In this document: piece by piece, positions 1 through 64,000 of the stretch
Layout of the letters: every line of letters begins with the position of its first letter
Numbering within the stretch: the first letter of the stretch is position 1
Source of the DNA: Planctomycetota bacterium
GTDB taxonomy: Bacteria; Planctomycetota; Phycisphaerae; Phycisphaerales; SM1A02
Direction: 5' to 3'
Assembly: GCA_024230295.1 (NCBI GenBank)
Contig: JAAERN010000069.1
Location: 33,752 to 97,751 of the forward strand
Length of the DNA stretch: 64,000 bases
Notes under the pieces: model-generated
The model's database searches: none
The model's input: the letters and a program-made list of their open reading frames with translations, nothing else
Told to the model about the DNA's origin: nothing
Program-made: the position numbers and the translations under genes

Positions 1-48
1 GATCACGGTACACGATTGTCCACAATATGCGAGTTTCTATTCGCGGGA

Positions 49-1305
49 TCAGGGCTTTGGGATGCCAAAACCCTCCGGCGGAACGCAAAGAGAATTTGGC
101 GGCCGATCGCCGGTGAGGGAGTCCAGGAAGGCCTCGATATCCAATAACTGCGAGGCGTTCAGTTCCAGTGGGACCAGTACTGCCTCGGCATGGTGATGCC
201 GTCTGACCTGCCCTTCAAGTGTGTTATAGAACCGGAGGACATCCGAAATGCGTGCAAACTGTCCGGAGTGCATATAGGGGGCCGTCGCCGCCACGTTTCG
301 TAGGGAGGGCGTTCGAAACGAGCCCCAGTGCTCCGGGCCGATCCTCGCCGAGGCCGCTCGCCGGGCCTTGGTGCTTTTCGGGGCGTCACTCCAAGGCCCG
401 TCGGCTCGAAACTCGCTGGCTCGAAGCAGCGGGAATCCTGCACCTCTGCCAGGCATGGGGGCTGCGGCAGGATCGCTTGGGGGGAGTCCGAGGTCATGGA
501 ACTCAAGGTCGGAGAGCATCGGACCAAAGTGGCACTGCATACATCCGGCATCGCCTGCAAAGAGCGCGAAGCCGCGGATAGCCGCGCCGGTCATGATCGC
601 ATCGTCTCGCGTTCCGGATCGAATGGATGCAACCCATCGGTCGAAGTTCGATTCGCCTGGTTCGAGTTGCCGCTCGTACGCCTCGATAGCCTTGCCGAGA
701 TTGGCGTACGCCTGGGTGATTGAGGCGCGGTCCTGTTCGGCCATGGATTCCCACTGTGGCGTGCCCGGTCTTGCACCATCAGGAAATCGCTGCTGGTTTG
801 ACACATCCGGGAGTGGGCCGAAGACAGCGGCGTACGCCTCGGCCAGTTTCGGAGTTGCCGCGAGGTATCGAACAACGTCTGTTCGTGCGCCGCCCATTTC
901 GAGATCACTCTCGATCGGGCCGAGTGCTTGCGACCACAGCGTATCGGCGCGCCCGTCGAGAAAGAGCCAGCGGTGGTGCGCTGTGCCGAGAACGGTCGGC
1001 GTGTTGATGCTCCCCGTCTTGAGACCTTCGGCGAGCGGCTTGCCGTCCGCGAAGCCAAGTGCTGGATCATGGCAGGTCGCGCAGGACACTTCTTTATTAC
1101 TGGAGAGGTTTGGATCGAAGAAGAGTGCCTGCCCAAATTGGCGTGCCGCAGGGTCGTCAGCGACACGGTTGGTCGGATTCGCTGGCGGCGGTGGAACCGG
1201 ACTCGAGGCAAGTGCCGACCGCTTGATCGGGGCGGGCAGTTCACCGGCGAGTGTTGGCGCTACCAGAAGGCAGCATATTGCAATGGTGAACATGTCTCGG
1301 TTCAT
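49..1305 (-). CDS. di-haem cytochrome c peroxidase / MauG-family protein
   Basis: Signal peptide MFTIAICCLLVAPTLA. Two haem-c motifs, CATCH and CMQCH, lie about 170 aa apart in a CCP/MauG-like layout. The ATG at 1305 overlaps the stop of the upstream gene (ATGA). Confidence 0.85.
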   Translation of the reverse strand: MNRDMFTIAICCLLVAPTLAGELPAPIKRSALASSPVPPPPANPTNRVADDPAARQFGQALFFDPNLSSNKEVSCATCHDPALGFADGKPLAEGLKTGSINTPTVLGTAHHRWLFLDGRADTLWSQALGPIESDLEMGGARTDVVRYLAATPKLAEAYAAVFGPLPDVSNQQRFPDGARPGTPQWESMAEQDRASITQAYANLGKAIEAYERQLEPGESNFDRWVASIRSGTRDDAIMTGAAIRGFALFAGDAGCMQCHFGPMLSDLEFHDLGLPPSDPAAAPMPGRGAGFPLLRASEFRADGPWSDAPKSTKARRAASARIGPEHWGSFRTPSLRNVAATAPYMHSGQFARISDVLRFYNTLEGQVRRHHHAEAVLVPLELNASQLLDIEAFLDSLTGDRPPNSLCVPPEGFGIPKP

Positions 1306-1718
1306 TCGAGAATCACCGTCTCCGACGCGCGGTGCAATACACCGTTCTCGTCTGTGACATCAAAGGTCATGACCCATTCGCCAGGCATGTGCAAATTCAG
1401 GTCTTGAAGCTGCCATGTAGAGTCATCGGTGCGGGTGGCATTGACGACGGTGTTCATGCCGTGCCGGTGCGCTGGCATGGTGGCGTCGAAGCGGAAGTCC
1501 TGCGGCGGCGAATTGCCCCGCAAGTCGTCAACCTCGACGAACATTTCGAAGTACTCGTTGGCTTTGATCGCTTCCGGAGTCGTCTTTCGCCACGTGACGC
1601 GGTATCGCCCATCTTCTGTGACGTTTGACTGATTCAATCCGGAGTGCCCCGTCGATGCGCATCCGGCGAGAAGGAGTGCCATGCCAATAAGAAGAGCTTT
1701 GGCAGAAACAAACTGCAT
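1302..1718 (-). CDS. YtkA/FixH-like lipoprotein
   Basis: Track ORF 1302..1946 trimmed to the ATG at 1718, which gives a lipoprotein signal (MQFVSAKALLIGMALLLAGC). The mature part has the MPAHRHGM ... HMPGEW pattern typical of YtkA-like beta-sandwich domains. The start overlaps the stop of the NHL gene (ATGA). Confidence 0.6.
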   Translation of the reverse strand: MQFVSAKALLIGMALLLAGCASTGHSGLNQSNVTEDGRYRVTWRKTTPEAIKANEYFEMFVEVDDLRGNSPPQDFRFDATMPAHRHGMNTVVNATRTDDSTWQLQDLNLHMPGEWVMTFDVTDENGVLHRASETVILE

Positions 1719-3547
1719 CACTTGTCCTCTGAGCCAGTGGTTTTGTTGGAAGAAGCCGCCGCGCGGCTCTCTTGATCGGCGGTCCAGGCGCGTCCGGCGC
1801 CGAAGGTCATGATCCATGTTCCGTCGGGTTCGAACATCTGGGCTCGATGGTTGCCATGGTCGAGCACAATAATTCGATCGTGGTGGTCCACGACCACCGC
1901 TGCGGGTCGCCACAACTGCCCGTGTTCGACGCCTCGCTCGCCCCACGACGCGAGTTCGGTTCCGTCGACGGCAAACCGGTGAATCCGGTGCGCGGCTCGA
2001 TCAACGACGACGATGGAATTGTCGGAGAGTTGGGCAAGATCGACAGGGTCCTCGAGTGCTACAAGTTCGATCGATCGTTGCTCGGATGAATGGCCGGGCC
2101 AAACTCCGTGAAGTTGAATGGCCCTTTCGCGCGCATCGAGAACCGCGAACCGTGGATTCTGTCCGTCCTCCCCAGGCACTGCGAGCGCGGCGATCGGGTC
2201 GCGCAGCAGATCGATGGCGATCGGCGAGTGCTGCCCGTCGCCTTGCAGTGTCCAGCCGCGAGCTTGATTGCGGTCAAGAAAAACGAGGTCACTTCCCGCC
2301 TTCACGAGATCTCCGGGACCCGATTGCTGGAGGGGGGCCGAGCGATTGAGTGTGGCCATCGATGGATCGAACCGAGGTTGATCGGGTGGCGGCGGATTGA
2401 GCATCCATTCGTGGACGCGGGCATTGGTGGCGTCGACGGCCCACAGCCGCTGCCGATCAGCATCGATCGCCATGGCCGTGAGGTCTCCGAGTTGACCAGG
2501 GGCTGTGCCGGGCGTTCCAAACGTACTGAGCCGAACGGGGGTGCGCCGGTCGAGATCGAAGATATGGATGGCGCGAAGTTCGGGTTCCCAGGTGCAGAAG
2601 AACCTGCCATCGGTTGCGGCGACCGGTCCAAAGTGCGATTGCACACCGGGGGGGGCCTGCGCGGGCTTGTCGATTGCTTTGCCGCTCGCGCCGAATCGCT
2701 GTGTCCGCTCCTCGAACGGTTCCGCAACCACGATGTCGCCTTGTGGCAGGATCGCGGCGTCAGCCGGATAATGCACGCGGCCTTCTCCCTGGCGTGGAAG
2801 GAACGAATGCATGCCCCACGATTCGATCGCTGCGCCGGTTGCTCCGTCGAGTATCTGTACGCGGTGATTCAATCGATCCGTGACTACGATGTATCCATCC
2901 GCAGTGTCGATGCCGCTTGGCTCCATGAACTGCCCGGGGAAGTTGCCCCACGATCCAATGCTTCGGATCTGTTTGCCGCTCGGTGAAAAGCACAGCACGC
3001 GATGGTTGTGTGTGTCGGCGACCCAGATTCGGTTGTCTGAATCGATGGCAATGCCCTCGGGGCGTCGCATTGGATCGTCGGGAGAACCTTCGATGGCGTA
3101 CAGATACTTTCCACCCAGTTGATACAACTGCACGCGGTCGTTGCCCGTATCAGCAACGGCGACGAAGTTCGATCCCACCGCCACATCATGTGGCGCCAGC
3201 AAGCGATAGTCCTCGCTCCCTCTTCCACCGAACCCACCCAGCATCAGACCCTCACCGTCAAAGAACATGACACGGTGATTGCCGGTATCGGCGACGAAGA
3301 TCCGTCCGTCTTCGCAGTGCGATAGGCCGCGAGGTTGATGCAGGGTTCGTGAGAGGTCAAGTGTCGTGGCAGATTCGCCGGAGCCAAGTCGGACGTGTCC
3401 GGAGTCTCCATCGAGCGTGGCGACGCGGCCGTCCGGCAAGGCTACAACTGCGCAGACACCTCCGAGATCGTTTTCCGTTGAGATCCAGCGGCCCATGTCG
3501 GATGGAAGCAGAAGCGGGATCGCAAGAAGGAGGGGCGTGATTGGCAT
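1718..3547 (-). CDS. NHL-repeat beta-propeller protein (secreted)
   Basis: Track ORF 1718..3850 trimmed to the ATG at 3547 (MPITPLLLAIPLLL). There are at least six NHL-type repeats: DTGNHRVMFF, DTGNDRVQLY, DTHNHRVLCF, DRLNHRVQIL, DRAAHRIHRF and DHGNHRAQMF. Confidence 0.75.
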   Translation of the reverse strand: MPITPLLLAIPLLLPSDMGRWISTENDLGGVCAVVALPDGRVATLDGDSGHVRLGSGESATTLDLSRTLHQPRGLSHCEDGRIFVADTGNHRVMFFDGEGLMLGGFGGRGSEDYRLLAPHDVAVGSNFVAVADTGNDRVQLYQLGGKYLYAIEGSPDDPMRRPEGIAIDSDNRIWVADTHNHRVLCFSPSGKQIRSIGSWGNFPGQFMEPSGIDTADGYIVVTDRLNHRVQILDGATGAAIESWGMHSFLPRQGEGRVHYPADAAILPQGDIVVAEPFEERTQRFGASGKAIDKPAQAPPGVQSHFGPVAATDGRFFCTWEPELRAIHIFDLDRRTPVRLSTFGTPGTAPGQLGDLTAMAIDADRQRLWAVDATNARVHEWMLNPPPPDQPRFDPSMATLNRSAPLQQSGPGDLVKAGSDLVFLDRNQARGWTLQGDGQHSPIAIDLLRDPIAALAVPGEDGQNPRFAVLDARERAIQLHGVWPGHSSEQRSIELVALEDPVDLAQLSDNSIVVVDRAAHRIHRFAVDGTELASWGERGVEHGQLWRPAAVVVDHHDRIIVLDHGNHRAQMFEPDGTWIMTFGAGRAWTADQESRAAASSNKTTGSEDK

Positions 3548-3587
3548 TCGAGCAGGATAGGCCACGTACCAATGGTGGGCGCGGCTC

Positions 3588-3965
3588 TCAGTCTGCGCTG
3601 TCTGGCTTGACCGTGAATCCGAGCGATCGGATTCTCGATTTGATCGCATCGAGATCGGTTCCGGGTCTGATCCACAGAACGACCTGCTCCTCGGTGGCCG
3701 ATGCCGCCACTGCGCTGACGCCTTCGCATCCCATGACTTGCTGGCTGATTGCGTTTTCGCAACTCCCGCAGTGCATGCCGAGTACTGGAAGCACGACCCG
3801 CTCGCCAGTTCGTGATTGGACCTGCTGCGGTGGTTGCCCATCACAAGCAAATGAAAGCATGATCATCAAAGTCGAAATCAGTGCCAGCGGCCATGTGCGA
3901 AACATGCGCGAACTGTACTGTTCTTGGCGCATGCAAAGATCTGCCTGTCGCATCTTTTTCTTCAT
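3588..3965 (-). CDS. heavy-metal-associated (HMA) domain lipoprotein
   Basis: Track ORF 3588..4172 trimmed to the ATG at 3965 (alternative ATG at 3905). It has a lipobox (MLSFAC) and the HMA metal-binding motif GMHCGSCE, followed by a CopZ/MerP-like sequence. Confidence 0.7.
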   Translation of the reverse strand: MKKKMRQADLCMRQEQYSSRMFRTWPLALISTLMIMLSFACDGQPPQQVQSRTGERVVLPVLGMHCGSCENAISQQVMGCEGVSAVAASATEEQVVLWIRPGTDLDAIKSRIRSLGFTVKPDSAD

Positions 3966-4041
3966 GACAGCAGTCGGCAACGGATCATGTTCTTGCTCGT
4001 GGACTGACTCAGAAGTCCACAAGGACTTCTGAATCACATCG

Positions 4042-5316
4042 CTACGTCTTGAGTACCGGCGCTGGTGTCCACTGTTTGCGGAGGATGGCATCGGGATCGG
4101 CACCCATCCAATTTTTGAGTACTGCCGCGTAGACCTGGCGGAAGTCGGCGGTGAATTTGAGGTCGCCTTCATCGAGATTGGTGAGGCTTGGATGCGTGCC
4201 GAGCACGCCCGGCTTGACCATCGGCCCGACGAGATACATCGGTGCTGCGGTGCCGTGATCGGTGCCGCCCGAGGCGTTTTCGCCGACGCGGCGGCCGAAC
4301 TCCGAGAAGACCATCGTCAGGACGCGGCCATCGTTGCCCTGAGCCTTGAGTTCCTTGTTGAATGCGAGCAGCGAGTTGCCGACCTGCCTGAGGAGGCGTT
4401 GGTGCGAGCCCTCTTGATTCGCATGCGTGTCGAATCCGCCAAGGGTGACGTAGTAGACGCGGGTCGGCATGTCGGCGCGGATCATGCCCGCCACCATCTT
4501 GAGTTGGTCGGAGAGGTCGCCCCCGGGCCACGTCGCGAGTGGCGCGAGTGCTGCGGCGCGGCGTACTTGGTCCGAAGACACCATGGCATCCATGGCGGTG
4601 CGTTTGAGGAAGGCGAGATTGGTGTCCGCCGCGGCCGGATCTGGCGCCGCCATGGATCGCCAGTTGGACTCGACATCGCCGCCGAGGTCGCCGCCCATCC
4701 ACCGGTAGAGTTCCGGCATTTCGAAACTGACCGGCAACGATCGGTCGCCCTGCATCGCGAGCGGGGCAGTGTTTCCCAACGCAATGGCGGCACCAGCCTT
4801 TGGTGTTCCGGGGCAGGTGTTGTCGAAGTACCGACCGATCCAACCGTTGTCTCGGCCGCTCGTATCGGCGGTATGCCAGATATCCATCGATGAGAAGTGC
4901 GAGCGATTCGGGTTGGGATAGCCGATGCCCTGCACAATGGTCCCGATGCCCTCGTCGAGCAGTTCTCGCATTCCACTGAAAGCGGGGTGTAGGCCTAGGC
5001 CGTCGACGCCGGGAATGCGAAGGGCCGCATCGTTGCCTTTGCCGGGCGCGGCGATCGCGAGTTGGGGTCGTTTTCGGTAGTACTCGGCATCGCCGTACGG
5101 CACAACCGTATTGAGCCCATCATTACCGCCACCAAGTTGCACGACGACAAGCACCCGCTCCTGTGGCACGCCGGCCAGCGAGGTCAGCAGCGAGTGTGAC
5201 GGCAGCGACATGGCCTGGCTCGCTTGCTGAATGAAGAGCGGGGCCGTTGAGGCGAGGCTTGCCAAGGTGGTGCCTCGCTTGAGAAAGTTTCGTCGTGTCC
5301 AGGCTGTGTCGATCAT
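4042..5316 (-). CDS. DUF1501 domain protein (Tat-exported, sulfatase-like fold)
   Basis: Twin-arginine signal TRRNFLKRGTTLASLA. The body is typical of DUF1501 (GGNDGLNTVVP, GGFDTH, SEFGRR, GTDHG). It lies immediately downstream of a DUF1800 gene. Confidence 0.85.
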   Translation of the reverse strand: MIDTAWTRRNFLKRGTTLASLASTAPLFIQQASQAMSLPSHSLLTSLAGVPQERVLVVVQLGGGNDGLNTVVPYGDAEYYRKRPQLAIAAPGKGNDAALRIPGVDGLGLHPAFSGMRELLDEGIGTIVQGIGYPNPNRSHFSSMDIWHTADTSGRDNGWIGRYFDNTCPGTPKAGAAIALGNTAPLAMQGDRSLPVSFEMPELYRWMGGDLGGDVESNWRSMAAPDPAAADTNLAFLKRTAMDAMVSSDQVRRAAALAPLATWPGGDLSDQLKMVAGMIRADMPTRVYYVTLGGFDTHANQEGSHQRLLRQVGNSLLAFNKELKAQGNDGRVLTMVFSEFGRRVGENASGGTDHGTAAPMYLVGPMVKPGVLGTHPSLTNLDEGDLKFTADFRQVYAAVLKNWMGADPDAILRKQWTPAPVLKT

Positions 5317-5350
5317 GGGTCGTTTCCAGAGTGGCTGCGATGCGATTGCA

Positions 5351-6841
5351 TCAGCAGAGTTGGTATTCGGGTGCTGCCGTCATGAGCGAGAGAAGATGCG
5401 TCAATGTCTCGTTGTCGAGTGACTCGCGGTTGCGAGCGAATGCGACCCACCGATCGAGGCTTCCGTCGGTCGGCGGACTTCCGAGCAGCAGGCGTGAGAG
5501 ATAGGTGACGATGTCTACAACCTCGTCCCGATCAGGAAGCCCCCGAAGATGCGCCACGAGTGGCTCGGCAGTCCAGCCGCCGCGGGATGCTTCCCAGGCG
5601 CGGGAGGCGGGATCGCGGCCGGTCATCAGGTACACGAGCATGTTCTCTCGAACGAAGAGCGTCGATGTGTTGATCCATTTGCGGCCGGCTTCCCAGCCCT
5701 TGACGCTTGGCGGTTGGAACAGTTGCTGACCCATCACGCCGCAGGCCTGATTGAGTCGGTTGATGTTTCGGGCGGGTGTGCCAAGTGAGCGGATGGCCTG
5801 AACGGTCAACTGGATGGGGCTCTTGATCATCGTCCATCGGTGCCGATCGTCGTAGAACCACTTTGAGCAGAGAAGTTCCCGAAGCATCGGGCGAACTTCC
5901 CATGACGTATTCCGGAAGGTGCGGCCCATACGACTGACCGCCCGTTTCGTATCCGAGTCGACTTCAAAGGCATCGTTCACGAAGAAGCGGTGAATCTTCC
6001 ATGGCACGAACCAAGAGATTGCGGGCTGCTGGAAGATGAGTTCAACGAAATCGTCGCCGTCGAATTGCCCGCTGCGGCCGAAGATCCGCTTGCCGCTTGA
6101 GTCGTGGTTACGCTGATTGAATGCGAAGGCGTCATCGCGATAGGACATGCCCGTCAATGCCCGGGCACCTTCCTTGATGTCGTCTTCGGTATACCCCGCG
6201 CCTTCGCCGAGGGTGAAGAGTTCCATGAGTTCTCGGGCGAGATTCTCGTTCGGCGCCTTGCGTGTGTTCTGATTGTTGTTTAGGTACTTGATCATCGCCG
6301 GATCGCGGATGATCCCGTGGACCAGGTCGTTGCGGAAGTTGCCTCCGGCGTTCTGCCGCAGGAAGTTGTTCTGAAGCATCATGTGCCAACTGTCCTCGAC
6401 CGCGCGGTATCCCGTGGCGAAGTGGCCGTGCCAGAACAGCGTCATTTTCTCTTGAAGCGGTCGGGGGGTTTCGATCAGTCGCTCGAGCCACCACATCTGG
6501 ATATCCCGCATTTGGCGGCGATCTTCCCGTTGCCGGGCCTGCCTGGCATCTCTGAACTTCTCCAGCGCCGACTCATCGCCGCTCCGGCGAGCCTTATTTC
6601 GCTTTTCTCGCTGATCCCGGGTGAGCGGCACCATGATGTCGCTTCTGAACTGACTTCCGTCAGATGCTGGGTCGGGTATGCGTTCCCAATCGAGCAAATA
6701 CTCGACGGCATCTTCGCAGCCCATGTCAGTGAGCGTCAGGATCTGTTCGGGGGTTCCACCGAATCCAGCCCGAGCAAGAAGGTGCTCGGCTTCCGAATAT
6801 CCGAAATCTTTCTTTGGCAGAGGTGAGAGTGCGTGCGGCAT
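5351..6841 (-). CDS. DUF1800 domain protein
   Basis: Characteristic DUF1800 N-terminus (EAEHLLARAGFGGTPEQI) and WHGHFAT motif. Paired with DUF1501, as is common in Planctomycetota. Confidence 0.85.
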   Translation of the reverse strand: MPHALSPLPKKDFGYSEAEHLLARAGFGGTPEQILTLTDMGCEDAVEYLLDWERIPDPASDGSQFRSDIMVPLTRDQREKRNKARRSGDESALEKFRDARQARQREDRRQMRDIQMWWLERLIETPRPLQEKMTLFWHGHFATGYRAVEDSWHMMLQNNFLRQNAGGNFRNDLVHGIIRDPAMIKYLNNNQNTRKAPNENLARELMELFTLGEGAGYTEDDIKEGARALTGMSYRDDAFAFNQRNHDSSGKRIFGRSGQFDGDDFVELIFQQPAISWFVPWKIHRFFVNDAFEVDSDTKRAVSRMGRTFRNTSWEVRPMLRELLCSKWFYDDRHRWTMIKSPIQLTVQAIRSLGTPARNINRLNQACGVMGQQLFQPPSVKGWEAGRKWINTSTLFVRENMLVYLMTGRDPASRAWEASRGGWTAEPLVAHLRGLPDRDEVVDIVTYLSRLLLGSPPTDGSLDRWVAFARNRESLDNETLTHLLSLMTAAPEYQLC

Positions 6842-6899
6842 AGAACGGACTCCTGATGTGGTCAGTCGAGTCTACGTCAAGAAGGTCGCTGGCATCCCC

Positions 6900-9095
6900 T
6901 CAACTGGCAAGGGTTTGAAATGGCTTCATCCGGCGAAGGCCCCGGCCGAGGCGAACGGCGTTGCCCACGACCGTGATATCGCTGAGCGCCATGGCACCTG
7001 CGGCGATCAGCGGCCCCCATGGCCCAAGCAAGCCGAATGCGGCCACTGGAATCATGATCGTGTTGTAAAAGAACGCGAAGAACAGATTTTGGTGGATCGT
7101 TCGGAGGGTCCGGCGCGCAATCACGATCAGCATCGGCACGGCGGAAGGCCGGTGTGCCGGAATAACGACATCTGCGGCGTCGATTGCGACGTTTGTGCCG
7201 GATCCAACGGCGACGCCGACGGTCGCTGTTGCGAGGGCTGCGGCATCATTGATGCCGTCGCCGACCATGAGGACACGCTCGGTCGCGTTCCGAACGGCGG
7301 CAGCCTTCTCCTCGGGCGTGACGCCGGCGCGGACTTGGGAGGCATCCATGCCGATCTGTGATGCGATGGCTTCGGCAGCCTCCTGTCGATCGCCGGAGAG
7401 CATCTCGACACCCAGCCCAAGCGATGTGAGCGTTGAGACCGCGGTCGATGCGTCCGAAAGCGGCCTGTCACGAACATCGATGCGGCCGATCAGTTCATCA
7501 TCGGCGAAGACCGCGCACGCCGCGGACTCGTCTCGGCGGACCACGACTGCCCGCCCTTCAATCGTCGCCGTTACGCCACTTCCGGGAACCGCGACGAAGG
7601 TATCGGCGGGAGGGAGTTGAATGCCGCGTTCGGCAATCACCTCGCTGATCGCCCGAGCAACCGGATGTTCGCTTCCGCGTTCGGCCGCCCCGGTAAGCCG
7701 CAGCAGTTCGGATTCATCGTGCCCCGGGGCGGGTTCGATCGATACGACGACAGGTCGACCCTCGGTCAGCGTGCCGGTCTTGTCAAAGATGACCCGCTGT
7801 ACGCTTCCGGCGCGTTCCAACGCTGCCGCGGACTTGATGAGAATGCCGCGGCGTCCGGCTTCGCCGGTGCCGACCATGACAGCCATCGGTGTCGCCAGAC
7901 CAAGCGCGCACGGGCAAGAGATGATGAGGACGGTGACGGTGGCGATGATGCCGGTGAAGAATGGCGCCAAGTCGCCGGTGACGCCCGCGAGGATCGACCA
8001 TCCGGTGATCGTCAAGACGGCGACGGCGAGAACGGCTGGCACGAAGATCGAACTGACTTTGTCGGCAATCCGTTGAATGGAGGCGCGGCTGCTCAGCGTG
8101 TCAGAGACAAGTCTGGCGATTCTCGCGATGGTTGAGTCCTGTCCTCCGGACTCCGCTTCGATCACGAGCCGGCCGAGCGTATTGGCCGATCCCGACACAA
8201 CCTGATCGCCAGAATGCTTGAGGGTTGGAATGGGCTCGCCGGTAATGAGCGATTCATCGACCTCGGACTCGCCTTCGACTACCACGCCGTCCACGGGAAT
8301 GCGTCCACCCGGTTTGATCAGGATGCGATCTCCGGGGACGACTGCCGAGAGGGGCACGGACGTCGTAGTGCCATCGGCGTCCAGCCGCTCGGCCGAATCC
8401 GGCTGGAGTTCCAACAGGCTTCGAATCGCAGACCCGGCCCGCGCCGAAGATCTGGCTTCAAGCCAGTGTCCGAGGCTGATGAGCCCAAGCAGGGCCGCCG
8501 CTTCGGTGAAGTAACTCGGTTGACCGTGTTCGACGCCGACGCGTTCGAGCACAAAGAGCACCAGCGAGTAGAGCCATGCGGTTCCGGCACCTATGGAAAT
8601 CAGCGTGTCCATATTGGTACTGCCGCGGCGGAGCGCGCCCCAGGCGGAAAGGAAGAACCCCGGTCCGACGATTGCGATGACCGCAGTTGCCAGTACGCCG
8701 AGGACCCACGGAATCCACGGGCCTCCGATGCCCAGCGGGTGGGCCGCCCAGTGCAGCACGCCCATTGGAATCCAGATGCCAACGCCGACAAGCGCGCGGT
8801 ATCGCCACTGACGCTCGTTCTGGGCGGCGCGGCGTTCGATATGTTCCTGCAACTCGGCGGCCGACTCGGGGGCTCCATCCACGACGGTCGTGGGGTAGCC
8901 CACAGCGGTCACAAGCCGGGCGGCCTCGACCGGATCGATGGTCCCATGGACGATCCCTCGGCCGGTTTGGACGCTGATGCTGGCGTCGTTTACCTCAGGG
9001 TGGGCCAAGAGGGCCCCCCGGGCAGTTTCCACGCAGCTCGCGCAATTGATGTCCTCAACCTGAAGTTGAATAGCCTGTGGGTCCGCTTTGATCAT
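6900..9095 (-). CDS. copA: copper-translocating P1B-type ATPase
   Basis: N-terminal HMA motif (NCASCV), transmembrane CPC motif (SCPCALGLATP), phosphorylation site DKTGTLT, and hinge motif GDGINDAAAL. Confidence 0.9.
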   Translation of the reverse strand: MIKADPQAIQLQVEDINCASCVETARGALLAHPEVNDASISVQTGRGIVHGTIDPVEAARLVTAVGYPTTVVDGAPESAAELQEHIERRAAQNERQWRYRALVGVGIWIPMGVLHWAAHPLGIGGPWIPWVLGVLATAVIAIVGPGFFLSAWGALRRGSTNMDTLISIGAGTAWLYSLVLFVLERVGVEHGQPSYFTEAAALLGLISLGHWLEARSSARAGSAIRSLLELQPDSAERLDADGTTTSVPLSAVVPGDRILIKPGGRIPVDGVVVEGESEVDESLITGEPIPTLKHSGDQVVSGSANTLGRLVIEAESGGQDSTIARIARLVSDTLSSRASIQRIADKVSSIFVPAVLAVAVLTITGWSILAGVTGDLAPFFTGIIATVTVLIISCPCALGLATPMAVMVGTGEAGRRGILIKSAAALERAGSVQRVIFDKTGTLTEGRPVVVSIEPAPGHDESELLRLTGAAERGSEHPVARAISEVIAERGIQLPPADTFVAVPGSGVTATIEGRAVVVRRDESAACAVFADDELIGRIDVRDRPLSDASTAVSTLTSLGLGVEMLSGDRQEAAEAIASQIGMDASQVRAGVTPEEKAAAVRNATERVLMVGDGINDAAALATATVGVAVGSGTNVAIDAADVVIPAHRPSAVPMLIVIARRTLRTIHQNLFFAFFYNTIMIPVAAFGLLGPWGPLIAAGAMALSDITVVGNAVRLGRGLRRMKPFQTLAS

Positions 9096-9124
9096 AGGGC
9101 CGGTAGACTACCTTCCAGATGCTC

Positions 9125-9385
9125 TCACCACGCCGATCCATCATAGTTTCGCTCATGCCGGTCCTTGCCGTGCTGTGCGTTTTGCTCGGGGATCCCCGCA
9201 GCGAGTCGCCCAGATCCTCGGGAGCGAACGAACATGCCGCTCTGGTGGTAGCTGTAGGTGAAGTTGTCGATGTGGAGGCCGCTGCCTGTGCTCAGGCTGG
9301 GTTGCCCGTCGGTGCCATGCCAGCCCCCAGTGCTGGCCGCCTTCGCGTGCGTGAGGCCGACCGGCTGGGCCCCGCCCGGCTGCAT
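9125..9385 (-). CDS. hypothetical small His/Gly-rich protein upstream of copA
   Basis: An internal ATG of track ORF 9125..9448 is preceded by a strong SD (GGAGGAGGAAG ATG). The first ~45 codons have very high third-position GC. It ends 29 nt before the copA start on the same strand. I recognise no family. Confidence 0.4.
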   Translation of the reverse strand: MQPGGAQPVGLTHAKAASTGGWHGTDGQPSLSTGSGLHIDNFTYSYHQSGMFVRSRGSGRLAAGIPEQNAQHGKDRHERNYDGSAW

Positions 9386-9475
9386 CTTCCTCCTCCAAGT
9401 GCCTGATCGGTCTCCGGCTCGCCCGTATCTGCACTCAAGTCCAAACAAACTTCACATTCCTCAGGATGAATTCCA

Positions 9476-12400
9476 ATGGCTATTCCCGTTGTCTCGACAG
9501 TTGCGAAGAAGGTCTTCGGCACCCGAAACGATCGACTCGTCAAACGCTACCTCACCATTGTCGATCGCGTATCGGCATTCGAATCAGAGGTTCGTCAACT
9601 TGACGACCAGGCGCTCCGCGCCAAGACCGATGAGTTCCGCAAGCGGTTTCAAGCTGGTGAGAAGACCTCCGACTTGCAGCCCGAAGCATTCGCGGTTGCT
9701 CGCGAGGCGATGGACCGAGCCGCCGGCATTCGCAACATCTTTGATCCCGCGTCCGAGTTCGATCCCTCGTTGTTGACTGGCGAAGTTCGTACGCTCTACG
9801 ACGACACCAAGGCAGCGATGGATGCGGCCGAGCCGAAGCCACCGAATCAGGCGCTGCTCGGATGCACCGCTCCGGTTCCAGCGTGGATATGGATGGACAT
9901 CCCACTGCCGATCTATGAAGCAGTTCGCGCCATCTGGCCCGAATCGCGGCCTCCGTTCAGGGCCAGGCCATTCGACGTGCAGATCATCGGCGGCATGGTG
10001 TTGTACGAAGGTCGCATCGCCGAGATGAAGACGGGTGAGGGCAAGACCATTGTGGCGCCGCTCTCGTGTTATCTCTCGGTCATCGAGGGCCAGCAAGTGC
10101 ACTTGGTCACCGTCAACGAGTATCTGGTGCAGCGTGACCGCGACTGGATGTTCCCCTTCTTCCATGCCTTGGGCATGACGGCGGGCGCGATTCATCCCCA
10201 GCACCGCCAGCCGCCCCAACTCAAGCAAGTTATGTACCACTGCGACGTGGTGTACGGAACGACCTCCGAGTTCGGTTTTGACTATCTGCGGGACAACATG
10301 AAGATGTCGGTCGGCGAGCAGGTACAGCGGCATCGCCAGATTGCGATCGTCGATGAAGTTGACTCGACGCTCATCGACGAAGCTCGAACGCCGCTCATCA
10401 TCAGCGGCTCGGCCCATGACAGCCAGCCTCGTTACGACTTGGCGGATCGGCTTGCCCGCCATCTACTCTCGCGCCAGGGCGAATGGAATTCCGCGGACGA
10501 GAAGGTTCAGAAGTGCCTGGTGGACATCTCTTCTTGTGAGGGCGATATTCGAAACGCTCGGGATCGCGCCGCAGTACCCGCAATTCGCGAGAAGCTCGAA
10601 GCGAAAAAGGCGGAACTACCGAAGCTGGAAACGGTCCGCGATCGTTACGTGCGATATTACGAAGTTGAACTCGACAAGAAGCGGACCACACTGACGCACG
10701 AAGGCATCGCCGAGGCGCAGAAGGAGTCTGGCTTGGGTTCCTTCTATGTTGGTGAAAATATCGATATGCCCCATCTGCTCGAGCAGGCGATTCGAGCGCA
10801 CAGTGTGTATCAGCGTGATCGCGACTACATTGTCGCGCCCGATGATCAGGGCCAGCAGAGCGTGGTCATCGTCGATCAGAACACGGGCCGAAAAATGGTC
10901 GGTCGGCAGTGGTCCGATGGTCTGCACCAGTCGGTCGAGGCGAAGGAAGGCGTCCCTATCAAGGAAGAGACGCAGACCATGGCCACGATCACGATCCAGA
11001 ACTTCTACAAGTTGTATGAGCGTCTCTCGGGCATGACGGGGACGGCCGATACCGAGGCGACCGAGTTCTACGAGATTTACAAACTGGACGTGGTCGTCAT
11101 CCCGACGAATGTGCCGGTGGTTCGCGGCGATCACAACGACGTGGTGTTCCTCTCAGTGAAGGACAAGTACGACGCCATTATCGACGAAGTTGCGAGATTT
11201 CACGATATCGGCAGGCCGGTGCTTGTCGGAACGACGAGCGTGGAGAACTCCAAGGACGTCTCCTCCAGTCTCAAACAGCGTCATGGCATCAAACACGAGG
11301 TGCTGAATGCCGAGCAGCACGAGCGTGAGAGCGAGATCGTCAAGCACGCCGGCGAAATCGGGGCGGTGATGATTGCGACGAACATGGCCGGCCGTGGCAC
11401 GGATATCAAACTGCAGCCGTTTGTGATCGAAGCACTGATCGATCATTGGAAGCGCCGAGATGTCTGTCCTGCCGATGTGACCGCCGACATGCCTGAGGCG
11501 GGAATCGTAGCGCGGTGCTGGCGACACGTTGCTCCTCGGGAAACGGGACTTCCCCGCAAGCAGATCGAGGCCATGTCCGACGAGGAAGTGAAGCGAGCCT
11601 TGCTGGAGTGCTGGTATGAGAAGCACTGTTACGGCAAGGAGTCGAAGGCCAAGTCAATGACGGACGAGCAACTCATGCGATCGCTCGATGAAAGCGGCGC
11701 GTGCGTACTGCACCGCCTGCGTATCTTCGAGAACGCTGAGGATTTGGGTGGGCTGCACGTGGTTGGTACCGAACGTCATGAGTCGCGGCGGATCGACAAC
11801 CAGCTTCGCGGCCGATCGGGGCGTCAGGGCGACAATGGTTCGTCACGCTTCTTCCTGAGTTTGGAAGATCCGCTCATGAAGATGTTCGCGGGACCCACGA
11901 CGCTCAAACTGCTGAGTCGCCTAGGTATGAAGGAGGGCGACGCGATTGAGCATCCGATGCTTAGCAAGGCCGTCGGGCGAGCTCAGCGCAAGGTCGAGGA
12001 GCGAAACTTCCTGATCCGCAAGAACATCCTTGAGTACGACGAGGTCATGGACCACCAGCGGCATGAGTTCTATGGAACGCGGCAGCAGATTCTGGAAGGC
12101 CGGGACATCAAGGAACTCATCTTCGATCATCTTGAACGTGCATCGGTTGATGCGGCGTGGCGTTTTCTCGACCCGATGTACCCAGCGACGTGCATTGTCG
12201 AGTGGGTGCGAGAACATATGTCGGTCACGATCGAACCCTCGCGTTTGAAGACAAATGATCGAGAAGACCTGCATGAGGGAATCCGGCGAATGGCGCACGA
12301 GGAAGCCATGTCGATCATTCGCGTTTCGCTTGGTGAATTTCTGAGTGAGGAGATTGATCTGGGGACCGGCGAAGTCGCCCCGCGTGACGAATCCGTGGAC

Positions 12401-13588
12401 GACTACCAAGGCCTTGCGGACTGGATGAACGGCCACTTCGGCACGAATCTGCGTGCGTCTGAATTGATCGAACTGGATCAACGCGAGCTGATCGATCATC
12501 TCGAGCAAGCGGCCGAAGTCGCGGTCGAGAAGGTGGATCTCGGCCCCTTGGATACGTTCCTGGTCGAGGACTATCCCAAGCGTGAGCTCGCGCAGTGGGT
12601 GTCGACTCGATTCGGAATCGAGTTTACGGTTGATCGACTCTTGGAAGCCCATGATGCAGACGAAGCGGCTGTATTCGTGCTGGAAGCGGCGGGAACGCTC
12701 TACCGCGAGCGGGAGATCTGCTATCCGATCGACTTTGCGATTGACATGACCAATGCGTCCATGCAGCAGGACCCCGCCGCAGCAATCGCCCAGTTCTGTA
12801 AGTGGGTGAATTCGAGGTACGAACTCGACTGGGCCGCCGATTCACTTCCCGCGACCGATCCGAAGGAGATCCGCCGCATCCTCGTTGAGGAAGCGAGTCG
12901 TTGGGATGCCGATCGTGTTCGTGCTCGGGCCGAACGTGTTGCTGCCGAAATTGGATCGGATGCCGAGGCGGCCGACGCATGGCTTCGCGAGCATATGGGT
13001 GCGGCGATGATTCCGGGCGACAAGAAAGAATACTCGGCGGATCCGGTCGGCACGTTGACGACGATGTTCACACGCATCATGCGAGTCGAAGTTTCGCAAC
13101 TTGAGCAATGGATTCTGCTGCAGATTCTTGACTCCTCTTGGAAGGAGCACTTGCATCAGATGGATCAGTTGCGAGAGTCGATCGGCTATCGGAGTTTCAG
13201 TCAGCGCGATCCTCGCATTGAATTCAAGCGAGAAGGTTCCAACCTCTTCGAGGATATGCTCGTGGCCATTCGTGACAAGGTGACCGATCTCGTCTTCAAG
13301 GCGAGGCTCCAGGCGCGGCCGCGGCTCGCCGAAGGATCACAGCCAGCAGAGGCGCCGAAGGCGCCGCCAGCACAGGCGGCTCCCCCGGTCGATCCCGCAG
13401 CGCAGGAAGATCGTTCGGCAGTGGCCGCAGCGGCCGCAGCGGCAAGCGAAGGTCGCAGCGTCCGAACTGGCGTGTCGAAACGTCCCAAGCCCGTTGCTCC
13501 AGCGGTGTCCACTGGCATGGTCGGGCGGAATGAACCATGTCCATGCGGATCGGGCAAGAAATACAAGAAGTGCTGCGGGGCGAAGTAG
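9476..13588 (+). CDS. secA: preprotein translocase ATPase SecA (unusually long, 1370 aa)
   Basis: SecA N-terminus (KKVFGTRNDRLVKRY), Walker A MKTGEGKT, DEAD-like DEVDSTLIDEARTPLIIS, TERHESRRIDNQLRGRSGRQGD, and the C-terminal zinc finger CPCGSGKKYKKCCG. Confidence 0.95.
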   Translation: MAIPVVSTVAKKVFGTRNDRLVKRYLTIVDRVSAFESEVRQLDDQALRAKTDEFRKRFQAGEKTSDLQPEAFAVAREAMDRAAGIRNIFDPASEFDPSLLTGEVRTLYDDTKAAMDAAEPKPPNQALLGCTAPVPAWIWMDIPLPIYEAVRAIWPESRPPFRARPFDVQIIGGMVLYEGRIAEMKTGEGKTIVAPLSCYLSVIEGQQVHLVTVNEYLVQRDRDWMFPFFHALGMTAGAIHPQHRQPPQLKQVMYHCDVVYGTTSEFGFDYLRDNMKMSVGEQVQRHRQIAIVDEVDSTLIDEARTPLIISGSAHDSQPRYDLADRLARHLLSRQGEWNSADEKVQKCLVDISSCEGDIRNARDRAAVPAIREKLEAKKAELPKLETVRDRYVRYYEVELDKKRTTLTHEGIAEAQKESGLGSFYVGENIDMPHLLEQAIRAHSVYQRDRDYIVAPDDQGQQSVVIVDQNTGRKMVGRQWSDGLHQSVEAKEGVPIKEETQTMATITIQNFYKLYERLSGMTGTADTEATEFYEIYKLDVVVIPTNVPVVRGDHNDVVFLSVKDKYDAIIDEVARFHDIGRPVLVGTTSVENSKDVSSSLKQRHGIKHEVLNAEQHERESEIVKHAGEIGAVMIATNMAGRGTDIKLQPFVIEALIDHWKRRDVCPADVTADMPEAGIVARCWRHVAPRETGLPRKQIEAMSDEEVKRALLECWYEKHCYGKESKAKSMTDEQLMRSLDESGACVLHRLRIFENAEDLGGLHVVGTERHESRRIDNQLRGRSGRQGDNGSSRFFLSLEDPLMKMFAGPTTLKLLSRLGMKEGDAIEHPMLSKAVGRAQRKVEERNFLIRKNILEYDEVMDHQRHEFYGTRQQILEGRDIKELIFDHLERASVDAAWRFLDPMYPATCIVEWVREHMSVTIEPSRLKTNDREDLHEGIRRMAHEEAMSIIRVSLGEFLSEEIDLGTGEVAPRDESVDDYQGLADWMNGHFGTNLRASELIELDQRELIDHLEQAAEVAVEKVDLGPLDTFLVEDYPKRELAQWVSTRFGIEFTVDRLLEAHDADEAAVFVLEAAGTLYREREICYPIDFAIDMTNASMQQDPAAAIAQFCKWVNSRYELDWAADSLPATDPKEIRRILVEEASRWDADRVRARAERVAAEIGSDAEAADAWLREHMGAAMIPGDKKEYSADPVGTLTTMFTRIMRVEVSQLEQWILLQILDSSWKEHLHQMDQLRESIGYRSFSQRDPRIEFKREGSNLFEDMLVAIRDKVTDLVFKARLQARPRLAEGSQPAEAPKAPPAQAAPPVDPAAQEDRSAVAAAAAAASEGRSVRTGVSKRPKPVAPAVSTGMVGRNEPCPCGSGKKYKKCCGAK

Positions 13589-13606
13589 AGGGACGGCGGT
13601 GCCGCG

Positions 13607-14695
13607 TCACGCTCGGCGGAAAATGGCGGGCGTGGCGAGGACGAACACGGCTGGAAGCACCGCGACCCACGCCGGTCCGGTGATGAAGCCGATGTTGCTG
13701 AGCCATCCGGCGATGAGAAGCAGGACCGTCAGGCGGACGATACCTAGGGTTGTGACGAGCGGCGAGCCCCGCCGGCACCACGCCAGAAGAATGGCCGGAA
13801 ATGCGATTCCATAGATCGCGAGAAATCCAAGATAGACATTTATCGCAGTGTCCCATGTCATGTTGGTGACGAGCACCGCGATGCCGAGTACAGCGATGAG
13901 AATCGGACCCCAAAGCCCTGCGGAATCCGGGTCATGGGCGACGCCGCCGCGGCGCATCTCCCGCAGGTTCGCTGCGATCGTGAAGACCGACTGGCCGAAT
14001 AGCCAAAGCAGTATTGCCAGCGTGGCGGTGCTTTCGGTCAGCGACCAGTATGAGGCGGTCACCAGCAGCATGCAGAGAAAGAGTGGCGCGAGCAAGGCCG
14101 ATGCGAGCGGTCCGTGGGTTTCTTGGCGAGCGCGATGAAAGGGTGCGTCGAGCCATGGACAGAGCAGGAATCCGATCACGAAGACCGGCGCGAGCCACAG
14201 AAGATCGAGTGGTGGTCGCTCACCAGACCATCCGAGGCAGATCCACGTCCCCCAGTCCACCGCGATGATGATGCCGCCACTGGCGAAGGCCACGCCGCCA
14301 AGCCACGGCCACCAGTTCCGTGGGGCGAACGAGAGCACCCACGCGATCGCAAATGCTGCGGCAGGCCAGATCAACCACCCTGCTGACAGCAGAAGTTCTG
14401 GCGAAGAGAGCCACAGACCCACAATCGAGAGAAAGACGAGATGAAAGGCGATCGTCAGGCTGACGAAGGCGCCGATGGCGGTTGGGTGTCGGCGGCAGAA
14501 TTGTCGTGAGGCGCTGGGTGAGCCGAGTAGCAGGCCCATTGCCGCGGCGCCGATACAGTTCGGGATCGCAATCAGCAGAAATCCACCCCAGCCAAACCAT
14601 TGCAGAAGCAGTACCGGAAGGAACATGCCGATGCACCACGTCCATGACGAGGTGGCGTACAGGGACCATCCGATTGAGCGAAGGGGGTGCGTCAT
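13607..14695 (-). CDS. polytopic integral membrane protein, unknown function
   Basis: 362 aa, about 10 hydrophobic Trp/Leu-rich segments, ATG start. I recognise no family motif. Confidence 0.6.
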   Translation of the reverse strand: MTHPLRSIGWSLYATSSWTWCIGMFLPVLLLQWFGWGGFLLIAIPNCIGAAAMGLLLGSPSASRQFCRRHPTAIGAFVSLTIAFHLVFLSIVGLWLSSPELLLSAGWLIWPAAAFAIAWVLSFAPRNWWPWLGGVAFASGGIIIAVDWGTWICLGWSGERPPLDLLWLAPVFVIGFLLCPWLDAPFHRARQETHGPLASALLAPLFLCMLLVTASYWSLTESTATLAILLWLFGQSVFTIAANLREMRRGGVAHDPDSAGLWGPILIAVLGIAVLVTNMTWDTAINVYLGFLAIYGIAFPAILLAWCRRGSPLVTTLGIVRLTVLLLIAGWLSNIGFITGPAWVAVLPAVFVLATPAIFRRA

Positions 14696-14702
14696 CAGGG
14701 AG

Positions 14703-15383
14703 CTAGACGGTAAGTTTGCGGCGCTTCCGCGCCTTCTTGCTGCTGCGGCTTCGCACTGCTGCCTTTGGAGCGCAGTGGAAAGTCATCTTGCAACGGCCTA
14801 CTCGAAGCGGTCGATCGCTCTTGCCGAGAATCTGGCAGACGTTCATAGTGAGATCGATGTTGAACTCGGCGCCGTCCTGTTTGGAATCGACGATCTGTTT
14901 GTGCAGCGTGTCTGGATTGACGACGTCGTAGACGGCAGGTCCACAGCAGGGGCGAAGGAATCGATAGTTGAGATCCTTGCAGATCACGATGTAATCGATG
15001 CCTACTTCTGAGAAGAGGAACATGCCGCCAGCCACCTCGGAGTTACCGAGCAGGGCAGCGCCCGCCATCGCGTTGTACCAATTTCGATTGACCCGTTTGA
15101 ACGGGAGAATGGCAGTGAAGCGGCCAGTGCTCAGACGCTTCATCGAAATGCCCGATCGCCAGGCGTAGGGCAGCCAGATGAGCGAGCACACGCGGTGCCA
15201 GAAGTTGTTGCGAGTGCTCAACCGACTGAAGTATGCTTCCAGCCGAGGCCACAGACCACGAGGCGGTGCAACGGTTTGGATGTCAGCACCGGCTGCGCCG
15301 GCGGCGGGGGTCATCGACATGGTGTGGATCCAGCACAAGCCCGAGTAGAGTCGGGATTGAGGTCTTTTCAACGGAGATGGCAT
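14703..15383 (-). CDS. hotdog-fold thioesterase-like protein (DUF4442/PaaI-like)
   Basis: The segment LPFKRVNRNWYNAMAGAALLGNSEVAGG resembles the PaaI/DUF4442 hotdog core. It has a basic C-terminal tail. The start is uncertain (alternative ATG at 15320). Confidence 0.5.
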   Translation of the reverse strand: MPSPLKRPQSRLYSGLCWIHTMSMTPAAGAAGADIQTVAPPRGLWPRLEAYFSRLSTRNNFWHRVCSLIWLPYAWRSGISMKRLSTGRFTAILPFKRVNRNWYNAMAGAALLGNSEVAGGMFLFSEVGIDYIVICKDLNYRFLRPCCGPAVYDVVNPDTLHKQIVDSKQDGAEFNIDLTMNVCQILGKSDRPLRVGRCKMTFHCAPKAAVRSRSSKKARKRRKLTV

Positions 15384-15467
15384 GGTACCCGTTGACCTCG
15401 CGGGGAGCCACGGCGATCCTGCGAGGATTCCAGCGTCCTTCCCAATTGGAGCAATAGGAGCCCTCTT

Positions 15468-16292
15468 ATGGCACTTGCACGCCTCGGAACCACATCATGG
15501 AGCCTCAAGCCTCAGGATCCCGCCGATCTGGTCCGGCTCATTCACGAAACCGGCCTCGATGCGGTGCAGGTCGGCCTCTCGCCGGTTGTATCGGACCGAG
15601 CGGCCTGGAGCGGGACTGTGCCTCGCTTGATTGAGGCTGGGATCACGATTTTGAGTGGCATGCTGCAGCCCGTGGAAGAGGATTACAGCACCATTGCGAA
15701 TATCCGCGAAACTGGCGGAATCAGGCGGGATGCAACATGGCTCGCCAACGAGGCGATGGCCCGCGTGATGGCAGTACTGGCCGAGAACGCGGGTATCGGG
15801 CTGGTGACGATGCACGCCGGCTTCATCCCGGAAGGCGCAGATGACCCACTCCGGTCGGTCATGGCTGAGCGGATTCGCGCGTTACACGACATTTTCGAGG
15901 CCGAAGGTGTACGGCTGGCACTTGAGACGGGGCAGGAGTCGGCGGCCGCGCTGCTGGAGGCACTCGACGAGATCGATCGCCCGAACCTCGGTATCAACTT
16001 CGATCCGGCAAATATGCTGCTCTATGGGTCGGGCGATCCGATCGACGCGATGGAGCGTCTGGCGCCGAAGATTGTGTCGCTACACCTGAAGGATGCGAGG
16101 GCGAGTGGGACTCCCGAGGTCTGGGGGACCGAGACGCCACTCGGGCAGGGGGAGGTCGATTGGGATGCCTTCTTCTCGATCGCACGTGATCTTCCCAACG
16201 AAGTCGATGCGATCATCGAGCGGGAAGGTGGCGAGCGGCGAGTCGAGGATATTCGCGCAGCCGTCGATTTTGTGCGGGTGCACTTCGAATGA
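15468..16292 (+). CDS. sugar phosphate isomerase/epimerase (xylose isomerase-like TIM barrel)
   Basis: Pattern typical of the AP_endonuc_2/TIM-barrel family ([25 protein letters not shown]). The stop overlaps the ggt start (ATGA). Confidence 0.8.
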
Positions 16293-17974
16293 AGCATTTC
16301 CTTGCCGGACTGGCCGTTCTCATCTTCTCGTGTATGGCAACTGCCGCTCCGTGGACTCGCGGCGCCGTCGCGGCCGATCATGCACTTGCCTCTGAAGCTG
16401 GTGTTCAGATGCTTCGACGGGGGGGGAACGCGATTGACGCAGCGGTGGCAGTGAGTTTTACGCTCTCGGTTGTCGATCCGTTCAGTTGCGGGGTCGGTGG
16501 TGGCGGATTCATGCTCATATCGATCCCGGGCGAGGATGGTGCCGCGCGGAGGAATGTAGCGATCGACTATCGCGAGACTGCGCCAGCGGAGGTTGGTGCC
16601 GATTTCTATATCTCCCGTGCAACCACTGCGAGTCGATACGGTGGCGCCGCGGCGGGCGTGCCGGGCATGGTGGCAGGTCTTTGGGCTGTCCATGAGCGGT
16701 GGGGCACACTTCCCTGGCGAGATTGTCTGGAGCCGGCTATTCGAGCAGCCACGCAGGGCGCGCCGGTCGGCGGACCGTGGCTGCATGCCGTGGAGTGGGT
16801 TGCCGGTGTCCGAGAGAAGTATCCGGAACTTCAGACGGCTTCACAGTGGGTGTGGACGCACTTGTGCGGTGAAGGCGATCTTCAGCGTGGCGATATTGTG
16901 CGTCAGCCTGAGCAGGCGGCGCTGCTCACGCTGATTGCCAGTGAGGGGCCCAACGCGTTCTACGCAGGTCCGGTGGCGACGGACATTGCCGCGGCAGCTG
17001 CCGCGTTCGGTGGCGTGCTGAGCCGCGGTGATCTTCATCGCTACGCTGTGTCCTGGGCGATTCCGCTCGAGAGCGCGGTGGTACTCGGGAAGTACCAACT
17101 GCTCTCGATGCCGCCGCCGAGCAGCGGCGGGATCGCCATGCAGCAGATCCTCGGCATGCTCGATCGCCGGATGCAGGATGTGGGCGAGGCGGGGACCGTC
17201 CGCTGGCATCACCTGTTGGTCGAAGCGATGCGCAGCGCCTTTGCAGACCGCGCCAGATTCGGTGCCGATGGCGAGCATGTGGCGGTGCCTGTTCGAGAGA
17301 TGACACATCCGACCCATATCGACGCCGCCGCGAAGTCGATACCGCTTGATCGTGCGCGGCCGAGTGAAGCGGCGGGTGTGCTGCCACCGCCGGATGATTC
17401 GGGCACCAGTCATTTTTGTGTCTATACGGCGGATGGCTGGGCCGTTTCGTGTACCGAGACGATCAATCTGGAGTTCGGCAGTCTGGTGGCCGTTCCACAA
17501 TGGGGCATCGTGCTGAACAATGAAATGGATGACTTTGCGACGAGCCCGGGCCAAGCCAATGCATTCGGTCTTGTGCAGAGCAACCGCAATGCGCCGGCTC
17601 CCGGAAAGCGTCCACTCAGCAGCATGTCGCCGACGATCGTGCTTGAGGGTGATCGCGTCCGCATGATCGCAGGTGCCTCCGGTGGCCCACGCATTATCAA
17701 CGGCACACTGCAGGTGATCTTGAATGTGCTGCTACGGGGCATGTCGCCCGAAGAAGCGTTGGAAGCGCCTCGGCTTCACCATCAGTGGCTGCCGGACGTC
17801 GTGCAGTTTGAAGAACGGTGGAGCGATGAGGGCATGATTGAGGCGCTCGGGATCCTCGGTCATGAAACCAAGCGGCGACCGAGCGTCGGCAAGGTGCAAC
17901 TCATCGAGATTACGCATGAAGGCATCACGCCTGCGAGCGACCCTCGCAAGGAAGGTGCGCCGGCGGGTTGGTAG
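16289..17974 (+). CDS. ggt: gamma-glutamyltranspeptidase
   Basis: Signal peptide, [10 protein letters not shown] motif, autoprocessing/catalytic Thr context DDSGTSHF, and C-terminal SGGPRII and DPRKEG motifs. Confidence 0.9.
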
Positions 17975-18123
17975 TGCCCGTCAGGAGCGAGGGGTTTCCT
18001 GGCAGCCCCAGTCTTCGAGCAACTCGATGGTTTTGTTTCGAATGATGGGTTAGTTGATGGAAAGGCACGACAATAAGAACAGTGCATCTTTCGCGAATTA
18101 CGACCACCGAATATCATGCCACG

Positions 18124-18417
18124 ATGCCCACGTATCTCTATCAGGTCGTGACCGACGACGGTGCCGAAGGCGAGATCTTCGAGGTTGTGCAGTCCATGAG
18201 CGAAGCGGCGCTGACGAAGCATCCCGAGACCGGTGAGCCGGTGACGCGCATTCCAGCACTGCCCAATATTGCGGGCAAGTGGTCTGACCTCAAGGGCAAG
18301 TCGCAACTCAGCAACAAGAACCTCGATCGGCTCGGTTTCACTAAGTATGAGCGAGCGGGCGATGGCAACTACGAGAAGAAAGCCGGCGACGGGCCCAACG
18401 TCATCTCTGCCGACTAG
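18124..18417 (+). CDS. FmdB-like small protein lacking the zinc-ribbon cysteines
   Basis: Track ORF 18082..18417 trimmed to the ATG at 18124. The N-terminus MPTYLYQV..GEIFEVVQSMSE...HPETGEPVTRI parallels the FmdB family MPxYEYxCxxCGxxFE...CPxCG, but has no Cys. Confidence 0.5.
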   Translation: MPTYLYQVVTDDGAEGEIFEVVQSMSEAALTKHPETGEPVTRIPALPNIAGKWSDLKGKSQLSNKNLDRLGFTKYERAGDGNYEKKAGDGPNVISAD

Positions 18418-18453
18418 TGCCCCTCGACTCCCTCGCGCCGCACCCGCACATCC

Positions 18454-19710
18454 TCATTGACACGGTCCCCACAATGAAAGCAGATTCAGCAGATCGTTGA
18501 TGTCGATCGTGTTGTCGAGGGTGCTGTCGTGGGTGCAGGTCTGGAGTTCCTCGTGAACCACCGCGAGGTCGAGGGCGTTGACCACACCGTCAAAGTTCAC
18601 ATCGGCCGCGTGGCCGGCCAGTTTCGGAACGCACTTGGAGGCATCGCCGCATGCCCCCGTAGGTGAGCACGCTCCGCCGCCGGTGACCTGCGAGCCGTCT
18701 CGGAAGCAACTCAGCCACTGGTAACTGTGCAAAATGAACGCGCCTGCGGGATGAAACTTCTGCTGCTGCGCCGCGGAGAGCATGTTCCAGCCCTCATCCA
18801 TCGCCTGCGTAAGGAAGTTGCGTCGGTAGGTCTGTGGATCGGTTGATTGGGGTTGGTTGTAGATCCCGGTAGCACCGAAGGAAATCTTGTAGCACGAGCC
18901 GCCGATGTCGCTGCCGCCCAGGCCGAGTTCGAGCGCGATTGCGCAGTGCTTGCCACTCGGGACGGTGTCGACAAGCGGCAGGCCCCACCGCATGAACCCG
19001 TCGCCGCAGGGCGCGGTGTCTGTGCCGACGCACGGCGCCGAGAAGCAGGGGAGATTGCGGTACGCCATGACGATTAGCGTGTCGACATCGTTCCACACGC
19101 TGCCGATGAGATTGTTCGAGATCAGATCGTTCTGCACCGACATCGAGATGAATCCGGACAGCGTGGCGTGGACGGCCGGGGAGCCGCTGTTGTGCGTTTG
19201 GATGAGCGCCGAGACGCCACTGATCATGCTGGCCCACTCGGCGGCGGTGGTGGAGCCCTTGGGCTCGACGTCCAGATTGATGTCGATGGTCGGGCCTTGC
19301 GGGCCGATGTTGGTTGTCAGGGTGGCTGTTGAGACTTGGAGATAGTCGAGGATGGTCGTGACATTGGCCTGCACGGTGCTCGCATCGCCCTGCCAATCGG
19401 TGTCGCCGTAATTGAGCGAGATAGTGTGCCCCCCGGCGTCCACGGCGGTCAGGTAGGCATCCACTTTCGGGTAGTTGGCTCCGCCCTGGATCGTGTCGGC
19501 GACCTCTTGGATGATCCAACCGCCAGCGACCGATGGCGTGGTGGTGTCGCCCGTGAAATTGACGAAGTTCGTCCGCTCGGCGTCGAACATGATTGGCTGG
19601 GTGAGCCAATTCATCATGCCCACGCCATAGGTGGCGGAGGCGGCTGCGCTAGAGGCGAAGGCGAGAATCGCTATCGACCGCGTGAGTGTGTGGTGGATTT
19701 CCGGGTTCAT
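18454..19710 (-). CDS. secreted protein with C-terminal dockerin-like pair
   Basis: Track ORF trimmed to the ATG at 19710, which gives the signal peptide TRSIAILAFASSAAASA. The C-terminus is DVNFDGVVNALDLAVV...IDINDLLNLLSLWGPCQ. Confidence 0.7.
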   Translation of the reverse strand: MNPEIHHTLTRSIAILAFASSAAASATYGVGMMNWLTQPIMFDAERTNFVNFTGDTTTPSVAGGWIIQEVADTIQGGANYPKVDAYLTAVDAGGHTISLNYGDTDWQGDASTVQANVTTILDYLQVSTATLTTNIGPQGPTIDINLDVEPKGSTTAAEWASMISGVSALIQTHNSGSPAVHATLSGFISMSVQNDLISNNLIGSVWNDVDTLIVMAYRNLPCFSAPCVGTDTAPCGDGFMRWGLPLVDTVPSGKHCAIALELGLGGSDIGGSCYKISFGATGIYNQPQSTDPQTYRRNFLTQAMDEGWNMLSAAQQQKFHPAGAFILHSYQWLSCFRDGSQVTGGGACSPTGACGDASKCVPKLAGHAADVNFDGVVNALDLAVVHEELQTCTHDSTLDNTIDINDLLNLLSLWGPCQ

Positions 19711-19810
19711 TTCAAGACTTCCTTCCCGAGTATGGACCGTATTGCCTGCCGTGGCACACAAATGTCAGTTGATCCTACAAGCGACATGGCGCGAAACGGT
19801 AGCGTCAACT

Positions 19811-19852
19811 CAAAAACGACGCCGGGAGCCGAGCACTGGTGCTCGGCTCCCG
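19811..19852 (-). terminator. rho-independent terminator downstream of tsf
   Basis: A 14-bp perfect inverted repeat (CGGGAGCCGAGCAC / GTGCTCGGCTCCCG, 19823..19852). On the minus strand it is followed by GCGTCGTTTTTG. Confidence 0.7.
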
Positions 19853-19884
19853 ACGATTGAATCTCACTGACCGCCTGAGCGGCA

Positions 19885-20679
19885 TCAGCCGCCGAGCGTA
19901 TACCGCACGAACTTGGTGATCGTGCAGCCCTCGGGGAGGATGTCCTCGATGGTCTGGTTCTCGTCGAGTACGTACTTTTGCTTGATGAGCGTGTTCTCTT
20001 CGAGGAACTTGCGAACCTTGCCTTCACTCATTTTCTGGGCGATTTCCTCGGGCTTGCCCGACTCCTTCGCCTCTTCGATGGCCTTGGCACGAATCTTGTC
20101 GAGTTTGTCGGCGGGGACATCGTCCGGCGTAATCGCGGCGGGATCATAGAAGGTGATGTGCTGACAGATGCCCTTGAGGGTGTCGGCGCCAGCGTCGCCA
20201 TTGACCTGCAGCAGGCATCCGCGTTTGCCATCGTGATGGACATACTGGCCGAACTCGCCGCCCTCGAGTTTTTCACCTCGAGCGAAGTTGGTGTTCTCAC
20301 CGGTCTTCACGCGAATGTTGTCGATGGCAGCGGTCATTTCGTCGGTGACTTCGATCGCACCGGCGGGGCAGCCCATCGCTGAGGTGATCACCGTGTTCAT
20401 CATGTCGAGGAACTCGTCATTGCGGGCGGTGAAGTCGGTTTCGGTAAGGACTTCGACAATCGCGGCGCATCCGTTGGCGACCTCGATGGCGATCCGGCCT
20501 TCGCCGGTTGTTCGCTCGGTGCGAGTATCCATCTTGCCCTTGCGTTTGGCGCGAATCCATTCTTCGGCGGCGCTCATGTCGCCGTCATTGGCGGCGAGGG
20601 CTTGCTTGCAGTCCATCATGCCCAGCCCAGTCTTCTGGCGAAGGGTCATCACGTCTTTGGCGGCAATGGTCACAGTCAT
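19885..20679 (-). CDS. tsf: translation elongation factor Ts
   Basis: The N-terminal UBA-like motif VMTLRQKTGLGMMDCKQAL is typical of EF-Ts. It lies directly downstream of rpsB. Confidence 0.95.
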   Translation of the reverse strand: MTVTIAAKDVMTLRQKTGLGMMDCKQALAANDGDMSAAEEWIRAKRKGKMDTRTERTTGEGRIAIEVANGCAAIVEVLTETDFTARNDEFLDMMNTVITSAMGCPAGAIEVTDEMTAAIDNIRVKTGENTNFARGEKLEGGEFGQYVHHDGKRGCLLQVNGDAGADTLKGICQHITFYDPAAITPDDVPADKLDKIRAKAIEEAKESGKPEEIAQKMSEGKVRKFLEENTLIKQKYVLDENQTIEDILPEGCTITKFVRYTLGG

Positions 20680-20718
20680 GTCTCCGGTTGAATCTCGTGG
20701 GGCGTATGGCCCGTGAGG

Positions 20719-21567
20719 TCAGTTGGTGGCGTCGGTCGCGGCAGCGGCGGCGACTTCTTCTTCATTCTTAGGGGTTTCGGCCGGGGCGTCAGCAGCGAAG
20801 GCAACGCGGCTGGATCGCTTCTTGCGGGGTTTCTCGTCACCAGAAGCGTCTCCGGCATCGTCCGCACCTTCGGCAGCGGCCGTTCGGGCAGTCAGGCCGT
20901 CGCGGACAGCGGCGGTGAACTCACGCATGATGACCTCAATGCTCCGCATGGAGTCATCGTTTCCGGGGACCGGAATATCGCAGTCGCCGGGGTTGCCATC
21001 GGTGTCGATCAGTGCGGCCGTCGGGATGCGAAGAGTGCGTGCTTCTCGAAGGGCGTTGCTTTCACGGTTCGTGTCGATGACGACGACCGCGCCGGGCAAC
21101 TTGTTCATATTTCGGATGCCCTGCAGGTTGCGAGTGATCTTTCGTTTCTCTCGCATGAGCTGTGAAGTCATCTTTTTGGAGTAGGTGTCGATCTCACCTG
21201 ACTCGACGAGCTTTTCGAGTTCGACCAGTCGCTTGAGCCGCTCGCGGATCGTGCGGAAGTTGGTCAGGGTGCCGCCGAGCCATCGCTCCGTCACCCATGG
21301 CATGCCGACTTCGGTGGCGTAGTGCTCAACCGATCCCTTCGCCTGCCGCTTCGTGCCGACGAAGACGACATCACGGCCGCTTGCCACAGTTTTCGTAATG
21401 AACTTCTTGGCAAGCAGCAGCCCGCGAACGGTCTCGCGGATATCGATGATGTGAATGCGGTTCCGCTGGCCCCAGATATAGGGCTTCATGCGGGGGTCCC
21501 AGGCACTTCGTCGTTGTCCGAAGTGAATACCTGCGTCGAGTAGATCCTGAACAAGATTGTCAGACAT
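20719..21567 (-). CDS. rpsB: 30S ribosomal protein S2
   Basis: Track ORF trimmed to the ATG at 21567 (MSDNLVQDLLDAGIHFGQRRSAWDPRMKPYIWG). It has an Ala/Glu-rich C-terminal extension. Confidence 0.95.
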   Translation of the reverse strand: MSDNLVQDLLDAGIHFGQRRSAWDPRMKPYIWGQRNRIHIIDIRETVRGLLLAKKFITKTVASGRDVVFVGTKRQAKGSVEHYATEVGMPWVTERWLGGTLTNFRTIRERLKRLVELEKLVESGEIDTYSKKMTSQLMREKRKITRNLQGIRNMNKLPGAVVVIDTNRESNALREARTLRIPTAALIDTDGNPGDCDIPVPGNDDSMRSIEVIMREFTAAVRDGLTARTAAAEGADDAGDASGDEKPRKKRSSRVAFAADAPAETPKNEEEVAAAAATDATN

Positions 21568-21757
21568 GTATCGCGCTCTCTCGTGCAGCGTCACCGACGA
21601 GCCGTTGTGCGGGGTCCTCAAGGGAACGGTCGTCCGAGGGACGCTTCAAGGTGCCAGCCGGAGCTGACGAAATCGTGGAAGGTTGGCGACGCTCCCGCAC
21701 GGGGCGAACCAACCGGCGAACCCGCCACCACGCGGCGACGAGTCAAGACCGGCCAGT

Positions 21758-23107
21758 TTATCGAACCTCGGCCCGATCTTCAATGGCTGAATCGGCTCGA
21801 TCGCCAGCTCGCTGATATCGGATTCGCCCCGCGACGATGGTTGCTACGGCCCGGCCTCGGACAGGTCGGCCTGTGAAGGGGCAGTTTCGGCCCCTCGAGT
21901 GGAATACTTCGGGATCGATGGTCCAGGCAGCGTCCGGGTCAATGACGGTGATATCTGCGGGCCCCCCCGTTTCGAGCCGTCCGAGGCCCAGATGGGCAAG
22001 CCCGGCGACACTCGCTGGCTCGCAGGTCATCATTCGCAGCATGGCCGGCCAATCGAGCACGCCTCCGTCAATCAGAGCTTCTCGATAGAGCGGAAGGGCA
22101 CACTCCAAGCCAACCATGCCGAATGCCGCCGAAGCGAAATCGGTGTCCTTGGTGTGGGCGGGATGTGGCGCGTGGTCCGTTGCGAGCACCGTAATGATGC
22201 CTTCGGCGATGCCTCGCTTGATGGCATCGACATCGTTGGCTGTCCGAAGTGGGGGATTCACTTTCGCAAGCGTATTCCAGTCATCGCAGGTTTCTTCGGT
22301 AAGCAGGAGATGGTGTGGCGATGCTTCGCCCGTTGCAGGTTGCCCCTCGACACGCGCATCGCGGAGTGCGTCGACGCTCTCAGCCACGCTGAGATGCTGA
22401 GCGTGATACCGCGCGCCGATGGAGCGGTTGAGAACGAGGTCACGCCGAAGCATGATTTCTTCCGCTTCCCGAGGCCATCCGCCGAGCCCCAGCCGCGTGG
22501 CGAGTGGCCCTGCGTTCATGGCGGCGCCGCGGGTGAGCGTCGGGTCCTGACAGTGCTGCATGAATACCGAATCGGCTGCTGCCACGAGCGAGAGAATTCG
22601 CTTCATGGTGCCGCTGTCGGCGATGCCGTCACCATCATCTGAGATCGCCGCTGCGCCAGCCTCGACGAGTTCGAGAATCGGCGCTACCGTCTCGCCCTTT
22701 CTCGCAATTGTGCCGCAGGCGACGGGGAATACGCGAGCGAGTCCGGCCTGGGCGCCCCGGTAGAGAATGCTCTCGACAACGGTTCGGCAGTCGATGGCTG
22801 GGGTTGTGTTGGGCATGCAGCAGACGGTGGTGAACCCTCCGGCAACGGCAGCTGCGGCGCCGGTGGCGATCGTCTCTTCGTGGTGTCCGGTTGTGTCCGG
22901 ATCGCGGAAGTGCACGTGAATGTCGAGAAGACCGGGCGAGACGATGAACCCCTCGCAGTCGATGCTCGGCGCATCTGTCGCGATTGGTTCGGCCGAGATC
23001 GCCGCGATCACTCCATCGCGGACGAGGACGTCGCCTGTGTGGTCAAGTTCGCTGGCCGGGTCGATGATCCGGCCGCCGGTAAGCAGCAGATCCGTCATGG
23101 TGTGCAT
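21758..23107 (-). CDS. pyrC: dihydroorotase (amidohydrolase superfamily)
   Basis: Metal-binding motif DIHVHFRDP, VLATDHAPH, and overall class I DHOase/allantoinase layout. The start was trimmed to the ATG at 23107 (alternative at 23098). Confidence 0.8.
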   Translation of the reverse strand: MHTMTDLLLTGGRIIDPASELDHTGDVLVRDGVIAAISAEPIATDAPSIDCEGFIVSPGLLDIHVHFRDPDTTGHHEETIATGAAAAVAGGFTTVCCMPNTTPAIDCRTVVESILYRGAQAGLARVFPVACGTIARKGETVAPILELVEAGAAAISDDGDGIADSGTMKRILSLVAAADSVFMQHCQDPTLTRGAAMNAGPLATRLGLGGWPREAEEIMLRRDLVLNRSIGARYHAQHLSVAESVDALRDARVEGQPATGEASPHHLLLTEETCDDWNTLAKVNPPLRTANDVDAIKRGIAEGIITVLATDHAPHPAHTKDTDFASAAFGMVGLECALPLYREALIDGGVLDWPAMLRMMTCEPASVAGLAHLGLGRLETGGPADITVIDPDAAWTIDPEVFHSRGRNCPFTGRPVRGRAVATIVAGRIRYQRAGDRADSAIEDRAEVR

Positions 23108-23156
23108 AGTACGGGTGTGGGAGGTTGTTCGTTGGATTCGCAACCGGGCGAAATGC

Positions 23157-23191
23157 GGCAACGCCCGAGACGGAATGTCTCGGGCGTTGCC
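23157..23191 (-). terminator. stem-loop downstream of the small Cys/Lys-rich lipoprotein gene
   Basis: Perfect 15-bp inverted repeat GGCAACGCCCGAGAC-GGAAT-GTCTCGGGCGTTGCC. The U-tract on the minus strand is weak. Confidence 0.5.
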
Positions 23192-23228
23192 ATGTGATTA
23201 GTTGTAGTCAGTCAGAAAGTGACCAAGA

Positions 23229-23519
23229 TCACTTCTTCTTGCCGGCGCAGCACGGTGAGGTGCCAGCAGCCTTGGCCTTGGCAGCAGCAGCCTTGGGGCA
23301 ACCACTGGCAGCCTTGGTCTTATTGCAGCTAGCAGCCTTGGTCTTATTGCAGCTAGCAGCCTTCTTCTTACCGCAGGCGGTGGCATCGGGGCACTTGGAC
23401 TTATCGGCGCAGCAAGCGGGCGTATCGATGGCGCCTGGGCTGGCGGTCGAGGCCTTCTGGTTGCAGCCAGCGAGGAGGGCGGCAACGCCCAAAGCAGCGG
23501 TCAAAGCAAGGGTCTTCAT
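23229..23519 (-). CDS. small Cys/Lys/Ala-rich lipoprotein with internal KAASCNKT repeat
   Basis: Lipoprotein signal MKTLALTAALGVAALLAGC. The 77-aa mature part has 9 Cys and many Lys. A terminator-like hairpin lies downstream. Confidence 0.65.
   Translation of the reverse strand: MKTLALTAALGVAALLAGCNQKASTASPGAIDTPACCADKSKCPDATACGKKKAASCNKTKAASCNKTKAASGCPKAAAAKAKAAGTSPCCAGKKK
23308..23355. repeat. perfect 24-bp tandem duplication inside the lipoprotein CDS
   Basis: GCAGCCTTGGTCTTATTGCAGCTA occurs twice back to back, with a third partial copy (GCAGCCTT). It encodes KAASCNKT x2. Confidence 0.9.
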
Positions 23520-23704
23520 TGAAATCGTCTCCTGAATGAATTGGCCCCAGAATACATGGGGAGTGGTCGATCACTGTAGCGGATTCGGGACTGCGGGTCA
23601 CGCGCCCTTGTGGCAATTGGATAATACGTCCTAAGAGGCCCCTCACAGCGATCTTTTGAGGCAAATGGTCTGCGGGAGGGCCGATTGGGCCTACGATCGG
23701 GGCC

Positions 23705-25090
23705 ATGTCCGACGACCAGATCAACGCGGATTCCACCGGTCCAACCGGGGGCGAGCGGGATGCAGCACGTAGCCGCCTGCATGCAGAGGCGCGGCAACTG
23801 CCCCAAACACCTGGTGTGTATCTGATGAAGGATCCGTCCGGGGAGGTGCTCTACGTCGGCAAGGCGTCATCGCTCAGGGATCGAGTCAGCAGCTACTTTC
23901 TTCCCTCGACGGATCTTGGCCCTCGGAAACAGCCTCTGCTCGCGAAGATCGATTCATTCGAGATCATTGAGACGATCGCCGAGTGGGAAGCATTGTTGGC
24001 GGAGGCACGTCTGATCAAGGATCTTCGTCCTCGGTTCAACGTGATGCTCACGGATGACAAGAGTTATCCATACCTCGCTGTCACAACACGTGATGATTTT
24101 CCCGGTGTCTTTGTCACACGGGATCCGGCCGATCCTCGTTACCGGGGTGCGAGAATCTTCGGCCCCTTTACTTCCGGGCGGGACATTCGCGAGGCGGTTG
24201 ACGTCATGCAGCGGATCTTTCGATTTCGCACCTGCCATCTGGATATCAAGGATGGTGACAAAGCAAACACCCATTTTCGACCATGCCTGCTTCATGCGAT
24301 CAGACAGTGCACGGCACCATGCGCCGATCGGATCTCCAGTGAATCGTATGCCGCCGACATTCAGCGACTACTTCGATTCATCGGGTCTAAGAGATCGGCG
24401 GTCATCCGTGATCTGAGGGCTCAGATGCAGGAGGCGGCTGCAGGGCAGCGGTATGAACAGGCAGCGGCTTTGCGAGATCAGTTACGTTCGATAGAAAGGC
24501 TTGGCGAGCGTGCGGCGAATCAGGAGGATGCGCGGGCTTGGCAACCGGAAGTCACCGTGTTTGCGACTGATCCATCAGCCGCGCTGCGCTCGTTGCAACG
24601 CACGCTGTCTTTGGAAGAACCTCTCCGGTGCATCGAGGCGATCGATATCGCGCACCTTGCGGGGAATGAAACCGTTGGAGCCAAAGTCTGCTTTCTTGAT
24701 GGCAAGCCATTTAAGGATCAGTACCGGAGGTATCGGATCACCACGGCCAGCAATGATGACTATGCGTCAATTCGAGAAGTTGTCTCCCGAAGATATGCTG
24801 ACGCTGGCCGAGGTCGGGAGCGGTTTCCAGATGTCATTCTGATCGATGGCGGGCAGGGGCAACTCAACGCGGCCCTTGCCGCCTTCGGAGCCTTCCCGCA
24901 GCAGCCACCAATTGTCGTGGGCTTGGCCAAAAAGGAGGAGCTTATCTGGATTCAGGATCGCCCGGTCCCTCTTCGCCTCGGCCGCGAAAATCCGGGACTG
25001 AAACTGTGTCAGGCCATTCGGGATGAAGCCCACCGATTTGCGCAGGCCTATCACCACCTTCTCCGAAGTAAGCGATTGTTGGAGGAATGA
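23705..25090 (+). CDS. uvrC: excinuclease ABC subunit C, short form without C-terminal (HhH)2
   Basis: GIY-YIG motif (GVYLMKDPSGEVLYVGKASSLRDRVSSYF), UVR motif (YEQAAALRDQLRSIERL), and endonuclease domain (IEAIDIAH...LIDGGQGQL...IRDEAHRFA). The protein ends right after the endonuclease domain. Confidence 0.85.
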   Translation: MSDDQINADSTGPTGGERDAARSRLHAEARQLPQTPGVYLMKDPSGEVLYVGKASSLRDRVSSYFLPSTDLGPRKQPLLAKIDSFEIIETIAEWEALLAEARLIKDLRPRFNVMLTDDKSYPYLAVTTRDDFPGVFVTRDPADPRYRGARIFGPFTSGRDIREAVDVMQRIFRFRTCHLDIKDGDKANTHFRPCLLHAIRQCTAPCADRISSESYAADIQRLLRFIGSKRSAVIRDLRAQMQEAAAGQRYEQAAALRDQLRSIERLGERAANQEDARAWQPEVTVFATDPSAALRSLQRTLSLEEPLRCIEAIDIAHLAGNETVGAKVCFLDGKPFKDQYRRYRITTASNDDYASIREVVSRRYADAGRGRERFPDVILIDGGQGQLNAALAAFGAFPQQPPIVVGLAKKEELIWIQDRPVPLRLGRENPGLKLCQAIRDEAHRFAQAYHHLLRSKRLLEE

Positions 25091-25157
25091 GGAGGCGGGT
25101 GTTGATCTTGTTTTTGGATGCGGTATGGTGCAAGCGGGGTGGGAGGAGATACATAAT

Positions 25158-25970
25158 ATGTTGACCAAGAATGTCTATGGTGCGATCTCATGCGTGGTAG
25201 CAGTAGCTGGGATCGCCTCCGGAGCGATTGTAGAAGTGCACGTCGGCTCGTTTTACTTCACTCCGCAGTTCGCTGATGTTCAGCCTGGCGACACGGTCCG
25301 CTGGATTCACGATGGCGGGACACACGATGTGACCAGCGGCGCGTTTTGCGGCAATGACACCGGGCTCTTCTTTTCTGACATTACCGAGACGACTCCCACC
25401 TTCGAATGGACGGTCCCTGCCGAATATGACGGAGATGTCATCCCGTACTACTGCAGTGTCGGGAATCACTGCGTGGCAAGTGATCAATACGGTGCGCTCC
25501 TCGTGAATGTGGAGGCACACTTTCTCACGACCAATGGCTTTGTATTTGAGCCTGCTGCGGTATCCGTCGATGCTGGCGACGCGGTCTTCTGGATCCATGC
25601 GGGCGGTAGCCATACGGTGACATCCGGCACAAGTTGCAGCCCCGACGGCCGATTTAACGAGGTCCTCGACAATTTGAGCCAGATGCCGTATTACGTCGTG
25701 CCCGTTGATGAACCAACAGGCGTCATTGACTACTACTGCACGCCGCACTGCGGCTCGGGAATGGCAGGGGCGATCGACGTCACAGGCGGCTCCGTACCCT
25801 GTCCGGAAGATCTGGATGGCGATGGTCAGATCGGTGTCGATGACTTGCTCCAACTTCTGTCGGTTTACGGCAGCACATGCACTGGATGTCCGGAGGACAT
25901 CGATGGAAATGGCGTCATCGGCGTGGATGATCTGCTGCAGTTGCTGTCGGTCTACGGAAGCGCGTGCTGA
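25158..25970 (+). CDS. two-domain cupredoxin (plastocyanin/halocyanin-like) with two C-terminal dockerin-like repeats
   Basis: ATG at 25158 with SD GGGAGGAG. Each domain has the pattern WIHxGGxHxVTSG. Domain 2 has the type-1 copper ligand motif YYCTPHCGSGM, and domain 1 has the variant YYCSVGNHC. Confidence 0.8.
   Translation: MLTKNVYGAISCVVAVAGIASGAIVEVHVGSFYFTPQFADVQPGDTVRWIHDGGTHDVTSGAFCGNDTGLFFSDITETTPTFEWTVPAEYDGDVIPYYCSVGNHCVASDQYGALLVNVEAHFLTTNGFVFEPAAVSVDAGDAVFWIHAGGSHTVTSGTSCSPDGRFNEVLDNLSQMPYYVVPVDEPTGVIDYYCTPHCGSGMAGAIDVTGGSVPCPEDLDGDGQIGVDDLLQLLSVYGSTCTGCPEDIDGNGVIGVDDLLQLLSVYGSAC
25800..25967 (+). repeat. tandem dockerin-like modules (coding repeat)
   Basis: CPEDLDGDGQIGVDDLLQLLSVYGSTCTG is followed by CPEDIDGNGVIGVDDLLQLLSVYGSAC. 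Confidence 0.85.
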
Positions 25971-26023
25971 GCGACGCCAAGTGCAGTTGACGGCCAGTCA
26001 TCGTATGAGCTGATTCCAAAGGG

Positions 26024-28069
<2,046 letters not shown>

Positions 28070-28138
28070 ATGAAGTCCCGTGCGGGGTTGGCAACAGGTC
28101 CATCCTACGTCCAGTGTCGGCTCATCGTCGAACCGGGA

Positions 28139-28654
28139 TCACCATGATTCCGCCATTCGATCGACGATTGCCCGGGCCATCATTTGGACCGACTCAAGCC
28201 TGCCCAGTTCAATGGGCTCGCCAAGTGGGTTGGACGGGAAAAACATGCCACTGGTTCCCATGCCATCCCATCCCGTAATCGTCGTATTGTTATCGAGCCG
28301 TTCCCAATTCCAGTCGACAGTGAGCTGTACGGCCATTTCTTGGTCCAACTGCGTAAGTCGGGATTGGGACAGCTGTTTGAGATCGACTTTTTGGATGGAT
28401 ACTTCGAGCAGGGTGTCCGCAACAGTTTCATCTACGACTCGCCAGGGCGTGCGGGTTTCGACCTCTCGGATTAATGCGTTGGTGAGGAGGTAGCCCACCT
28501 CGCGGTCATATGTCGCATTCTGAACGACCGGAATCGCAATCGTCTTGATATCACTGTCGTATGTCGATCCCAGCACCCAGCCTTTGGAGGCGTCGGATCC
28601 ACAAGCAGCCAACAGGAACAAGAGGACTATGGAGCCCATCGCAGAGAGCTTCAT
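28139..28654 (-). CDS. LptE-like lipoprotein (tentative)
   Basis: Lipoprotein signal LLFLLAAC. About 150 aa mature, with the pattern IAIPVVQNATYDREVGYLLTNALIREV that resembles LptE/RlpB-type proteins. Its start overlaps the stop of the BamD-like gene (ATGA). Confidence 0.45.
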   Translation of the reverse strand: MKLSAMGSIVLLFLLAACGSDASKGWVLGSTYDSDIKTIAIPVVQNATYDREVGYLLTNALIREVETRTPWRVVDETVADTLLEVSIQKVDLKQLSQSRLTQLDQEMAVQLTVDWNWERLDNNTTITGWDGMGTSGMFFPSNPLGEPIELGRLESVQMMARAIVDRMAESW

Positions 28655-29727
28655 GGTGCGGTCTCTTCGGAGGATGATTCAGCAGCTTGTGCTGTTGCTG
28701 AAGTGTTCAGCAGTTTCTCACGCAGTGTCGCGTAGTCGGGAGCTTTGTCCAACACTGATGTTGGCAGCTGAGCAAGAACGGTGGGAATCTCGCGGAGCGC
28801 TTGGACGGCTGCAGCCGATCGAGGAAATCGCCGGATCAATTCGCGAATCGTGTACTCACATGAGATTGGGTCCCCCTCCCAGAGATACCAACGCGCAGTT
28901 GTGAGCATCTTGATGGATTCAGACTCTTCGATGCGAAGAATGAGGGCTCCTGCTCCGATGCGTTCGGCTTCGGCGGGCCGATTCGATTCGAGCTGCTTGA
29001 GTTCAGCCTTGGCTTCCAGCAGTCCAACAATGTCGAATTGAGGCCCCTTGAATGAGGCGATGTTGGAGTAGATCACCCGCCGCCGAGCAAAGTCCAGGTT
29101 CGTAGAGCGTGGGTATCGCTCGATGAAGATGGAATACGCCTCTGCTGCAAGGGACATCCGGCGATGGCGAAAGTACATGTCGGCGAGTTGTAGTCCTGCC
29201 CGCTCGGCCAGCCCGCTTCCGGGAAGGCGTTCTTGTATACGGATCAGCAATTCTTCGGCCTCATCGCTTGCGTCAACGATCCGAAGGCCAAATATCTTGC
29301 GTCGCAGGCCATGGGCATACTTGACCGCGATTTCGAACTCACGTTCAAGCGCCAACGTGAAGACTTCACTGCCGGGATACCGGCGAGCGAGATACTCATA
29401 GTCGTACAGCGACTCGTACTCATCGCCGATTCCCATGAGTGAATCGCCGCGGAGCAGATACGCTTCAGGGATCAGCGGTGATGTCGGATGCCGCTTCATC
29501 CATCGATTGACCATATTGAGAGATCGCTCAGGTCTCCCCTCGGCCAGCAGGACTCGGGCTTGGGAAAGTTGTTCGGCGGGCGATCCCATAGCCGGCGAGG
29601 CCTCATGGGCCCACTCGTCGTCAGGCCCGAGCCGGAAGACTTCCTGCCCAGTTGCCTGGGGGCATAGGGCCGCTGGGGCCGCCAGAGCGGCGACAACCGC
29701 CAGAAGAGGGCCGCGTGGAGCATTCAT
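28651..29727 (-). CDS. BamD/YfiO-like TPR lipoprotein (tentative)
   Basis: Start trimmed to the ATG at 29727, which gives the signal LLAVVAALAAPAALC. It has TPR-like repeats and a BamD-like segment (EAYLLRGDSLMGIGDEYESLYDYEYLARRYPGSE). Confidence 0.55.
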   Translation of the reverse strand: MNAPRGPLLAVVAALAAPAALCPQATGQEVFRLGPDDEWAHEASPAMGSPAEQLSQARVLLAEGRPERSLNMVNRWMKRHPTSPLIPEAYLLRGDSLMGIGDEYESLYDYEYLARRYPGSEVFTLALEREFEIAVKYAHGLRRKIFGLRIVDASDEAEELLIRIQERLPGSGLAERAGLQLADMYFRHRRMSLAAEAYSIFIERYPRSTNLDFARRRVIYSNIASFKGPQFDIVGLLEAKAELKQLESNRPAEAERIGAGALILRIEESESIKMLTTARWYLWEGDPISCEYTIRELIRRFPRSAAAVQALREIPTVLAQLPTSVLDKAPDYATLREKLLNTSATAQAAESSSEETAP

Positions 29728-30285
29728 GCCGCGGCATGCTACCCGTGTGTGCATGACTCCGCATTCGCCGAGCGTGCTCGGTGGTTGATTGGAGGTTCAG
29801 CCGCCCCGTAAGTGTTCGGACGGCAGGCGCAAAGAGTGCCGCGGGTGGCCGATAACACATTGTCGATAGGGGGGTTGGCGAGGGCCAACTTGGTCGGTCG
29901 AGTGAGGGGGGCAACGAGGCCCGCCTTGCGGAGCCCACTCGAGCGATGGGCGTTCGAGTCGAGAGGAGTGACCCCCGCGCTGCCGGAATGACCGGAGTGA
30001 ACGGAACGATCAGGCTCCGGATTGAGGCAATCAGCCAAGAGTCGCTGGCCTGAACGAAAGTGGAATCGTCTGTGTGTGATTGACTTGTTCGTAATGATTC
30101 CAAACCACGCTCCACATTCACGCATCACCTCCAATCCTGAGCAACTGCTTGTTGACATGCTCCAGCACGTGTATGGTGTTGACACGTCACAGGCGTACTC
30201 AAGGAAGAGTGCAAATGCGACCGGACACGATGCAACGAGATCGTGTTTACATCAGCGGCAGCGCAGCGGTCAAGGAGTCGACCCA

Positions 30286-31140
30286 ATGCCGAATAACGTA
30301 GTAGTCAAGAAGACAGGGGCAACCGCGACGGCTTCACCGCCTGCGCGCACGTCTCGCAGGGCCGTCTCCGACACAGTCGCGGACGGACGCCCTGTTCTCG
30401 AAGTGTGGATCTCATATCGAGACGATCCAACGGATGAGACGCGAAACGTGCTCGTCGAGCACTATCTGCGGCTGGTGCGGTACACCGCAGAGCGACTGCA
30501 TCAGCGTCTGCCGTCTGAGGTCGATGTTGAGGATCTGCATTCGTCGGGCCAGTTTGGGCTGATGGACGCAATCGACGCATTCGATCTCGATAGAGGTGTG
30601 AAGTTCGAGACCTACTGCACCCAGCGAATTCGCGGGGCAATCTTCGACGAGTTGCGTGCCATGGACTGGGTTCCTCGGCTGGTGCGATCACGCACAGCGA
30701 AGATGGATCGGGCACGCAAGGAACTGGAGATGACATCCGGTCGCCGAGCCACCGAGCAGGAAGTGACTGATCATCTCAACGTGTCCGATGACGAGTTCCA
30801 GAAGATCAAGAAGGACTCCCGGCCAGTCTCGATGATTTCGCTGAATCGCAAGTGGTATGAGACGGATTCCAGCCGCGATGTCACCGAAGTGGATGTTGTT
30901 CGTGATCGTCGACAGGAGACCCCGGTTTCGAAGGTGCAGCGAGAGGATCTCAAGTACCTGTTGACCCGTGGCCTTTCTCGTGCCGAGCGGCTGATCGTCA
31001 TCCTCTACTACTACGAGGAAATGACGATGAAGGAGATCGGTGTCACGCTTGACCTCAGTGAGTCTCGCGTCAGCCAGATGCATTCTTCGATCATCGCTCG
31101 CCTCAAAGCCCAAATGCAGCACCGCACGAAGGACATTTGA
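30286..31140 (+). CDS. fliA: FliA/WhiG-family (group 3) RNA polymerase sigma factor
   Basis: ATG at 30286 with SD AAGGAG. Region 2 is DLHSSGQFGLMDAIDAFD...YCTQRIRGAIFDELRAMDWVPR. Region 4 is ERLIVILYYYEEMTMKEIGVTLDLSESRVSQMH. Confidence 0.8.
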   Translation: MPNNVVVKKTGATATASPPARTSRRAVSDTVADGRPVLEVWISYRDDPTDETRNVLVEHYLRLVRYTAERLHQRLPSEVDVEDLHSSGQFGLMDAIDAFDLDRGVKFETYCTQRIRGAIFDELRAMDWVPRLVRSRTAKMDRARKELEMTSGRRATEQEVTDHLNVSDDEFQKIKKDSRPVSMISLNRKWYETDSSRDVTEVDVVRDRRQETPVSKVQREDLKYLLTRGLSRAERLIVILYYYEEMTMKEIGVTLDLSESRVSQMHSSIIARLKAQMQHRTKDI

Positions 31141-31167
31141 GAGGCGCACAATTTCAACCAAGTAATC

Positions 31168-31196
31168 AGGAGCCGAACGCACTGCGTTCGGCTCCT
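31168..31196. terminator. hairpin between the convergent fliA and scoB genes
   Basis: 12-bp inverted repeat AGGAGCCGAACG / CGTTCGGCTCCT. There is no clear U-tract on either strand. Confidence 0.45.
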
Positions 31197-31244
31197 GTCA
31201 TTCCTTGGTGAGTCTTTATTGGCAGTTATGGATGCGAGGCGGGG

Positions 31245-31907
31245 CTACAGCGAGAGTACGCCCGGTGTTTCATGGACCAGGATCTCAGCGGCGGTCTTCG
31301 CAAGTACTTCCTCGACGGTGACATCGGGGGCGAGTTCAGTCAGGACGAACCGTCGCTTTTCGTGGTCCATTTCGAGAACGCACAAATCGGTGATGACCAT
31401 GTCGATACATGCCACTCCCGTCAGCGGCAGAGTGCAGGCGGGGATCAACTTCGGCTCGCCTCGTTTGTTGCAATGATCCATGATGACGACAACTCGCTGT
31501 ACCCCTGCCACGAGGTCCATTGCCCCGCCCATCCCCTTGACGAGTTTGCCCGGAATCATCCAATTGGCGATATCGCCTTCCTGCCCTATTTCCATGGCTC
31601 CGAGAATTGCCAGATCAATGTGGCCGCCACGGATCATTTCAAATGACTCATGGCTGGAGAAATAGCTTGCGCCGGGTACGGCTGTGACTGTCTGCTTGCC
31701 TGCGTTGATGAGGTCCGCGTCGACGGCATCTTCCGTCGGGAAAGCGCCCATTCCGAGCAGGCCATTCTCCGACTGCAGCCAGACGGTCATTCCGTCAGGA
31801 ACGTGATTTGCGACAAGGGTCGGCATGCCGATACCCAAATTGACGTAGAAGCCATCCCGCAGTTCGCGGGCGGCGCGACAGGCGACTTGATCTCTGTTGA
31901 GTGGCAT
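31245..31907 (-). CDS. scoB: 3-oxoacid CoA-transferase, subunit B
   Basis: Start trimmed to the ATG at 31907. MPLNRDQVACRAARELRDGFYVNLGIGMPTLVANHVP and SENGLLGMG are typical of the CoA-transferase family I beta subunit. Confidence 0.85.
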   Translation of the reverse strand: MPLNRDQVACRAARELRDGFYVNLGIGMPTLVANHVPDGMTVWLQSENGLLGMGAFPTEDAVDADLINAGKQTVTAVPGASYFSSHESFEMIRGGHIDLAILGAMEIGQEGDIANWMIPGKLVKGMGGAMDLVAGVQRVVVIMDHCNKRGEPKLIPACTLPLTGVACIDMVITDLCVLEMDHEKRRFVLTELAPDVTVEEVLAKTAAEILVHETPGVLSL

Positions 31908-31993
31908 GAGGGGAAGTGTACGATCTGGTGGCAGACTGCGGATCCAGAGGATCCAGGGCTGCCAGAAACAGGACATGCCCTTACAATCTTCGG

Positions 31994-33541
31994 ATGTCTA
32001 CCACTACCGACATCGTTTCAGAACTCTGCGATCACCCTCTGCTGTTGGCGGATGCCAAACCTGGAGATGGGCGCGTAGTTTCCACGAATCCTGCCACCGG
32101 CGCAGCCCTAGGCGCGGTGCGATTGCAGTCCGCTGCGGAATATGAAGAGACCGTGCAGCGGGCAATGCTCGTGCAGCGATCGTGGCGAATGTTCCCCGCG
32201 CCCAAGCGAGGGGAACTAGTACGGCGTATGGGTAACGCCTATCGGGAGCACGAAGAGGAACTTGGTCGCCTCGTGACCATGGAAATGGGCAAGATCCTGC
32301 CTGAAGGCATCGGCGAGGTTGTGGAGTGCATCGACATCGCCGACTTCGCAGTCGGGCTCTCAAGACAACTTTATGGATTGACGATGCCGTCGGAGCGGCC
32401 GCTCCATCGCATGTATGAACAGTGGCATCCGTTCGGGACGATCGGCATCATCACCGCCTTCAACTTTCCGGTGGCAGTCTGGGCATGGAATGCCATGCTC
32501 TCAGCAGTGTGCGGGAACGCCCAGATCTGGAAGCCGAGTCTCGCGACGCCACTCACCGCTATCGCTATGAACAACATCGCGCAGCGCGTCATGCGTGAAC
32601 AGGACATATTCGTGCCGGAAGAGGGGGACCCTGTGGACCTCTTCGGTTTGGTCGTCGGTACCGATGATGAGATCGGCGAGACCATGATTGCCGATCGGCG
32701 ACTTCCGCTTATCAGCGCCACGGGATCGTCCCGTATGGGTCGCCATGTTGGTACCCAGGTCGCCAAGCGACTTGGACGCAGCCTTTTGGAACTCGGTGGC
32801 AACAACGCGATCATCGTGACCGAATCAGCCGACGTTGATTTGGTCGTTCGGGGGACCCTGTTTGGAGCCGTTGGAACGGCGGGTCAGCGATGCACATCCA
32901 CCAGGCGGCTCATCTGTCACGAGTCACTCGTTGATCAGGTTTCCGAGGGACTTGCCAAGTCCTATCAGCAAGTTCCGATCGGTGACCCACTCGAACCTTC
33001 GACGCTCGTTGGACCGTTGATCGATCAGCGGAGTGTTGATGCCATGCGGGCGGCAATCGAAGCGGCGTGCGAGCAGGGGTGCACCGTGCTGTGTGGTGGC
33101 GTAGAGGGAATCGATCGCTTTGATTCACACGAAGGTAACTTCGTCACACCGACGATCATTCGTGTGCCTCGTGGGACCACGCCGGACATTACGCGTGAAG
33201 AAACATTCGCGCCAATTCTCTACATCTTCGAGTACTCCGATTTTGCAGATGCCATCGCGATGCAGAACGATGTCGACCAGGGCCTGTCCAGTGCAGTCTT
33301 CACGGATTCCGTTCGGATGGCCGAACGTTTTCTCTCGGCAGCCGGATCGGATTGCGGCATCGCCAATGTCAATATCGGAACGAGTGGCGCCGAGATTGGC
33401 GGTGCCTTCGGCGGTGAGAAGGACACGGGCGGCGGTCGTGAGAGCGGATCGGATTCATGGAAGGCGTACATGAGGCGGCAGACTTGCACCATCAACTGGG
33501 GCGACGACCTGCCGCTGGCGCAGGGAATTGAGTTCGGTTGA
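31994..33541 (+). CDS. aldehyde dehydrogenase, ALDH7/aminoadipate-semialdehyde dehydrogenase-like
   Basis: Start trimmed to the ATG at 31994. ALDH motifs LELGGNNAIIV and FGAVGTAGQRCTSTRRL are present. The GTAGQRCT context is characteristic of the ALDH7 subfamily. Confidence 0.8.
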   Translation: MSTTTDIVSELCDHPLLLADAKPGDGRVVSTNPATGAALGAVRLQSAAEYEETVQRAMLVQRSWRMFPAPKRGELVRRMGNAYREHEEELGRLVTMEMGKILPEGIGEVVECIDIADFAVGLSRQLYGLTMPSERPLHRMYEQWHPFGTIGIITAFNFPVAVWAWNAMLSAVCGNAQIWKPSLATPLTAIAMNNIAQRVMREQDIFVPEEGDPVDLFGLVVGTDDEIGETMIADRRLPLISATGSSRMGRHVGTQVAKRLGRSLLELGGNNAIIVTESADVDLVVRGTLFGAVGTAGQRCTSTRRLICHESLVDQVSEGLAKSYQQVPIGDPLEPSTLVGPLIDQRSVDAMRAAIEAACEQGCTVLCGGVEGIDRFDSHEGNFVTPTIIRVPRGTTPDITREETFAPILYIFEYSDFADAIAMQNDVDQGLSSAVFTDSVRMAERFLSAAGSDCGIANVNIGTSGAEIGGAFGGEKDTGGGRESGSDSWKAYMRRQTCTINWGDDLPLAQGIEFG

Positions 33542-33554
33542 TTCGGGAGTTTCT

Positions 33555-34217
33555 GTGAATCCATCAACAATCATTCGTCTTCGCCGACCGGCCATTGTGT
33601 CATTGGGTGACCGCGAGTGGTTGCCCGATCCACACTTGCGGGAGGAGGCCGAGCGGCGATGGTCCGACATGCAGGCCTCGAACCCGAAGCTGTATGACGG
33701 GAAGATGATTCAGGTCGCAGGGGTTCATCGCAACGGGGCTGGTGGCGCGGTGATTCAAGGTTTTCCGTGTGATTTTCGCTGGTATGCGGTGCAGTCCGAA
33801 GCCGATGAGACCGGGTCGAGCCACGACTGCATGTGTCGTCCCCTCGGCGTCAAGGGCGTGACGTTTTGCAATGGTCGTGTGCTTCTTGGCCGCCGGGCCC
33901 CATGGACGACTTGGCAGGCAGGATATTGGGAGTTGGCGCCCTCCGGAGGCGTGGAGCCTGGGAATAGCCCTGAAGAAGCCCTCACCAATGAATTCGCGGA
34001 AGAGATTGGTCGCGTGTTGGCGTCGACACCTCGAGCGGAGGCGGTGATGTTTGATCCGAACACCCGGACGTGGGAAGTGGTTCTATCCGTCGAAATGCCA
34101 ACGGATGACATCGGATTCAATACTGGCGAATACGAAGAGTTCGCATGGGTGAACCCAAGCGAGATTCCGGAGAACACCACACCGATTGCTGAGCGGATTC
34201 TTCACTTGCTCAGCTGA
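33555..34217 (+). CDS. NUDIX hydrolase
   Basis: Nudix box GGVEPGNSPEEALTNEFAEEIG. I prefer the GTG at 33555 (SD GGGAG 5 nt upstream) over the track TTG at 33528. Confidence 0.7.
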   Translation: MNPSTIIRLRRPAIVSLGDREWLPDPHLREEAERRWSDMQASNPKLYDGKMIQVAGVHRNGAGGAVIQGFPCDFRWYAVQSEADETGSSHDCMCRPLGVKGVTFCNGRVLLGRRAPWTTWQAGYWELAPSGGVEPGNSPEEALTNEFAEEIGRVLASTPRAEAVMFDPNTRTWEVVLSVEMPTDDIGFNTGEYEEFAWVNPSEIPENTTPIAERILHLLS

Positions 34218-34316
34218 TCTCGATTGCAATTGACGTCGCATCGCGACAGCCGTCAGCGTAATTTGAGCGGCCGCGAGAAGTATGAGGGGGGGGTTGCGCC
34301 GGTGTTACTCGGTGCG

Positions 34317-34637
34317 CTACGCCGGGCGAACATCAAGCCAGCGGGAGACGCTTCGGAGATCCGAAGCGATCTGAGGCGTGACGAGGAGTGTGAACTCTTG
34401 GCCGGCTTCGCATCGCTGAAGTCGCGTGGCTCGCTTCCGATTGGTCCACGGCCGCCCAGCTCGGACATACGTGACGTTGTCCTTCTGGCGACGTTGGCGG
34501 GCCAATGCTCGCATGCCCTTCTGAATATCGGGCTGCATCCACATGAGACGCTCAATCGTCTTGACCTTCGAGCTGGTCGTGGGCACCTGCTTGACGGTGA
34601 AGGTCTGCGTTTCGTTTGGTGTGATTTCAGTACTCAT
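34317..34637 (-). CDS. hypothetical protein (106 aa)
   Basis: ATG preceded by GAGGA at a 10-nt spacing. Third-position GC bias is consistent with coding. I recognise no family. Confidence 0.4.
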   Translation of the reverse strand: MSTEITPNETQTFTVKQVPTTSSKVKTIERLMWMQPDIQKGMRALARQRRQKDNVTYVRAGRPWTNRKRATRLQRCEAGQEFTLLVTPQIASDLRSVSRWLDVRPA

Positions 34638-34805
34638 GGATTGAAGATCCTCATGGGGGAAGCCCCGGAGTATACCAGCCCCCGCTCCATTTCAAGGCAT
34701 CACGTCGCGTGGTGGCCATTTTGGGGGGGCCAGCAACAGGCGGTGAGAGGGTCAGAACGCGTCTTGCCAGTATCAGGATCGGCGTGCCAGGAGGCTTGAT
34801 GGCCT

Positions 34806-36512
34806 CTATTCCGACCCCGCCACGCGCTCGATCTCATCGAAAGTCGTCTGTCCGTCCGCCACGAGCGTGTATCCGAACTGTTCCAGAGTCATGAAGAGAC
34901 CTTGTTGGGCCAGTCCTCGGATGCCTTTGATGGAGGGCTCCTTCATGATCAGGTCACGAATGCCGTCGGTGATTTCGAGCAACTCGAACAACGCCCGCCG
35001 TCCGTGGAATCCGGTTCGCAGGCATTTTTTGCAGCCTTGCGGCACGTAGACCTTCGAGAGGCCAGCAACCTGCTGCCCCATTCGGAGCGTTTGGCTCGGT
35101 GTGGGCGCAACTGCCTTTCGGCAAGTGGGGCAGAGCAGTCTCACAAGCCGTTGAGCAACGATCAGGTTCAGAGCGTTCGCGACCAACGGTGCTTCGATGC
35201 CCAGATCCAGAAGGCGGAAGACTGCGCCGATCGTGTCCTTGGCATGGACCGTGGTGTAGACCAGGTGTCCGGTCATCGAGGCCTGCATGGCCACGGTTGC
35301 GGTTTCGATATCTCTGATTTCGCCGACGAAGATGACGTCGGGATCCTGGCGAAGTACCGATCGCAGCACGCTGTGAAACGTTGTCCCCTGTCCATGATCG
35401 ATTGGAATCTGCGTGCATCCTTCAAGGAAGTACTCGACTGGATCCTCGATCGTGATCGCGTTTCGTTGTTCAACATCAATTTCGCGGAGGCATGAGTACA
35501 GCGATGTCGTCTTGCCAGATCCCGTTGGCCCGCAGGCGAGCAACAGTCCGGCATCGCGTGTGGCGATGGTTCGCAACTTGTCGTACATCCACGACACCAT
35601 GCCCAGTTCGTGGAGGCGACTCGGGCTGTTCGAGGCATCGAGTACACGAATCACGAGCTTTTGGCCGTGCACGGATGGCGTCAGGCTTACGCGGTAGTCA
35701 ACGCGGCGTCCCTTGATTGACACTGAGAAGTGTCCATCCTGCACCTGATTCTTTTGGCTCGTTTCGATTTCGCAGAGAATCTTCACGATACCGAGGATTC
35801 GCTTGAAGATCTGCTTGGAGAACTGAACGGCAGTGATCATGGTGCCGTCGACACGAAGCCTGACAGTGCAGCCGTCGATACGAGGCTCAATATGCAGGTC
35901 AGTTGCTCGGGTGCGGAACGAGGCGTAGAGAAGTTTTCGAAATGCTCGCGTTCCCTCGGCGCCATCGCCGTCTCGTCCAGTGTCAAGGTTGCCTGATTGG
36001 GCTTGATGCACGGTGACACCGCGGTTGTCAACGAGGCTGATGTCGGTCTCGTCGAATCCCTTTTCTTCGCCTGAGGCAATGATTTCTTCGAGTCGCCGCT
36101 CCCAGTTGGTCTGCGCGGTTTGACCGACCTCTGCGTGAAGATCGACATCGAGTGTGTCGAGATCAGGCGGGAAGAAGTCTTCCTCAAGCGGAGCACTCGG
36201 TTCGATCTCAGCAACTGATATCAACTGCTCGGGGTCGATGAAGGTGATCTTGGTGCGACCCACCTTGACGATATCGCCGTTCCCGAGTTCATTCGACTCC
36301 ACCTGCTCGTCGTTCAGGGTGGTTCCATTTCGGCTCTTCAGGTCGCGAATCAGGAATCCACTGTCTCCACGCTCGATGACGCAGTGGTGGCGGCTGGCTC
36401 GATCGTCTTTGAGGACAAGCGTGTTGTCGTCGGCTCGACCGATCGTGATAGGGCGATCAGTCAGTTCGAATCGCTTGCGGCCCTGCTTTGTCTTGACCTC
36501 GATCTGTGCCAT
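34806..36512 (-). CDS. FHA-domain-fused GspE/PilB-family secretion ATPase
   Basis: N-terminal FHA domain (ITIGRADDNTLVLKDDRASRHHCVIERGDSGFLIRDLKSRNGTTLN). C-terminal T2SS/T4P ATPase domain with Walker A GPTGSGKTT, Asp box, Walker B FVGEIRD, His box, and the tetracysteine motif CPTC...CKKC. Confidence 0.85.
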   Translation of the reverse strand: MAQIEVKTKQGRKRFELTDRPITIGRADDNTLVLKDDRASRHHCVIERGDSGFLIRDLKSRNGTTLNDEQVESNELGNGDIVKVGRTKITFIDPEQLISVAEIEPSAPLEEDFFPPDLDTLDVDLHAEVGQTAQTNWERRLEEIIASGEEKGFDETDISLVDNRGVTVHQAQSGNLDTGRDGDGAEGTRAFRKLLYASFRTRATDLHIEPRIDGCTVRLRVDGTMITAVQFSKQIFKRILGIVKILCEIETSQKNQVQDGHFSVSIKGRRVDYRVSLTPSVHGQKLVIRVLDASNSPSRLHELGMVSWMYDKLRTIATRDAGLLLACGPTGSGKTTSLYSCLREIDVEQRNAITIEDPVEYFLEGCTQIPIDHGQGTTFHSVLRSVLRQDPDVIFVGEIRDIETATVAMQASMTGHLVYTTVHAKDTIGAVFRLLDLGIEAPLVANALNLIVAQRLVRLLCPTCRKAVAPTPSQTLRMGQQVAGLSKVYVPQGCKKCLRTGFHGRRALFELLEITDGIRDLIMKEPSIKGIRGLAQQGLFMTLEQFGYTLVADGQTTFDEIERVAGSE

Positions 36513-36621
36513 ACACTGCTGCTCTCCGGATCACCCTTGAGCCAAACTTTCGGTAGGACAATTGACAATTTCGGCGGGTCCCGTCACCGCCCAGTCCATC
36601 GTACACTCCCGTAGCCTGATA

Positions 36622-37761
36622 ATGGACATCATCCTACTGCCATCCTGTTTGATTGATCCAAAACTGCGTTGGCTGGCGATCGCCGTCGTGTTGGCCGCTA
36701 TGGGCTCCGTGGCTCCCGCATTTGCAAAGTCGATTCGTGTTCCTGAAGATGCCAGCAGCATCCAAGCTGCTGTAGACATGGCAGCGTCGGGGGACCGGAT
36801 AGTTGTAGGAGCCGGGACCTATCGGGAGGCTGTCGACCTGAGCCGCCGCGTCGTCATTTTGGAGAGTGAGGGTGGGCCATCGCGGACCGTCATCGATGCC
36901 TCCGGCATCGAGCGACCTGCGATTACGTTGGTAGGGGGAAAGGACGATGCCACAGCAATCCGCGGGTTCAAGATTCTCGGAGGTACGGGAGACCGCACGC
37001 GGTTTGGCGATTCTGCCACGATCGGTGGAGGGATTCTGATTCGAGGCTGTTCGCCGCTTATTGAGAACTGCAGAATCATGGGCAACACAACGACCTATGA
37101 GGGTGGCGGTGCCTGGATTGGTGGTGGGGCTGCGCCGCGATTTGTCCGATGCAGATTTTCATCCAATCGGTCTGAACGCGGAGGCGGGGCGTTTGTAGAT
37201 AGCAGCGAGGCGACTTTCACGGATTGTCGATTCACATCCAATCAGGCGATATTTGCTGGTGGCGGGCTCGCCATCCAAAGAGGCTCGCGGGTGACAGTGA
37301 TTGATTGCACTTTCAAGGGATGCGGGACGACCCACAATGGGGGTGGCGTCTATGTCTATGACAGTGTCGCCACACTGGAGCGATGTATATTCACGCAGAA
37401 TGCCGCAGGGCGTGTCGGCGGGGCTGTGTATCAGGGGTACAACTCGCGGGTTGACGCGGTCGAAGTTGAGTATCGAACCTTTGGTGATAGCGTTTTTGGT
37501 GAGTGGTATGAGGATCTGTTGCCCCCCAAGGGGGCTTGTTGCATCGATACCATGTGTATCGAGGTGACCGAACGTGCCTGCCTCGACGCATCGGGCCGAT
37601 GGTCTGGGGGAAGGACTGACTGCATTTCGGTTCGGGCGGCGGCGTGTCCAGTCCCTCAGCCGGGCGACCTGAACGGTGATTCTGCCGTGGACATCCGAGA
37701 CATGGCGATCCTGATGAGCCTATGGGGTGACGGTAGCCCTGCAGAATCCGCCTCCCCCTGA
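36622..37761 (+). CDS. secreted right-handed beta-helix (pectate-lyase-fold-like) protein with C-terminal dockerin-like module
   Basis: Start trimmed to the ATG at 36622 (signal LAIAVVLAAMGSVAPAFA). It has repeated GGG[AV] ... F..C.F..N motifs typical of parallel beta-helix repeats. The C-terminus is DLNGDSAVDIRDMAILMSLWG. Confidence 0.7.
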   Translation: MDIILLPSCLIDPKLRWLAIAVVLAAMGSVAPAFAKSIRVPEDASSIQAAVDMAASGDRIVVGAGTYREAVDLSRRVVILESEGGPSRTVIDASGIERPAITLVGGKDDATAIRGFKILGGTGDRTRFGDSATIGGGILIRGCSPLIENCRIMGNTTTYEGGGAWIGGGAAPRFVRCRFSSNRSERGGGAFVDSSEATFTDCRFTSNQAIFAGGGLAIQRGSRVTVIDCTFKGCGTTHNGGGVYVYDSVATLERCIFTQNAAGRVGGAVYQGYNSRVDAVEVEYRTFGDSVFGEWYEDLLPPKGACCIDTMCIEVTERACLDASGRWSGGRTDCISVRAAACPVPQPGDLNGDSAVDIRDMAILMSLWGDGSPAESASP

Positions 37762-37837
37762 CCGGAAGGGGCCCGCATCGTCTTGTTCGTACGTCCCGAT
37801 GGGCGTAGAATCTCCCTTTTCTGCCGGGGAATGCAGG

Positions 37838-39745
37838 ATGAACGATGTGACAAGTCAAGCGCCAGAGGCACCCAGCAGTACTTCACCGACACCCGTCGAG
37901 GCGGTCGCAGTTCGCTTTGCGGGCGACAGCGGTGACGGCATGCAACTGGCCGGTGGTCAGTTCACCAGCACGACCGCTGTACTCGGAAACGACTTCTCGA
38001 CCTTCCCGGACTACCCCGCTGAAATTCGCGCGCCCCGTGGCACGACGTTTGGCGTGTCAGGCTTTCAGGTTCACTTTGCCGCGAGGCCAATTCATACACC
38101 GGGCGATGCCGTCGATGTCTTGGTAGCGATGAATCCTGCAGCGTTCAAGACGAACATCGACGAGGTCCGACCTGGCGGCATGATCATCGCCGACGAAGAT
38201 GAATTCTCCGGTGTTGGGCTGAAGAAGGCCGGCTACGCGCCGGACGACAAGCCTCTGGCCGATGAGGTGCTTTCCTCGCGATATCGAATCGTCACCGTAC
38301 CCATGACACGGATCGTTCGTGAGGCGCTTGCCGAGACCGGCCAGAGCGCCAAGGAAATTGATCGCTGCCGCAACATGTTTGCGCTCGGCCTGTTGTGTTG
38401 GATGTACGACCGTCCGCTCACACCGACGATTGATTGGCTCGATTCTTACTTTGGCAAGAAGAAGAAACGGCCCGAAATCGCCTCGATGAATGTGACGGCG
38501 CTCAAGGCCGGCTGGGCCTTTGGCGAAACAACGGAAGCGATTCCAGAGCGGTATCAGGTCGCTGCCGCCGAACTTCCACCGGGGCTCTACCGCAAGATCA
38601 ACGGCAATGAGGCGACCGTGCTCGGTCTTGCCGTCGCCAGCGCGAAGGCCGACACGCAGATCAGTTACTGCGGATATCCGATCACGCCTGCATCTGATCT
38701 GCTGCATGGACTGTCTGCATTGAAGCAGTTCGGCATCCAGACGTTTCAGGCCGAGGACGAAATCGCCGCGGTCGCGGCCGCCATTGGTGTGAGTTATGCC
38801 GGTGGTATTGGCGTGACCGGTACTTCCGGGCCAGGGCTCGCCCTCAAGGGTGAGGCACTGGGTTTGGCGGTCATGCTTGAGTTGCCTTTGGTCGTTGTGG
38901 ATGTGCAGCGAGCGGGACCCGCGACGGGCATGCCGACCAAGACCGAGCAAGCCGATCTACTGCAGGCCATGTATGGACGCTCGGGCGAAGCACCCTGCGT
39001 CGTTCTGGCTGCAGCGTCTCCGTCGGACTGTTTCGACACTGCCATCGAAGCCGTCCGATTGGCGGTTCGGGCGATGTGTCCCGTCATTGTGCTTACCGAC
39101 GCAGGAATCGCCAATGGCGCGGAGCCCTGGCAGGTTCCGGACGTTGCATCGATTCCGGAAATCAAGATCGAGCATCCGGTGGCACAAGCGGATTCTGATG
39201 ACACCTTCGAGCCGTACCTTCGCGACCCCGAGACTCTTGCTCGGCGATGGGCCATTCCTGGAACACCCGGTCTGGAGCACCGACTCGGTGGTCTGGAGAA
39301 GGATGGCACCACGGGCGCGGTGACGTATGACGGACCGAACCATCAAACCATGATTGCGGCGCGTGCTGAGAAGGTCGCCCGAGTTGTCGATGTCATTCCA
39401 CCGATGGAGGTCGGCGGCGACGCTGGCGCCGACACGCTTGTTGTTGGTTGGGGCGGAACACGGGGCGCGATCATCTCCGCAACTGAGCGACTACAGCAGG
39501 AGGGCATTGCGACGGCAATGGTGCATCTGCGGCACATCAACCCAATGCCGCCCAATCTCGGAGAGGTGCTGGCTCGCTATACGAACATCATTGTTCCTGA
39601 AATCAACAGCGGGCAACTCGCGATGCTGCTGAGAGCCAACTACCTCGTAGATGCGAAGACTGTCAGCGTGATTCAAGGGAGAGGATTCCATGTTGAGGAA
39701 CTGGTCAACGGCATTCGGAAAGTGATTGAGGAGGCAGGACGATGA
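37838..39745 (+). CDS. korA: 2-oxoglutarate/2-oxoacid:ferredoxin oxidoreductase, alpha subunit
   Basis: Start trimmed to the ATG at 37838. FAGDSGDGMQLAGGQF and GYPITPASD motifs are present. The stop overlaps the korB start (ATGA). Confidence 0.9.
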   Translation: MNDVTSQAPEAPSSTSPTPVEAVAVRFAGDSGDGMQLAGGQFTSTTAVLGNDFSTFPDYPAEIRAPRGTTFGVSGFQVHFAARPIHTPGDAVDVLVAMNPAAFKTNIDEVRPGGMIIADEDEFSGVGLKKAGYAPDDKPLADEVLSSRYRIVTVPMTRIVREALAETGQSAKEIDRCRNMFALGLLCWMYDRPLTPTIDWLDSYFGKKKKRPEIASMNVTALKAGWAFGETTEAIPERYQVAAAELPPGLYRKINGNEATVLGLAVASAKADTQISYCGYPITPASDLLHGLSALKQFGIQTFQAEDEIAAVAAAIGVSYAGGIGVTGTSGPGLALKGEALGLAVMLELPLVVVDVQRAGPATGMPTKTEQADLLQAMYGRSGEAPCVVLAAASPSDCFDTAIEAVRLAVRAMCPVIVLTDAGIANGAEPWQVPDVASIPEIKIEHPVAQADSDDTFEPYLRDPETLARRWAIPGTPGLEHRLGGLEKDGTTGAVTYDGPNHQTMIAARAEKVARVVDVIPPMEVGGDAGADTLVVGWGGTRGAIISATERLQQEGIATAMVHLRHINPMPPNLGEVLARYTNIIVPEINSGQLAMLLRANYLVDAKTVSVIQGRGFHVEELVNGIRKVIEEAGR

Positions 39746-40767
39746 CATCCACAGACCTTCCACTGCCGACTTACAAGCCTAAGGACTTCGCCTCCGATCA
39801 GGACGTGCGATGGTGTCCTGGCTGCGGCGACTACGCCGTTCTCGCTGCTGTGCGAAAGACGCTTCCCAAACTGGGACGCCACAAGGAAGACTTTGTCTTC
39901 GTCTCTGGAATCGGATGTGCGGCTCGCTTCCCCTATTACATGGAAACGTATGGGCTCCACTCCATCCATGGTCGCGCACCGGCATTCGCCACCGGCATCA
40001 AACTTGCGAACCCCGACCTTGACGTGTGGATCGTCTCGGGTGACGGCGATCTTCTGTCGATCGGCGGAAACCACACAATTCACGTGATGCGCCGCAACGT
40101 CGGCGTGCGAATCATTCTGCTGAACAACCGAATTTACGGCCTGACCAAGGGACAGTATTCGCCCACAAGCGAACGCGGTAAGGTCACGAAGTCGACGCCG
40201 ATGGGCTCGATCGATGAGCCGGTCAATCCGTTGGCGCTCGCTCTCGCGGCTGAGTGCACTTTTGTTGCTCGCTGCATCGATGTCGATGCGAAAATGCTCG
40301 TCCCGACCATGGAGCGGGCTGCAGGCCATGAAGGCTGTGCCTTCATCGAGGTCTACCAAGACTGCAACATCTTCAATCACCAGGCGTGGTTCTATGCATC
40401 GCAGAAGGACACCCGGCCGAACAATACGGTCGATCTTGTGAATGGGGAGCCGCTCATTTTCGGCGAGAATCGTGACAAGGGCGTAATGATTGTGAACGGG
40501 CGTCCACGTGCTGTGACGCTTGGGTCCGGGGGGGTGACCGAGAAGGACCTGCTCGTCCACGACGAAACGGATCGTACGCTTGCGTTCACGCTCGCCAACA
40601 TGCGGAGCCCGGAACTGCCCGAGCCGCTCGGCGTGCTGTACTGCAATCCGGACCGCCCAGCCTACGAGCAGGAAAGCCGCGAGCAGATCAGGCAGGCCGA
40701 AGAAGCACGACCGGATACCAAACTGGCCGCGCTTGTTGCTGGGCCAGACACATGGACCGTCGGCTGA
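39742..40767 (+). CDS. korB: 2-oxoglutarate/2-oxoacid:ferredoxin oxidoreductase, beta subunit
   Basis: WCPGCGDY motif, and a TPP-binding segment SGDGDLLSIGGNH...NNRIYGLTKGQ. Confidence 0.9.
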   Translation: MTSTDLPLPTYKPKDFASDQDVRWCPGCGDYAVLAAVRKTLPKLGRHKEDFVFVSGIGCAARFPYYMETYGLHSIHGRAPAFATGIKLANPDLDVWIVSGDGDLLSIGGNHTIHVMRRNVGVRIILLNNRIYGLTKGQYSPTSERGKVTKSTPMGSIDEPVNPLALALAAECTFVARCIDVDAKMLVPTMERAAGHEGCAFIEVYQDCNIFNHQAWFYASQKDTRPNNTVDLVNGEPLIFGENRDKGVMIVNGRPRAVTLGSGGVTEKDLLVHDETDRTLAFTLANMRSPELPEPLGVLYCNPDRPAYEQESREQIRQAEEARPDTKLAALVAGPDTWTVG

Positions 40768-42599
40768 ATCAGGTTCCGAATTCCTGCGACGTACTCGTCG
40801 TTGGCGGTGGCCACGCCGGTGTTGAGGCCGCTTGGGCGGCGTCCAGCATCCTCGGCGACGGCGGCCGAGTCGTACTTCTCACGATGGACTCGAGCAAGAT
40901 TGGAGTCATGTCCTGCAACCCTGCGATCGGTGGGCTTGCAAAGGGGCAGGTTGTTCGCGAGATCGATGCGCTTGGCGGCGTGATGGGAATTGCTGCCGAT
41001 GCCTCTGGCATCATGTTCAAGGTGCTGAATCAATCAAAGGGCCCGGCGGTGCAGGGGCCTCGGGCGCAGTGTGACAAGGTTGCCTATGCGGCCTGCGCGC
41101 GGCGGCTTATCGCCTCGCGATCGAACATCTCAGTCATTGAAGGTACGGCCGCGGATCTGCTGCTCGAAGGCGATGCGTGTGTCGGCGTGACATGTTCTGA
41201 CGGGACCCCGTGTCGCGCTGCGGCGGTTGTGCTCACGACTGGCACCTTTATGCGTGCCATCATGCATACGGGCTCGCGACAAGTATCGGGCGGACGGGTG
41301 GGCGAAGGATCCGCCGATGGGATCTCGGGTGCGCTGAAGCGCGTAGGTCTGGAACTTGGCCGGCTCAAGACAGGAACTCCGCCAAGGCTTCGCCAGAGTT
41401 CGATTGATTGGGACTCCTTGACGCCGCAGCATGGCGATGAGACTCCGGTTCCTTTTAGCGATCTATCAAGTTGCGACTTCCCTCGGCTTGAGCAGGTCAG
41501 TTGTCGAATCACCCGCACGACACCCGAGTCGCATGACCTTATTCGCGACAATCTCGACCTTGCACCGATGTTTAGTGGCCAGATCGATGCCGATGCGGGC
41601 CCGAGATACTGCCCGAGTATCGAGGACAAGGTTGTTCGCTTCGCCGATCGCGAGAGCCATCATGTTTTCCTTGAACCCGAGACGCTTGCAGGTGAGTCGA
41701 TCTACTGCAACGGCATCAGTACATCACTGCCGCCGGATATCCAAGACATCATCGTTCGCTTGATGCCTGGATGTGAGCGAGCTGAAATCCTGCAGTATGG
41801 GTATGCGGTCGAGTACGACATGGTCCGGCCGCACCAGATCGATGCGACATGCATGGTGAAGTCGATTCCGGGACTCTTGTTGGCAGGGCAAATCAACGGG
41901 ACGAGTGGGTATGAAGAAGCCGCCGGGCAGGGACTGGTTGCAGGCGTGAACGCGGCGAGGCAGAGTCGAGGCGAGGATTCCATCCGTCTTGCTAGAGATG
42001 AGGCGTACATCGGTGTCATGCTTGATGATCTCGTGACGCGCACGCCGCGCGAGCCATACCGGCTATTTACAAGCCGAGCCGAACATCGGATGTTGCTGCG
42101 AAGTGATAATGCTGACGCAAGACTGACTCCGCTCGGAAGGGCGTGGGGGACGGTGTGCGAGGCGCGGTGGACTAACTGGGAGGCTCGGCGCGACCGGATT
42201 GCCAGCATTGCTGAGCGAATGGACACGATGCCGGGCGAGTCTGGGAAGAATCTGGCGGCGCTGGCGCGGCGTCCAGATGTGTCTGTCGAGGTCATCGCCG
42301 AGAAACTCGGCGGCGAGGATGAACACCGCGACGTGGCACGAGTGATGACCGATACGCGGTACGAGGGCTACGTAAAGCGGCAGCAGGCCGAGATTCGAAG
42401 GCAACGGGACGCCGACGCAATGCGGATTCCGGAGAGCCTTGACGTTGATGCCGTCACCGGGCTGCGAACCGAGGCCGCCGAGGCGTTGGCTCGATTCCGG
42501 CCTGCGACCCTTGGTCAGGCATCCCGCCTTGCGGGCGTCACGCCGGCGGATGCAACTGTCTTGGCTGTGGCAATTCGAAAGTCTCACGCTCCATCGTGA
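40752..42599 (+). CDS. mnmG: tRNA uridine-5-carboxymethylaminomethyl modification enzyme MnmG (GidA)
   Basis: FAD motif DVLVVGGGHAGVEAA, then GPRYCPSIEDKV, and LLAGQINGTSGYEEAAGQGL. Confidence 0.95.
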   Translation: MDRRLNQVPNSCDVLVVGGGHAGVEAAWAASSILGDGGRVVLLTMDSSKIGVMSCNPAIGGLAKGQVVREIDALGGVMGIAADASGIMFKVLNQSKGPAVQGPRAQCDKVAYAACARRLIASRSNISVIEGTAADLLLEGDACVGVTCSDGTPCRAAAVVLTTGTFMRAIMHTGSRQVSGGRVGEGSADGISGALKRVGLELGRLKTGTPPRLRQSSIDWDSLTPQHGDETPVPFSDLSSCDFPRLEQVSCRITRTTPESHDLIRDNLDLAPMFSGQIDADAGPRYCPSIEDKVVRFADRESHHVFLEPETLAGESIYCNGISTSLPPDIQDIIVRLMPGCERAEILQYGYAVEYDMVRPHQIDATCMVKSIPGLLLAGQINGTSGYEEAAGQGLVAGVNAARQSRGEDSIRLARDEAYIGVMLDDLVTRTPREPYRLFTSRAEHRMLLRSDNADARLTPLGRAWGTVCEARWTNWEARRDRIASIAERMDTMPGESGKNLAALARRPDVSVEVIAEKLGGEDEHRDVARVMTDTRYEGYVKRQQAEIRRQRDADAMRIPESLDVDAVTGLRTEAAEALARFRPATLGQASRLAGVTPADATVLAVAIRKSHAPS

Positions 42600-42633
42600 T
42601 TCGCATCGAGCGGTCGAGTACCCTGCACGCGTC

Positions 42634-42706
42634 GCCACCGTAGCTCAATTGGCAGAGCACCTGATTTGTAATCTGGAGGTTACCGGTTCGATTCCGGTCG
42701 GTGGCT
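42634..42706 (+). tRNA. tRNA-Thr (anticodon UGU)
   Basis: Folded by hand into a cloverleaf. Acceptor stem GCCACCG/CGGTGGC, D arm GCTC-AATTGGCA-GAGC, anticodon loop TT-TGT-AA, T arm ACCGG-TTCGATT-CCGGT. There is one U-U mismatch in the anticodon stem. No CCA is encoded. Confidence 0.9.
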
Positions 42707-42917
42707 TTGGAAACCTGAGGGGGACCAGCATCGCTGGGGCCACAGGTATCCCAAACGCCTAGAGACGCACGAGGCTTCACTGGGTCGAATGCCAATCTCG
42801 CACCGCCATCAAGGGATATGGCTATGAGCTGCTTCAGGAGTGGAACAAAAGTGGGATGTATTCAGTCCGTGATTCAATATCATGGTCGCAGATCACTTTG
42901 TAGGGAGTAGAAACTTG

Positions 42918-44222
42918 ATGCTGCGAGGACGATTTGTGGTCAGTGCCGTATGCCTCTTAGCCAGCGAGGCTGTGGCGAGCGGCTGGGAGATTGTGGCGAG
43001 AACGGCCGAGGACACATCTACGTGTGGCAGCGTGTACGAATCACCCCGCATCGCTGCGAGCGGTGATGTCATTATCCAAGTGGGGGGCTGGTTTGACGAG
43101 TTGGAACAGCCAAAGTGGCACCGCCAATTGCCCAGCGGCGAGGTCGAGCAGCAGGGGACACTCCTGCAGGGTGACTCGTTTAACCCTAGTGGCTACGCGG
43201 TGGACGGGGATGTGTGCATTCTCGGAAAGACCACGGGCTACTTGGAATACGCGCTGGTTTACGAACTTTCCGAGAGCGGTGACATAGCATCCACTGCAAC
43301 TCTGGAGCCGTGGGGCGGAGCGTCGCCCCAGTTCTTTGGGTGGCCAGGGACAGTATCGATGTCGGGAGATATTGCGGCGATCGGCGCGCCCTATGACACA
43401 CCAAATGGATATTCCTCCGGTTCCGTGTGGATCTTTGAGCGAACTTCTGGTGGGAATTGGTCGGGCCTACAGCGGTTTACAGGCGCGTCGAGTGCGTACT
43501 TCGGCTGCAGTGTGAGTGTGTATGGCGACCAGATGGTCGTTGTCGCCGGTGGAAACAGTAAAGCCGAGGACTCCTACGCGTCGGTCTATCGCCGAAATCA
43601 GAGTGGGCAGTGGGCCCTTTACACAAGCATGACTGCGGCATCAATCTGTGATGATCGGTTGGATGGGTGTGCGATCAGTGACACAGCCCTGGTTCTCGTA
43701 TCCATGGCCGGAGAGCATTTCGCGGCACGATGGCAGCCCGATGGAACACTCGGGCCATTTGAATCACTCGGCGGATCGGAATACTCATCAACAAGTCCGA
43801 ACGAGAAAATTGCGCTTTCAAACGAGTGGCTGTCGCTCAATAGGCGCATGTATCGGCTCCCTGATGAGGGCGGATTCGTTGATTCTGGAGTCTTGGCGAT
43901 CACGACTGATGTGGCAGACGGCTCCTACTCCTCCGGAACGATCGCCAGCATGGGGCAAGGACAGATTGCCGTTGGAGCGATCTTTAGGTACTCCTCGGAC
44001 GGAAGCGATTATTACGACTGCCAACAGCACGCGATGATTGTGTTCGAATGGAACTGCGATAGCGATGTCACGTCAGATGCCGTTGTAGATGCCGCAGACA
44101 TCTCGATCATCCTTGATCGATGGGGCTCGTGTTCGGACTGCGAGGGCGATGTCAATGGCGATGGGGTGGTCGATATCTGGGACTTGCTCGACGTGCTTTC
44201 AAACTGGGGACCGTGCGGCTGA
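42918..44222 (+). CDS. secreted FG-GAP/beta-propeller-like protein with two C-terminal dockerin-like modules
   Basis: Start trimmed to the ATG at 42918 (signal VVSAVCLLASEAVASG). It has repeats of the type GDIAAIGAPYD...GSVWIFER and GDQMVVVAGGN...SVYRR. The C-terminus is DAVVDAADISIILDRWGSCSDCEGDVNGDGVVDIWDLLDVLSNWGPCG. Confidence 0.65.
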   Translation: MLRGRFVVSAVCLLASEAVASGWEIVARTAEDTSTCGSVYESPRIAASGDVIIQVGGWFDELEQPKWHRQLPSGEVEQQGTLLQGDSFNPSGYAVDGDVCILGKTTGYLEYALVYELSESGDIASTATLEPWGGASPQFFGWPGTVSMSGDIAAIGAPYDTPNGYSSGSVWIFERTSGGNWSGLQRFTGASSAYFGCSVSVYGDQMVVVAGGNSKAEDSYASVYRRNQSGQWALYTSMTAASICDDRLDGCAISDTALVLVSMAGEHFAARWQPDGTLGPFESLGGSEYSSTSPNEKIALSNEWLSLNRRMYRLPDEGGFVDSGVLAITTDVADGSYSSGTIASMGQGQIAVGAIFRYSSDGSDYYDCQQHAMIVFEWNCDSDVTSDAVVDAADISIILDRWGSCSDCEGDVNGDGVVDIWDLLDVLSNWGPCG

Positions 44223-44244
44223 GCAATTCAACAGATGATGCGTG

Positions 44245-46428
44245 CTACGGATGGGCGGCGATTGCCAGTTGCTCAGAGAGGATTCCATTGACTTCGTCAC
44301 GCCATTGCGAGATTCGCTGCGTTTGTCGCTGAAGTCGCGCTTGGACTTCTACCCGAACATTACCTGCCATGGTCATGGCGTTGGATTGCAGCGGCTGATC
44401 CACAAGGAGTGAGATGATCTCGTCCTGGAGTACAAGGGCGTCGGTGAGCAACTCGGCAAATGCACTCTCCAGTTGAGCTTGAGCCGTCTCTGGCATTGCC
44501 TGAGTCAGCGCGTCGTGTGATGCGCGAACAGCCTCTAGCTCGTAACCGATGCCTGACCAGACGGACTTGAACATACTCCGTCGCCACGCCGATGCAGTTT
44601 TGTCCGGAATCTCGGAGGCGATGGCATGCACCGCGGCATTGATCGCATCGACCGATTCCGTAAACGCTCGTTCTTGGTTGCTGAGGATTGTGGCCATGAC
44701 CTCATTGGGGTTCGACAGCCCAGTTTGATCGGACGCATTGGCGGCACCGGGCGTGCCAACCCGGTGCAGCCTGCAGAGTCCCTGCTGTTCAATCGTTGAA
44801 CTAATCGTGGCGGCGTGTCTGAGGAGGAGCTCCGCGAGCGTGGGGTCGTCCAGATCCAGTCCCGCATCGCTGGCGGATGAAATGATGTTGACATTCCCAA
44901 ACTGTGGCGACATCACCTCAAGGGATGCAGTATTTCGAATGCCCTGCCGCCGCCATGTACGTGCCTGCGTGTGTGCTAGGGCGATCCGAGATGGTGTTGC
45001 ATGAGGCGCGATGGCAGCGATAAGATCGGCATCGATGGCATCTGCGCGAGCGAGCCCTTGTGACTTGGCAGACATCCATTGGGTAAACGCTGCTTCGGCG
45101 TCATTACATCTCCCCGGTTCGATCGGTAATCCCGCTTGAATGAGTTCATCGGTGAGCATTTGTTCGATGGAGGCATCGTGCGCCACCAAGCAATTGTCCG
45201 AGTGAAGTGGAAGATCGAGCGTGCGCTGCAGGGCTTGAAATCGCGTTGTAGACATTGGATGCAGGTCTATTCCGTCTGCACGCCGCAAAGGTGGTGGGGG
45301 CATCGGCAACTCTTGCTGCTTCTTGTGGGCGCCGCGGGCCTTGAGCAGTTGCTGGTAGTCGGCAAAGGGAATGCTTTCGAAAAGCGACCTATTGATCGTG
45401 CCGTCGATCATGGCGAGTGCGGTGCCGGCTTTATAAAAAGTGGTTGAGCCTGTCTGAGTTGCAGCGATCGCCTCGCCCAGCGCTGCCGCAATGTCGGCTT
45501 GCTCGGTCACAATTGCAGTGCATGTTGTTTTGGCGCTCTGAGAGAGTGAGCTCTGTTCGATGTAGGCATGCCAGTCGAGGATGCTGCGAATGGCGGCGTC
45601 ATCATAAGGGGTGTCATCCGCCAGTTTGCTCCGGAGCGGCAATGTGCGGGCTACGTGCGGTGCGACTTCTCCAATGATCTGCTGCACATTGCGGAGGAGT
45701 GAGTCAGCAAGTGTTGCTCGGGCAGTTGCGATCTCCGCTTGTACTGCGCTGATCATGGCGAACATTTCTTCTGGCCTTACGTTTCCTGCTGCTACGTCTT
45801 CGTACAACTCGGCGATCCGATCCATCATCTGTTTATGAAGAACTCGGAGAGCCCGTTTCTGGTCGGCGAGTTGGGGAAGTAAGGCTTCGATGCATGCGCG
45901 ACGCACTTCGGAATTCTCCGTGGCGTCTGGAATGAGCCGCAGGAGATCAAGCGTGTGTCCGCGACCTGCCATCGCTGTTGTCAATGCGCGTGATTGTTGC
46001 TGATGGATCCAGGCTGGAAGCAACATGACTTGATCATCCGACAAAGCTTCAGCGATTCGATCGAAAAGAGCCTGGTCGACTTCTCGCAGCGACTTCAGAA
46101 CGGAGTTGTTCTGGCGGATGAGTGACTTCACGTGACTGCAGTATGCCGCAACGTCGTCGGCGCGGGCACTTGAAGCAAAGTTCATCTCCCTAGCTGCGAG
46201 CGTTGCGACATCTCTGTCCTGTAGCAACTGCCAATCATCGTGATATGTGTTGTAGAGATCTGCAATCGCATGCTTCTGGGCTGCGCTGACATGCAGTGTG
46301 TCGCACACATCGGAAATGATCACTGGCTCGATTGGCAGAGGTGTTGCGCACGAGAAGCACTGGGCTTGCACACGAGCGGTAGATCCGGCCATAACGCATA
46401 CGGTGATAGCGATCGAAAGGGCGTTCAT
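44245..46428 (-). CDS. 727-aa secreted, apparently all-alpha-helical hypothetical protein
   Basis: Start trimmed to the ATG at 46428 with SD AAGGAG. Signal peptide MNALSIAITVCVMAGSTARVQA. The sequence is Ala/Leu/Gln/Asp-rich with no motif I recognise. Confidence 0.65.
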   Translation of the reverse strand: MNALSIAITVCVMAGSTARVQAQCFSCATPLPIEPVIISDVCDTLHVSAAQKHAIADLYNTYHDDWQLLQDRDVATLAAREMNFASSARADDVAAYCSHVKSLIRQNNSVLKSLREVDQALFDRIAEALSDDQVMLLPAWIHQQQSRALTTAMAGRGHTLDLLRLIPDATENSEVRRACIEALLPQLADQKRALRVLHKQMMDRIAELYEDVAAGNVRPEEMFAMISAVQAEIATARATLADSLLRNVQQIIGEVAPHVARTLPLRSKLADDTPYDDAAIRSILDWHAYIEQSSLSQSAKTTCTAIVTEQADIAAALGEAIAATQTGSTTFYKAGTALAMIDGTINRSLFESIPFADYQQLLKARGAHKKQQELPMPPPPLRRADGIDLHPMSTTRFQALQRTLDLPLHSDNCLVAHDASIEQMLTDELIQAGLPIEPGRCNDAEAAFTQWMSAKSQGLARADAIDADLIAAIAPHATPSRIALAHTQARTWRRQGIRNTASLEVMSPQFGNVNIISSASDAGLDLDDPTLAELLLRHAATISSTIEQQGLCRLHRVGTPGAANASDQTGLSNPNEVMATILSNQERAFTESVDAINAAVHAIASEIPDKTASAWRRSMFKSVWSGIGYELEAVRASHDALTQAMPETAQAQLESAFAELLTDALVLQDEIISLLVDQPLQSNAMTMAGNVRVEVQARLQRQTQRISQWRDEVNGILSEQLAIAAHP

Positions 46429-46629
46429 TGGTTGCTTCTCCTTGATTCGGCTGTGCAGCGGTTGATGTCGAGTTGGATCACCTGATCGTTGTGAGTCGCA
46501 ATAACGAGTGGGAGATGAAATGTTGCCAACTTTCGCTGCCTTTCTGCAGTAGTCGCAGAGTGCATGAGGATGCAATGTACTTTCCGCCTGCATTCAACGC
46601 GAGTACGAAAAACGAAACACAAGGAGTGC

Positions 46630-47103
46630 ATGATGATGTTCAAACAAACAATGAAGCGAACGTGTGTGGTGATTGTTGTTGCAGGTGCATGCGGGTGGCC
46701 GCCTGCTATTTTCGCGGGATTGGATAGTCCGTCGGATGTGAATCTGGAGTGCGCAGCGAAGTTCGTCGGGAATGAGTACGGGGGCTGTGCGATGCCGCCA
46801 AAGGTGTGTCCGAATGGTCCATTTACCGGCTACGAATCATGCAAGATCGCAACGTCGCACAAGGGTTGTGCGGGTGTTGCGCAACCGAAGATGGCATTTT
46901 CTGAGAATGAGACGGGGCGGCAGTTTCTGAACATCCCGTGTGGCACCTTGGGTTTGACCTATAGCAGTATGAAGTGCCAGTGCTTTGGCAACTTCTTCGG
47001 GAGCTGCTGGGGACCGTGTGAGCCAAGCGGAGGTATTGCTGGCAGCGGGCAACCATGTCCTGGCGACCTGCGGCGGCTCGTCCAGTGCGAGGTGGATGGA
47101 TGA
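46630..47103 (+). CDS. small secreted Cys-rich hypothetical protein (157 aa)
   Basis: ATGATGATG start with SD AAGGAG. Signal VVIVVAGACGWPPAIFA. The mature part has about 14 Cys. The stop overlaps the next start (ATGA). Confidence 0.6.
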   Translation: MMMFKQTMKRTCVVIVVAGACGWPPAIFAGLDSPSDVNLECAAKFVGNEYGGCAMPPKVCPNGPFTGYESCKIATSHKGCAGVAQPKMAFSENETGRQFLNIPCGTLGLTYSSMKCQCFGNFFGSCWGPCEPSGGIAGSGQPCPGDLRRLVQCEVDG

Positions 47104-48059
47104 TTGGAATGGTGATGTGCGGCGTGGTGCTTGGGATCGCCATTCATGAGATCTCCCCCGGCTCGGAGGTTGAGATTGATCTTGGGTTGGTCGCTGCAGG
47201 AGTATCAATCGTGGTGGAGGTCCCGATTCGAAGTGAACATGCAGATACGTGGTATCTGCCGGAGTCAGATGTGAGCTGTCCCGCGTGTGTAGAGGTTGTT
47301 GAGTGGCCGCACATACTGAATGCAGGCGATGAACAGATGATTCGGCTGCTGGTGACTCCGGGAAGCGAGCCGGGGAGGCACTCATGGGGGGCTGTGTTTC
47401 ACGGAGCCGCAGCACCTCTGCGCGTGAGGTGCCGGGGAGTCGTTCAGGGTCTGTCGGTGAAGCCAAGGCAGGTGCGGCTGGGTGTCTGCGCGAACGGAGC
47501 AGTCTGCGAAGAGCCGATCAGGATCGAGTGGTTTGGGCCGGGTGAGTTGGAATCGGTTTCGTGGGAGTCGGATGACAGCGACGTGATCGTTGTGCCACGC
47601 GACGATTGTGGGCAGGCCTGGGTAGTGCGAGTGACAGGAGCCCGGGAAGAGGTTCGGAACATCGCGGCTCGAATGACATTGAATGCCAGAATCAATACTG
47701 CCGGGGACAAACCGAAGAACGTGAGTTGCTTGGTCACGGCGACCGGGCGAATGATCTCATCGAATCTTCGAGTGGTTCCGGCTTCACTGTTTCTTGGCAC
47801 CGTGTCTCACTTAAAGGCGTGTGAAGGGGAGGTTCGCATAGAAGGTGTTGGCGGGAGTTTAGAGGCATCGGTTGAGGGGATCGCTGGAATGCGGGTGCGT
47901 TGCATCGACACCAGCGGCGGTTCGCGAATTACTGTTTCGTATGCGCCAACAACTGGAACTGCAGGGTGTGTGCGAGGAACAATTGTGGTGCGTTCGCCGG
48001 ACACAGAGGTTGTTGTGGCTCGGATCCCCCTGATTGCATTCGTACGAACAGGAGCCTAG
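47100..48059 (+). CDS. membrane-anchored hypothetical protein with about three beta-sandwich-like repeats
   Basis: The ATG at 47100 overlaps the upstream stop. N-terminal TM segment MIGMVMCGVVLGIAI. Three segments of about 100 aa have alternating beta-strand-like patterns, each with Cys pairs. Any DUF1573-like resemblance is tentative. Confidence 0.55.
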   Translation: MIGMVMCGVVLGIAIHEISPGSEVEIDLGLVAAGVSIVVEVPIRSEHADTWYLPESDVSCPACVEVVEWPHILNAGDEQMIRLLVTPGSEPGRHSWGAVFHGAAAPLRVRCRGVVQGLSVKPRQVRLGVCANGAVCEEPIRIEWFGPGELESVSWESDDSDVIVVPRDDCGQAWVVRVTGAREEVRNIAARMTLNARINTAGDKPKNVSCLVTATGRMISSNLRVVPASLFLGTVSHLKACEGEVRIEGVGGSLEASVEGIAGMRVRCIDTSGGSRITVSYAPTTGTAGCVRGTIVVRSPDTEVVVARIPLIAFVRTGA

Positions 48060-48062
48060 GGA

Positions 48063-49124
48063 ATGTTTCATTGTGCACTGTTGATCGTTTCGCTGGCGTC
48101 CTCGACTGACGTTCCAGGGTGGTGCCAAGAAATACTGCGTGATATTGGGACCGGCCGTATGGAGTGGTCGAGCAGCGAGCTCCTCGCAAGGATTCCGATG
48201 GATGTGCCCGGTGGAGGCCGTAATCAACCACTTGCTGATCAACTTTTCAATGCGTGGAACGCTGCCCGAGATACGCCTCCTGTAACTGTGGATGACGTTC
48301 AGGCGATCTTCTCGGCCAAGCGGGATGCAATCGAGTCGATAGACGTGTTGTATCAATCATCACTCCGAACCGAGAGTGATCCATCAGCTGGTCAACCCGG
48401 GCGAGCATCGGTGTGGTGGACTTGGTGGCGGCAAGATGGTGACTGGCTTGTGCGGCAAGTGGCAAGGGGGAGACCGGGGCTTGCGCAGCCTGCAGATGAT
48501 GCCGGAGCAATGCGGTGGCAGAGTGATCGAAATCGAGTTTGGTTTGCGCGGCTGGATGACAAGCTTCAAGAAATACCGGTTGATTCGGTTCCCATGCTCG
48601 GTGTCGAAGACTCGTGGTTGGGAGCTGGGGGGTGTATTGGGCGCAGGTGGGATGGCACGGCGCGGGCCGTCGAACATGATCTTGCGTCGCTGCTAGAGCG
48701 ATTGCCCAAGGGCACCGCGATTGTCGAATCAGCGACATTGCAACTGGACGATCGGGAAGTAGCGGTTCTCCGCATCGGTTGGCGCACGCCATTCTGGCTG
48801 TACCTGGACATCGGCCGAGGTTTCGCCCCGATGCGCATCGACCGGGTGATGGATGACGAGCATGGACCGATGCTGGCGAGGACGGACCTGTCTGACTTCA
48901 AGCAATGTGCGGGCCTTTGGCTTCCTCGCCAAATTCGCTTGCGGCAATATCGGTTGACGACGACGCGGTTTGGTCCAGGTGACCGACCTACGTCCCCCGC
49001 GTATCTGGAATTGGACCTTCAGGCCGAGCACATCTCGGTGAACGAAGGAATCCAGTGGGGAACTTCGCTGGTCCGTAGCGGAGGCTTGAGACCGGGCCTG
49101 GCAGGGGTGAAAGCGGCCCATTGA
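48063..49124 (+). CDS. hypothetical protein, possibly LolA-like/lipoprotein-sorting fold
   Basis: The ATG lies 3 nt after the upstream stop. It has a short hydrophobic N-terminus. No motif is recognised, and the fold assignment is a guess based on size and strand pattern. Confidence 0.55.
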   Translation: MFHCALLIVSLASSTDVPGWCQEILRDIGTGRMEWSSSELLARIPMDVPGGGRNQPLADQLFNAWNAARDTPPVTVDDVQAIFSAKRDAIESIDVLYQSSLRTESDPSAGQPGRASVWWTWWRQDGDWLVRQVARGRPGLAQPADDAGAMRWQSDRNRVWFARLDDKLQEIPVDSVPMLGVEDSWLGAGGCIGRRWDGTARAVEHDLASLLERLPKGTAIVESATLQLDDREVAVLRIGWRTPFWLYLDIGRGFAPMRIDRVMDDEHGPMLARTDLSDFKQCAGLWLPRQIRLRQYRLTTTRFGPGDRPTSPAYLELDLQAEHISVNEGIQWGTSLVRSGGLRPGLAGVKAAH

Positions 49125-49182
49125 AGGTTCTGCTGATCTTGCCCCACCTCCGGTCATGCAGTACCCTGCCGTGTTCTCTCAA

Positions 49183-49265
49183 GGGCGTGTACCCAAGTGG
49201 CCAAAGGGGACAGGCTGTAAACCTGTTGGCGTACGCCTTCGGAGGTTCGAATCCTCCCGCGCCCA
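49183..49265 (+). tRNA. tRNA-Tyr (anticodon GUA)
   Basis: Acceptor stem GGGCGTG/CGCGCCC, anticodon loop CT-GTA-AA, long variable arm (TGGCGTACGCCTTCG), T arm GGAGG-TTCGAAT-CCTCC, discriminator A. Confidence 0.9.
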
Positions 49266-49274
49266 TTCCCGACG

Positions 49275-49297
49275 GCCCGCTTCGGCGGGCTATTTTT
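49275..49297 (+). terminator. hairpin plus T-run between tRNA-Tyr and tRNA-Pro
   Basis: GCCCGC-TTCG-GCGGGC followed by TATTTTT. Confidence 0.6.
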
Positions 49298-49318
49298 CTA
49301 GTTCGATTTCGACACCGA

Positions 49319-49392
<74 letters not shown>

Positions 49393-49402
49393 TTTTGAGA
49401 GG

Positions 49403-49437
49403 AAGCCCTTCGACAATACGTCGAGGGGCTTTCTTTG
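49403..49437 (+). terminator. rho-independent terminator after tRNA-Pro
   Basis: 12-bp stem AAGCCCTTCGAC / GTCGAGGGGCTT with one G-U pair, followed by TCTTTG. Confidence 0.6.
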
Positions 49438-49580
49438 TGCTAGTCGTCGAGCATCGCGTACGACCGGCGGGCATGTGTCCTAACCTCGATGGTACCGCCG
49501 GGATCCAGATGACAAAGCAGCCCGACGGTCTCATCAGCCGCCGAAGATCATTGTGGGCTGGCCGAGGTCGTTGCTTGGTG

Positions 49581-49997
49581 TCAGCGGCGGTTTGAATCTT
49601 CTTGAAGCACCGCCCTCATCACGCTCAGCGTCGCATCGCTCACATGATGCTCCATTCCCTCCGCGTCCCGGGCGGCATCAGTGGGGGGGACGCCGATGTG
49701 GAGCAGAAAATCAAGTAGAAGCTGGTGCCGCCTTCGAGATCGCTTCGCCATGGCGGCACCCTTTCGCGTCAATGTGCAAGGTCCATACGGATCCTTATCG
49801 ATCAGCCGCTCTGCCGAGAGCCGCTGCAAGATGCGGGTAACCGTGACGTGGCTGACCCCCATCTTGGCGGAGAGATCTTTGACGCGGCAGGTGGGCTGAG
49901 TTTCGAGAATGTCACCAATGGCCTCGACGTAGTCTTCGGCCGTCTCATTGGCGTGATCCTGGCGTGTCTTGACGAATGTGTTGCTTCGGCGGGGCAT
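49581..49997 (-). CDS. DtxR/MntR/TroR-family metal-dependent transcriptional repressor (138 aa, no SH3-like domain)
   Basis: ETAEDYVEAIGDIL, HTH VKDLSAKMGVSHVTVTRILQRL, LTRKGAAMAKRSRRRHQLLLDFL, and DAEGMEHHVS. It is divergent from the metal ABC operon. Confidence 0.85.
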   Translation of the reverse strand: MPRRSNTFVKTRQDHANETAEDYVEAIGDILETQPTCRVKDLSAKMGVSHVTVTRILQRLSAERLIDKDPYGPCTLTRKGAAMAKRSRRRHQLLLDFLLHIGVPPTDAARDAEGMEHHVSDATLSVMRAVLQEDSNRR

Positions 49998-50045
49998 GAA
50001 GGATCTCCTGCCTGAGAAATCGGTTGACCAAACACCATACTAAGT

Positions 50046-50059
50046 GTAGCATCTGCTAC
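50046..50059. promoter_or_regulatory. candidate DtxR-family operator, palindrome 1
   Basis: Perfect inverted repeat GTAGCA-TC-TGCTAC in the divergent promoter region between the repressor gene and the SBP gene. Confidence 0.45.
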
Positions 50060-50063
50060 CGAC

Positions 50064-50081
50064 ATGTAGCATGGGCTACAT
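50064..50081. promoter_or_regulatory. candidate DtxR-family operator, palindrome 2
   Basis: Perfect inverted repeat ATGTAGC-ATGG-GCTACAT. It shares the GTAGC half-site with palindrome 1 and lies 20 nt upstream of the SBP ATG. Confidence 0.45.
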
Positions 50082-50100
50082 TTTAGAGAGGGCAGATGCC

Positions 50101-51048
50101 ATGTGCCGTTTGATTGCACTTATCGGGGCCTTGGGTATTGCCGGAGCCGTTCACGCTGTACCACTGGACATCGTGGCAACAACCGGCATGGTTGCCGACA
50201 TTGCTCGTCACGTGGCGGGGGACCGGGCTACGGTCGTGAACATCATGGGCGAGGGGGTCGACCCGCACTTGTATAAACCAGTGGCGTCGGATGTGCGACA
50301 CATCATGGGCGCTGATGTCGTCTTCTACAACGGCCTCAAGTTGGAAGGCAGGATGGGGGATATTTTTGAACGCGCCGCAGCAAGAGGGCGGTTCGTCCGC
50401 CCCGTCGCCGCCATGGTGGAGGAAGAATACCTGCTTGAGCCAGCCGATCAACCTGGGCATCCCGACCCCCATGTATGGATGGACGTCAAGGCTTGGATGG
50501 CCGCGACTGAAGCCGTCGCAATAGCACTGTGTCAGGCGGATCCGGAGGGCTGTGAGTCCTATCGGAGTCATGCCGCCACATACATTTCTGAACTTGCGCA
50601 GCTCGATGCGTATGTGCGGGGCGTGATCGCCAGCATTCCCAAGGGGCAGCGGGTTCTTGTGACCGCGCATGACGCATTCAACTACTTCGGCCACGCCTAT
50701 GGCTTGGAGGTCATGGGAATTCAGGGAATCTCAACTGATTCGGAGGCTGGACTCGCCGACGTGACTGGTCTTGTCGACATTCTCGTCGAACGGAAGATCC
50801 CGGCGGTGTTCGTCGAGTCGAGTGTTCCGGACAAGTATGTGCGGGCCCTCATCGAGGGAGCCGGCGCTCGAGGGCATGAGGTCATCGTGGGCGGCGAACT
50901 CTATTCTGATGCGATGGGTAACCCCGGGACATACGAGGGGACATACATCGGCATGATTGATCACAACGTGAGCACGGTCGCGAAAGCGCTCGGTGGTGTC
51001 GTTCCAAAGGGCGGTTTCAGAAGTAGCACCGCAGAAACAGGCAAGTGA
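50101..51048 (+). CDS. metal ABC transporter substrate-binding protein (TroA/MntC/PsaA-like, Mn/Fe type)
   Basis: Start trimmed to the ATG at 50101 (signal MCRLIALIGALGIAGAVHA). DPHLYKP and DPHVWMD motifs are present. It lacks the His-rich loop of ZnuA. Confidence 0.85.
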   Translation: MCRLIALIGALGIAGAVHAVPLDIVATTGMVADIARHVAGDRATVVNIMGEGVDPHLYKPVASDVRHIMGADVVFYNGLKLEGRMGDIFERAAARGRFVRPVAAMVEEEYLLEPADQPGHPDPHVWMDVKAWMAATEAVAIALCQADPEGCESYRSHAATYISELAQLDAYVRGVIASIPKGQRVLVTAHDAFNYFGHAYGLEVMGIQGISTDSEAGLADVTGLVDILVERKIPAVFVESSVPDKYVRALIEGAGARGHEVIVGGELYSDAMGNPGTYEGTYIGMIDHNVSTVAKALGGVVPKGGFRSSTAETGK

Positions 51049-51051
51049 CGA

Positions 51052-51870
51052 GTGGATCGCCCCCCAGAAATTCAGCCAACTGTTGCTCGCGGCTCCGAGC
51101 ACGATCCGGATGCTGCGATCTCAATACATGATCTGACCGTTGCGTACGATCGTCGTCCGGTGTTGTGGGATGTCGATCTCGATGTGCCTACAGGGTGCCT
51201 TGCCGCGATTGTCGGGCCCAACGGGGCTGGAAAAAGTACCTTGATCAAGGCATGCCTTGATCTTCTGCCTCGTGTTTCGGGTGACGTGCGAATGTTCGGC
51301 TCGCCGTGGCGATCCGTACGAAGTCGCGTCGCGTACGTGCCGCAGCGAGAAACCGTTGATTGGGATTTTCCGGTCAGCGCGCTCGATGTCGTTGCCATGG
51401 GAACCTATGGGCGATTGGGCTGGCTGCGGCCTGTTGGAAAGGCGCAAAAACAGGCAGCGATGCACGCGCTCGATCGGGTGGGACTTTCGGACTATGCGGC
51501 CCGGCAGATAAGCCAACTCTCAGGCGGCCAGCAGCAGCGCGTGTTTCTCGCTCGCGCCCTCGTGCAGGAGGCTGATCTCTACCTTATGGACGAGCCGTTC
51601 GCGTCGGTTGACGCCGCAACCGAACAGGCCATCGTGGAAGTGCTTCGCGATCTGCGATCCAGTGGGGCGACGCTCGTGGTTGTGCATCATGATTTGCAGA
51701 CTGTGGCCGAGTACTTCGAGCACATCATTCTTCTCAACATGCGTGTTGTGGCTAGTGGTGCGATGGACGAAACACTGACTGCCGACAATCTTCGCGCGAC
51801 TTATGGTGGACGGCTCACCCTGCTTGAGCAGGCGGCGACTGCGCTTGGGCGGCTCTCGAAGGATCGATGA
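51052..51870 (+). CDS. metal ABC transporter ATP-binding protein
   Basis: GTG start. Walker A GPNGAGKST, signature LSGGQQQRV, Walker B LYLMDEPF. Confidence 0.9.
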   Translation: MDRPPEIQPTVARGSEHDPDAAISIHDLTVAYDRRPVLWDVDLDVPTGCLAAIVGPNGAGKSTLIKACLDLLPRVSGDVRMFGSPWRSVRSRVAYVPQRETVDWDFPVSALDVVAMGTYGRLGWLRPVGKAQKQAAMHALDRVGLSDYAARQISQLSGGQQQRVFLARALVQEADLYLMDEPFASVDAATEQAIVEVLRDLRSSGATLVVVHHDLQTVAEYFEHIILLNMRVVASGAMDETLTADNLRATYGGRLTLLEQAATALGRLSKDR

Positions 51871-53189
51871 TCGCCATGTATCTTGCGACGTCGCTTCTGG
51901 ACATTCTGCTGCTCGCCGATTGGAATACGCGGGTCGTGGTCATCGGTACATCCATGCTTGGAGTTGCGGCCGGTGTGGTCGGGGCGTTTCTTGTGCTGCG
52001 TAAGCGGGCACTGCTTGGCGATACCGTGAGCCACGCCATGCTTCCCGGTGTCGTCGGCGCGTTTCTGGTCATGCAAGCCTTCGGGGGTGGTGGGAAGTCG
52101 TTCGCGGGACTCCTTCTTGGTGCGGCGATCGCTGGAGTGCTTGCAGCGTGGGCAATTCCGGTTCTGCGGCGGGCAACGGGGCTCAAGGACGACGCCATCA
52201 TGGGAGTCGTGCTCGGTGGCGGCTTTGGTTTGGGGATTGCCATGCTGGGCGTTGCGCAGGCCATGCCCGGCGGCAACCAGGCGGGCCTGGAATCCTTTAT
52301 CTATGGCCGGACCGCCTCGATGGTGCAGGACGATGCGATTGGGATCGGAGTGACAGCGGTCGTCACACTTCTGATAGCGGTGCTGCTGGCAAAGGAGTTT
52401 CGGCTGCTGTGTTTCGATGAGTCCTTTGGCCGAGCACTCGGGCGAAAGGAAGGGGTACTTGATCTTGGCTTGATGGTGTTGGCCGTTACCGTCACGGTTG
52501 TAGGATTGCAGGCGGTTGGTCTCATTCTGGTCATCGCACTGCTCATCATTCCAGGGGCAGCGGCCAGGTTTTGGACCGATGAGTTCGTGCGAATGGTGTC
52601 TCTCGCAGGCGTCATCGGTGCAGTGGCGTGCTGGCTTGGCGCATCGATCAGCGCGATGGCCCCAGACCTGCCCGCAGGATCCATCATCGTGCTGACGCTG
52701 TCGTCACTCTTTGGCCTCTCGATGCTTGTCGGAACGCGACGGGGGGCTGTGAAGCGGATCATTCAGTCGAGGAAGCTTCGCCGACGAACCGGATGGCAGC
52801 ATCTTATGCGTGCCGCCGCAGAGTCTCTTGAGTCTCAAGGGACTGATACGTGGACGATCGAACAGTTGTCGCCACTTCGAAGCTGGTCGACCAGCCGACT
52901 TCGAGCACTTCACCGCAGCGCGATTCGGCGGGGCGACATCATCAGTTGCGAGGATGGCTATGCGCTGACGGAATCAGGCCGAACTGCGGCCGATCGTGTT
53001 GTTCGAAACCATCGGCTGTGGGAACTCTTCCTGATTCGGCATGCTGATATCGCCGCGTCGCACGTGGATCGTGATGCCGACATGGTCGAGCATGTTCTCG
53101 GAGACGAGCTGGTGGCCGAGTTGGAGACGATCTTGGCAGGCAGCGACGTGGCCTTGGTCAGTCCGCATGCACTTGGGGGACAGGCATGA
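51867..53189 (+). CDS. ABC-3 family metal permease fused to a C-terminal DtxR-like domain
   Basis: About 290 aa of polytopic ABC-3 core. An extension of about 135 aa follows, with LTESGRTAADRVVRNHRLWELFLIRHADIAASHVDRDADMVEHVLGDE. ATGA overlaps occur at both ends. Confidence 0.85.
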   Translation: MIAMYLATSLLDILLLADWNTRVVVIGTSMLGVAAGVVGAFLVLRKRALLGDTVSHAMLPGVVGAFLVMQAFGGGGKSFAGLLLGAAIAGVLAAWAIPVLRRATGLKDDAIMGVVLGGGFGLGIAMLGVAQAMPGGNQAGLESFIYGRTASMVQDDAIGIGVTAVVTLLIAVLLAKEFRLLCFDESFGRALGRKEGVLDLGLMVLAVTVTVVGLQAVGLILVIALLIIPGAAARFWTDEFVRMVSLAGVIGAVACWLGASISAMAPDLPAGSIIVLTLSSLFGLSMLVGTRRGAVKRIIQSRKLRRRTGWQHLMRAAAESLESQGTDTWTIEQLSPLRSWSTSRLRALHRSAIRRGDIISCEDGYALTESGRTAADRVVRNHRLWELFLIRHADIAASHVDRDADMVEHVLGDELVAELETILAGSDVALVSPHALGGQA

Positions 53190-54493
53190 CACTTGATTAT
53201 GACGGATGGATCATCCTGATTGGAGTGTTGGTTGCAGCATGCTGCGCAATCCCCGGAAGCTGGTTGGTTGTCAGGGGTATGGGCATGATGGGAGACGCAA
53301 TCTCGCATGCGGTGTTGCCGGGCATTGCGATCGGGTTCTTGGTTAGCGGGACGCGGTCGGGCGGCTGGATGTTTCTCGGAGCGGCAATCTCAGGTGTTCT
53401 CGCAGCGGTCATGACCCAGATCGTGCACCGGTGGGGGCGGGTCGATCGCGGAGCTGCCATGGGACTTGTCTTCACCGCGTTCTTTTCGCTCGGGCTGCTG
53501 CTCATTGTGCAGACGGCGGACACTGTGGATCTCGATCCGAACTGTGTGCTCTATGGTGCCATCGAGCTTGCACCATTGGACACGATCTCTCTTGCGGGAC
53601 TGGATGTTCCCCGAATCGTGATGCCATTGGCGATTGTGCTGCTTGCGAATGTTGGGCTGACCCTGCTGCTCTTCAAGGAGTTGCTGGCAACGGCATTTGA
53701 TCCTGGCCTCGCGACGGCCCAGGGGTTTGATGCGAGGTGGCTGCACTATGGCCTCATGGTTTTGACCGCCGCAACCTGCGTTGCTTGTTTCGAAGCTGTT
53801 GGGAGCATCATTACCGTGGCGTTGCTGGTGGCTCCCCCCGCAGCGGCCTTGATGCTCACCCGGCGAATGCGGTGGGTGATCGTGTTGGCAACGGCGCTCG
53901 GGGGGCTGGCTGCAGTGCTGGGACACTTCTCGGCCCTGACCGTCCCGGGTTGGATTCTCGGTGGTGGTCTCGATACTTCGTCGGCAGGAATGATGGCAGT
54001 CGCATCTCTGGTGATCTTTCTCTTCATGGCCACATTTGCTCCGGGCCGCGGCGTGTTGGCGCGGCGATGGGTCTCCAGACGAGATGCGATGCGAGTGGCC
54101 GTAGAAGATGCGCTCGGACTCTTGTTTCGGCTGGAGGAGCGGGCCGTCATGTTGGATCGAGTTGAGGTGGAGGGGCTCCTGCAATCGGATGTCCGGATTG
54201 GTGGCAGGTTGGGCACGGTGCTGACTCAGATCCGGCGAGGATCGCTCGCGGAGGTCGATAACGGTGCTTGGAAGTTGACGGAGTCGGGGCGAACCGCGGC
54301 GAGGAGCCTCGTTCGGGCACACCGGTTGTGGGAGACTTACCTAGCCGGCCGAGCGAGTATTCCATCAAGCCACTTGCACGCCGCGGCCGAGCGTTTGGAG
54401 CACGTGACCGATCCCACGCTGGCTGAGCAGTTGCGGACTGAAGTCGGAGATGCGAGTGATGATCCCCATGGACGTCCGATTCCACCGGGCTGA
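53186..54493 (+). CDS. second ABC-3 family metal permease fused to a C-terminal DtxR-like domain
   Basis: About 295 aa of ABC-3 core. The extension carries LTESGRTAARSLVRAHRLWETYLAGRASIPSSHLHAAAERLEHVTDPTLAEQL. Confidence 0.85.
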   Translation: MTLDYDGWIILIGVLVAACCAIPGSWLVVRGMGMMGDAISHAVLPGIAIGFLVSGTRSGGWMFLGAAISGVLAAVMTQIVHRWGRVDRGAAMGLVFTAFFSLGLLLIVQTADTVDLDPNCVLYGAIELAPLDTISLAGLDVPRIVMPLAIVLLANVGLTLLLFKELLATAFDPGLATAQGFDARWLHYGLMVLTAATCVACFEAVGSIITVALLVAPPAAALMLTRRMRWVIVLATALGGLAAVLGHFSALTVPGWILGGGLDTSSAGMMAVASLVIFLFMATFAPGRGVLARRWVSRRDAMRVAVEDALGLLFRLEERAVMLDRVEVEGLLQSDVRIGGRLGTVLTQIRRGSLAEVDNGAWKLTESGRTAARSLVRAHRLWETYLAGRASIPSSHLHAAAERLEHVTDPTLAEQLRTEVGDASDDPHGRPIPPG

Positions 54494-54548
54494 CTGTTAC
54501 TGCATTTGCGGCCACTGCCGCGACGCTCACCCTGTAGCATGACGCCCC

Positions 54549-55994
54549 ATGGCATGCTCTTGGAAGGCCGCTGAGAAGGGATACGACGAGGCGTTGACAG
54601 GCGACGATGCTGCGAGGGGTCTGTATCGATCCGTCGTTGACACGCTCCGTCGATTTGACGAGGACGATGTGCGCCGGCGCGAAGAGTTGCAAGAGGTGTC
54701 GCTGGTCAATCAGGGCATCACATTTACGGTCTACGGGGAAGAGGAAGGGACCGAGCGGACATTCCCGTTCGACTTTGTGCCCCGAATAATCGGTTCGGAT
54801 GAGTGGGATCTGCTTGAGCGAGGACTCATTCAACGTGTGACCGCCATCAACTTGTTCCTCGAAGATGTGTACGGCGATCAGCGGTGCTTGCGAGAGAATG
54901 TGGTGCCATTCGACTTGGTGCTCTCTCGAAGCGACTTTCGCCGGGAACTCATCGGAACGCGGCCACGGCACGGTGTGTTCACGCACATCGCCGGGATTGA
55001 CTTGCTTCGCGGGGAGCAGGGTGAGTTCCTGGTCCTGGAAGACAACTGCCGCTGTCCGAGCGGCGTCTCGTATGTCCTTGAAAATCGCAATCTGCTGTCG
55101 CGCGTGTTTCCCGAGATGTTTGCGAACTATGGCGTCCGCCCAGTGGACAGCTATCCACAGATGCTCCTTGACGCGCTTAAATTTGCCGCGCCGAGGGGAC
55201 GAGAGCGACCATCTGTCGCGGTGTTGACACCTGGCCTGAACAACAGTGCCTATTTTGAGCACTCTTTTCTCGCTAGAGAGATGGGCGTGCCGCTTGTCGA
55301 AGGCCGCGATCTGATTGTTGAAAACGACCAAGTGTCAATGCGAACAACTCGGGGTCGCCAGCGGGTGGATGTGCTCTACCGCCGCGTAGATGACGCGTTT
55401 CTGGATCCGGTGGTTTTTAATGCTGGCAGTTTGCTAGGAGTTCCTGGTCTTATTCATGCGTGGCGGTCCGGGAACGTCACGATTGCCAATGCCCCCGGGG
55501 CTGGTGTTGCGGACGACAAGTCGATCTACCCATGGATGCCGGAGATCATCCGTTTCTTTCTCGATGAGGAACCGCTGCTGGCGCAGGTCCATACCTACAT
55601 TGGTCGAAGGCCCGAAGATGCGGCGTTTATCCGAGACAACCTTTCTTCGCTGGTCGTGAAACTGACCGATGGGGCGGGTGGATACGGCATGCTGGTTGGA
55701 CCCACAGCAAGCGCATCGGAAATAGCAGAGTTTGGAAGGATCTTTGACGCACATCCCGAGGCCTACATCGCTCAGCCGCTTGTGGAGTTCTCATCGCATC
55801 CGACCTGGATAGAAAACGGTTACGTAGCGCGGCATGTGGATATGCGGCCGTTTGTCTTGTATGGCGAGACGATTCAAGTGCTTCCGGGCGGGTTGACGCG
55901 GGTCGCACTGGAGGAGGGGTCGTATGTCGTTAACTCATCGCAGGGTGGTGGCAGTAAGGATACGTGGGTGCTCGCGGAGGATCTCGTCCGATGA
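54549..55994 (+). CDS. circularly permuted ATP-grasp (type 2) family protein
   Basis: 481 aa. GITFTVYGEEEGTERTFPFDFVPRII and NAPGAGVADDKSIYPWMPEII are typical of the former DUF404/DUF407 (CP_ATPgrasp_2) family. An alpha-E gene follows. Confidence 0.8.
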   Translation: MACSWKAAEKGYDEALTGDDAARGLYRSVVDTLRRFDEDDVRRREELQEVSLVNQGITFTVYGEEEGTERTFPFDFVPRIIGSDEWDLLERGLIQRVTAINLFLEDVYGDQRCLRENVVPFDLVLSRSDFRRELIGTRPRHGVFTHIAGIDLLRGEQGEFLVLEDNCRCPSGVSYVLENRNLLSRVFPEMFANYGVRPVDSYPQMLLDALKFAAPRGRERPSVAVLTPGLNNSAYFEHSFLAREMGVPLVEGRDLIVENDQVSMRTTRGRQRVDVLYRRVDDAFLDPVVFNAGSLLGVPGLIHAWRSGNVTIANAPGAGVADDKSIYPWMPEIIRFFLDEEPLLAQVHTYIGRRPEDAAFIRDNLSSLVVKLTDGAGGYGMLVGPTASASEIAEFGRIFDAHPEAYIAQPLVEFSSHPTWIENGYVARHVDMRPFVLYGETIQVLPGGLTRVALEEGSYVVNSSQGGGSKDTWVLAEDLVR

Positions 55995-56935
55995 GCATCA
56001 TGCTTTCGAGATCCGCTGAGAACATCTACTGGATGGGGCGATACCTGGAGCGCGCATCGAATCTGTGCCGCATGCTTCAGGTTGCAGAGCAGTTGACGGT
56101 TGAAATCCGTGGTTTGGTACCGGATGTAGCAGTGGATTTCTGGGCGGGCTTTGCAAAGGTTTACCCAGGATCGCCGGAAGTAAGTGGCGATGTGGATGAA
56201 GTACGCGTTGCGGGACTTCACACGTGGTTGCTCGGACGCAGGAGCACACTGTCGGTTGCCACATCGATCTGCCACGCTCGCGAGAATGCCCTCGCGATCC
56301 GTGAGTACTTGACTCGCGAGGTATTCGAGCAGATCAATGAGTGCTGGCTTCAACTCGATGCGGGCGTCCGTGGCGAGGCGCATGCCGATGCCCTGCTTGG
56401 ACAGGTGCAACAAGCGATCTTCGGGATTGGCGGGACCATTGGTCGGACGCTCATTCGTGATGAGGCATGGATCTTTCTTGACCTGGGCGTCATGTTGGAG
56501 CGGGTCTATCGCGTACTCATGCTGCTTCGGCACCGCCTGCCTCAGCTCATGGGTACGCCTGAGGACATTGATATTCCAGTTCATCACGCGCTGCTTCGAA
56601 GCGTGCTGCGGTCTGCTGGATCGTTGGAGAATTACCGACGCGTCCATGGTGCAGCCATGACTCCGAGGCAAGTGTGGAGCTTCTTGTTCTTTGATCCCCA
56701 GTCTCCGCACAGCGTCGCATTTGGCATTACGCAACTCGAAGAGGATCTCGGGCAGATTGAGCGTGGGGGAGTGCTGACTGACGCAGCGAGGCAGGTGGGT
56801 CGGCTGGCTTCACAGCTTCGGTACGAATCGCAAGATCTTCTTGGTCGTCACGACTTCGCGACGATTTGCGAGGGGCTCGGGAGTGACGTGGAGCGGATTC
56901 ACGAGTCACTGACACGGCTGTATTTCACGGTATAG
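55991..56935 (+). CDS. alpha-E domain protein (former DUF403)
   Basis: Start trimmed to the ATG at 55991, which overlaps the upstream stop (ATGA). The N-terminus MLSRSAENIYWMGRYLERA is the hallmark of the alpha-E family. Confidence 0.8.
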   Translation: MSIMLSRSAENIYWMGRYLERASNLCRMLQVAEQLTVEIRGLVPDVAVDFWAGFAKVYPGSPEVSGDVDEVRVAGLHTWLLGRRSTLSVATSICHARENALAIREYLTREVFEQINECWLQLDAGVRGEAHADALLGQVQQAIFGIGGTIGRTLIRDEAWIFLDLGVMLERVYRVLMLLRHRLPQLMGTPEDIDIPVHHALLRSVLRSAGSLENYRRVHGAAMTPRQVWSFLFFDPQSPHSVAFGITQLEEDLGQIERGGVLTDAARQVGRLASQLRYESQDLLGRHDFATICEGLGSDVERIHESLTRLYFTV

Positions 56936-56942
56936 GAAACTC

Positions 56943-57896
56943 ATGCTTCTCAGCATTGAACACAATCTTCGCTTTCAGTACTCCGCTTTCGTTCGTGAGT
57001 CCCACATGGAGATTCGCGTGGAGCCGCGAGCATTGGCCGGGCAGGCGGTGCACGATTTTGATTTGGCAATTGGGCCACATGCGCAGCCTAGTCGGCATGA
57101 AGACTGGATGGGCAATGCGCTTCATTGGTTCTCGATCACGGATTACCACGATCGTGTCGAGGTTGCGTGCAGATCGCTCGTCGAAACGAGTCCGTCGGAT
57201 CGAGACCCTCAGACATTGGAATTCCCGGTTCGTGATATGCCTGAGCAGCGCGAGATATGGGACTACATCCAGTTTGTCGGGCCGGTGGTGCGGAGCGAGC
57301 GACTCAAGGTGCTGGCGGACGATCTGCAACTCTCAGATTGCGAGACCGTAGGCGCGATTGTTACGCGAATGGCGACTTCGCTCAGAGATCACATCATGTA
57401 TCGATCATTAGTCACGCATGCCCATTCGACGAGTGACGATGCGCTCGAAGCGGAAGCGGGCGTGTGTCAGGACTTTGCCCACATTGCACTTGGACTGCTT
57501 CGATTGCAGGGAGTTCCGTGCCGATATGTCAACGGCTACTTGCATGTGGACAATGCTTCGAGACCTTCAGAGAGCCATGCATGGATCGAGCTATGGACCC
57601 CCGAGTGTGGCTGGGTGGGGTTCGATCCGACGCATGCGTGCGAGGTCGGCGAGCGTTACGTCGTGATTGCGTTTGGTCGGAACTATGCTGATGTGCCGCC
57701 AAACCGGGGCATTTTTCGTGGTGCGGCAGAGGAATTGCTCTCGGTCGAGGTTCGCACAAGCCCCGTCGAGCGGCGAGAGCGCCATCATGCCGAGGCACCA
57801 CTCATTATGGACGTTCCTGTATTTGCTGAGGCCCCGGATCGTGCCGCCGTGCATGAGCAACGGGGCGATGAGGCCGCAGCGCAGCAGCAGCAGTAG
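56943..57896 (+). CDS. transglutaminase-family protein (Bact_transglu_N plus transglutaminase core)
   Basis: Catalytic Cys context GVCQDFAHIALGLLRLQGVPCRYVNGY, then HAWIELW and GFDPTH (the Cys-His-Asp triad). Confidence 0.85.
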   Translation: MLLSIEHNLRFQYSAFVRESHMEIRVEPRALAGQAVHDFDLAIGPHAQPSRHEDWMGNALHWFSITDYHDRVEVACRSLVETSPSDRDPQTLEFPVRDMPEQREIWDYIQFVGPVVRSERLKVLADDLQLSDCETVGAIVTRMATSLRDHIMYRSLVTHAHSTSDDALEAEAGVCQDFAHIALGLLRLQGVPCRYVNGYLHVDNASRPSESHAWIELWTPECGWVGFDPTHACEVGERYVVIAFGRNYADVPPNRGIFRGAAEELLSVEVRTSPVERRERHHAEAPLIMDVPVFAEAPDRAAVHEQRGDEAAAQQQQ

Positions 57897-57933
57897 CCTT
57901 CCTTAGCTGCAGGCTTTACTGATAGTGACCACC

Positions 57934-57972
57934 AAAAAACAACCGCCCCCCGTCGCAAGCGACGGGGGGCGG
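57934..57972 (-). terminator. rho-independent terminator of the 770-aa surface protein gene
   Basis: GC-rich 12-bp stem CCGCCCCCCGTC / GACGGGGGGCGG. On the minus strand it is followed by GTTTTTTGG. Confidence 0.7.
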
Positions 57973-57991
57973 TAAACGAAACGCTACAACA

Positions 57992-60304
57992 TCACTCGGT
58001 GATGCAGTAATTCAAACCAAAGACCTCGGCGGCCCATCCAGTTCCATCATCAAGTGCTGACGAACCAGCACCCGATGCGGTGGAGGACATCCAGAGGAAC
58101 CAGCATTCGCCTTGACCACCGCTGGTTGAGGCGGCACTGACCCAGTCAGCGCTTCCTCCGTAGCCCATATCAAACGTCCAGCCATGCAGTGCATAGGCAC
58201 CTGCATAGACCAGATCCGTACCGAAGTAGGCGGCGCCTGAGCCGGTGGCGACTTCGCTGCCAGGAAGACCGCCGCCATCGGTCATCAGCGACCATGTCAT
58301 GCCGATATCACCAGGCGTGCTGCAATCGCCCCAGCCGTTGTTGTAGATGAGACCGAGACCATAAATGGTGCACTGCGACACGCTCGATGCCGAGATGCCG
58401 GCAGCTCGAAGATAGCCGGCACCAGTGTCTGATGTACCAGCAGTCCATGAGTCATCGATGCCAAGTGGGTCTTCACCGTTGCCGGTTGTGCACGGCTCGT
58501 AACTTGCCGGGCACGTGTAGGTGTCGCAGGACTCGCCCGACACGTAGCTGCCACCGAGGGCAGCACAGTCGGTTGGATCCAAGTCGCCGACGCACTCGGT
58601 GATGACGCAGCACGCAGATGCCGGTGCAGCAGCACCAACGAGCGTGACGGAGTACAGGTTGGTACCCATGGAACACGTGTTGTCACCACCATCAAAGTTC
58701 TGGCCGACCCAGACGGCATAACTGCCGCCAGCGGGGAGGGTGACGGTTACGGCACCTTCCTGCCCTGCCTCGAGGACCATGTAGTCCACGAATGCCAAAG
58801 CATCGTTGTCAACAACGCCCATGATCAGGGCGCTCTCACCACCACCGCTGATGGTCCATTCACCACCACCAGAGTTGTCGAACAGATACCAGTCGGTGTC
58901 ACGATAGTTGAGATCTTCGCCGCTGTCTCCGCATCCCAAGCAGGTGAATGTTGACATGTAGCCACAGATGGTCTCGCCGTTGGCGATGGCACCGAAGGCT
59001 GGTGGATTGACGTTCATGCCACCGTTGGGATCACCGTTGGGATCATTTGTGTCTTCCTGACACGGGACACCCTCATCGGTCGAACCGTCGGGGCACTCGG
59101 TCCATCCGCAACTGGTCGTTGCGCATTCGGTGCCTTCACCCATGTAGTTACCGCCAAATTCAAGGCAGTCTGCTGGGAGCAAGCCGTCGAGGCAGTCGGA
59201 GGCACTGATGCAGCACGCACCCGCTGAGGGTTGTGGGCAATCAGCAGTCGCGCAGTCGATGCCGTCGCCGGCATAGATTCCACCTGCGCTCGAACACTCA
59301 CTGGGAGTGCCTTCGGTGCAAGATCCATCGAGGAAGCAGCACGCACCAGCGTGACAGTCATCCGTGCAGTCTGAATCTTCGCCAAGCCAGTCGCCCACGC
59401 AGTCGTCTTCGACGACATTATCATCGCAGCCAGCCAATCCCATGCAGCAGGCGCCGCGGGGTCGGCAGTCATTGCCGAAGGCGGCAATGACAGTCAAGAG
59501 ATCGTCCACGTTGACAGTGCAGTCGCCGTATGGCGGGGGGAAGCAGTCGCCTTGCGGACGGAACGAGCCGTCGCCAGTCTGGCCGAATGTACCCACGCAT
59601 GCGAGGACGTCATCGACGCCGACAAAGCCATCAGGCTCGCCGGTTGGGCCGCTGATATCTGCTGGGCAGGACGGGAGTGGCGCGTCGCATGGATCGGCGC
59701 TTCCTGACATGACCCGAAAGGCCAAGTTGCTTGCTGCAACTTGCCAGTTGCCAGGCATGCCGAATCCGCCACCGGGGTTGGCTTGCCAGCAATTCATATC
59801 ACCAATGAAGGTGATGGGAACGCCGGTCTGGCCGTTGGTGCCGAACTCATTGACCGGAATCAATGTCACGTATTGCGTACCACTGGCGATGGCCCAACTG
59901 CCGTCGACGGTGACCATGTCGCCGTAGATCTGGCCGAGCCAATTGGGGTCGACGGTGACAGCGGCATCGGAGGATGAGTAGCCGACGAGATTCGCGGCGG
60001 CATCTTCCGGGGCCATGTAGAAGTTCACCTGAACGCCTGAAACGCCGTCGATCGTTGTATACCCATTCCAACCAGAGATGATGGCTGACACCGAGCCAGC
60101 GGCTGAGCCACTGGTGTTGTCAAAGTCATCAATGGCTGCAATGTCGTAGACCGAATACGCGGCTTCGAAGTACTGCGATGCCAACATATTTGTTGTATCG
60201 ATGTCGGATCCCGACATGTCACCAATTTGATCCATCAGGGCCGTACCGGCTCCCGCGGAGGTGATCATGGCGGCAGCGCCGAGCAGTGCCGTAGTGCTAT
60301 GCAT
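57992..60304 (-). CDS. large secreted Cys-rich repeat protein with an internal dockerin-like pair and a PPC-like domain
   Basis: Signal-like N-terminus. Dockerin-like pair at aa 212-280. Three tandem ACC...C...C...GG.Y.G.G..C....C modules at aa 284-399 and a fourth at aa 563-598. A PPC-like segment (DTDWYLF...AGGSYAVWV) lies between them. Confidence 0.75.
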   Translation of the reverse strand: MHSTTALLGAAAMITSAGAGTALMDQIGDMSGSDIDTTNMLASQYFEAAYSVYDIAAIDDFDNTSGSAAGSVSAIISGWNGYTTIDGVSGVQVNFYMAPEDAAANLVGYSSSDAAVTVDPNWLGQIYGDMVTVDGSWAIASGTQYVTLIPVNEFGTNGQTGVPITFIGDMNCWQANPGGGFGMPGNWQVAASNLAFRVMSGSADPCDAPLPSCPADISGPTGEPDGFVGVDDVLACVGTFGQTGDGSFRPQGDCFPPPYGDCTVNVDDLLTVIAAFGNDCRPRGACCMGLAGCDDNVVEDDCVGDWLGEDSDCTDDCHAGACCFLDGSCTEGTPSECSSAGGIYAGDGIDCATADCPQPSAGACCISASDCLDGLLPADCLEFGGNYMGEGTECATTSCGWTECPDGSTDEGVPCQEDTNDPNGDPNGGMNVNPPAFGAIANGETICGYMSTFTCLGCGDSGEDLNYRDTDWYLFDNSGGGEWTISGGGESALIMGVVDNDALAFVDYMVLEAGQEGAVTVTLPAGGSYAVWVGQNFDGGDNTCSMGTNLYSVTLVGAAAPASACCVITECVGDLDPTDCAALGGSYVSGESCDTYTCPASYEPCTTGNGEDPLGIDDSWTAGTSDTGAGYLRAAGISASSVSQCTIYGLGLIYNNGWGDCSTPGDIGMTWSLMTDGGGLPGSEVATGSGAAYFGTDLVYAGAYALHGWTFDMGYGGSADWVSAASTSGGQGECWFLWMSSTASGAGSSALDDGTGWAAEVFGLNYCITE
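59108..59455 (-). repeat. three tandem Cys-rich modules of about 38 aa (coding repeat)
   Basis: GACCMGLAGCDDNVVEDDCVGDWLGEDSDCTDDC, GACCFLDGSCTEGTPSECSSAGGIYAGDGIDCATADC and GACCISASDCLDGLLPADCLEFGGNYMGEGTECATTSC. Confidence 0.8.
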
Positions 60305-60713
60305 TTGAGAACGCTCCTTATCTCTTCTTCCGGACTGTGCTTACCCGCCTAACCAGACGGATGCAGAATTCAATAGACCTCTCCACCGAGTCTATCGAGT
60401 TCTGATCGAGGTACAAGGGATTATGAGGCTGTTGGAGACTAGAATTGGACCTGTTATCGACCTTCTTGGAGGCCTTGGGAGCGATTAGGAGGCTTATTGT
60501 GGCTGTGTCATTCTTTGCAGGCCCCCCAAACACTCCTGCGAATGCACCTTTCGAGGAGGACCGGAAGATACGCCACAAATCGAGCATATGGAGTGAGGAG
60601 GCCAGGAGTGGGGGGTCCACCAACTTCAGGCTGCGGACTCTTGGTCGATACGGCAGTTGAAGTGAAGTTGGTCGGTGTCCGCCATTGTCGCGCCATTGAT
60701 TGAGCAGGAACTG

Positions 60714-61655
60714 TCAGGCGAGTGGAGGGCAGGCGGCAGAGAGTGCGGATTGGATACACGGGTATCGGAACTGATACCCCGCCTCTCGAAGTAGAAGAGG
60801 ATCACATCGCTGGCTTGCCAAGAGGAGTTCCCCAGCCATCCTCCCCAGCGTCAAACGCAGTAGGGGAGCGGGTACAGGGAGCAAGGCGGGACGATGCAAC
60901 GCCCGTGCGAGCTCATGGGTGAATTCGGTGTTGGTCAGTGGAGCAGGTGAAGCCGCATTGATCGGTCCGTTGAAAGTTGGGTTGCGACAGGCTTGCAAGA
61001 GGACCTCGATGAGGTCGGCCAACGCAATCCAAGAGATCCATTGAGAGCCGCTTCCGAGGCGACCACCAAGTCCCAAGCGGAAGATAGGTCGCATTTGTGC
61101 GACAGCGCCTCCGCCCCGGCCGATCACCATTCCAATTCGAAGTTGGACAGTCCGAGTCGTGGTTTCAGCCAAGCTGCCACTGGCATCTTCCCAATCCCTG
61201 ACGAGATCGGCCAGGAAGCCGGCCCCACCCGATGCTTGCTCCGTCAGCACCTCATCGCCGCGGTCGCCATAAAAGCCAATTGCAGAGGCCTGAACGAACG
61301 CCGTTGGAGGTTCCTTGAGACTCTGCAAGGCCTCGGCCATGAACCCGGTTGCGTCAACACGACTGGTTCGTAGGATCTGTCTTCTGCGACGAGTCCATCG
61401 GGCCTCGGCAACGCCTGCCCCGGCAAGATGAATGACTGCGTCGATCCCTTCCAATCGGGGATCAGCCTGGAAGGGCCTCTCTGGATCCCACTGTACTTCG
61501 TCACCTTCCGTTGGCGGGCGTCGGACCATCCGCAGGACTTCCATGCCGCGTGAGCGAGCTTCAGCGACAAGTGCACATCCAACAAAGCCAGAGCTTCCTG
61601 TTACAGCGATGCGGCGGGGACCAGAGGCCTCTTCAGAGTGATGCTGCAGCGGCAT
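60714..61655 (-). CDS. NAD-dependent epimerase/dehydratase, YfcH/TIGR01777-like (SDR with DUF1731 C-terminus)
   Basis: Rossmann motif IAVTGSSGFVGCAL, and a C-terminal LLASQRCDPLLLREAGYQFRYP typical of the DUF1731 tail. The start is either 61655 or 61667. Confidence 0.8.
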   Translation of the reverse strand: MPLQHHSEEASGPRRIAVTGSSGFVGCALVAEARSRGMEVLRMVRRPPTEGDEVQWDPERPFQADPRLEGIDAVIHLAGAGVAEARWTRRRRQILRTSRVDATGFMAEALQSLKEPPTAFVQASAIGFYGDRGDEVLTEQASGGAGFLADLVRDWEDASGSLAETTTRTVQLRIGMVIGRGGGAVAQMRPIFRLGLGGRLGSGSQWISWIALADLIEVLLQACRNPTFNGPINAASPAPLTNTEFTHELARALHRPALLPVPAPLLRLTLGRMAGELLLASQRCDPLLLREAGYQFRYPCIQSALSAACPPLA

Positions 61656-61694
61656 GCCACGCACCATAATCCACAGTTCGTGATCCTGAACGGA

Positions 61695-62219
61695 TCAGGC
61701 AGCTTGATCGCTCTCTCCATCCTGCATTTCCTTGAGCTTCTGCAGCCCTCGGTACTTCCAGTTGTTGACCGTTGAAACTGGAACGCCCAATGACTCGGCG
61801 GCCTCCTGGTAGCTCAGTCCGTTGCATACCACGAGGCGTACGGCCTCGCGTTCACTCGGGCAGAGCCGGTTCAACTGGTCGGTCAGGTCACGGCCGAGCT
61901 CGGGGGCAGGCTCGACATAGGGTTCCGTTTCTCGCTTGCCTCTGGGCTCTCCTTGAGCAGCCTCAAGGAATCGTTGAAAGCGGCGGCCACGGTTGTACCG
62001 TCTCTTGATGAGGTTGTCGGCGATCTTGATCAGATAACTGACCGAGATTTCGTCGAGTTGCTCAAGGTGCCTGAGTTGAAGGAGTTTTGCGAAGACCTCT
62101 TGGGTGATGTCCTCAGCGCTCTCTGCCGGGAGAGACTTTCTGGCAAAGCAGAAGACTCGGGTATAAAACCGATCGAAGAGGTCGAGAACAAGGTCAGCAC
62201 GGTGTTGAGAAATTTGCAC
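61695..62219 (-). CDS. ECF-type (group 4) RNA polymerase sigma factor
   Basis: I prefer the GTG at 62219 (SD GAGGAG 7 nt upstream). Region 2 is AEDITQEVFAKLL. Region 4 is EREAVRLVVCNGLSYQEAAESLGVPVSTVNNWKYRGLQKL. Confidence 0.8.
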   Translation of the reverse strand: MQISQHRADLVLDLFDRFYTRVFCFARKSLPAESAEDITQEVFAKLLQLRHLEQLDEISVSYLIKIADNLIKRRYNRGRRFQRFLEAAQGEPRGKRETEPYVEPAPELGRDLTDQLNRLCPSEREAVRLVVCNGLSYQEAAESLGVPVSTVNNWKYRGLQKLKEMQDGESDQAA

Positions 62220-62638
62220 AGTAAAACTCCTCGGTGCGCGTCCCGTCGGCAAGTCATGGCCGATCGGGGCTGGGCTGCGATGAGGCCGCCCCTGCAAACG
62301 CTGCAGGTGGCGGTAATGGCGTTGGACGCCGGGGGTGGCCTTGGCAGGGCCTTACTGCGAGTGTCCGAAATGCGTCGGGTGTGCCTTCGGGGGGCAGTGA
62401 GTTGCCTTGAGGGGATTCCTTGTCTCCTCCGGAGAGATATATGCCAAGCGGAGCATCTGACGCAAAACGCCAAGTCCTCCATGGTGGAAGTTCGAGAAGA
62501 TCGGCCTGCCGGTTCCAATGGCCGACCAGATTGTCCACCTTCTACTATGCGAGGGGGTATCCAATCGTGTGCTGGGTTCTCTACTTTCTTTCTGGAACGC
62601 AATCGATTCAGGCGGTAACGTCTTCATAGAACGGGATC

Positions 62639-63787
62639 GTGATGAAACAGACAATCGTGCTTGGTGGAGGAATGGTGGGGGCTGTGATGGCCATGGACCT
62701 TGCTGCGGACGCGGACAGGGAGGTCACACTGTGTGATGTGGACGAGGCACGGCTCACGGCTGCGAAGGCTCGATGTCCGGCAATTCGGGTGCAGCAGGCC
62801 GACCTCTCTAGCCCCGAGCGGGTCCGTTCCCTGGCAGCCGAGGCCGATATGGTTCTCGGGGCGCTGCCCAGTCGATTCGGGTTCGGGACGCTGCAGGCAG
62901 TGATCGACGCTGGCAAGCCCTATTGCGATATCTCCTTTATGCCGCAGGATGCGTGGCGATTGGATGAGGCAGCGAAGGCAAGTGGAACGATCGCTGTTGT
63001 TGATTGTGGCGTGGCGCCGGGAATGAGTAATCTCCTCGCCGGCGTAGCCGCCCGGCGGCTCTCCCCATGCCGTTCGGTCACGATTCGAGTTGGGGGTCTG
63101 CCGGTCGTTCGCCAACTGCCGTGGCAGTTCAAGGCAGCGTTCAGTCCATACGATGTCATCGAGGAATATGTTCGTCCCGCGCGGATCGTTGAACACGGGA
63201 AGGTCGTTGTGCGAGAGGCATTATCTGACCCTGTTCTCATTGACTTCCTGGAGACTGGGACGCTTGAGGCCTTCAATACCGACGGCCTCCGGAGCCTGAC
63301 AGAGACACTGAGCATTCCCAATATGCTCGAGCAGACGATGCGGTATCCCGGCCACCGTGACCTTGCCTGGGCTCTGCGGGAGACTGGATTGCTGAGTGAA
63401 CAGCCGATGGACGTCAATGGAGTGAGCGTTACGCCCAGAGAGATCACGTGCCGGGCTCTGTTTCCGAAGTGGACCTACGAGGAAGGCGAGGTGGATCTGA
63501 CGGTCATGCGAGTCGAGGCGGAAGGTGATCTGAATGGGGTTTCGACTCGGCTCTGGTGGGATCTCTATGACGAGTTGGATCCAGAGACGGGCTGGACAAG
63601 CATGTCACGAACGACGGCGTTTCCAGCCACCATCATGGCTCGAATGATTGAAGCGGGAATTGTGACCAATCCCGGCGTCCACCCGCCGGAGTGTCTTGCC
63701 GGAGATGATCGCGTTTTAGAGACCCTCTTCCGTGAGTTGACCGCCAGAGGCGTGACGTACCGTGAACATTCTGAGCCGCTGGCCTAA
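62639..63787 (+). CDS. saccharopine dehydrogenase-family NAD(P)-binding oxidoreductase
   Basis: Rossmann N-terminus IVLGGGMVGAVMAMDL. Sacchrp_dh-like body (GVAPGMSNLLAG, YPGHRD). GTG/ATG start at 62639 or 62642. Confidence 0.75.
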   Translation: MMKQTIVLGGGMVGAVMAMDLAADADREVTLCDVDEARLTAAKARCPAIRVQQADLSSPERVRSLAAEADMVLGALPSRFGFGTLQAVIDAGKPYCDISFMPQDAWRLDEAAKASGTIAVVDCGVAPGMSNLLAGVAARRLSPCRSVTIRVGGLPVVRQLPWQFKAAFSPYDVIEEYVRPARIVEHGKVVVREALSDPVLIDFLETGTLEAFNTDGLRSLTETLSIPNMLEQTMRYPGHRDLAWALRETGLLSEQPMDVNGVSVTPREITCRALFPKWTYEEGEVDLTVMRVEAEGDLNGVSTRLWWDLYDELDPETGWTSMSRTTAFPATIMARMIEAGIVTNPGVHPPECLAGDDRVLETLFRELTARGVTYREHSEPLA

Positions 63788-63791
63788 TCAC

Positions 63792-64000
63792 TCAGCGACG
63801 GGCTTTTGGCTGCAGCGGCTTGGCCCAAGATGGGATGGTTTCTCCGAGCATGTCGGCCGTAATAATTGCTGCCGTTCCAGTTGCAAGAGTCAACCCCATC
63901 ATGCCATGGCCGGTGGCGATCCATGAGTTGTGGGCGGCTCGGCCGACAATGGGCAGTCCCGACGCAGTGCACGGCCGAAGGCCACACCACGGCTCGCCTG
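63792..64000 (-). CDS. FAD-dependent oxidoreductase (DAO/DadA-like), C-terminal fragment that runs off the window
   Basis: My own translation of the minus frame that ends with TGA at 63792..63794 gives ...GLPIVGRAAHNSWIATGHGMMGLTLATGTAAIITADMLGETIPSWAKPLQPKARR. This is the typical C-terminal GHGxxG...ATG motif of DAO-family flavoenzymes. The ORF track misses it because its start lies outside the window. Confidence 0.6.
   Translation of the reverse strand, partial: GEPWCGLRPCTASGLPIVGRAAHNSWIATGHGMMGLTLATGTAAIITADMLGETIPSWAKPLQPKARR

What the first reader, a model, noticed from the sequence alone, without database searches (positions are those of the whole stretch)
44245..49124. Divergent orphan module: a 727-aa all-helical secreted protein opposite a translationally coupled trio (Cys-rich peptide, membrane-anchored multi-beta-sandwich protein, LolA-sized protein)
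Seen in the sequence: the 200-nt AT-rich region 46429..46629 drives two divergent units, each with a strong AAGGAG SD. Leftward is a 727-aa Ala/Leu/Gln/Asp-rich protein with a signal peptide and an N-terminal CFSC motif. Rightward are three genes. The first is a 157-aa secreted protein with about 14 Cys. The second is a 319-aa protein with one N-terminal TM helix and about three repeats of 100 aa each containing Cys pairs; its ATG overlaps the previous stop (ATGA at 47100). The third is a 353-aa protein starting 3 nt after the previous stop. Inference: tight coupling implies stoichiometric co-production, as in a complex. A small disulfide-rich secreted component, a membrane tether and a periplasmic carrier-sized protein could form an export, maturation or sensing module for the Cys-rich protein. 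I recognise no enzymatic motif, so this is a candidate undescribed system with low functional resolution.
Basis: inference. Interest (0 to 1): 0.6.

Follow-up and report, generated by a model that had tools for sequence, protein, structure and literature searches.

The report
Cysteine-rich protein envelope module, protease-less variant
Four neighbouring genes of an uncultured marine planctomycete (Phycisphaerales) form a real, fast-evolving envelope module built around a small secreted protein with 12 fixed cysteines; its partners are an Ig-like protein with a redox-type CxxC motif, a LolA-shaped protein and a large helical protein, and no searched paper describes the combination, whose function is still unknown.

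Summary
In detail: the genes, starts, Shine-Dalgarno sites, the ATGA overlap and the 3-nt gap are as described. The four genes are not chance neighbours. The same divergent A | B-C-D layout sits between tRNA-Thr and tRNA-Tyr/Pro in 10 of 15 species of the genus. It evolves far faster (A 22-42 %, B 37-50 %, C 25-51 %, D 40-69 % identity) than its flanks (73-95 %). D has a LolA-superfamily fold (Z 14). C is a divergent DUF1573-type Ig-like protein with an invariant CxxC. B keeps 12 invariant cysteines. A is all-helical with no structural match. Distant relatives in Phycisphaerae metagenomes fuse C to D, and B homologues lie just upstream. Many of those loci add an exported C39-like peptidase (fused to C or to D), thioredoxin-like genes or an ECF sigma/anti-sigma pair. 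No C39 gene was found in this genus, and B has no double-glycine leader. My best reading: a protease-less variant of a rare extracytoplasmic cassette that folds and handles one disulfide-rich protein. The scan has noted related C39-containing cassettes on other DNA (at least eight notes); paper searches found no description. Function is inferred, not shown.

The parts
44245..46428 (-). A: 727-aa secreted all-helical protein. It has a signal peptide, then a CxxC (QCFSC) at the mature N-terminus. It is divergent from B-C-D.
   Evidence: ORF and translation. AF2 model pLDDT 80, all alpha. No PDB match: Foldseek E>0.4 and VIA Z<=9.8, generic helical bundles only. No Pfam or NCBIfam family. Weak LTXXQ leads only. 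Orthologues sit in the same divergent position in 9 species at 22-42 % identity. The CxxC is kept in 8 of 10.
46429..46629 (.). Divergent intergenic control region (about 160-225 nt in all species).
   Evidence: Sequence. Alignment of 10 species shows two conserved blocks. The scan found no sigma-70 consensus site.
46536..46549 (.). Conserved 14-bp inverted-repeat motif (CTGC-N6-GCAG here; ATGC-N6-GCAT in three species). Candidate operator.
   Evidence: Alignment: the outer positions change together (C..G to A..T). It occurs once in the 2.7-Mb assembly. Its function is inferred.
46578..46583 (+). Conserved TAnnnT hexamer (TACTTT), a candidate -10 element for B-C-D.
   Evidence: Conserved column block in 10 species, 45-60 nt upstream of B's start. 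Inference only.
46630..47103 (+). B: 157-aa Sec-exported protein. The mature part is about 125 aa with 12 invariant Cys. No double-glycine leader.
   Evidence: No Pfam, NCBIfam or PDB sequence match. Homologues lie next to D homologues in distant loci: hhalign 99.8 %, 97.5 %, 96.3 %, 91 %.
47100..48059 (+). C: 319-aa protein with an N-terminal hydrophobic segment. It is DUF1573-type Ig-like with an invariant S-C-x-x-C motif. Its start overlaps B's stop (ATGA).
   Evidence: Pfam DUF1573 hits 3 of 10 orthologues below threshold. hhalign 97.8 %, E 1e-12, over 289 columns to a bona fide DUF1573 protein. Fused to D in P0015 and P0017.
48063..49124 (+). D: 353-aa protein with an N-terminal hydrophobic segment, a helical region (~19-88) and a LolA-superfamily half-barrel (~70-340). 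It carries a strongly conserved but poorly modelled loop (177-204).
   Evidence: AF2 pLDDT 75, pTM 0.74. Foldseek E 7e-9 to 3bk5, 3buu and LolA3. VIA Z 14.6 (4z48, DUF1329), 14.2 (9tp6) and 14.0 (3bk5). Only 44 library-wide HMM hits in 1.84 billion representatives.
42634..42706 (+). tRNA-Thr(TGT): left boundary of the variable block.
   Evidence: ARAGORN. The same tRNA lies just left of A in G003, G007 and G010.
49183..49392 (+). tRNA-Tyr(GTA) and tRNA-Pro(CGG): right boundary of the block.
   Evidence: ARAGORN. The same pair lies right after D in G007, and tRNA-Tyr right after D in G003.

Best explanation
This is a conserved but accessory cell-envelope module of one uncultured marine Phycisphaerales genus. 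It is built around a Sec-exported mini-protein with six probable disulfides (B).

B is co-translated with two exported partners that act as one unit. C is a DUF1573-type Ig-like protein whose invariant CxxC most likely performs thiol-disulfide exchange on B, either oxidative folding or proofreading. D is a LolA-fold half-barrel that holds or carries B, or a hydrophobic part or ligand of it, near the membrane. A, the divergently transcribed 727-aa helical secreted protein with its own N-terminal CxxC, is a genus-level periplasmic partner or scaffold under the same control region.

The module is a protease-less derivative of a wider, rare planctomycete cassette. In that cassette an exported C39-like peptidase also trims a double-glycine-type leader from the Cys-rich protein.

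Shown: gene structure, synteny, homology, folds and gene fusions. Inferred: exported location, redox role of C, carrier role of D, and any contact with B or A.
For: 1. Linkage. The same A | B-C-D layout, with overlapping or near-touching B/C/D junctions, occurs in 10 of 15 species of the genus. It sits at one chromosomal site between tRNA-Thr and tRNA-Tyr/Pro.

2. C and D act together. P0015 (761 aa) and P0017 (737 aa) are C-like plus D-like fusions (hhalign 98.2 % and 96.2 % over ~290 columns for the C part; HMM E 2e-21 and 7e-13 for the D part).

3. B belongs with D. B-family homologues lie 0-3 genes upstream of D-family genes in five independent distant loci, L046, L053, L057 and L075 clearly and L054 weakly. 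The 12-Cys pattern is kept.

4. Redox theme.
- C keeps an invariant Cys pair: C-x-x-C in all C-like relatives, C-G-C in canonical DUF1573.
- DUF1573/OS_HP2 has selenocysteine forms with U-G-C at that motif (tables in PMC9312934 and PMC13188914; NF041425 hit). Sec-for-Cys forms are typical of redox-active sites (general knowledge).
- Thioredoxin-like genes with CxxC lie in two distant loci.
- A starts with a CxxC in 8 of 10 species.

5. D is a LolA-superfamily fold. Distant D-like proteins carry C-terminal membrane anchors, so the unit is membrane-tethered.

6. Link to the C39 cassette.
- C39-like domains (invariant Cys-Gly and His) are fused to C-like (L053) or D-like (P0039) parts, or encoded beside them (L054, L075).
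- In L074 the neighbouring Cys-rich protein, not detectably a B homologue, has a signal peptide followed by a classical LSxxEMxxIxGA leader.
- In this genus neither Pfam C39 nor the cassette's own C39 profile finds a gene, and B has no such leader.
Against: - No direct evidence of binding, of redox activity or of expression.
- The window's C does not itself reach any Pfam or NCBIfam threshold.
- A has no significant similarity to the 731-aa helical protein coupled to the fusion gene in L046. A also belongs to a broader helical family that occurs elsewhere without B, C or D. A's membership of the module therefore rests on genus-level synteny only.
- D's best-conserved loop is the worst-modelled part (pLDDT <50), so nothing can be said about a binding site.
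- LolA-fold proteins usually bind lipid moieties, and B is not consistently a lipoprotein.
- Five genus members lack the module, so it is dispensable.
Confidence: 0.4

Rival explanations
1. B is a secreted antimicrobial or competition factor (bacteriocin-like Cys-rich protein). C, D and A serve as its handling or self-protection (immunity) proteins, and the module diversifies under an arms race.
For: - All four proteins diverge much faster than their flanks: 22-69 % against 73-95 % identity.
- The module is present in some genus members and absent in others, at a tRNA-bounded variable site.
- Relatives carry C39-type peptidases, and one carries a classical double-glycine leader, both hallmarks of bacteriocin maturation.
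Against: - There is no ABC exporter and no recognisable immunity family.
- B uses a Sec signal peptide.
- B's scaffold is strongly conserved (12 Cys and several Gly/Pro motifs invariant) rather than hypervariable.
- No integrase or mobility gene lies in the block.
Confidence: 0.17
2. The module is an envelope stress or signal sensor. D would act like RseB/MucB (a LolA-fold sensor) and A like a CpxP/Spy-type LTXXQ periplasmic protein. B would be the ligand or reporter, read out by an ECF sigma factor encoded elsewhere.
For: - D matches RseB/MucB at fold level (Foldseek E 5e-6, VIA Z 8.4).
- Two distant loci place the cassette directly beside an ECF sigma factor, and one also has a FecR-type anti-sigma.
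- A's nearest language-model clusters include LTXXQ/DUF4890 families (score 0.90-0.91). One orthologue hits LTXXQ at E 1.4e-4.
Against: - No sigma, anti-sigma or other signalling domain lies in the tRNA-bounded block in any genus member.
- C, D and A have no predicted cytoplasmic part to pass a signal.
- D matches DUF1329, LolA3 and LolB (Z 12-15) far better than RseB.
- The LTXXQ evidence is below every threshold.
- Adjacency to an ECF sigma may only mean the cassette is an ECF target.
Confidence: 0.12
3. D is a lipid or lipoprotein carrier, or an outer-membrane sorting factor as in other LolA-like proteins. B, C and A would be surface or wall structural proteins that merely share its operon. 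Planctomycete envelopes are rich in Cys-rich proteins.
For: - D has the LolA/LolB/DUF1329 fold.
- All four proteins carry export signals.
- Cystine- and proline-rich envelope proteins are known in planctomycetes (own knowledge, not checked here).
Against: - No LolCDE or other lipid-handling gene lies in the locus.
- The C-D, C39-C and C39-D fusions, and the fixed pairing with one small Cys-rich family, argue for a dedicated protein-handling unit.
- The D family is tiny, with 44 hits in 1.84 billion representatives, unlike a housekeeping carrier.
Confidence: 0.12
4. The four genes are unrelated neighbours or mis-called ORFs.
For: There is no family annotation for any of the four in the window, and no expression data.
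Against: - The reading frames are conserved, with invariant residues, across 10 species at 22-69 % identity.
- The order and the junctions are conserved.
- Gene fusions occur in relatives.
- The D and A models are confident.
Confidence: 0.02

Closest known systems
LolA/LolB superfamily, large 'outer-membrane lipoprotein-sorting protein' type (PDB 3bk5, 3buu NE2245, DUF1329 4z48, P. gingivalis LolA3 9tp6 and LolB 9tpm; also RseB/MucB)
   Same: D residues ~70-340 adopt the unclosed beta half-barrel. VIA Z is 14.6, 14.2, 14.0 and 12.4 over ~205 aligned residues, and Foldseek probability is 1.00. D is exported.
   Different: - Sequence identity is only ~10 %, and no Pfam or NCBIfam LolA-type model matches.
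- D has an extra N-terminal helical region and a conserved ~30-residue loop.
- D is genetically tied, and in relatives fused, to an Ig-like protein or a C39 domain.
- There is no LolCDE and no lipoprotein cargo in the locus. LolA3's own function is also unknown (PMC13103446).
DUF1573 (PF07610) / OS_HP2 (NF041425) Ig-like domain family, which includes selenoprotein forms
   Same: C aligns over its full length with bona fide DUF1573-headed proteins (hhalign E 1e-12). The conserved Cys pair sits at the family's signature position.
   Different: - The motif is C-x-x-C instead of C-G-C.
- The window protein is below Pfam threshold.
- It has a three-domain architecture coupled to a LolA-fold partner.
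- No function is known for DUF1573 itself.
Double-glycine leader maturation by C39 peptidase domains of ABC exporters (PCAT1, ComA, CvaB, LahT), and the scan's own 'periplasmic double-glycine cassette' notes
   Same: Distant homologous loci combine the same B, C and D families with a C39-like peptidase. One neighbouring Cys-rich protein there has an LSxxEMxxIxGA leader.
   Different: - This genus has no C39 gene, no GG leader and no ABC exporter.
- In the relatives the C39 domain follows a signal peptide, so it is predicted to lie outside the cytoplasm.
Periplasmic oxidative folding and isomerisation (DsbA/DsbB, DsbC/DsbD, CcdA-thioredoxin pairs)
   Same: There is an exported CxxC protein next to a disulfide-rich substrate. 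Thioredoxin-like, CcdA-like genes occur in related loci.
   Different: C is an Ig-like beta-sandwich by homology, not a thioredoxin fold. No quinone- or DsbD-type electron partner lies in this locus. Redox activity is untested.
Spy/CpxP/CnrX LTXXQ periplasmic helical proteins
   Same: A is exported and all-helical, with L/S-x-x-Q-like N-terminal helices. Its nearest language-model clusters carry LTXXQ/DUF4890.
   Different: A is 4-5 times longer. The only sequence hit is one sub-threshold match in one orthologue. The structural match to CnrX is Z 8.4, which is not above the helical background.

Membership tests
LolA/LolB superfamily (fold level) | Unclosed antiparallel beta half-barrel with helical lid or plug | tested here: met
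   AF2 model pLDDT 75. Foldseek E 7e-9, prob 1.00. VIA Z 14.6, 14.2 and 14.0 over ~205 residues.
LolA/LolB superfamily (sequence families PF03548, PF17131 and others) | Match to a curated LolA-type HMM | tested here: not met
   No Pfam or NCBIfam hit at E<=1 for D or for any of 11 orthologues.
Lol lipoprotein transport pathway | Works with LolCDE, carries acylated lipoproteins | tested here: not met
   No LolCDE-type genes in the block or its flanks. B lacks a consistent lipobox. Lipid binding itself is not testable here.
DUF1573 (PF07610) | Score above Pfam gathering threshold | tested here: not met
   The window's C has no hit. 3 of 10 orthologues hit below threshold, best E 6e-4.
DUF1573 (PF07610) | Homology to bona fide members, with the conserved Cys pair in the first Ig-like domain | tested here: met
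   hhalign 97.8 %, E 1e-12 to a 364-aa protein that scores 45 bits on PF07610. S-C-x-x-C is invariant.
PCAT-type / C39 double-glycine maturation | C39 peptidase with catalytic Cys and His | tested here: not met
   PF03412 and the cassette's own C39 profile (A6) find nothing in G000 (97.6 % complete) or in 12 genus members. C39 is present in distant loci.
PCAT-type / C39 double-glycine maturation | Double-glycine leader on the substrate | tested here: not met
   Only 5-15 residues separate signal peptide and first Cys, with no LSxxELxxIxGG pattern in 11 orthologues. A classical leader is seen only in L074.
PCAT-type / C39 double-glycine maturation | ABC exporter fused or adjacent | tested here: not met
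   None in the block. The nearest ABC system is a ZnuABC-type metal importer beyond two tRNA genes.
RseB/MucB anti-sigma-binding sensors | Adjacent sigma-E-type sigma factor and anti-sigma factor | tested here: not met
   None in the window block or in genus loci. An ECF sigma, with or without FecR, lies beside two distant cassettes.
RseB/MucB anti-sigma-binding sensors | Two-domain RseB fold | tested here: inconclusive
   Z 8.2-8.4 to the RseB N-domain only, well below the DUF1329/LolA3 matches.
LTXXQ (Spy/CpxP, PF07813) | HMM match or Spy-like helical cradle | tested here: inconclusive
   No hit for the window's A. One orthologue hits at E 1.4e-4. Language-model neighbours 0.90-0.91. CnrX Z 8.4, within the helical background.
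Thioredoxin-superfamily oxidoreductases (Dsb) | Thioredoxin fold around the CxxC | tested here: not met
   C is homologous to Ig-like DUF1573 proteins. No thioredoxin-type Pfam hit in A-D. C was not folded here.

The most novel reading that the evidence does not exclude
A DUF1573-type Ig-like domain with a CxxC and a LolA-fold domain together form a previously unrecognised, non-thioredoxin extracytoplasmic machine. It oxidatively folds one dedicated six-disulfide protein and then carries it. The C39 leader-cutting step seen in relatives is an optional add-on that this genus has lost. This would give DUF1573 its first function and give LolA-fold proteins a protein cargo rather than a lipid one.
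Probability: 0.22. Interest if true: 0.75.

Novelty: new variant of a known kind. Interest (0 to 1): 0.5.

Why it matters
- **A handle on three families of unknown function.** DUF1573, the large LolA-like 'sorting protein' type, and a new 12-Cys family are tied here to one testable unit. All pairwise gene fusions (Ig-LolA, C39-Ig, C39-LolA) say the parts work together.
- **What the core is.** This genus lacks the protease, so the conserved core is the Cys-rich protein plus the CxxC Ig-like and LolA-fold partners. That separates the folding or handling question from leader cleavage.
- **What follows if the redox reading is right.** It would add a non-thioredoxin player to extracytoplasmic disulfide chemistry.
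- **What follows if B is a competition factor.** It would be a new class of Sec-dependent antimicrobial protein in marine planctomycetes.
- **Limits.** The distribution is narrow, the organisms are uncultured, and no function has been shown.

Tried and rejected
- **Complex prediction** (B as partner against C+D, with alignments): score 0.01, 'no answer'. It is neither support nor evidence against.
- **The search for homologous proteins** with the A and B profiles returned only the query's own clusters, because of the word-index limit.
- **PDB sequence profile searches** for B, C and D gave nothing significant.
- **A's model** had no match: Foldseek E>0.4, and VIA-wide Z<=9.8 with generic helical bundles only.
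- **A's profile against the 731-aa helical protein** coupled to the fusion gene in L046 showed no significant similarity.
- **ESM Atlas for B:** no usable feature hit, and the Atlas model has pLDDT 0.28, so its structure rows are meaningless.
- **Small Cys-rich proteins in L043 and L074** are not detectably B homologues.
- **FG-GAP gene (42882-44222)** considered as a fifth member and rejected. It is absent from the same position in G003, G007 and G010.
- **~810-aa helical paralogue family** in other genomes sits in a different context, a lipoprotein plus a 407-aa protein, with no B, C or D.
- **Conserved intergenic palindrome** searched genome-wide: only this one site, so no regulon was found.
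- **Sigma-70 promoter scan:** no site.
- **Paper searches** on DUF1573; LolA-like with Planctomycetes; C39 with LolA and cysteine-rich; and Phycisphaerae with cysteine-rich found no description of such a module.

Full report
**1. The observation**

The window holds the four ORFs exactly as described.
- A is on the minus strand, 46428 to 44245 (727 aa). It begins with a signal-peptide-like segment followed by Q-C-F-S-C.
- B is 46630-47103 (157 aa).
- C starts at 47100 within an ATGA that also ends B (319 aa).
- D starts at 48063, three bases after C's stop (353 aa).
- AAGGAG lies before both divergent starts.

B has 14 Cys. Two are in the signal peptide. The other 12 are invariant in 11 orthologues. 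The intergenic region is only slightly AT-richer than its surroundings.

None of the four matches a Pfam or NCBIfam model, even at E<=1.

The flanks are ordinary.
- Left: a 2-oxoacid:ferredoxin oxidoreductase beta subunit, MnmG, tRNA-Thr and an FG-GAP protein.
- Right: tRNA-Tyr, tRNA-Pro, a DtxR-type repressor and a ZnuABC-type importer.

**2. The genes are real and linked**

The assembly is a 2.7-Mb, 97.6 % complete MAG. Its relatives are labelled Phycisphaerales or Phycisphaerae bacterium.

B, C and D each have a match in 10 of 15 other species of the genus, always the same ten. A's orthologue lies beside them wherever the contig reaches.
- The divergent A | B-C-D order is kept.
- The B/C and C/D junctions are overlaps of 1-4 nt or gaps of a few nt in nearly every species.
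- In G003, G007 and G010 the block sits, as here, right after tRNA-Thr(TGT). In G007 and G003 it ends right before tRNA-Tyr (and tRNA-Pro).
- The FG-GAP gene is not part of the block in those genomes.

Identity to the window's proteins is 73-95 % for the flanking proteins. For the module it is only 22-42 % (A), 37-50 % (B), 25-51 % (C) and 40-69 % (D). The module is conserved in architecture but evolves fast.

Five genus members lack it. In G014 other genes follow tRNA-Thr. The module is therefore accessory.

In a sample of 400 genomes spread over the class, the D profile found only one further weak match. In an exhaustive HMM search of 1.84 billion representatives it found 44 proteins at E<=1e-3.

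**3. What each protein is**

*D.* The AlphaFold model (pLDDT 75, pTM 0.74) shows N-terminal helices and a long antiparallel sheet.
- Foldseek gives E about 1e-8 and probability 1.00 to 'outer-membrane lipoprotein-sorting protein' structures, LolA3, DUF1329, LolB, LolA and RseB.
- VIA-align gives Z 14.6 (4z48), 14.2 (9tp6) and 14.0 (3bk5) over about 205 residues.
- The ESM-Atlas shape search points to the same kind of protein.
- The most conserved stretch (residues 177-204) is modelled with low confidence. Its Cys and His are not kept in distant relatives, so I do not read it as a catalytic site.

*C.* Pfam DUF1573 hits three of ten orthologues below threshold.
- The C profile aligns over 289 columns (97.8 %, E 1e-12) with a 364-aa protein that passes the DUF1573 threshold.
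- The only invariant cysteines form an S-C-x-x-C motif at the family's signature position.
- All C-like relatives keep C-x-x-C. Canonical DUF1573 has C-G-C.
- Two reviews list DUF1573 among prokaryotic selenoprotein families, with U-G-C at this motif (PMC9312934, PMC13188914).
- A C-like relative also hits the OS_HP2 (seleno)protein model.
- From general knowledge, Sec-for-Cys forms mark redox-active sites. I therefore read the CxxC as a candidate redox centre. This is an inference.
- Sequence evidence for three internal repeats is weak.

*B.* About 125 mature residues carry 12 invariant Cys and several invariant Gly/Pro motifs. It has no family, no PDB relative and no usable language-model neighbour.

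*A.* The model is all-helical (pLDDT 80) with long helical hairpins and bundles.
- It has no specific structural match.
- The leads to LTXXQ/Spy-CpxP-like families are weak: neighbour score 0.90-0.91, and one orthologue at E 1.4e-4.
- The N-terminal CxxC is kept in 8 of 10 species.
- A has more distant relatives of about 800-900 aa in other genera. These sit in another context.

**4. Distant relatives show what belongs together**

| Locus / protein | What it holds |
|---|---|
| P0015 (L043), P0017 (L046) | Single proteins with a C-like N-terminal part (hhalign 98.2 % and 96.2 % over ~290 columns) and a D-like C-terminal part |
| L046 | A B homologue upstream (96.3 %); a 731-aa helical protein translationally coupled downstream, not detectably similar to A |
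| L053 | A B homologue (97.5 %), then a C39-like, TM and Ig(CxxC) fusion, then a D homologue |
| L054 (a Phycisphaerae MAG) | A thioredoxin-like CxxC protein, a weak B homologue, a C39-like protein with a C-terminal anchor, a bona fide DUF1573 protein, and a D homologue with a C-terminal anchor |
| L075 | ECF sigma, FecR-type anti-sigma, B homologue (91 %), C39-like, DUF1573, D-like, then a glutaredoxin/thioredoxin-like membrane protein |
| L074 | ECF sigma, a different Cys-rich protein, a C39+D-like fusion (P0039; Pfam C39 5e-12; D part hhalign 93 %), DUF1573 |
| L057 | A B homologue (99.8 %) directly before a D homologue |

All three pairwise fusions exist: Ig-D, C39-Ig and C39-D. The B family travels with the D family. 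The C39-like domains keep a Cys-Gly and a His and follow signal peptides, so they are predicted to lie outside the cytoplasm.

**5. How this genus differs**

Neither Pfam C39 nor a profile of the cassette's own C39-like domains finds a gene in G000 or in 12 genus members.

Matching that, B's mature part starts 5-15 residues after the signal peptide, with no double-glycine leader. The Cys-rich protein of L074, beside the strongest C39 domain, shows a classical LSxxEMxxIxGA leader behind its signal peptide.

The scan's earlier notes describe C39, DUF1573, LolA-like and Cys-rich cassettes on other genomes. They read them as periplasmic double-glycine maturation systems. I had reached the C39, DUF1573 and LolA association independently. 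The leader idea came from those notes, and I tested it here. The window is a protease-less, leader-less variant of that cassette, with a genus-specific helical partner.

**6. Mechanism**

My best reading (confidence 0.4) is as follows.
- B is exported by Sec.
- The exported C-D unit handles it.
- C's CxxC exchanges disulfides with B.
- D's half-barrel holds or carries B, or a hydrophobic ligand of it.
- A is a periplasmic helical partner under the same control region.

Rivals:
- a secreted antimicrobial protein with handling or immunity proteins (0.17);
- an RseB/CpxP-like envelope sensor read by an ECF sigma (0.12);
- a lipid or lipoprotein carrier with unrelated wall proteins (0.12);
- chance neighbours (0.02).

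The remaining probability is for functions not thought of.

**7. Control region**

Aligning the A-B intergenic regions of 10 species shows two conserved elements.
- The first is a 14-bp motif with inverted-repeat ends whose outer bases change together: CTGC-N6-GCAG or ATGC-N6-GCAT (46536-46549 here).
- The second is a TAnnnT hexamer about 30 nt downstream (46578-46583).

They are candidates for an operator and a -10 element. The motif occurs once in the assembly.

**8. What could not be done**

- The binding prediction gave no verdict.
- Paper searches found no description of the module.

**9. Verdict**

The finding is real and its interpretation is broadly right. It is one more instance of a recurring cassette that the paper searches did not find described, and an informative one because it lacks the protease. 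It consists of known folds (LolA, DUF1573 Ig-like) plus two proteins without a family. Interest is moderate (0.5): the function is inferred, the distribution is narrow, and the scan has already noted the wider cassette on other DNA.

Noticed in passing
window 46536-46549 and 46578-46583: Conserved inverted-repeat motif (CTGC-N6-GCAG, or ATGC-N6-GCAT with co-varying ends) and a TAnnnT hexamer in the A/B divergent intergenic region of 10 species. The motif occurs once in the assembly.
   Followed up: partly
L033, L034, L039, L012, L036/L037, L041/L005 (genus loci): In most MAGs of the genus the contig ends inside or right next to this module, often at tRNA-Tyr. This suggests strain-level variation or assembly trouble at this tRNA-bounded site.
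   Followed up: no
window 42882-44222: The FG-GAP repeat protein between tRNA-Thr and A appears only in this genome (fragments in G006). It looks like a local insertion into the variable block. An FG-GAP protein also lies near the distant cassette in L054.
   Followed up: partly
L049 6808-11078; L051 5205-9461; L050 6167-11545: A family of ~800-860-aa secreted helical proteins, distantly related to A's N-terminus, occurs in other genera and in genus members that lack the module. In two of the three loci it is followed by a ~200-aa lipoprotein and a ~400-450-aa protein. This may be a separate conserved trio.
   Followed up: partly
L061 2270-8556; L059 174-6390: In genus members without the module, MnmG is followed by a ~770-800-aa protein and a ~1280-aa secreted protein with 43 Cys that starts with a GACC-type Cys-rich motif.
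   Followed up: no
L075 7636-9872: Next to a distant cassette lie two further genes. One is a glutaredoxin/thioredoxin-like domain fused to a multi-pass membrane domain (weak ArsG/CcdA-like hit). The other is a 284-aa secreted protein with 18 Cys and weak DUF11 and ETX/MTX2 hits.
   Followed up: partly
window 49581-53189: A DtxR-type repressor lies beside a ZnuABC-type importer whose permease carries a C-terminal DtxR metal-binding domain (PF02742).
   Followed up: partly

Follow-up and report, generated by a model that had tools for sequence, protein, structure and literature searches.

The region from 49581 to 54493 of the window, the 64 kb stretch of DNA analysed here, raises the question of what function DtxR-like modules could have at the end of both permeases of a metal importer, when a free-standing repressor of the same family is encoded next to it.

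Anatomy of the importer locus

The region consists of an mntR gene and, divergently, the operon of a TroA/YtgA-type importer with SBP, ATPase and two ABC-3 permeases (Table 1). The coordinates given for the five open reading frames in an earlier note on this DNA were all reproduced in an ORF check, as were the 4-base ATGA overlaps at the ATPase-permease and permease-permease junctions; its description as a Mn/Fe-type importer with A-B-C-D order was upheld, the system being a cluster A-I ABC importer of Mn/Fe/Zn type. We are nearly certain that the locus, in identity and anatomy, is a Tro/Ytg-type divalent-metal importer operon of a marine Phycisphaerales planctomycete. Mn is the likeliest substrate, and Fe or Zn are possible alternatives.

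Table 1. Features of the importer locus, in window coordinates.
Feature	Position	Strand	Basis
MntR-type repressor gene, free-standing, 138 aa	49581..49997	-	Pfam, NCBIfam; divergent from importer operon
Sigma-70-like promoter of importer operon, TTGACC-17-TAGCAT	50024..50052	+	consensus scan
MntR box 1, GTAGCATCTGCTAC, GTAGC-N4-GCTAC	50046..50059	.	exact palindrome
MntR box 2, ATGTAGC-N4-GCTACAT, 7-4-7 palindrome	50064..50081	.	core GTAGCATGGGCTAC at 50066-50079
SBP, TroA-like, periplasmic, with signal peptide, 315 aa	50101..51048	+	Pfam ZnuA, E 9e-78
ABC ATPase, GTG start	51052..51870	+	Pfam ABC_tran
Permease 1, whole gene, 440 aa	51867-53189	+	ORF
Permease 1, ABC-3 membrane core, aa 1-293	51867..52745	+	Pfam ABC-3, E 4e-56
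Permease 1, tail, aa 294-440	52746..53189	+	Pfam Fe_dep_repr_C, E 1.6e-14
Permease 2, whole gene, 435 aa	53186-54493	+	ORF
Permease 2, ABC-3 membrane core, aa 1-289	53186..54052	+	Pfam ABC-3, E 4e-42
Permease 2, tail, aa 290-435	54053..54493	+	Pfam Fe_dep_repr_C, E 3.3e-20

The nearest solved structure to the SBP is T. pallidum TroA (1toa, E 3.8e-76). The ligand motifs DPHLY, DPHVW, TAHDAF and SDAMG are identical in the alignment, which identifies a TroA-type protein with His/His/His/Asp ligands. An alternative in-frame ATG lies upstream of the SBP start at 50071 and overlaps the operator; it is the less likely start. For the ATPase, the best NCBIfam matches were Mn/Fe ABC ATPases, every one under its cut-off. 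Pfam ABC-3 spans residues 23-288 of permease 1 and 9-281 of permease 2, and in Foldseek searches the AlphaFold2 model of the permease 1 core matched PsaC (7kyp) with a TM score of 0.87, and that of the permease 2 core matched PsaC with 0.83.

The free protein, previously proposed as a third DtxR module, is of MntR type and adjoins the importer operon. It contains both Pfam Fe_dep_repress and Fe_dep_repr_C, passes the NCBIfam MntR equivalog NF008273 narrowly (155.4 bits, cut-off 153), and shows almost no variation among 11 orthologs in its recognition helix, GVSHVTVTRILQRL. Residues D22, E25, H91, E113, E116 and H117 align with the ligand positions of B. subtilis MntR.

The palindromes noted earlier between mntR and the operon are exact; GTAGC-N4-GCTAC has just two matches in the window, boxes 1 and 2, with centres 20 bp apart. 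The -10 hexamer of the promoter falls within box 1, and together the boxes overlap the -10 and start region. Box 1 is conserved in 8 related loci, both boxes in related loci with MntR-type neighbours, and TTGAC is kept at the equivalent position in six (L001, L003, L004, L006, L010 and L011). In the promoters of related loci, no conserved element besides TTGAC and the two MntR boxes was found, and no operator attributable to the tails is conserved there. Box type tracks the type of the nearby free regulator, and tails occur with either type. It is the free MntR, not the tails, that the conserved boxes of the promoter fit.

Structure, conservation and distribution of the permease tails

The claimed DtxR-like module on both permeases was confirmed by Pfam, by sequence matches in the PDB and by AlphaFold2 models searched with Foldseek: each permease ends in what is predicted to be a complete two-domain DtxR fold, a winged helix followed by a metal/dimerisation domain. 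Fe_dep_repr_C is located at residues 368-423 of permease 1 (54.1 bits) and 365-433 of permease 2 (72.3 bits; cut-off 27 for both). The N-terminal DNA-binding domain, Pfam Fe_dep_repress, was detected in neither tail, as is also the case for the DNA-binding YtgR of Chlamydia, and when 26 free regulators were combined into a profile, it scored about 0 bits on this region of the tails; in both, a winged helix-turn-helix is nevertheless predicted by AlphaFold2 with high confidence. The permease 1 tail comprises a long helix 1, the winged HTH (aa 331-367), the metal/dimerisation domain (aa 369-425) and a terminal SPH motif, with pLDDT >90 over aa 294-391; it matches DtxR 1ddn_A in Foldseek (114 columns, TM 0.67) and SloR, ScaR and DtxR in the PDB by sequence. 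The permease 2 tail comprises helix 1, the winged HTH (aa 325-364), the metal/dimerisation domain (aa 366-420) and a DPHGRPIP motif; it matches DR2539/IdeR/DtxR (about 130 columns, rmsd about 2 Å, TM 0.82-0.84), and its sequence aligns with DtxR/IdeR residues ~10-133. The third, SH3-like/FeoA domain of the DtxR, IdeR and TroR type is absent from the models, in which both tails stop directly after domain 2, as in the two-domain members MntR and DR2539. In both models about 5 ordered residues link the last membrane helix to the long helix of the tail, with no flexible linker at the expected protease site.

Relative to the DtxR ligand set M10, H79, E83, H98, C102, E105 and H106, all metal-ligand positions of both tails hold N/O donors, which presumably resembles Mn-type sites. 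Conservation was scored on 82 and 86 orthologs of the two permeases. The permease 2 ligands are D308 (equivalent to M10), H379, E383, H398, E402, E405 and H406, all invariant except for E402 (~80%); those of permease 1 are H312 (equivalent to M10), H382, E386, D401, D405, E408 and H409, invariant or at least 90% conserved. Over 12 genomes (the window and 11 related loci), HTH identity is 70% for the free MntR and 41-42% for the tails, which therefore appear not to read a conserved operator; identity in the metal domains of the tails is 65-74%. Within the tailed permeases the HTH is the least and the metal/dimer domain the most conserved part. Despite the sequence drift the winged-helix fold is kept, and the Arg-rich recognition helices stay strongly basic (mean +4.9 and +3.8). 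The two tails are old paralogs, each inherited with its own permease core.

For the possibility of a stop or frameshift between core and tail, the fusions proved intact: an independently assembled ENA scaffold carries the identical 315/272/440/435-aa gene set, and for each permease more than 80 orthologs have core and tail in one frame, so that a frameshift artefact can be dismissed. Nor is the double fusion rare, as the earlier note had implied; it is conserved and common in public genomes. A survey seeded on permease 2 found it in 28 of its 35 two-permease loci, and one seeded on permease 1 in 6 of its 9 contexts; single-tail operons make up the remaining 7 and 3. Hosts of the double fusion include Planctomycetota, Vulcanimicrobiota and a Myxococcales MAG. 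Four designs coexist (both permeases fused, the first only, the second only, a single fused permease), and in Verrucomicrobia a permease-1-type tail occurs alone, so that a tail-tail heterodimer is not obligatory for the family. In 16 of the 22 double-fused loci that were informative, and in 7 of the 9 permease-1-seeded contexts, the fused permeases have a free DtxR/MntR gene as neighbour, which speaks against the tails being merely the repressor of the operon; in the relatives L084 and L086, a free DtxR gene occupies the troR position in addition to the two fused tails. No description of the double-fused layout was found in the searchable literature.

Possible functions of the tails

SBP, ATPase and the two paralogous permeases are co-transcribed from the one promoter, and the canonical, divergently encoded MntR most likely represses the operon via its two boxes when metal is plentiful. 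Both tails may bind cytoplasmic metal, which would add a further level of negative feedback linked to the transporter itself. As YtgR of Chlamydia is a homolog, the permeases could be proteolytically processed, the released tails forming metal-dependent DtxR-like dimers (homodimers, possibly mixed ones too) whose DNA targets would lie outside the MntR boxes. We tentatively favour this processing to a repressor over a sensor that acts in place. It is suggested by the homology to the characterised YtgCR, the invariant or near-invariant ligands and the retained fold with its basic helix; against it stand the promoter without a further element, the box type set by the free regulator and the ordered linker in the models. 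For YtgR, cleavage from YtgC and iron-dependent repression of transcription have been reported, with a product of ~28-30 kDa (PMC5599777; PMC7755916). This product is bigger than the DtxR module alone, which is a further point against the processing model.

It is possible, if somewhat unlikely, that the tails stay attached and bind metal as its cytoplasmic level rises, locking the importer in an inactive state (trans-inhibition). The permease 1 tail would pair with the permease 2 tail, the rigid helix would transmit the signal, and transcription would be left to the free MntR, which, with a canonical DNA-binding domain that is conserved and boxes to match, is enough to explain transcriptional control. 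Consistent with such a sensor, tails and free regulator occur together in most loci, the metal/dimer domain is better conserved than the HTH, the ligand at the M10 position lies on a helix only the short ordered linker away from the last membrane helix, and two tails per transporter (double-fused plus one-permease fused) are given by 73 of 80 loci of the permease-2-seeded survey. However, one-tail transporters are frequent, both in the two surveys and in Chlamydia. As operons with either permease fused singly have no DtxR-type dimer within one transporter, they favour a mechanism that can work with one tail per complex. The retained winged helix and Arg-rich recognition helix would also go unexplained, unless this surface contacts the ATPase or lipid. 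DNA binding has been reported for YtgR, whose sequence pattern is the same, so that the weak HTH conservation of the tails does not count against it here. We are aware neither of another DtxR fold that serves as an allosteric domain nor of an ABC importer whose membrane subunits carry a regulatory domain.

Less probable than either of these is that the tails, without being cleaved, act as DNA-binding proteins at the membrane and bring target promoters to the transporter. Each tail has a complete predicted winged helix with a basic recognition helix, full-length YtgC was able to repress a reporter in E. coli, and a membrane-anchored option has been raised in review (PMC5599777). No conserved operator can be attributed to the tails, however, and the geometry is unfavourable. 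Structures of DtxR and IdeR bound to DNA have the N-terminus close to the DNA; with a short, rigid tether at that end, the membrane would therefore sit on the DNA-binding side. Finally, that the tails are vestiges of an old gene fusion or an assembly or frameshift artefact, without current function, is highly improbable: Pfam misses the DNA-binding domain and either tail is lost in some lineages, but for each permease the metal ligands are kept across more than 80 orthologs, the folds are confidently predicted, the genes are identical in an independent assembly, and at least one tail is present in every locus examined, these having been chosen by similarity to fused proteins.

Comparison with known metal importers and regulators

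The proposed kinship to Chlamydia YtgC-YtgR is borne out. With chlamydial YtgCR sequences taken from PMC7755916 (Supplementary Data 5), phmmer yielded E-values of 1e-13 to 1e-31 for the cores and 1e-12 to 1e-18 for the tails, which are direct homologs of YtgR; the motifs LVRAHRLWE(S/T)YL and DPHxxxIP are common to YtgCR and the tails in the window. The operon order of C. trachomatis YtgABCD is alike (SBP, ATPase, permease, permease), and YtgCR (CT069/CTL0325) likewise joins ABC-3 to a two-domain DtxR module without SH3 domain, with the same Pfam pattern of ABC-3 and Fe_dep_repr_C but no Fe_dep_repress. The YtgC core is closer to permease 1. In Chlamydia YtgC alone is described as a fusion, YtgD not being known to have a tail, whereas both permeases are fused in the planctomycete. 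The planctomycete also encodes a free MntR, to which conserved boxes of its own belong, and no free DtxR/MntR gene is known to us from Chlamydia; compared with YtgR, the ligands of the planctomycete tails are all N/O donors.

In the TroABCD-TroR systems of Treponema pallidum and T. denticola, TroA is closest to the SBP (E 4e-76), with identical metal-ligand motifs, and there are two permeases, as in the planctomycete operon. According to PMC2628430, a DtxR-family regulator is encoded with the tro operon. TroR is separate and encoded after troD, whereas the planctomycete DtxR modules are in frame on both permeases and its free regulator, unlike TroR, is MntR-type and lies divergently upstream. 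The best structural match of both cores is PsaBC(A) of Streptococcus pneumoniae (PDB 7kyp, 7kyo; TM 0.83-0.87, E ~1e-13), but PsaC is a homodimer from one gene and, unlike the planctomycete permeases, has no cytoplasmic DtxR tail. The free regulator, finally, corresponds to enterobacterial MntR by its equivalog match, and its operators share the 5-4-5 palindrome of the enterobacterial consensus AACATAGCnnnnGCTATGTT (PMC1698941); the half-site is GTAGC instead of ATAGC, two boxes are present 20 bp apart, and the regulated transporter itself bears two more DtxR modules.

Gene layout and in-frame fusions

The importer operon encodes an SBP, an ATPase and two permeases, each with an ABC-3 membrane core and a C-terminal DtxR-like tail, and runs divergently from a separate repressor gene, the product of which (free MntR) scores 155.4 bits against the enterobacterial MntR equivalog of NCBIfam, narrowly above the cut-off of 153 bits. 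All ORFs lie exactly at the positions claimed in an earlier note on this DNA, the ATGA stop/start overlaps described there are present at both the ATPase-permease 1 and the permease 1-permease 2 junction, and the palindromes reported at 50046..50081 are both exact. The permease-tail fusions are real, because an independently assembled ENA scaffold (L081) carries identical genes (315, 272, 440 and 435 aa) and because core and tail share one frame in hundreds of database proteins; a frameshift or assembly artefact, with tails that are in fact separate ORFs, is thereby ruled out. The top matches of the window proteins are found in Phycisphaerales MAGs, and the window is therefore of planctomycete origin. 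The transported metal could be Mn, Zn or Fe, since the nearest relative of the SBP is TroA of T. pallidum (E 4e-76), with identical ligand motifs.

Features of the importer locus (nucleotide positions in the window; ligands as permease residues)
Feature	Position	Strand	Basis or detail
mntR-like gene, 138 aa	49581-49997	-	ORF; Pfam Fe_dep_repress and Fe_dep_repr_C
Promoter TTGACC-17-TAGCAT	mntR-SBP intergenic region	+	
MntR box 1	50046-50059		exact GTAGC-N4-GCTAC palindrome, covers -10 hexamer
MntR box 2	50066-50079		exact GTAGC-N4-GCTAC palindrome
SBP, ZnuA-family	50101-51048	+	Pfam
ATPase, ABC_tran	51052-51870	+	Pfam
Permease 1, 440 aa	51867-53189	+	Pfam ABC-3, then Fe_dep_repr_C (E 1.6e-14)
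Permease 2, 435 aa	53186-54493	+	Pfam ABC-3, then Fe_dep_repr_C (E 3.3e-20)
Permease 1 ligand positions	H312, H382, E386, D401, D405, E408, H409		DtxR ligand positions; register with tail 2 by profile-profile alignment
Permease 2 ligand positions	D308, H379, E383, H398, E402, E405, H406		DtxR ligand positions; register with tail 1 by profile-profile alignment

Genes for tRNA-Tyr(GTA) (49183-49265, +) and tRNA-Pro(CGG) (49319-49392, +) lie just past the 3' end of the mntR gene. Directly 3' of the importer, genes for a circularly permuted ATP-grasp protein, an Alpha-E protein and a transglutaminase-like protein follow (54549-57896, +; Pfam calls taken from the identical scaffold). The gap between the permease 2 stop and this cluster measures 55 bases, and a search for a terminator-like site within it found none.

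Structure and metal ligands of the tails

When the permease C-termini were searched with the profiles proposed in the earlier note, ABC-3 and Fe_dep_repr_C were found, and Fe_dep_repress was not called in the tails; the note's assignment of both extensions as DtxR-like stands, on the Pfam match to Fe_dep_repr_C and on predicted folds matched to DtxR by Foldseek. In sequence alignments, tail 2 spans DtxR/IdeR residues about 10-133, and tail 1 is restricted to residues about 50-120. With 82 and 86 homologs as input, AlphaFold2 modelled the permeases confidently (pLDDT 88 and 85, pTM 0.81 and 0.76), placing after the last membrane helix a loop of ~5 residues, a helix of ~30 residues, a helix-turn-helix (HTH), a two-stranded wing and a helical metal/dimerisation domain. 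With Foldseek, the cores match the pneumococcal Mn-importer subunit PsaC (TM 0.83-0.87), and the tails match the two-domain DtxR, IdeR and DR2539, over ~130 columns at about 2 A for tail 2 and ~115 columns for tail 1. The SH3-like third domain is absent from both tails in the models. As modelled, both tails are complete DtxR modules.

The register of tail 1 relative to tail 2 was set by profile-profile alignment, and ligand positions were numbered as in DtxR (M10, H79, E83, H98, C102, E105, H106). Aligned in this way, as had been suggested, all ligand positions in the tails of both permeases are occupied by N/O donors, the majority invariant and the remainder at least about 80% conserved in ortholog alignments. 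Such an all-N/O set presumably resembles Mn-type and not Fe-type sites, going by the selectivity of DtxR versus MntR. Both tails further contain a C-terminal xPH motif (SPH in permease 1, DPHG in permease 2).

Promoter, free regulator and distribution of the fusions

The two boxes upstream of the operon are the only GTAGC-N4-GCTAC matches in the window; the pair is conserved, together with TTGAC, in related loci with a divergent MntR gene, and its layout equals that of the enterobacterial MntR consensus AACATAGCnnnnGCTATGTT (PMC1698941). The recognition helix of free MntR is nearly invariant. Read most economically, the boxes would be the sites through which MntR represses the operon. In more distant loci, an MntR-type neighbour goes with GTAGC-N4-GCTAC boxes and a three-domain DtxR neighbour (about 220 aa) with TTTGAC..GTCAAA palindromes instead (L012 and L039 promoters); the box type tracks the neighbouring free regulator, and fused tails occur with both box types. 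A TTTGAC..GTCAAA-type palindrome also stands in the promoter of L025, with no regulator gene in view, and the promoter of L035 (Xenobia) reads TTAGATGCATCTAA.

Across 12 genomes (the window and 11 related loci), the HTH of the tails is 41-42% identical, compared with 65-74% for their metal domains and 70% for the HTH of free MntR, and the tails' recognition helices are consistently Arg-rich despite this divergence. A second conserved operator, for the tails, was sought in the promoters of the related loci, and none was found beyond the MntR boxes and TTGAC. The drift of the HTH relative to free MntR, the Arg-rich helices and the absence of a further conserved promoter element together point to tails that do not recognise the conserved MntR boxes.

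The distribution of single and double fusions, for which a survey had been proposed, was followed in 80 genome loci seeded on fused permease 2: in 28 both permeases were fused, in 7 the second permease alone, and 45, mostly Saprospiraceae, had a single fused permease. Because operons whose second permease is unfused escape this seeding, distant permease-1-type proteins served as seeds for a further nine contexts. Double fusions were present in six of these, among them a Vulcanimicrobiota MAG and Phycisphaerales AB-hyl4; in the other three (Coraliomargarita, a Verrucomicrobiae MAG and one other) permease 1 alone was fused, and two tails per transporter was dropped as a rule. Of 22 informative double-fused loci, 16 have a free DtxR/MntR gene beside the operon, as do 7 of the 9 permease-1-seeded contexts. 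Distance trees group the permease-1 tails in one clade, and likewise most of the permease-1 cores; single-permease forms fall closest to permease 2, and the YtgC core of Chlamydia trachomatis YtgCR (the YtgC permease fused to the YtgR repressor) is nearer permease 1. The simplest history would be duplication of an old fused permease gene, followed by loss of one or the other tail in some lineages, of which Chlamydia would be one.

Several loci depart from the common layout. The lone fused permeases of Saprospiraceae and other Bacteroidota (L040-L080) measure ~497 aa, 60-80 aa longer than those of the window, and many look like orphan genes, with no SBP or ATPase gene within 6 kb. In one further locus of the permease-2-seeded survey (L044:1-2866), both fused permeases share a single 955-aa ORF, with core and then tail of permease 1 preceding core and tail of permease 2; the two are either genuinely joined in translation, or the short contig carries an indel at the ATGA overlap. 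Permease 1 in L023:4042-4986 and permease 2 in L088:5964-7324 are each split into two ORFs, as pseudogenes or through sequencing errors. The two Verrucomicrobia operons include an outer-membrane channel gene of the OprB family (L082:1683-2990, L083:1731-2981), and that of L085 one of the Phenol_MetA_deg type (L085:3277-4131). In two double-fused operons, a free three-domain DtxR gene (L084:7755-8597 and L086:7183-8088; Fe_dep_repress, Fe_dep_repr_C and FeoA) directly follows permease 2, the position that troR occupies in Treponema.

Possible roles of the tails and comparison with YtgCR

We tentatively place first, at somewhat less than an even chance, release of the tails from the permeases as repressors with other or drifting targets. 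Homology of the tails to YtgR argues for release, as does the frequency of single-fused operons, in which no dimer is possible within one transporter. It is possible, if rather doubtful, that the tails are instead sensors acting in place on the pump itself: a canonical free regulator accompanies them in most loci, AlphaFold2 predicts no flexible linker between core and tail, and a metal ligand is located on the helix continuing from the last membrane helix. We consider it unlikely that the tails of permeases 1 and 2 pair on the intact transporter as a heterodimeric DtxR-like sensor, shutting the importer when cytoplasmic metal is sufficient and leaving transcription to free MntR; an obligatory heterodimer is rejected for the family because three of the nine permease-1-seeded operons have an unfused permease 2. 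Such pairing, if true, would be the first case of a trans-inhibition domain on ABC-importer membrane subunits and of a DtxR fold serving as an allosteric gate and not as a transcription factor; Chlamydia YtgR would then be a derived form that was freed secondarily. Binding of DNA by tails still tethered to the membrane is quite improbable, and tails devoid of function are hardly credible; part of the probability is assigned to none of these readings.

The window tails and cores are clear homologs of chlamydial YtgCR (sequences taken from a paper supplement), which shares the Pfam pattern of the window permeases, ABC-3 and Fe_dep_repr_C without Fe_dep_repress, and, like the window tails, scores about 0 bits against a DNA-binding-domain profile built from the free regulators. 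According to published work (PMC5599777), YtgR binds the ytg promoter and acts as a transcriptional repressor. Since this reported DNA binder goes equally undetected, a divergent winged helix that escapes profiles appears to be a trait of the whole fused clade rather than evidence that DNA binding was lost; our earlier candidate, tails that have given up DNA binding, drew on the missing Pfam domain and the weak HTH conservation and was withdrawn, YtgR giving the same negatives.

Orthologous permease-repressor fusions have been reported from 11 phyla (review, PMC5599777). Fusion of both permeases and regular pairing with a free regulator are not described in the searchable full texts, a scope outside which the 2012 PNAS primary distribution paper (Thompson et al.) falls. 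The fusion type itself is already known from YtgCR, and the window, rather than a one-off, is typical of a variant that is widespread and uncharacterised. The pattern is informative and experimentally tractable; a new mechanism is not yet demonstrated by the present results. Simple redundancy hardly explains three related sensors on one operon, and cultivable planctomycetes offer a test of whether the tails leave the permeases as transcription factors or act on the pump as sensors. The answer would also bear on how YtgR acts in Chlamydia (cleavage step, protease). YtgCR, the sole studied permease-repressor fusion, has been regarded as a curiosity of genome reduction; the window locus and its relatives place it in a large, old family, in which free-living bacteria from several phyla usually combine a transporter bearing two DtxR tails with a separate canonical DtxR/MntR repressor.
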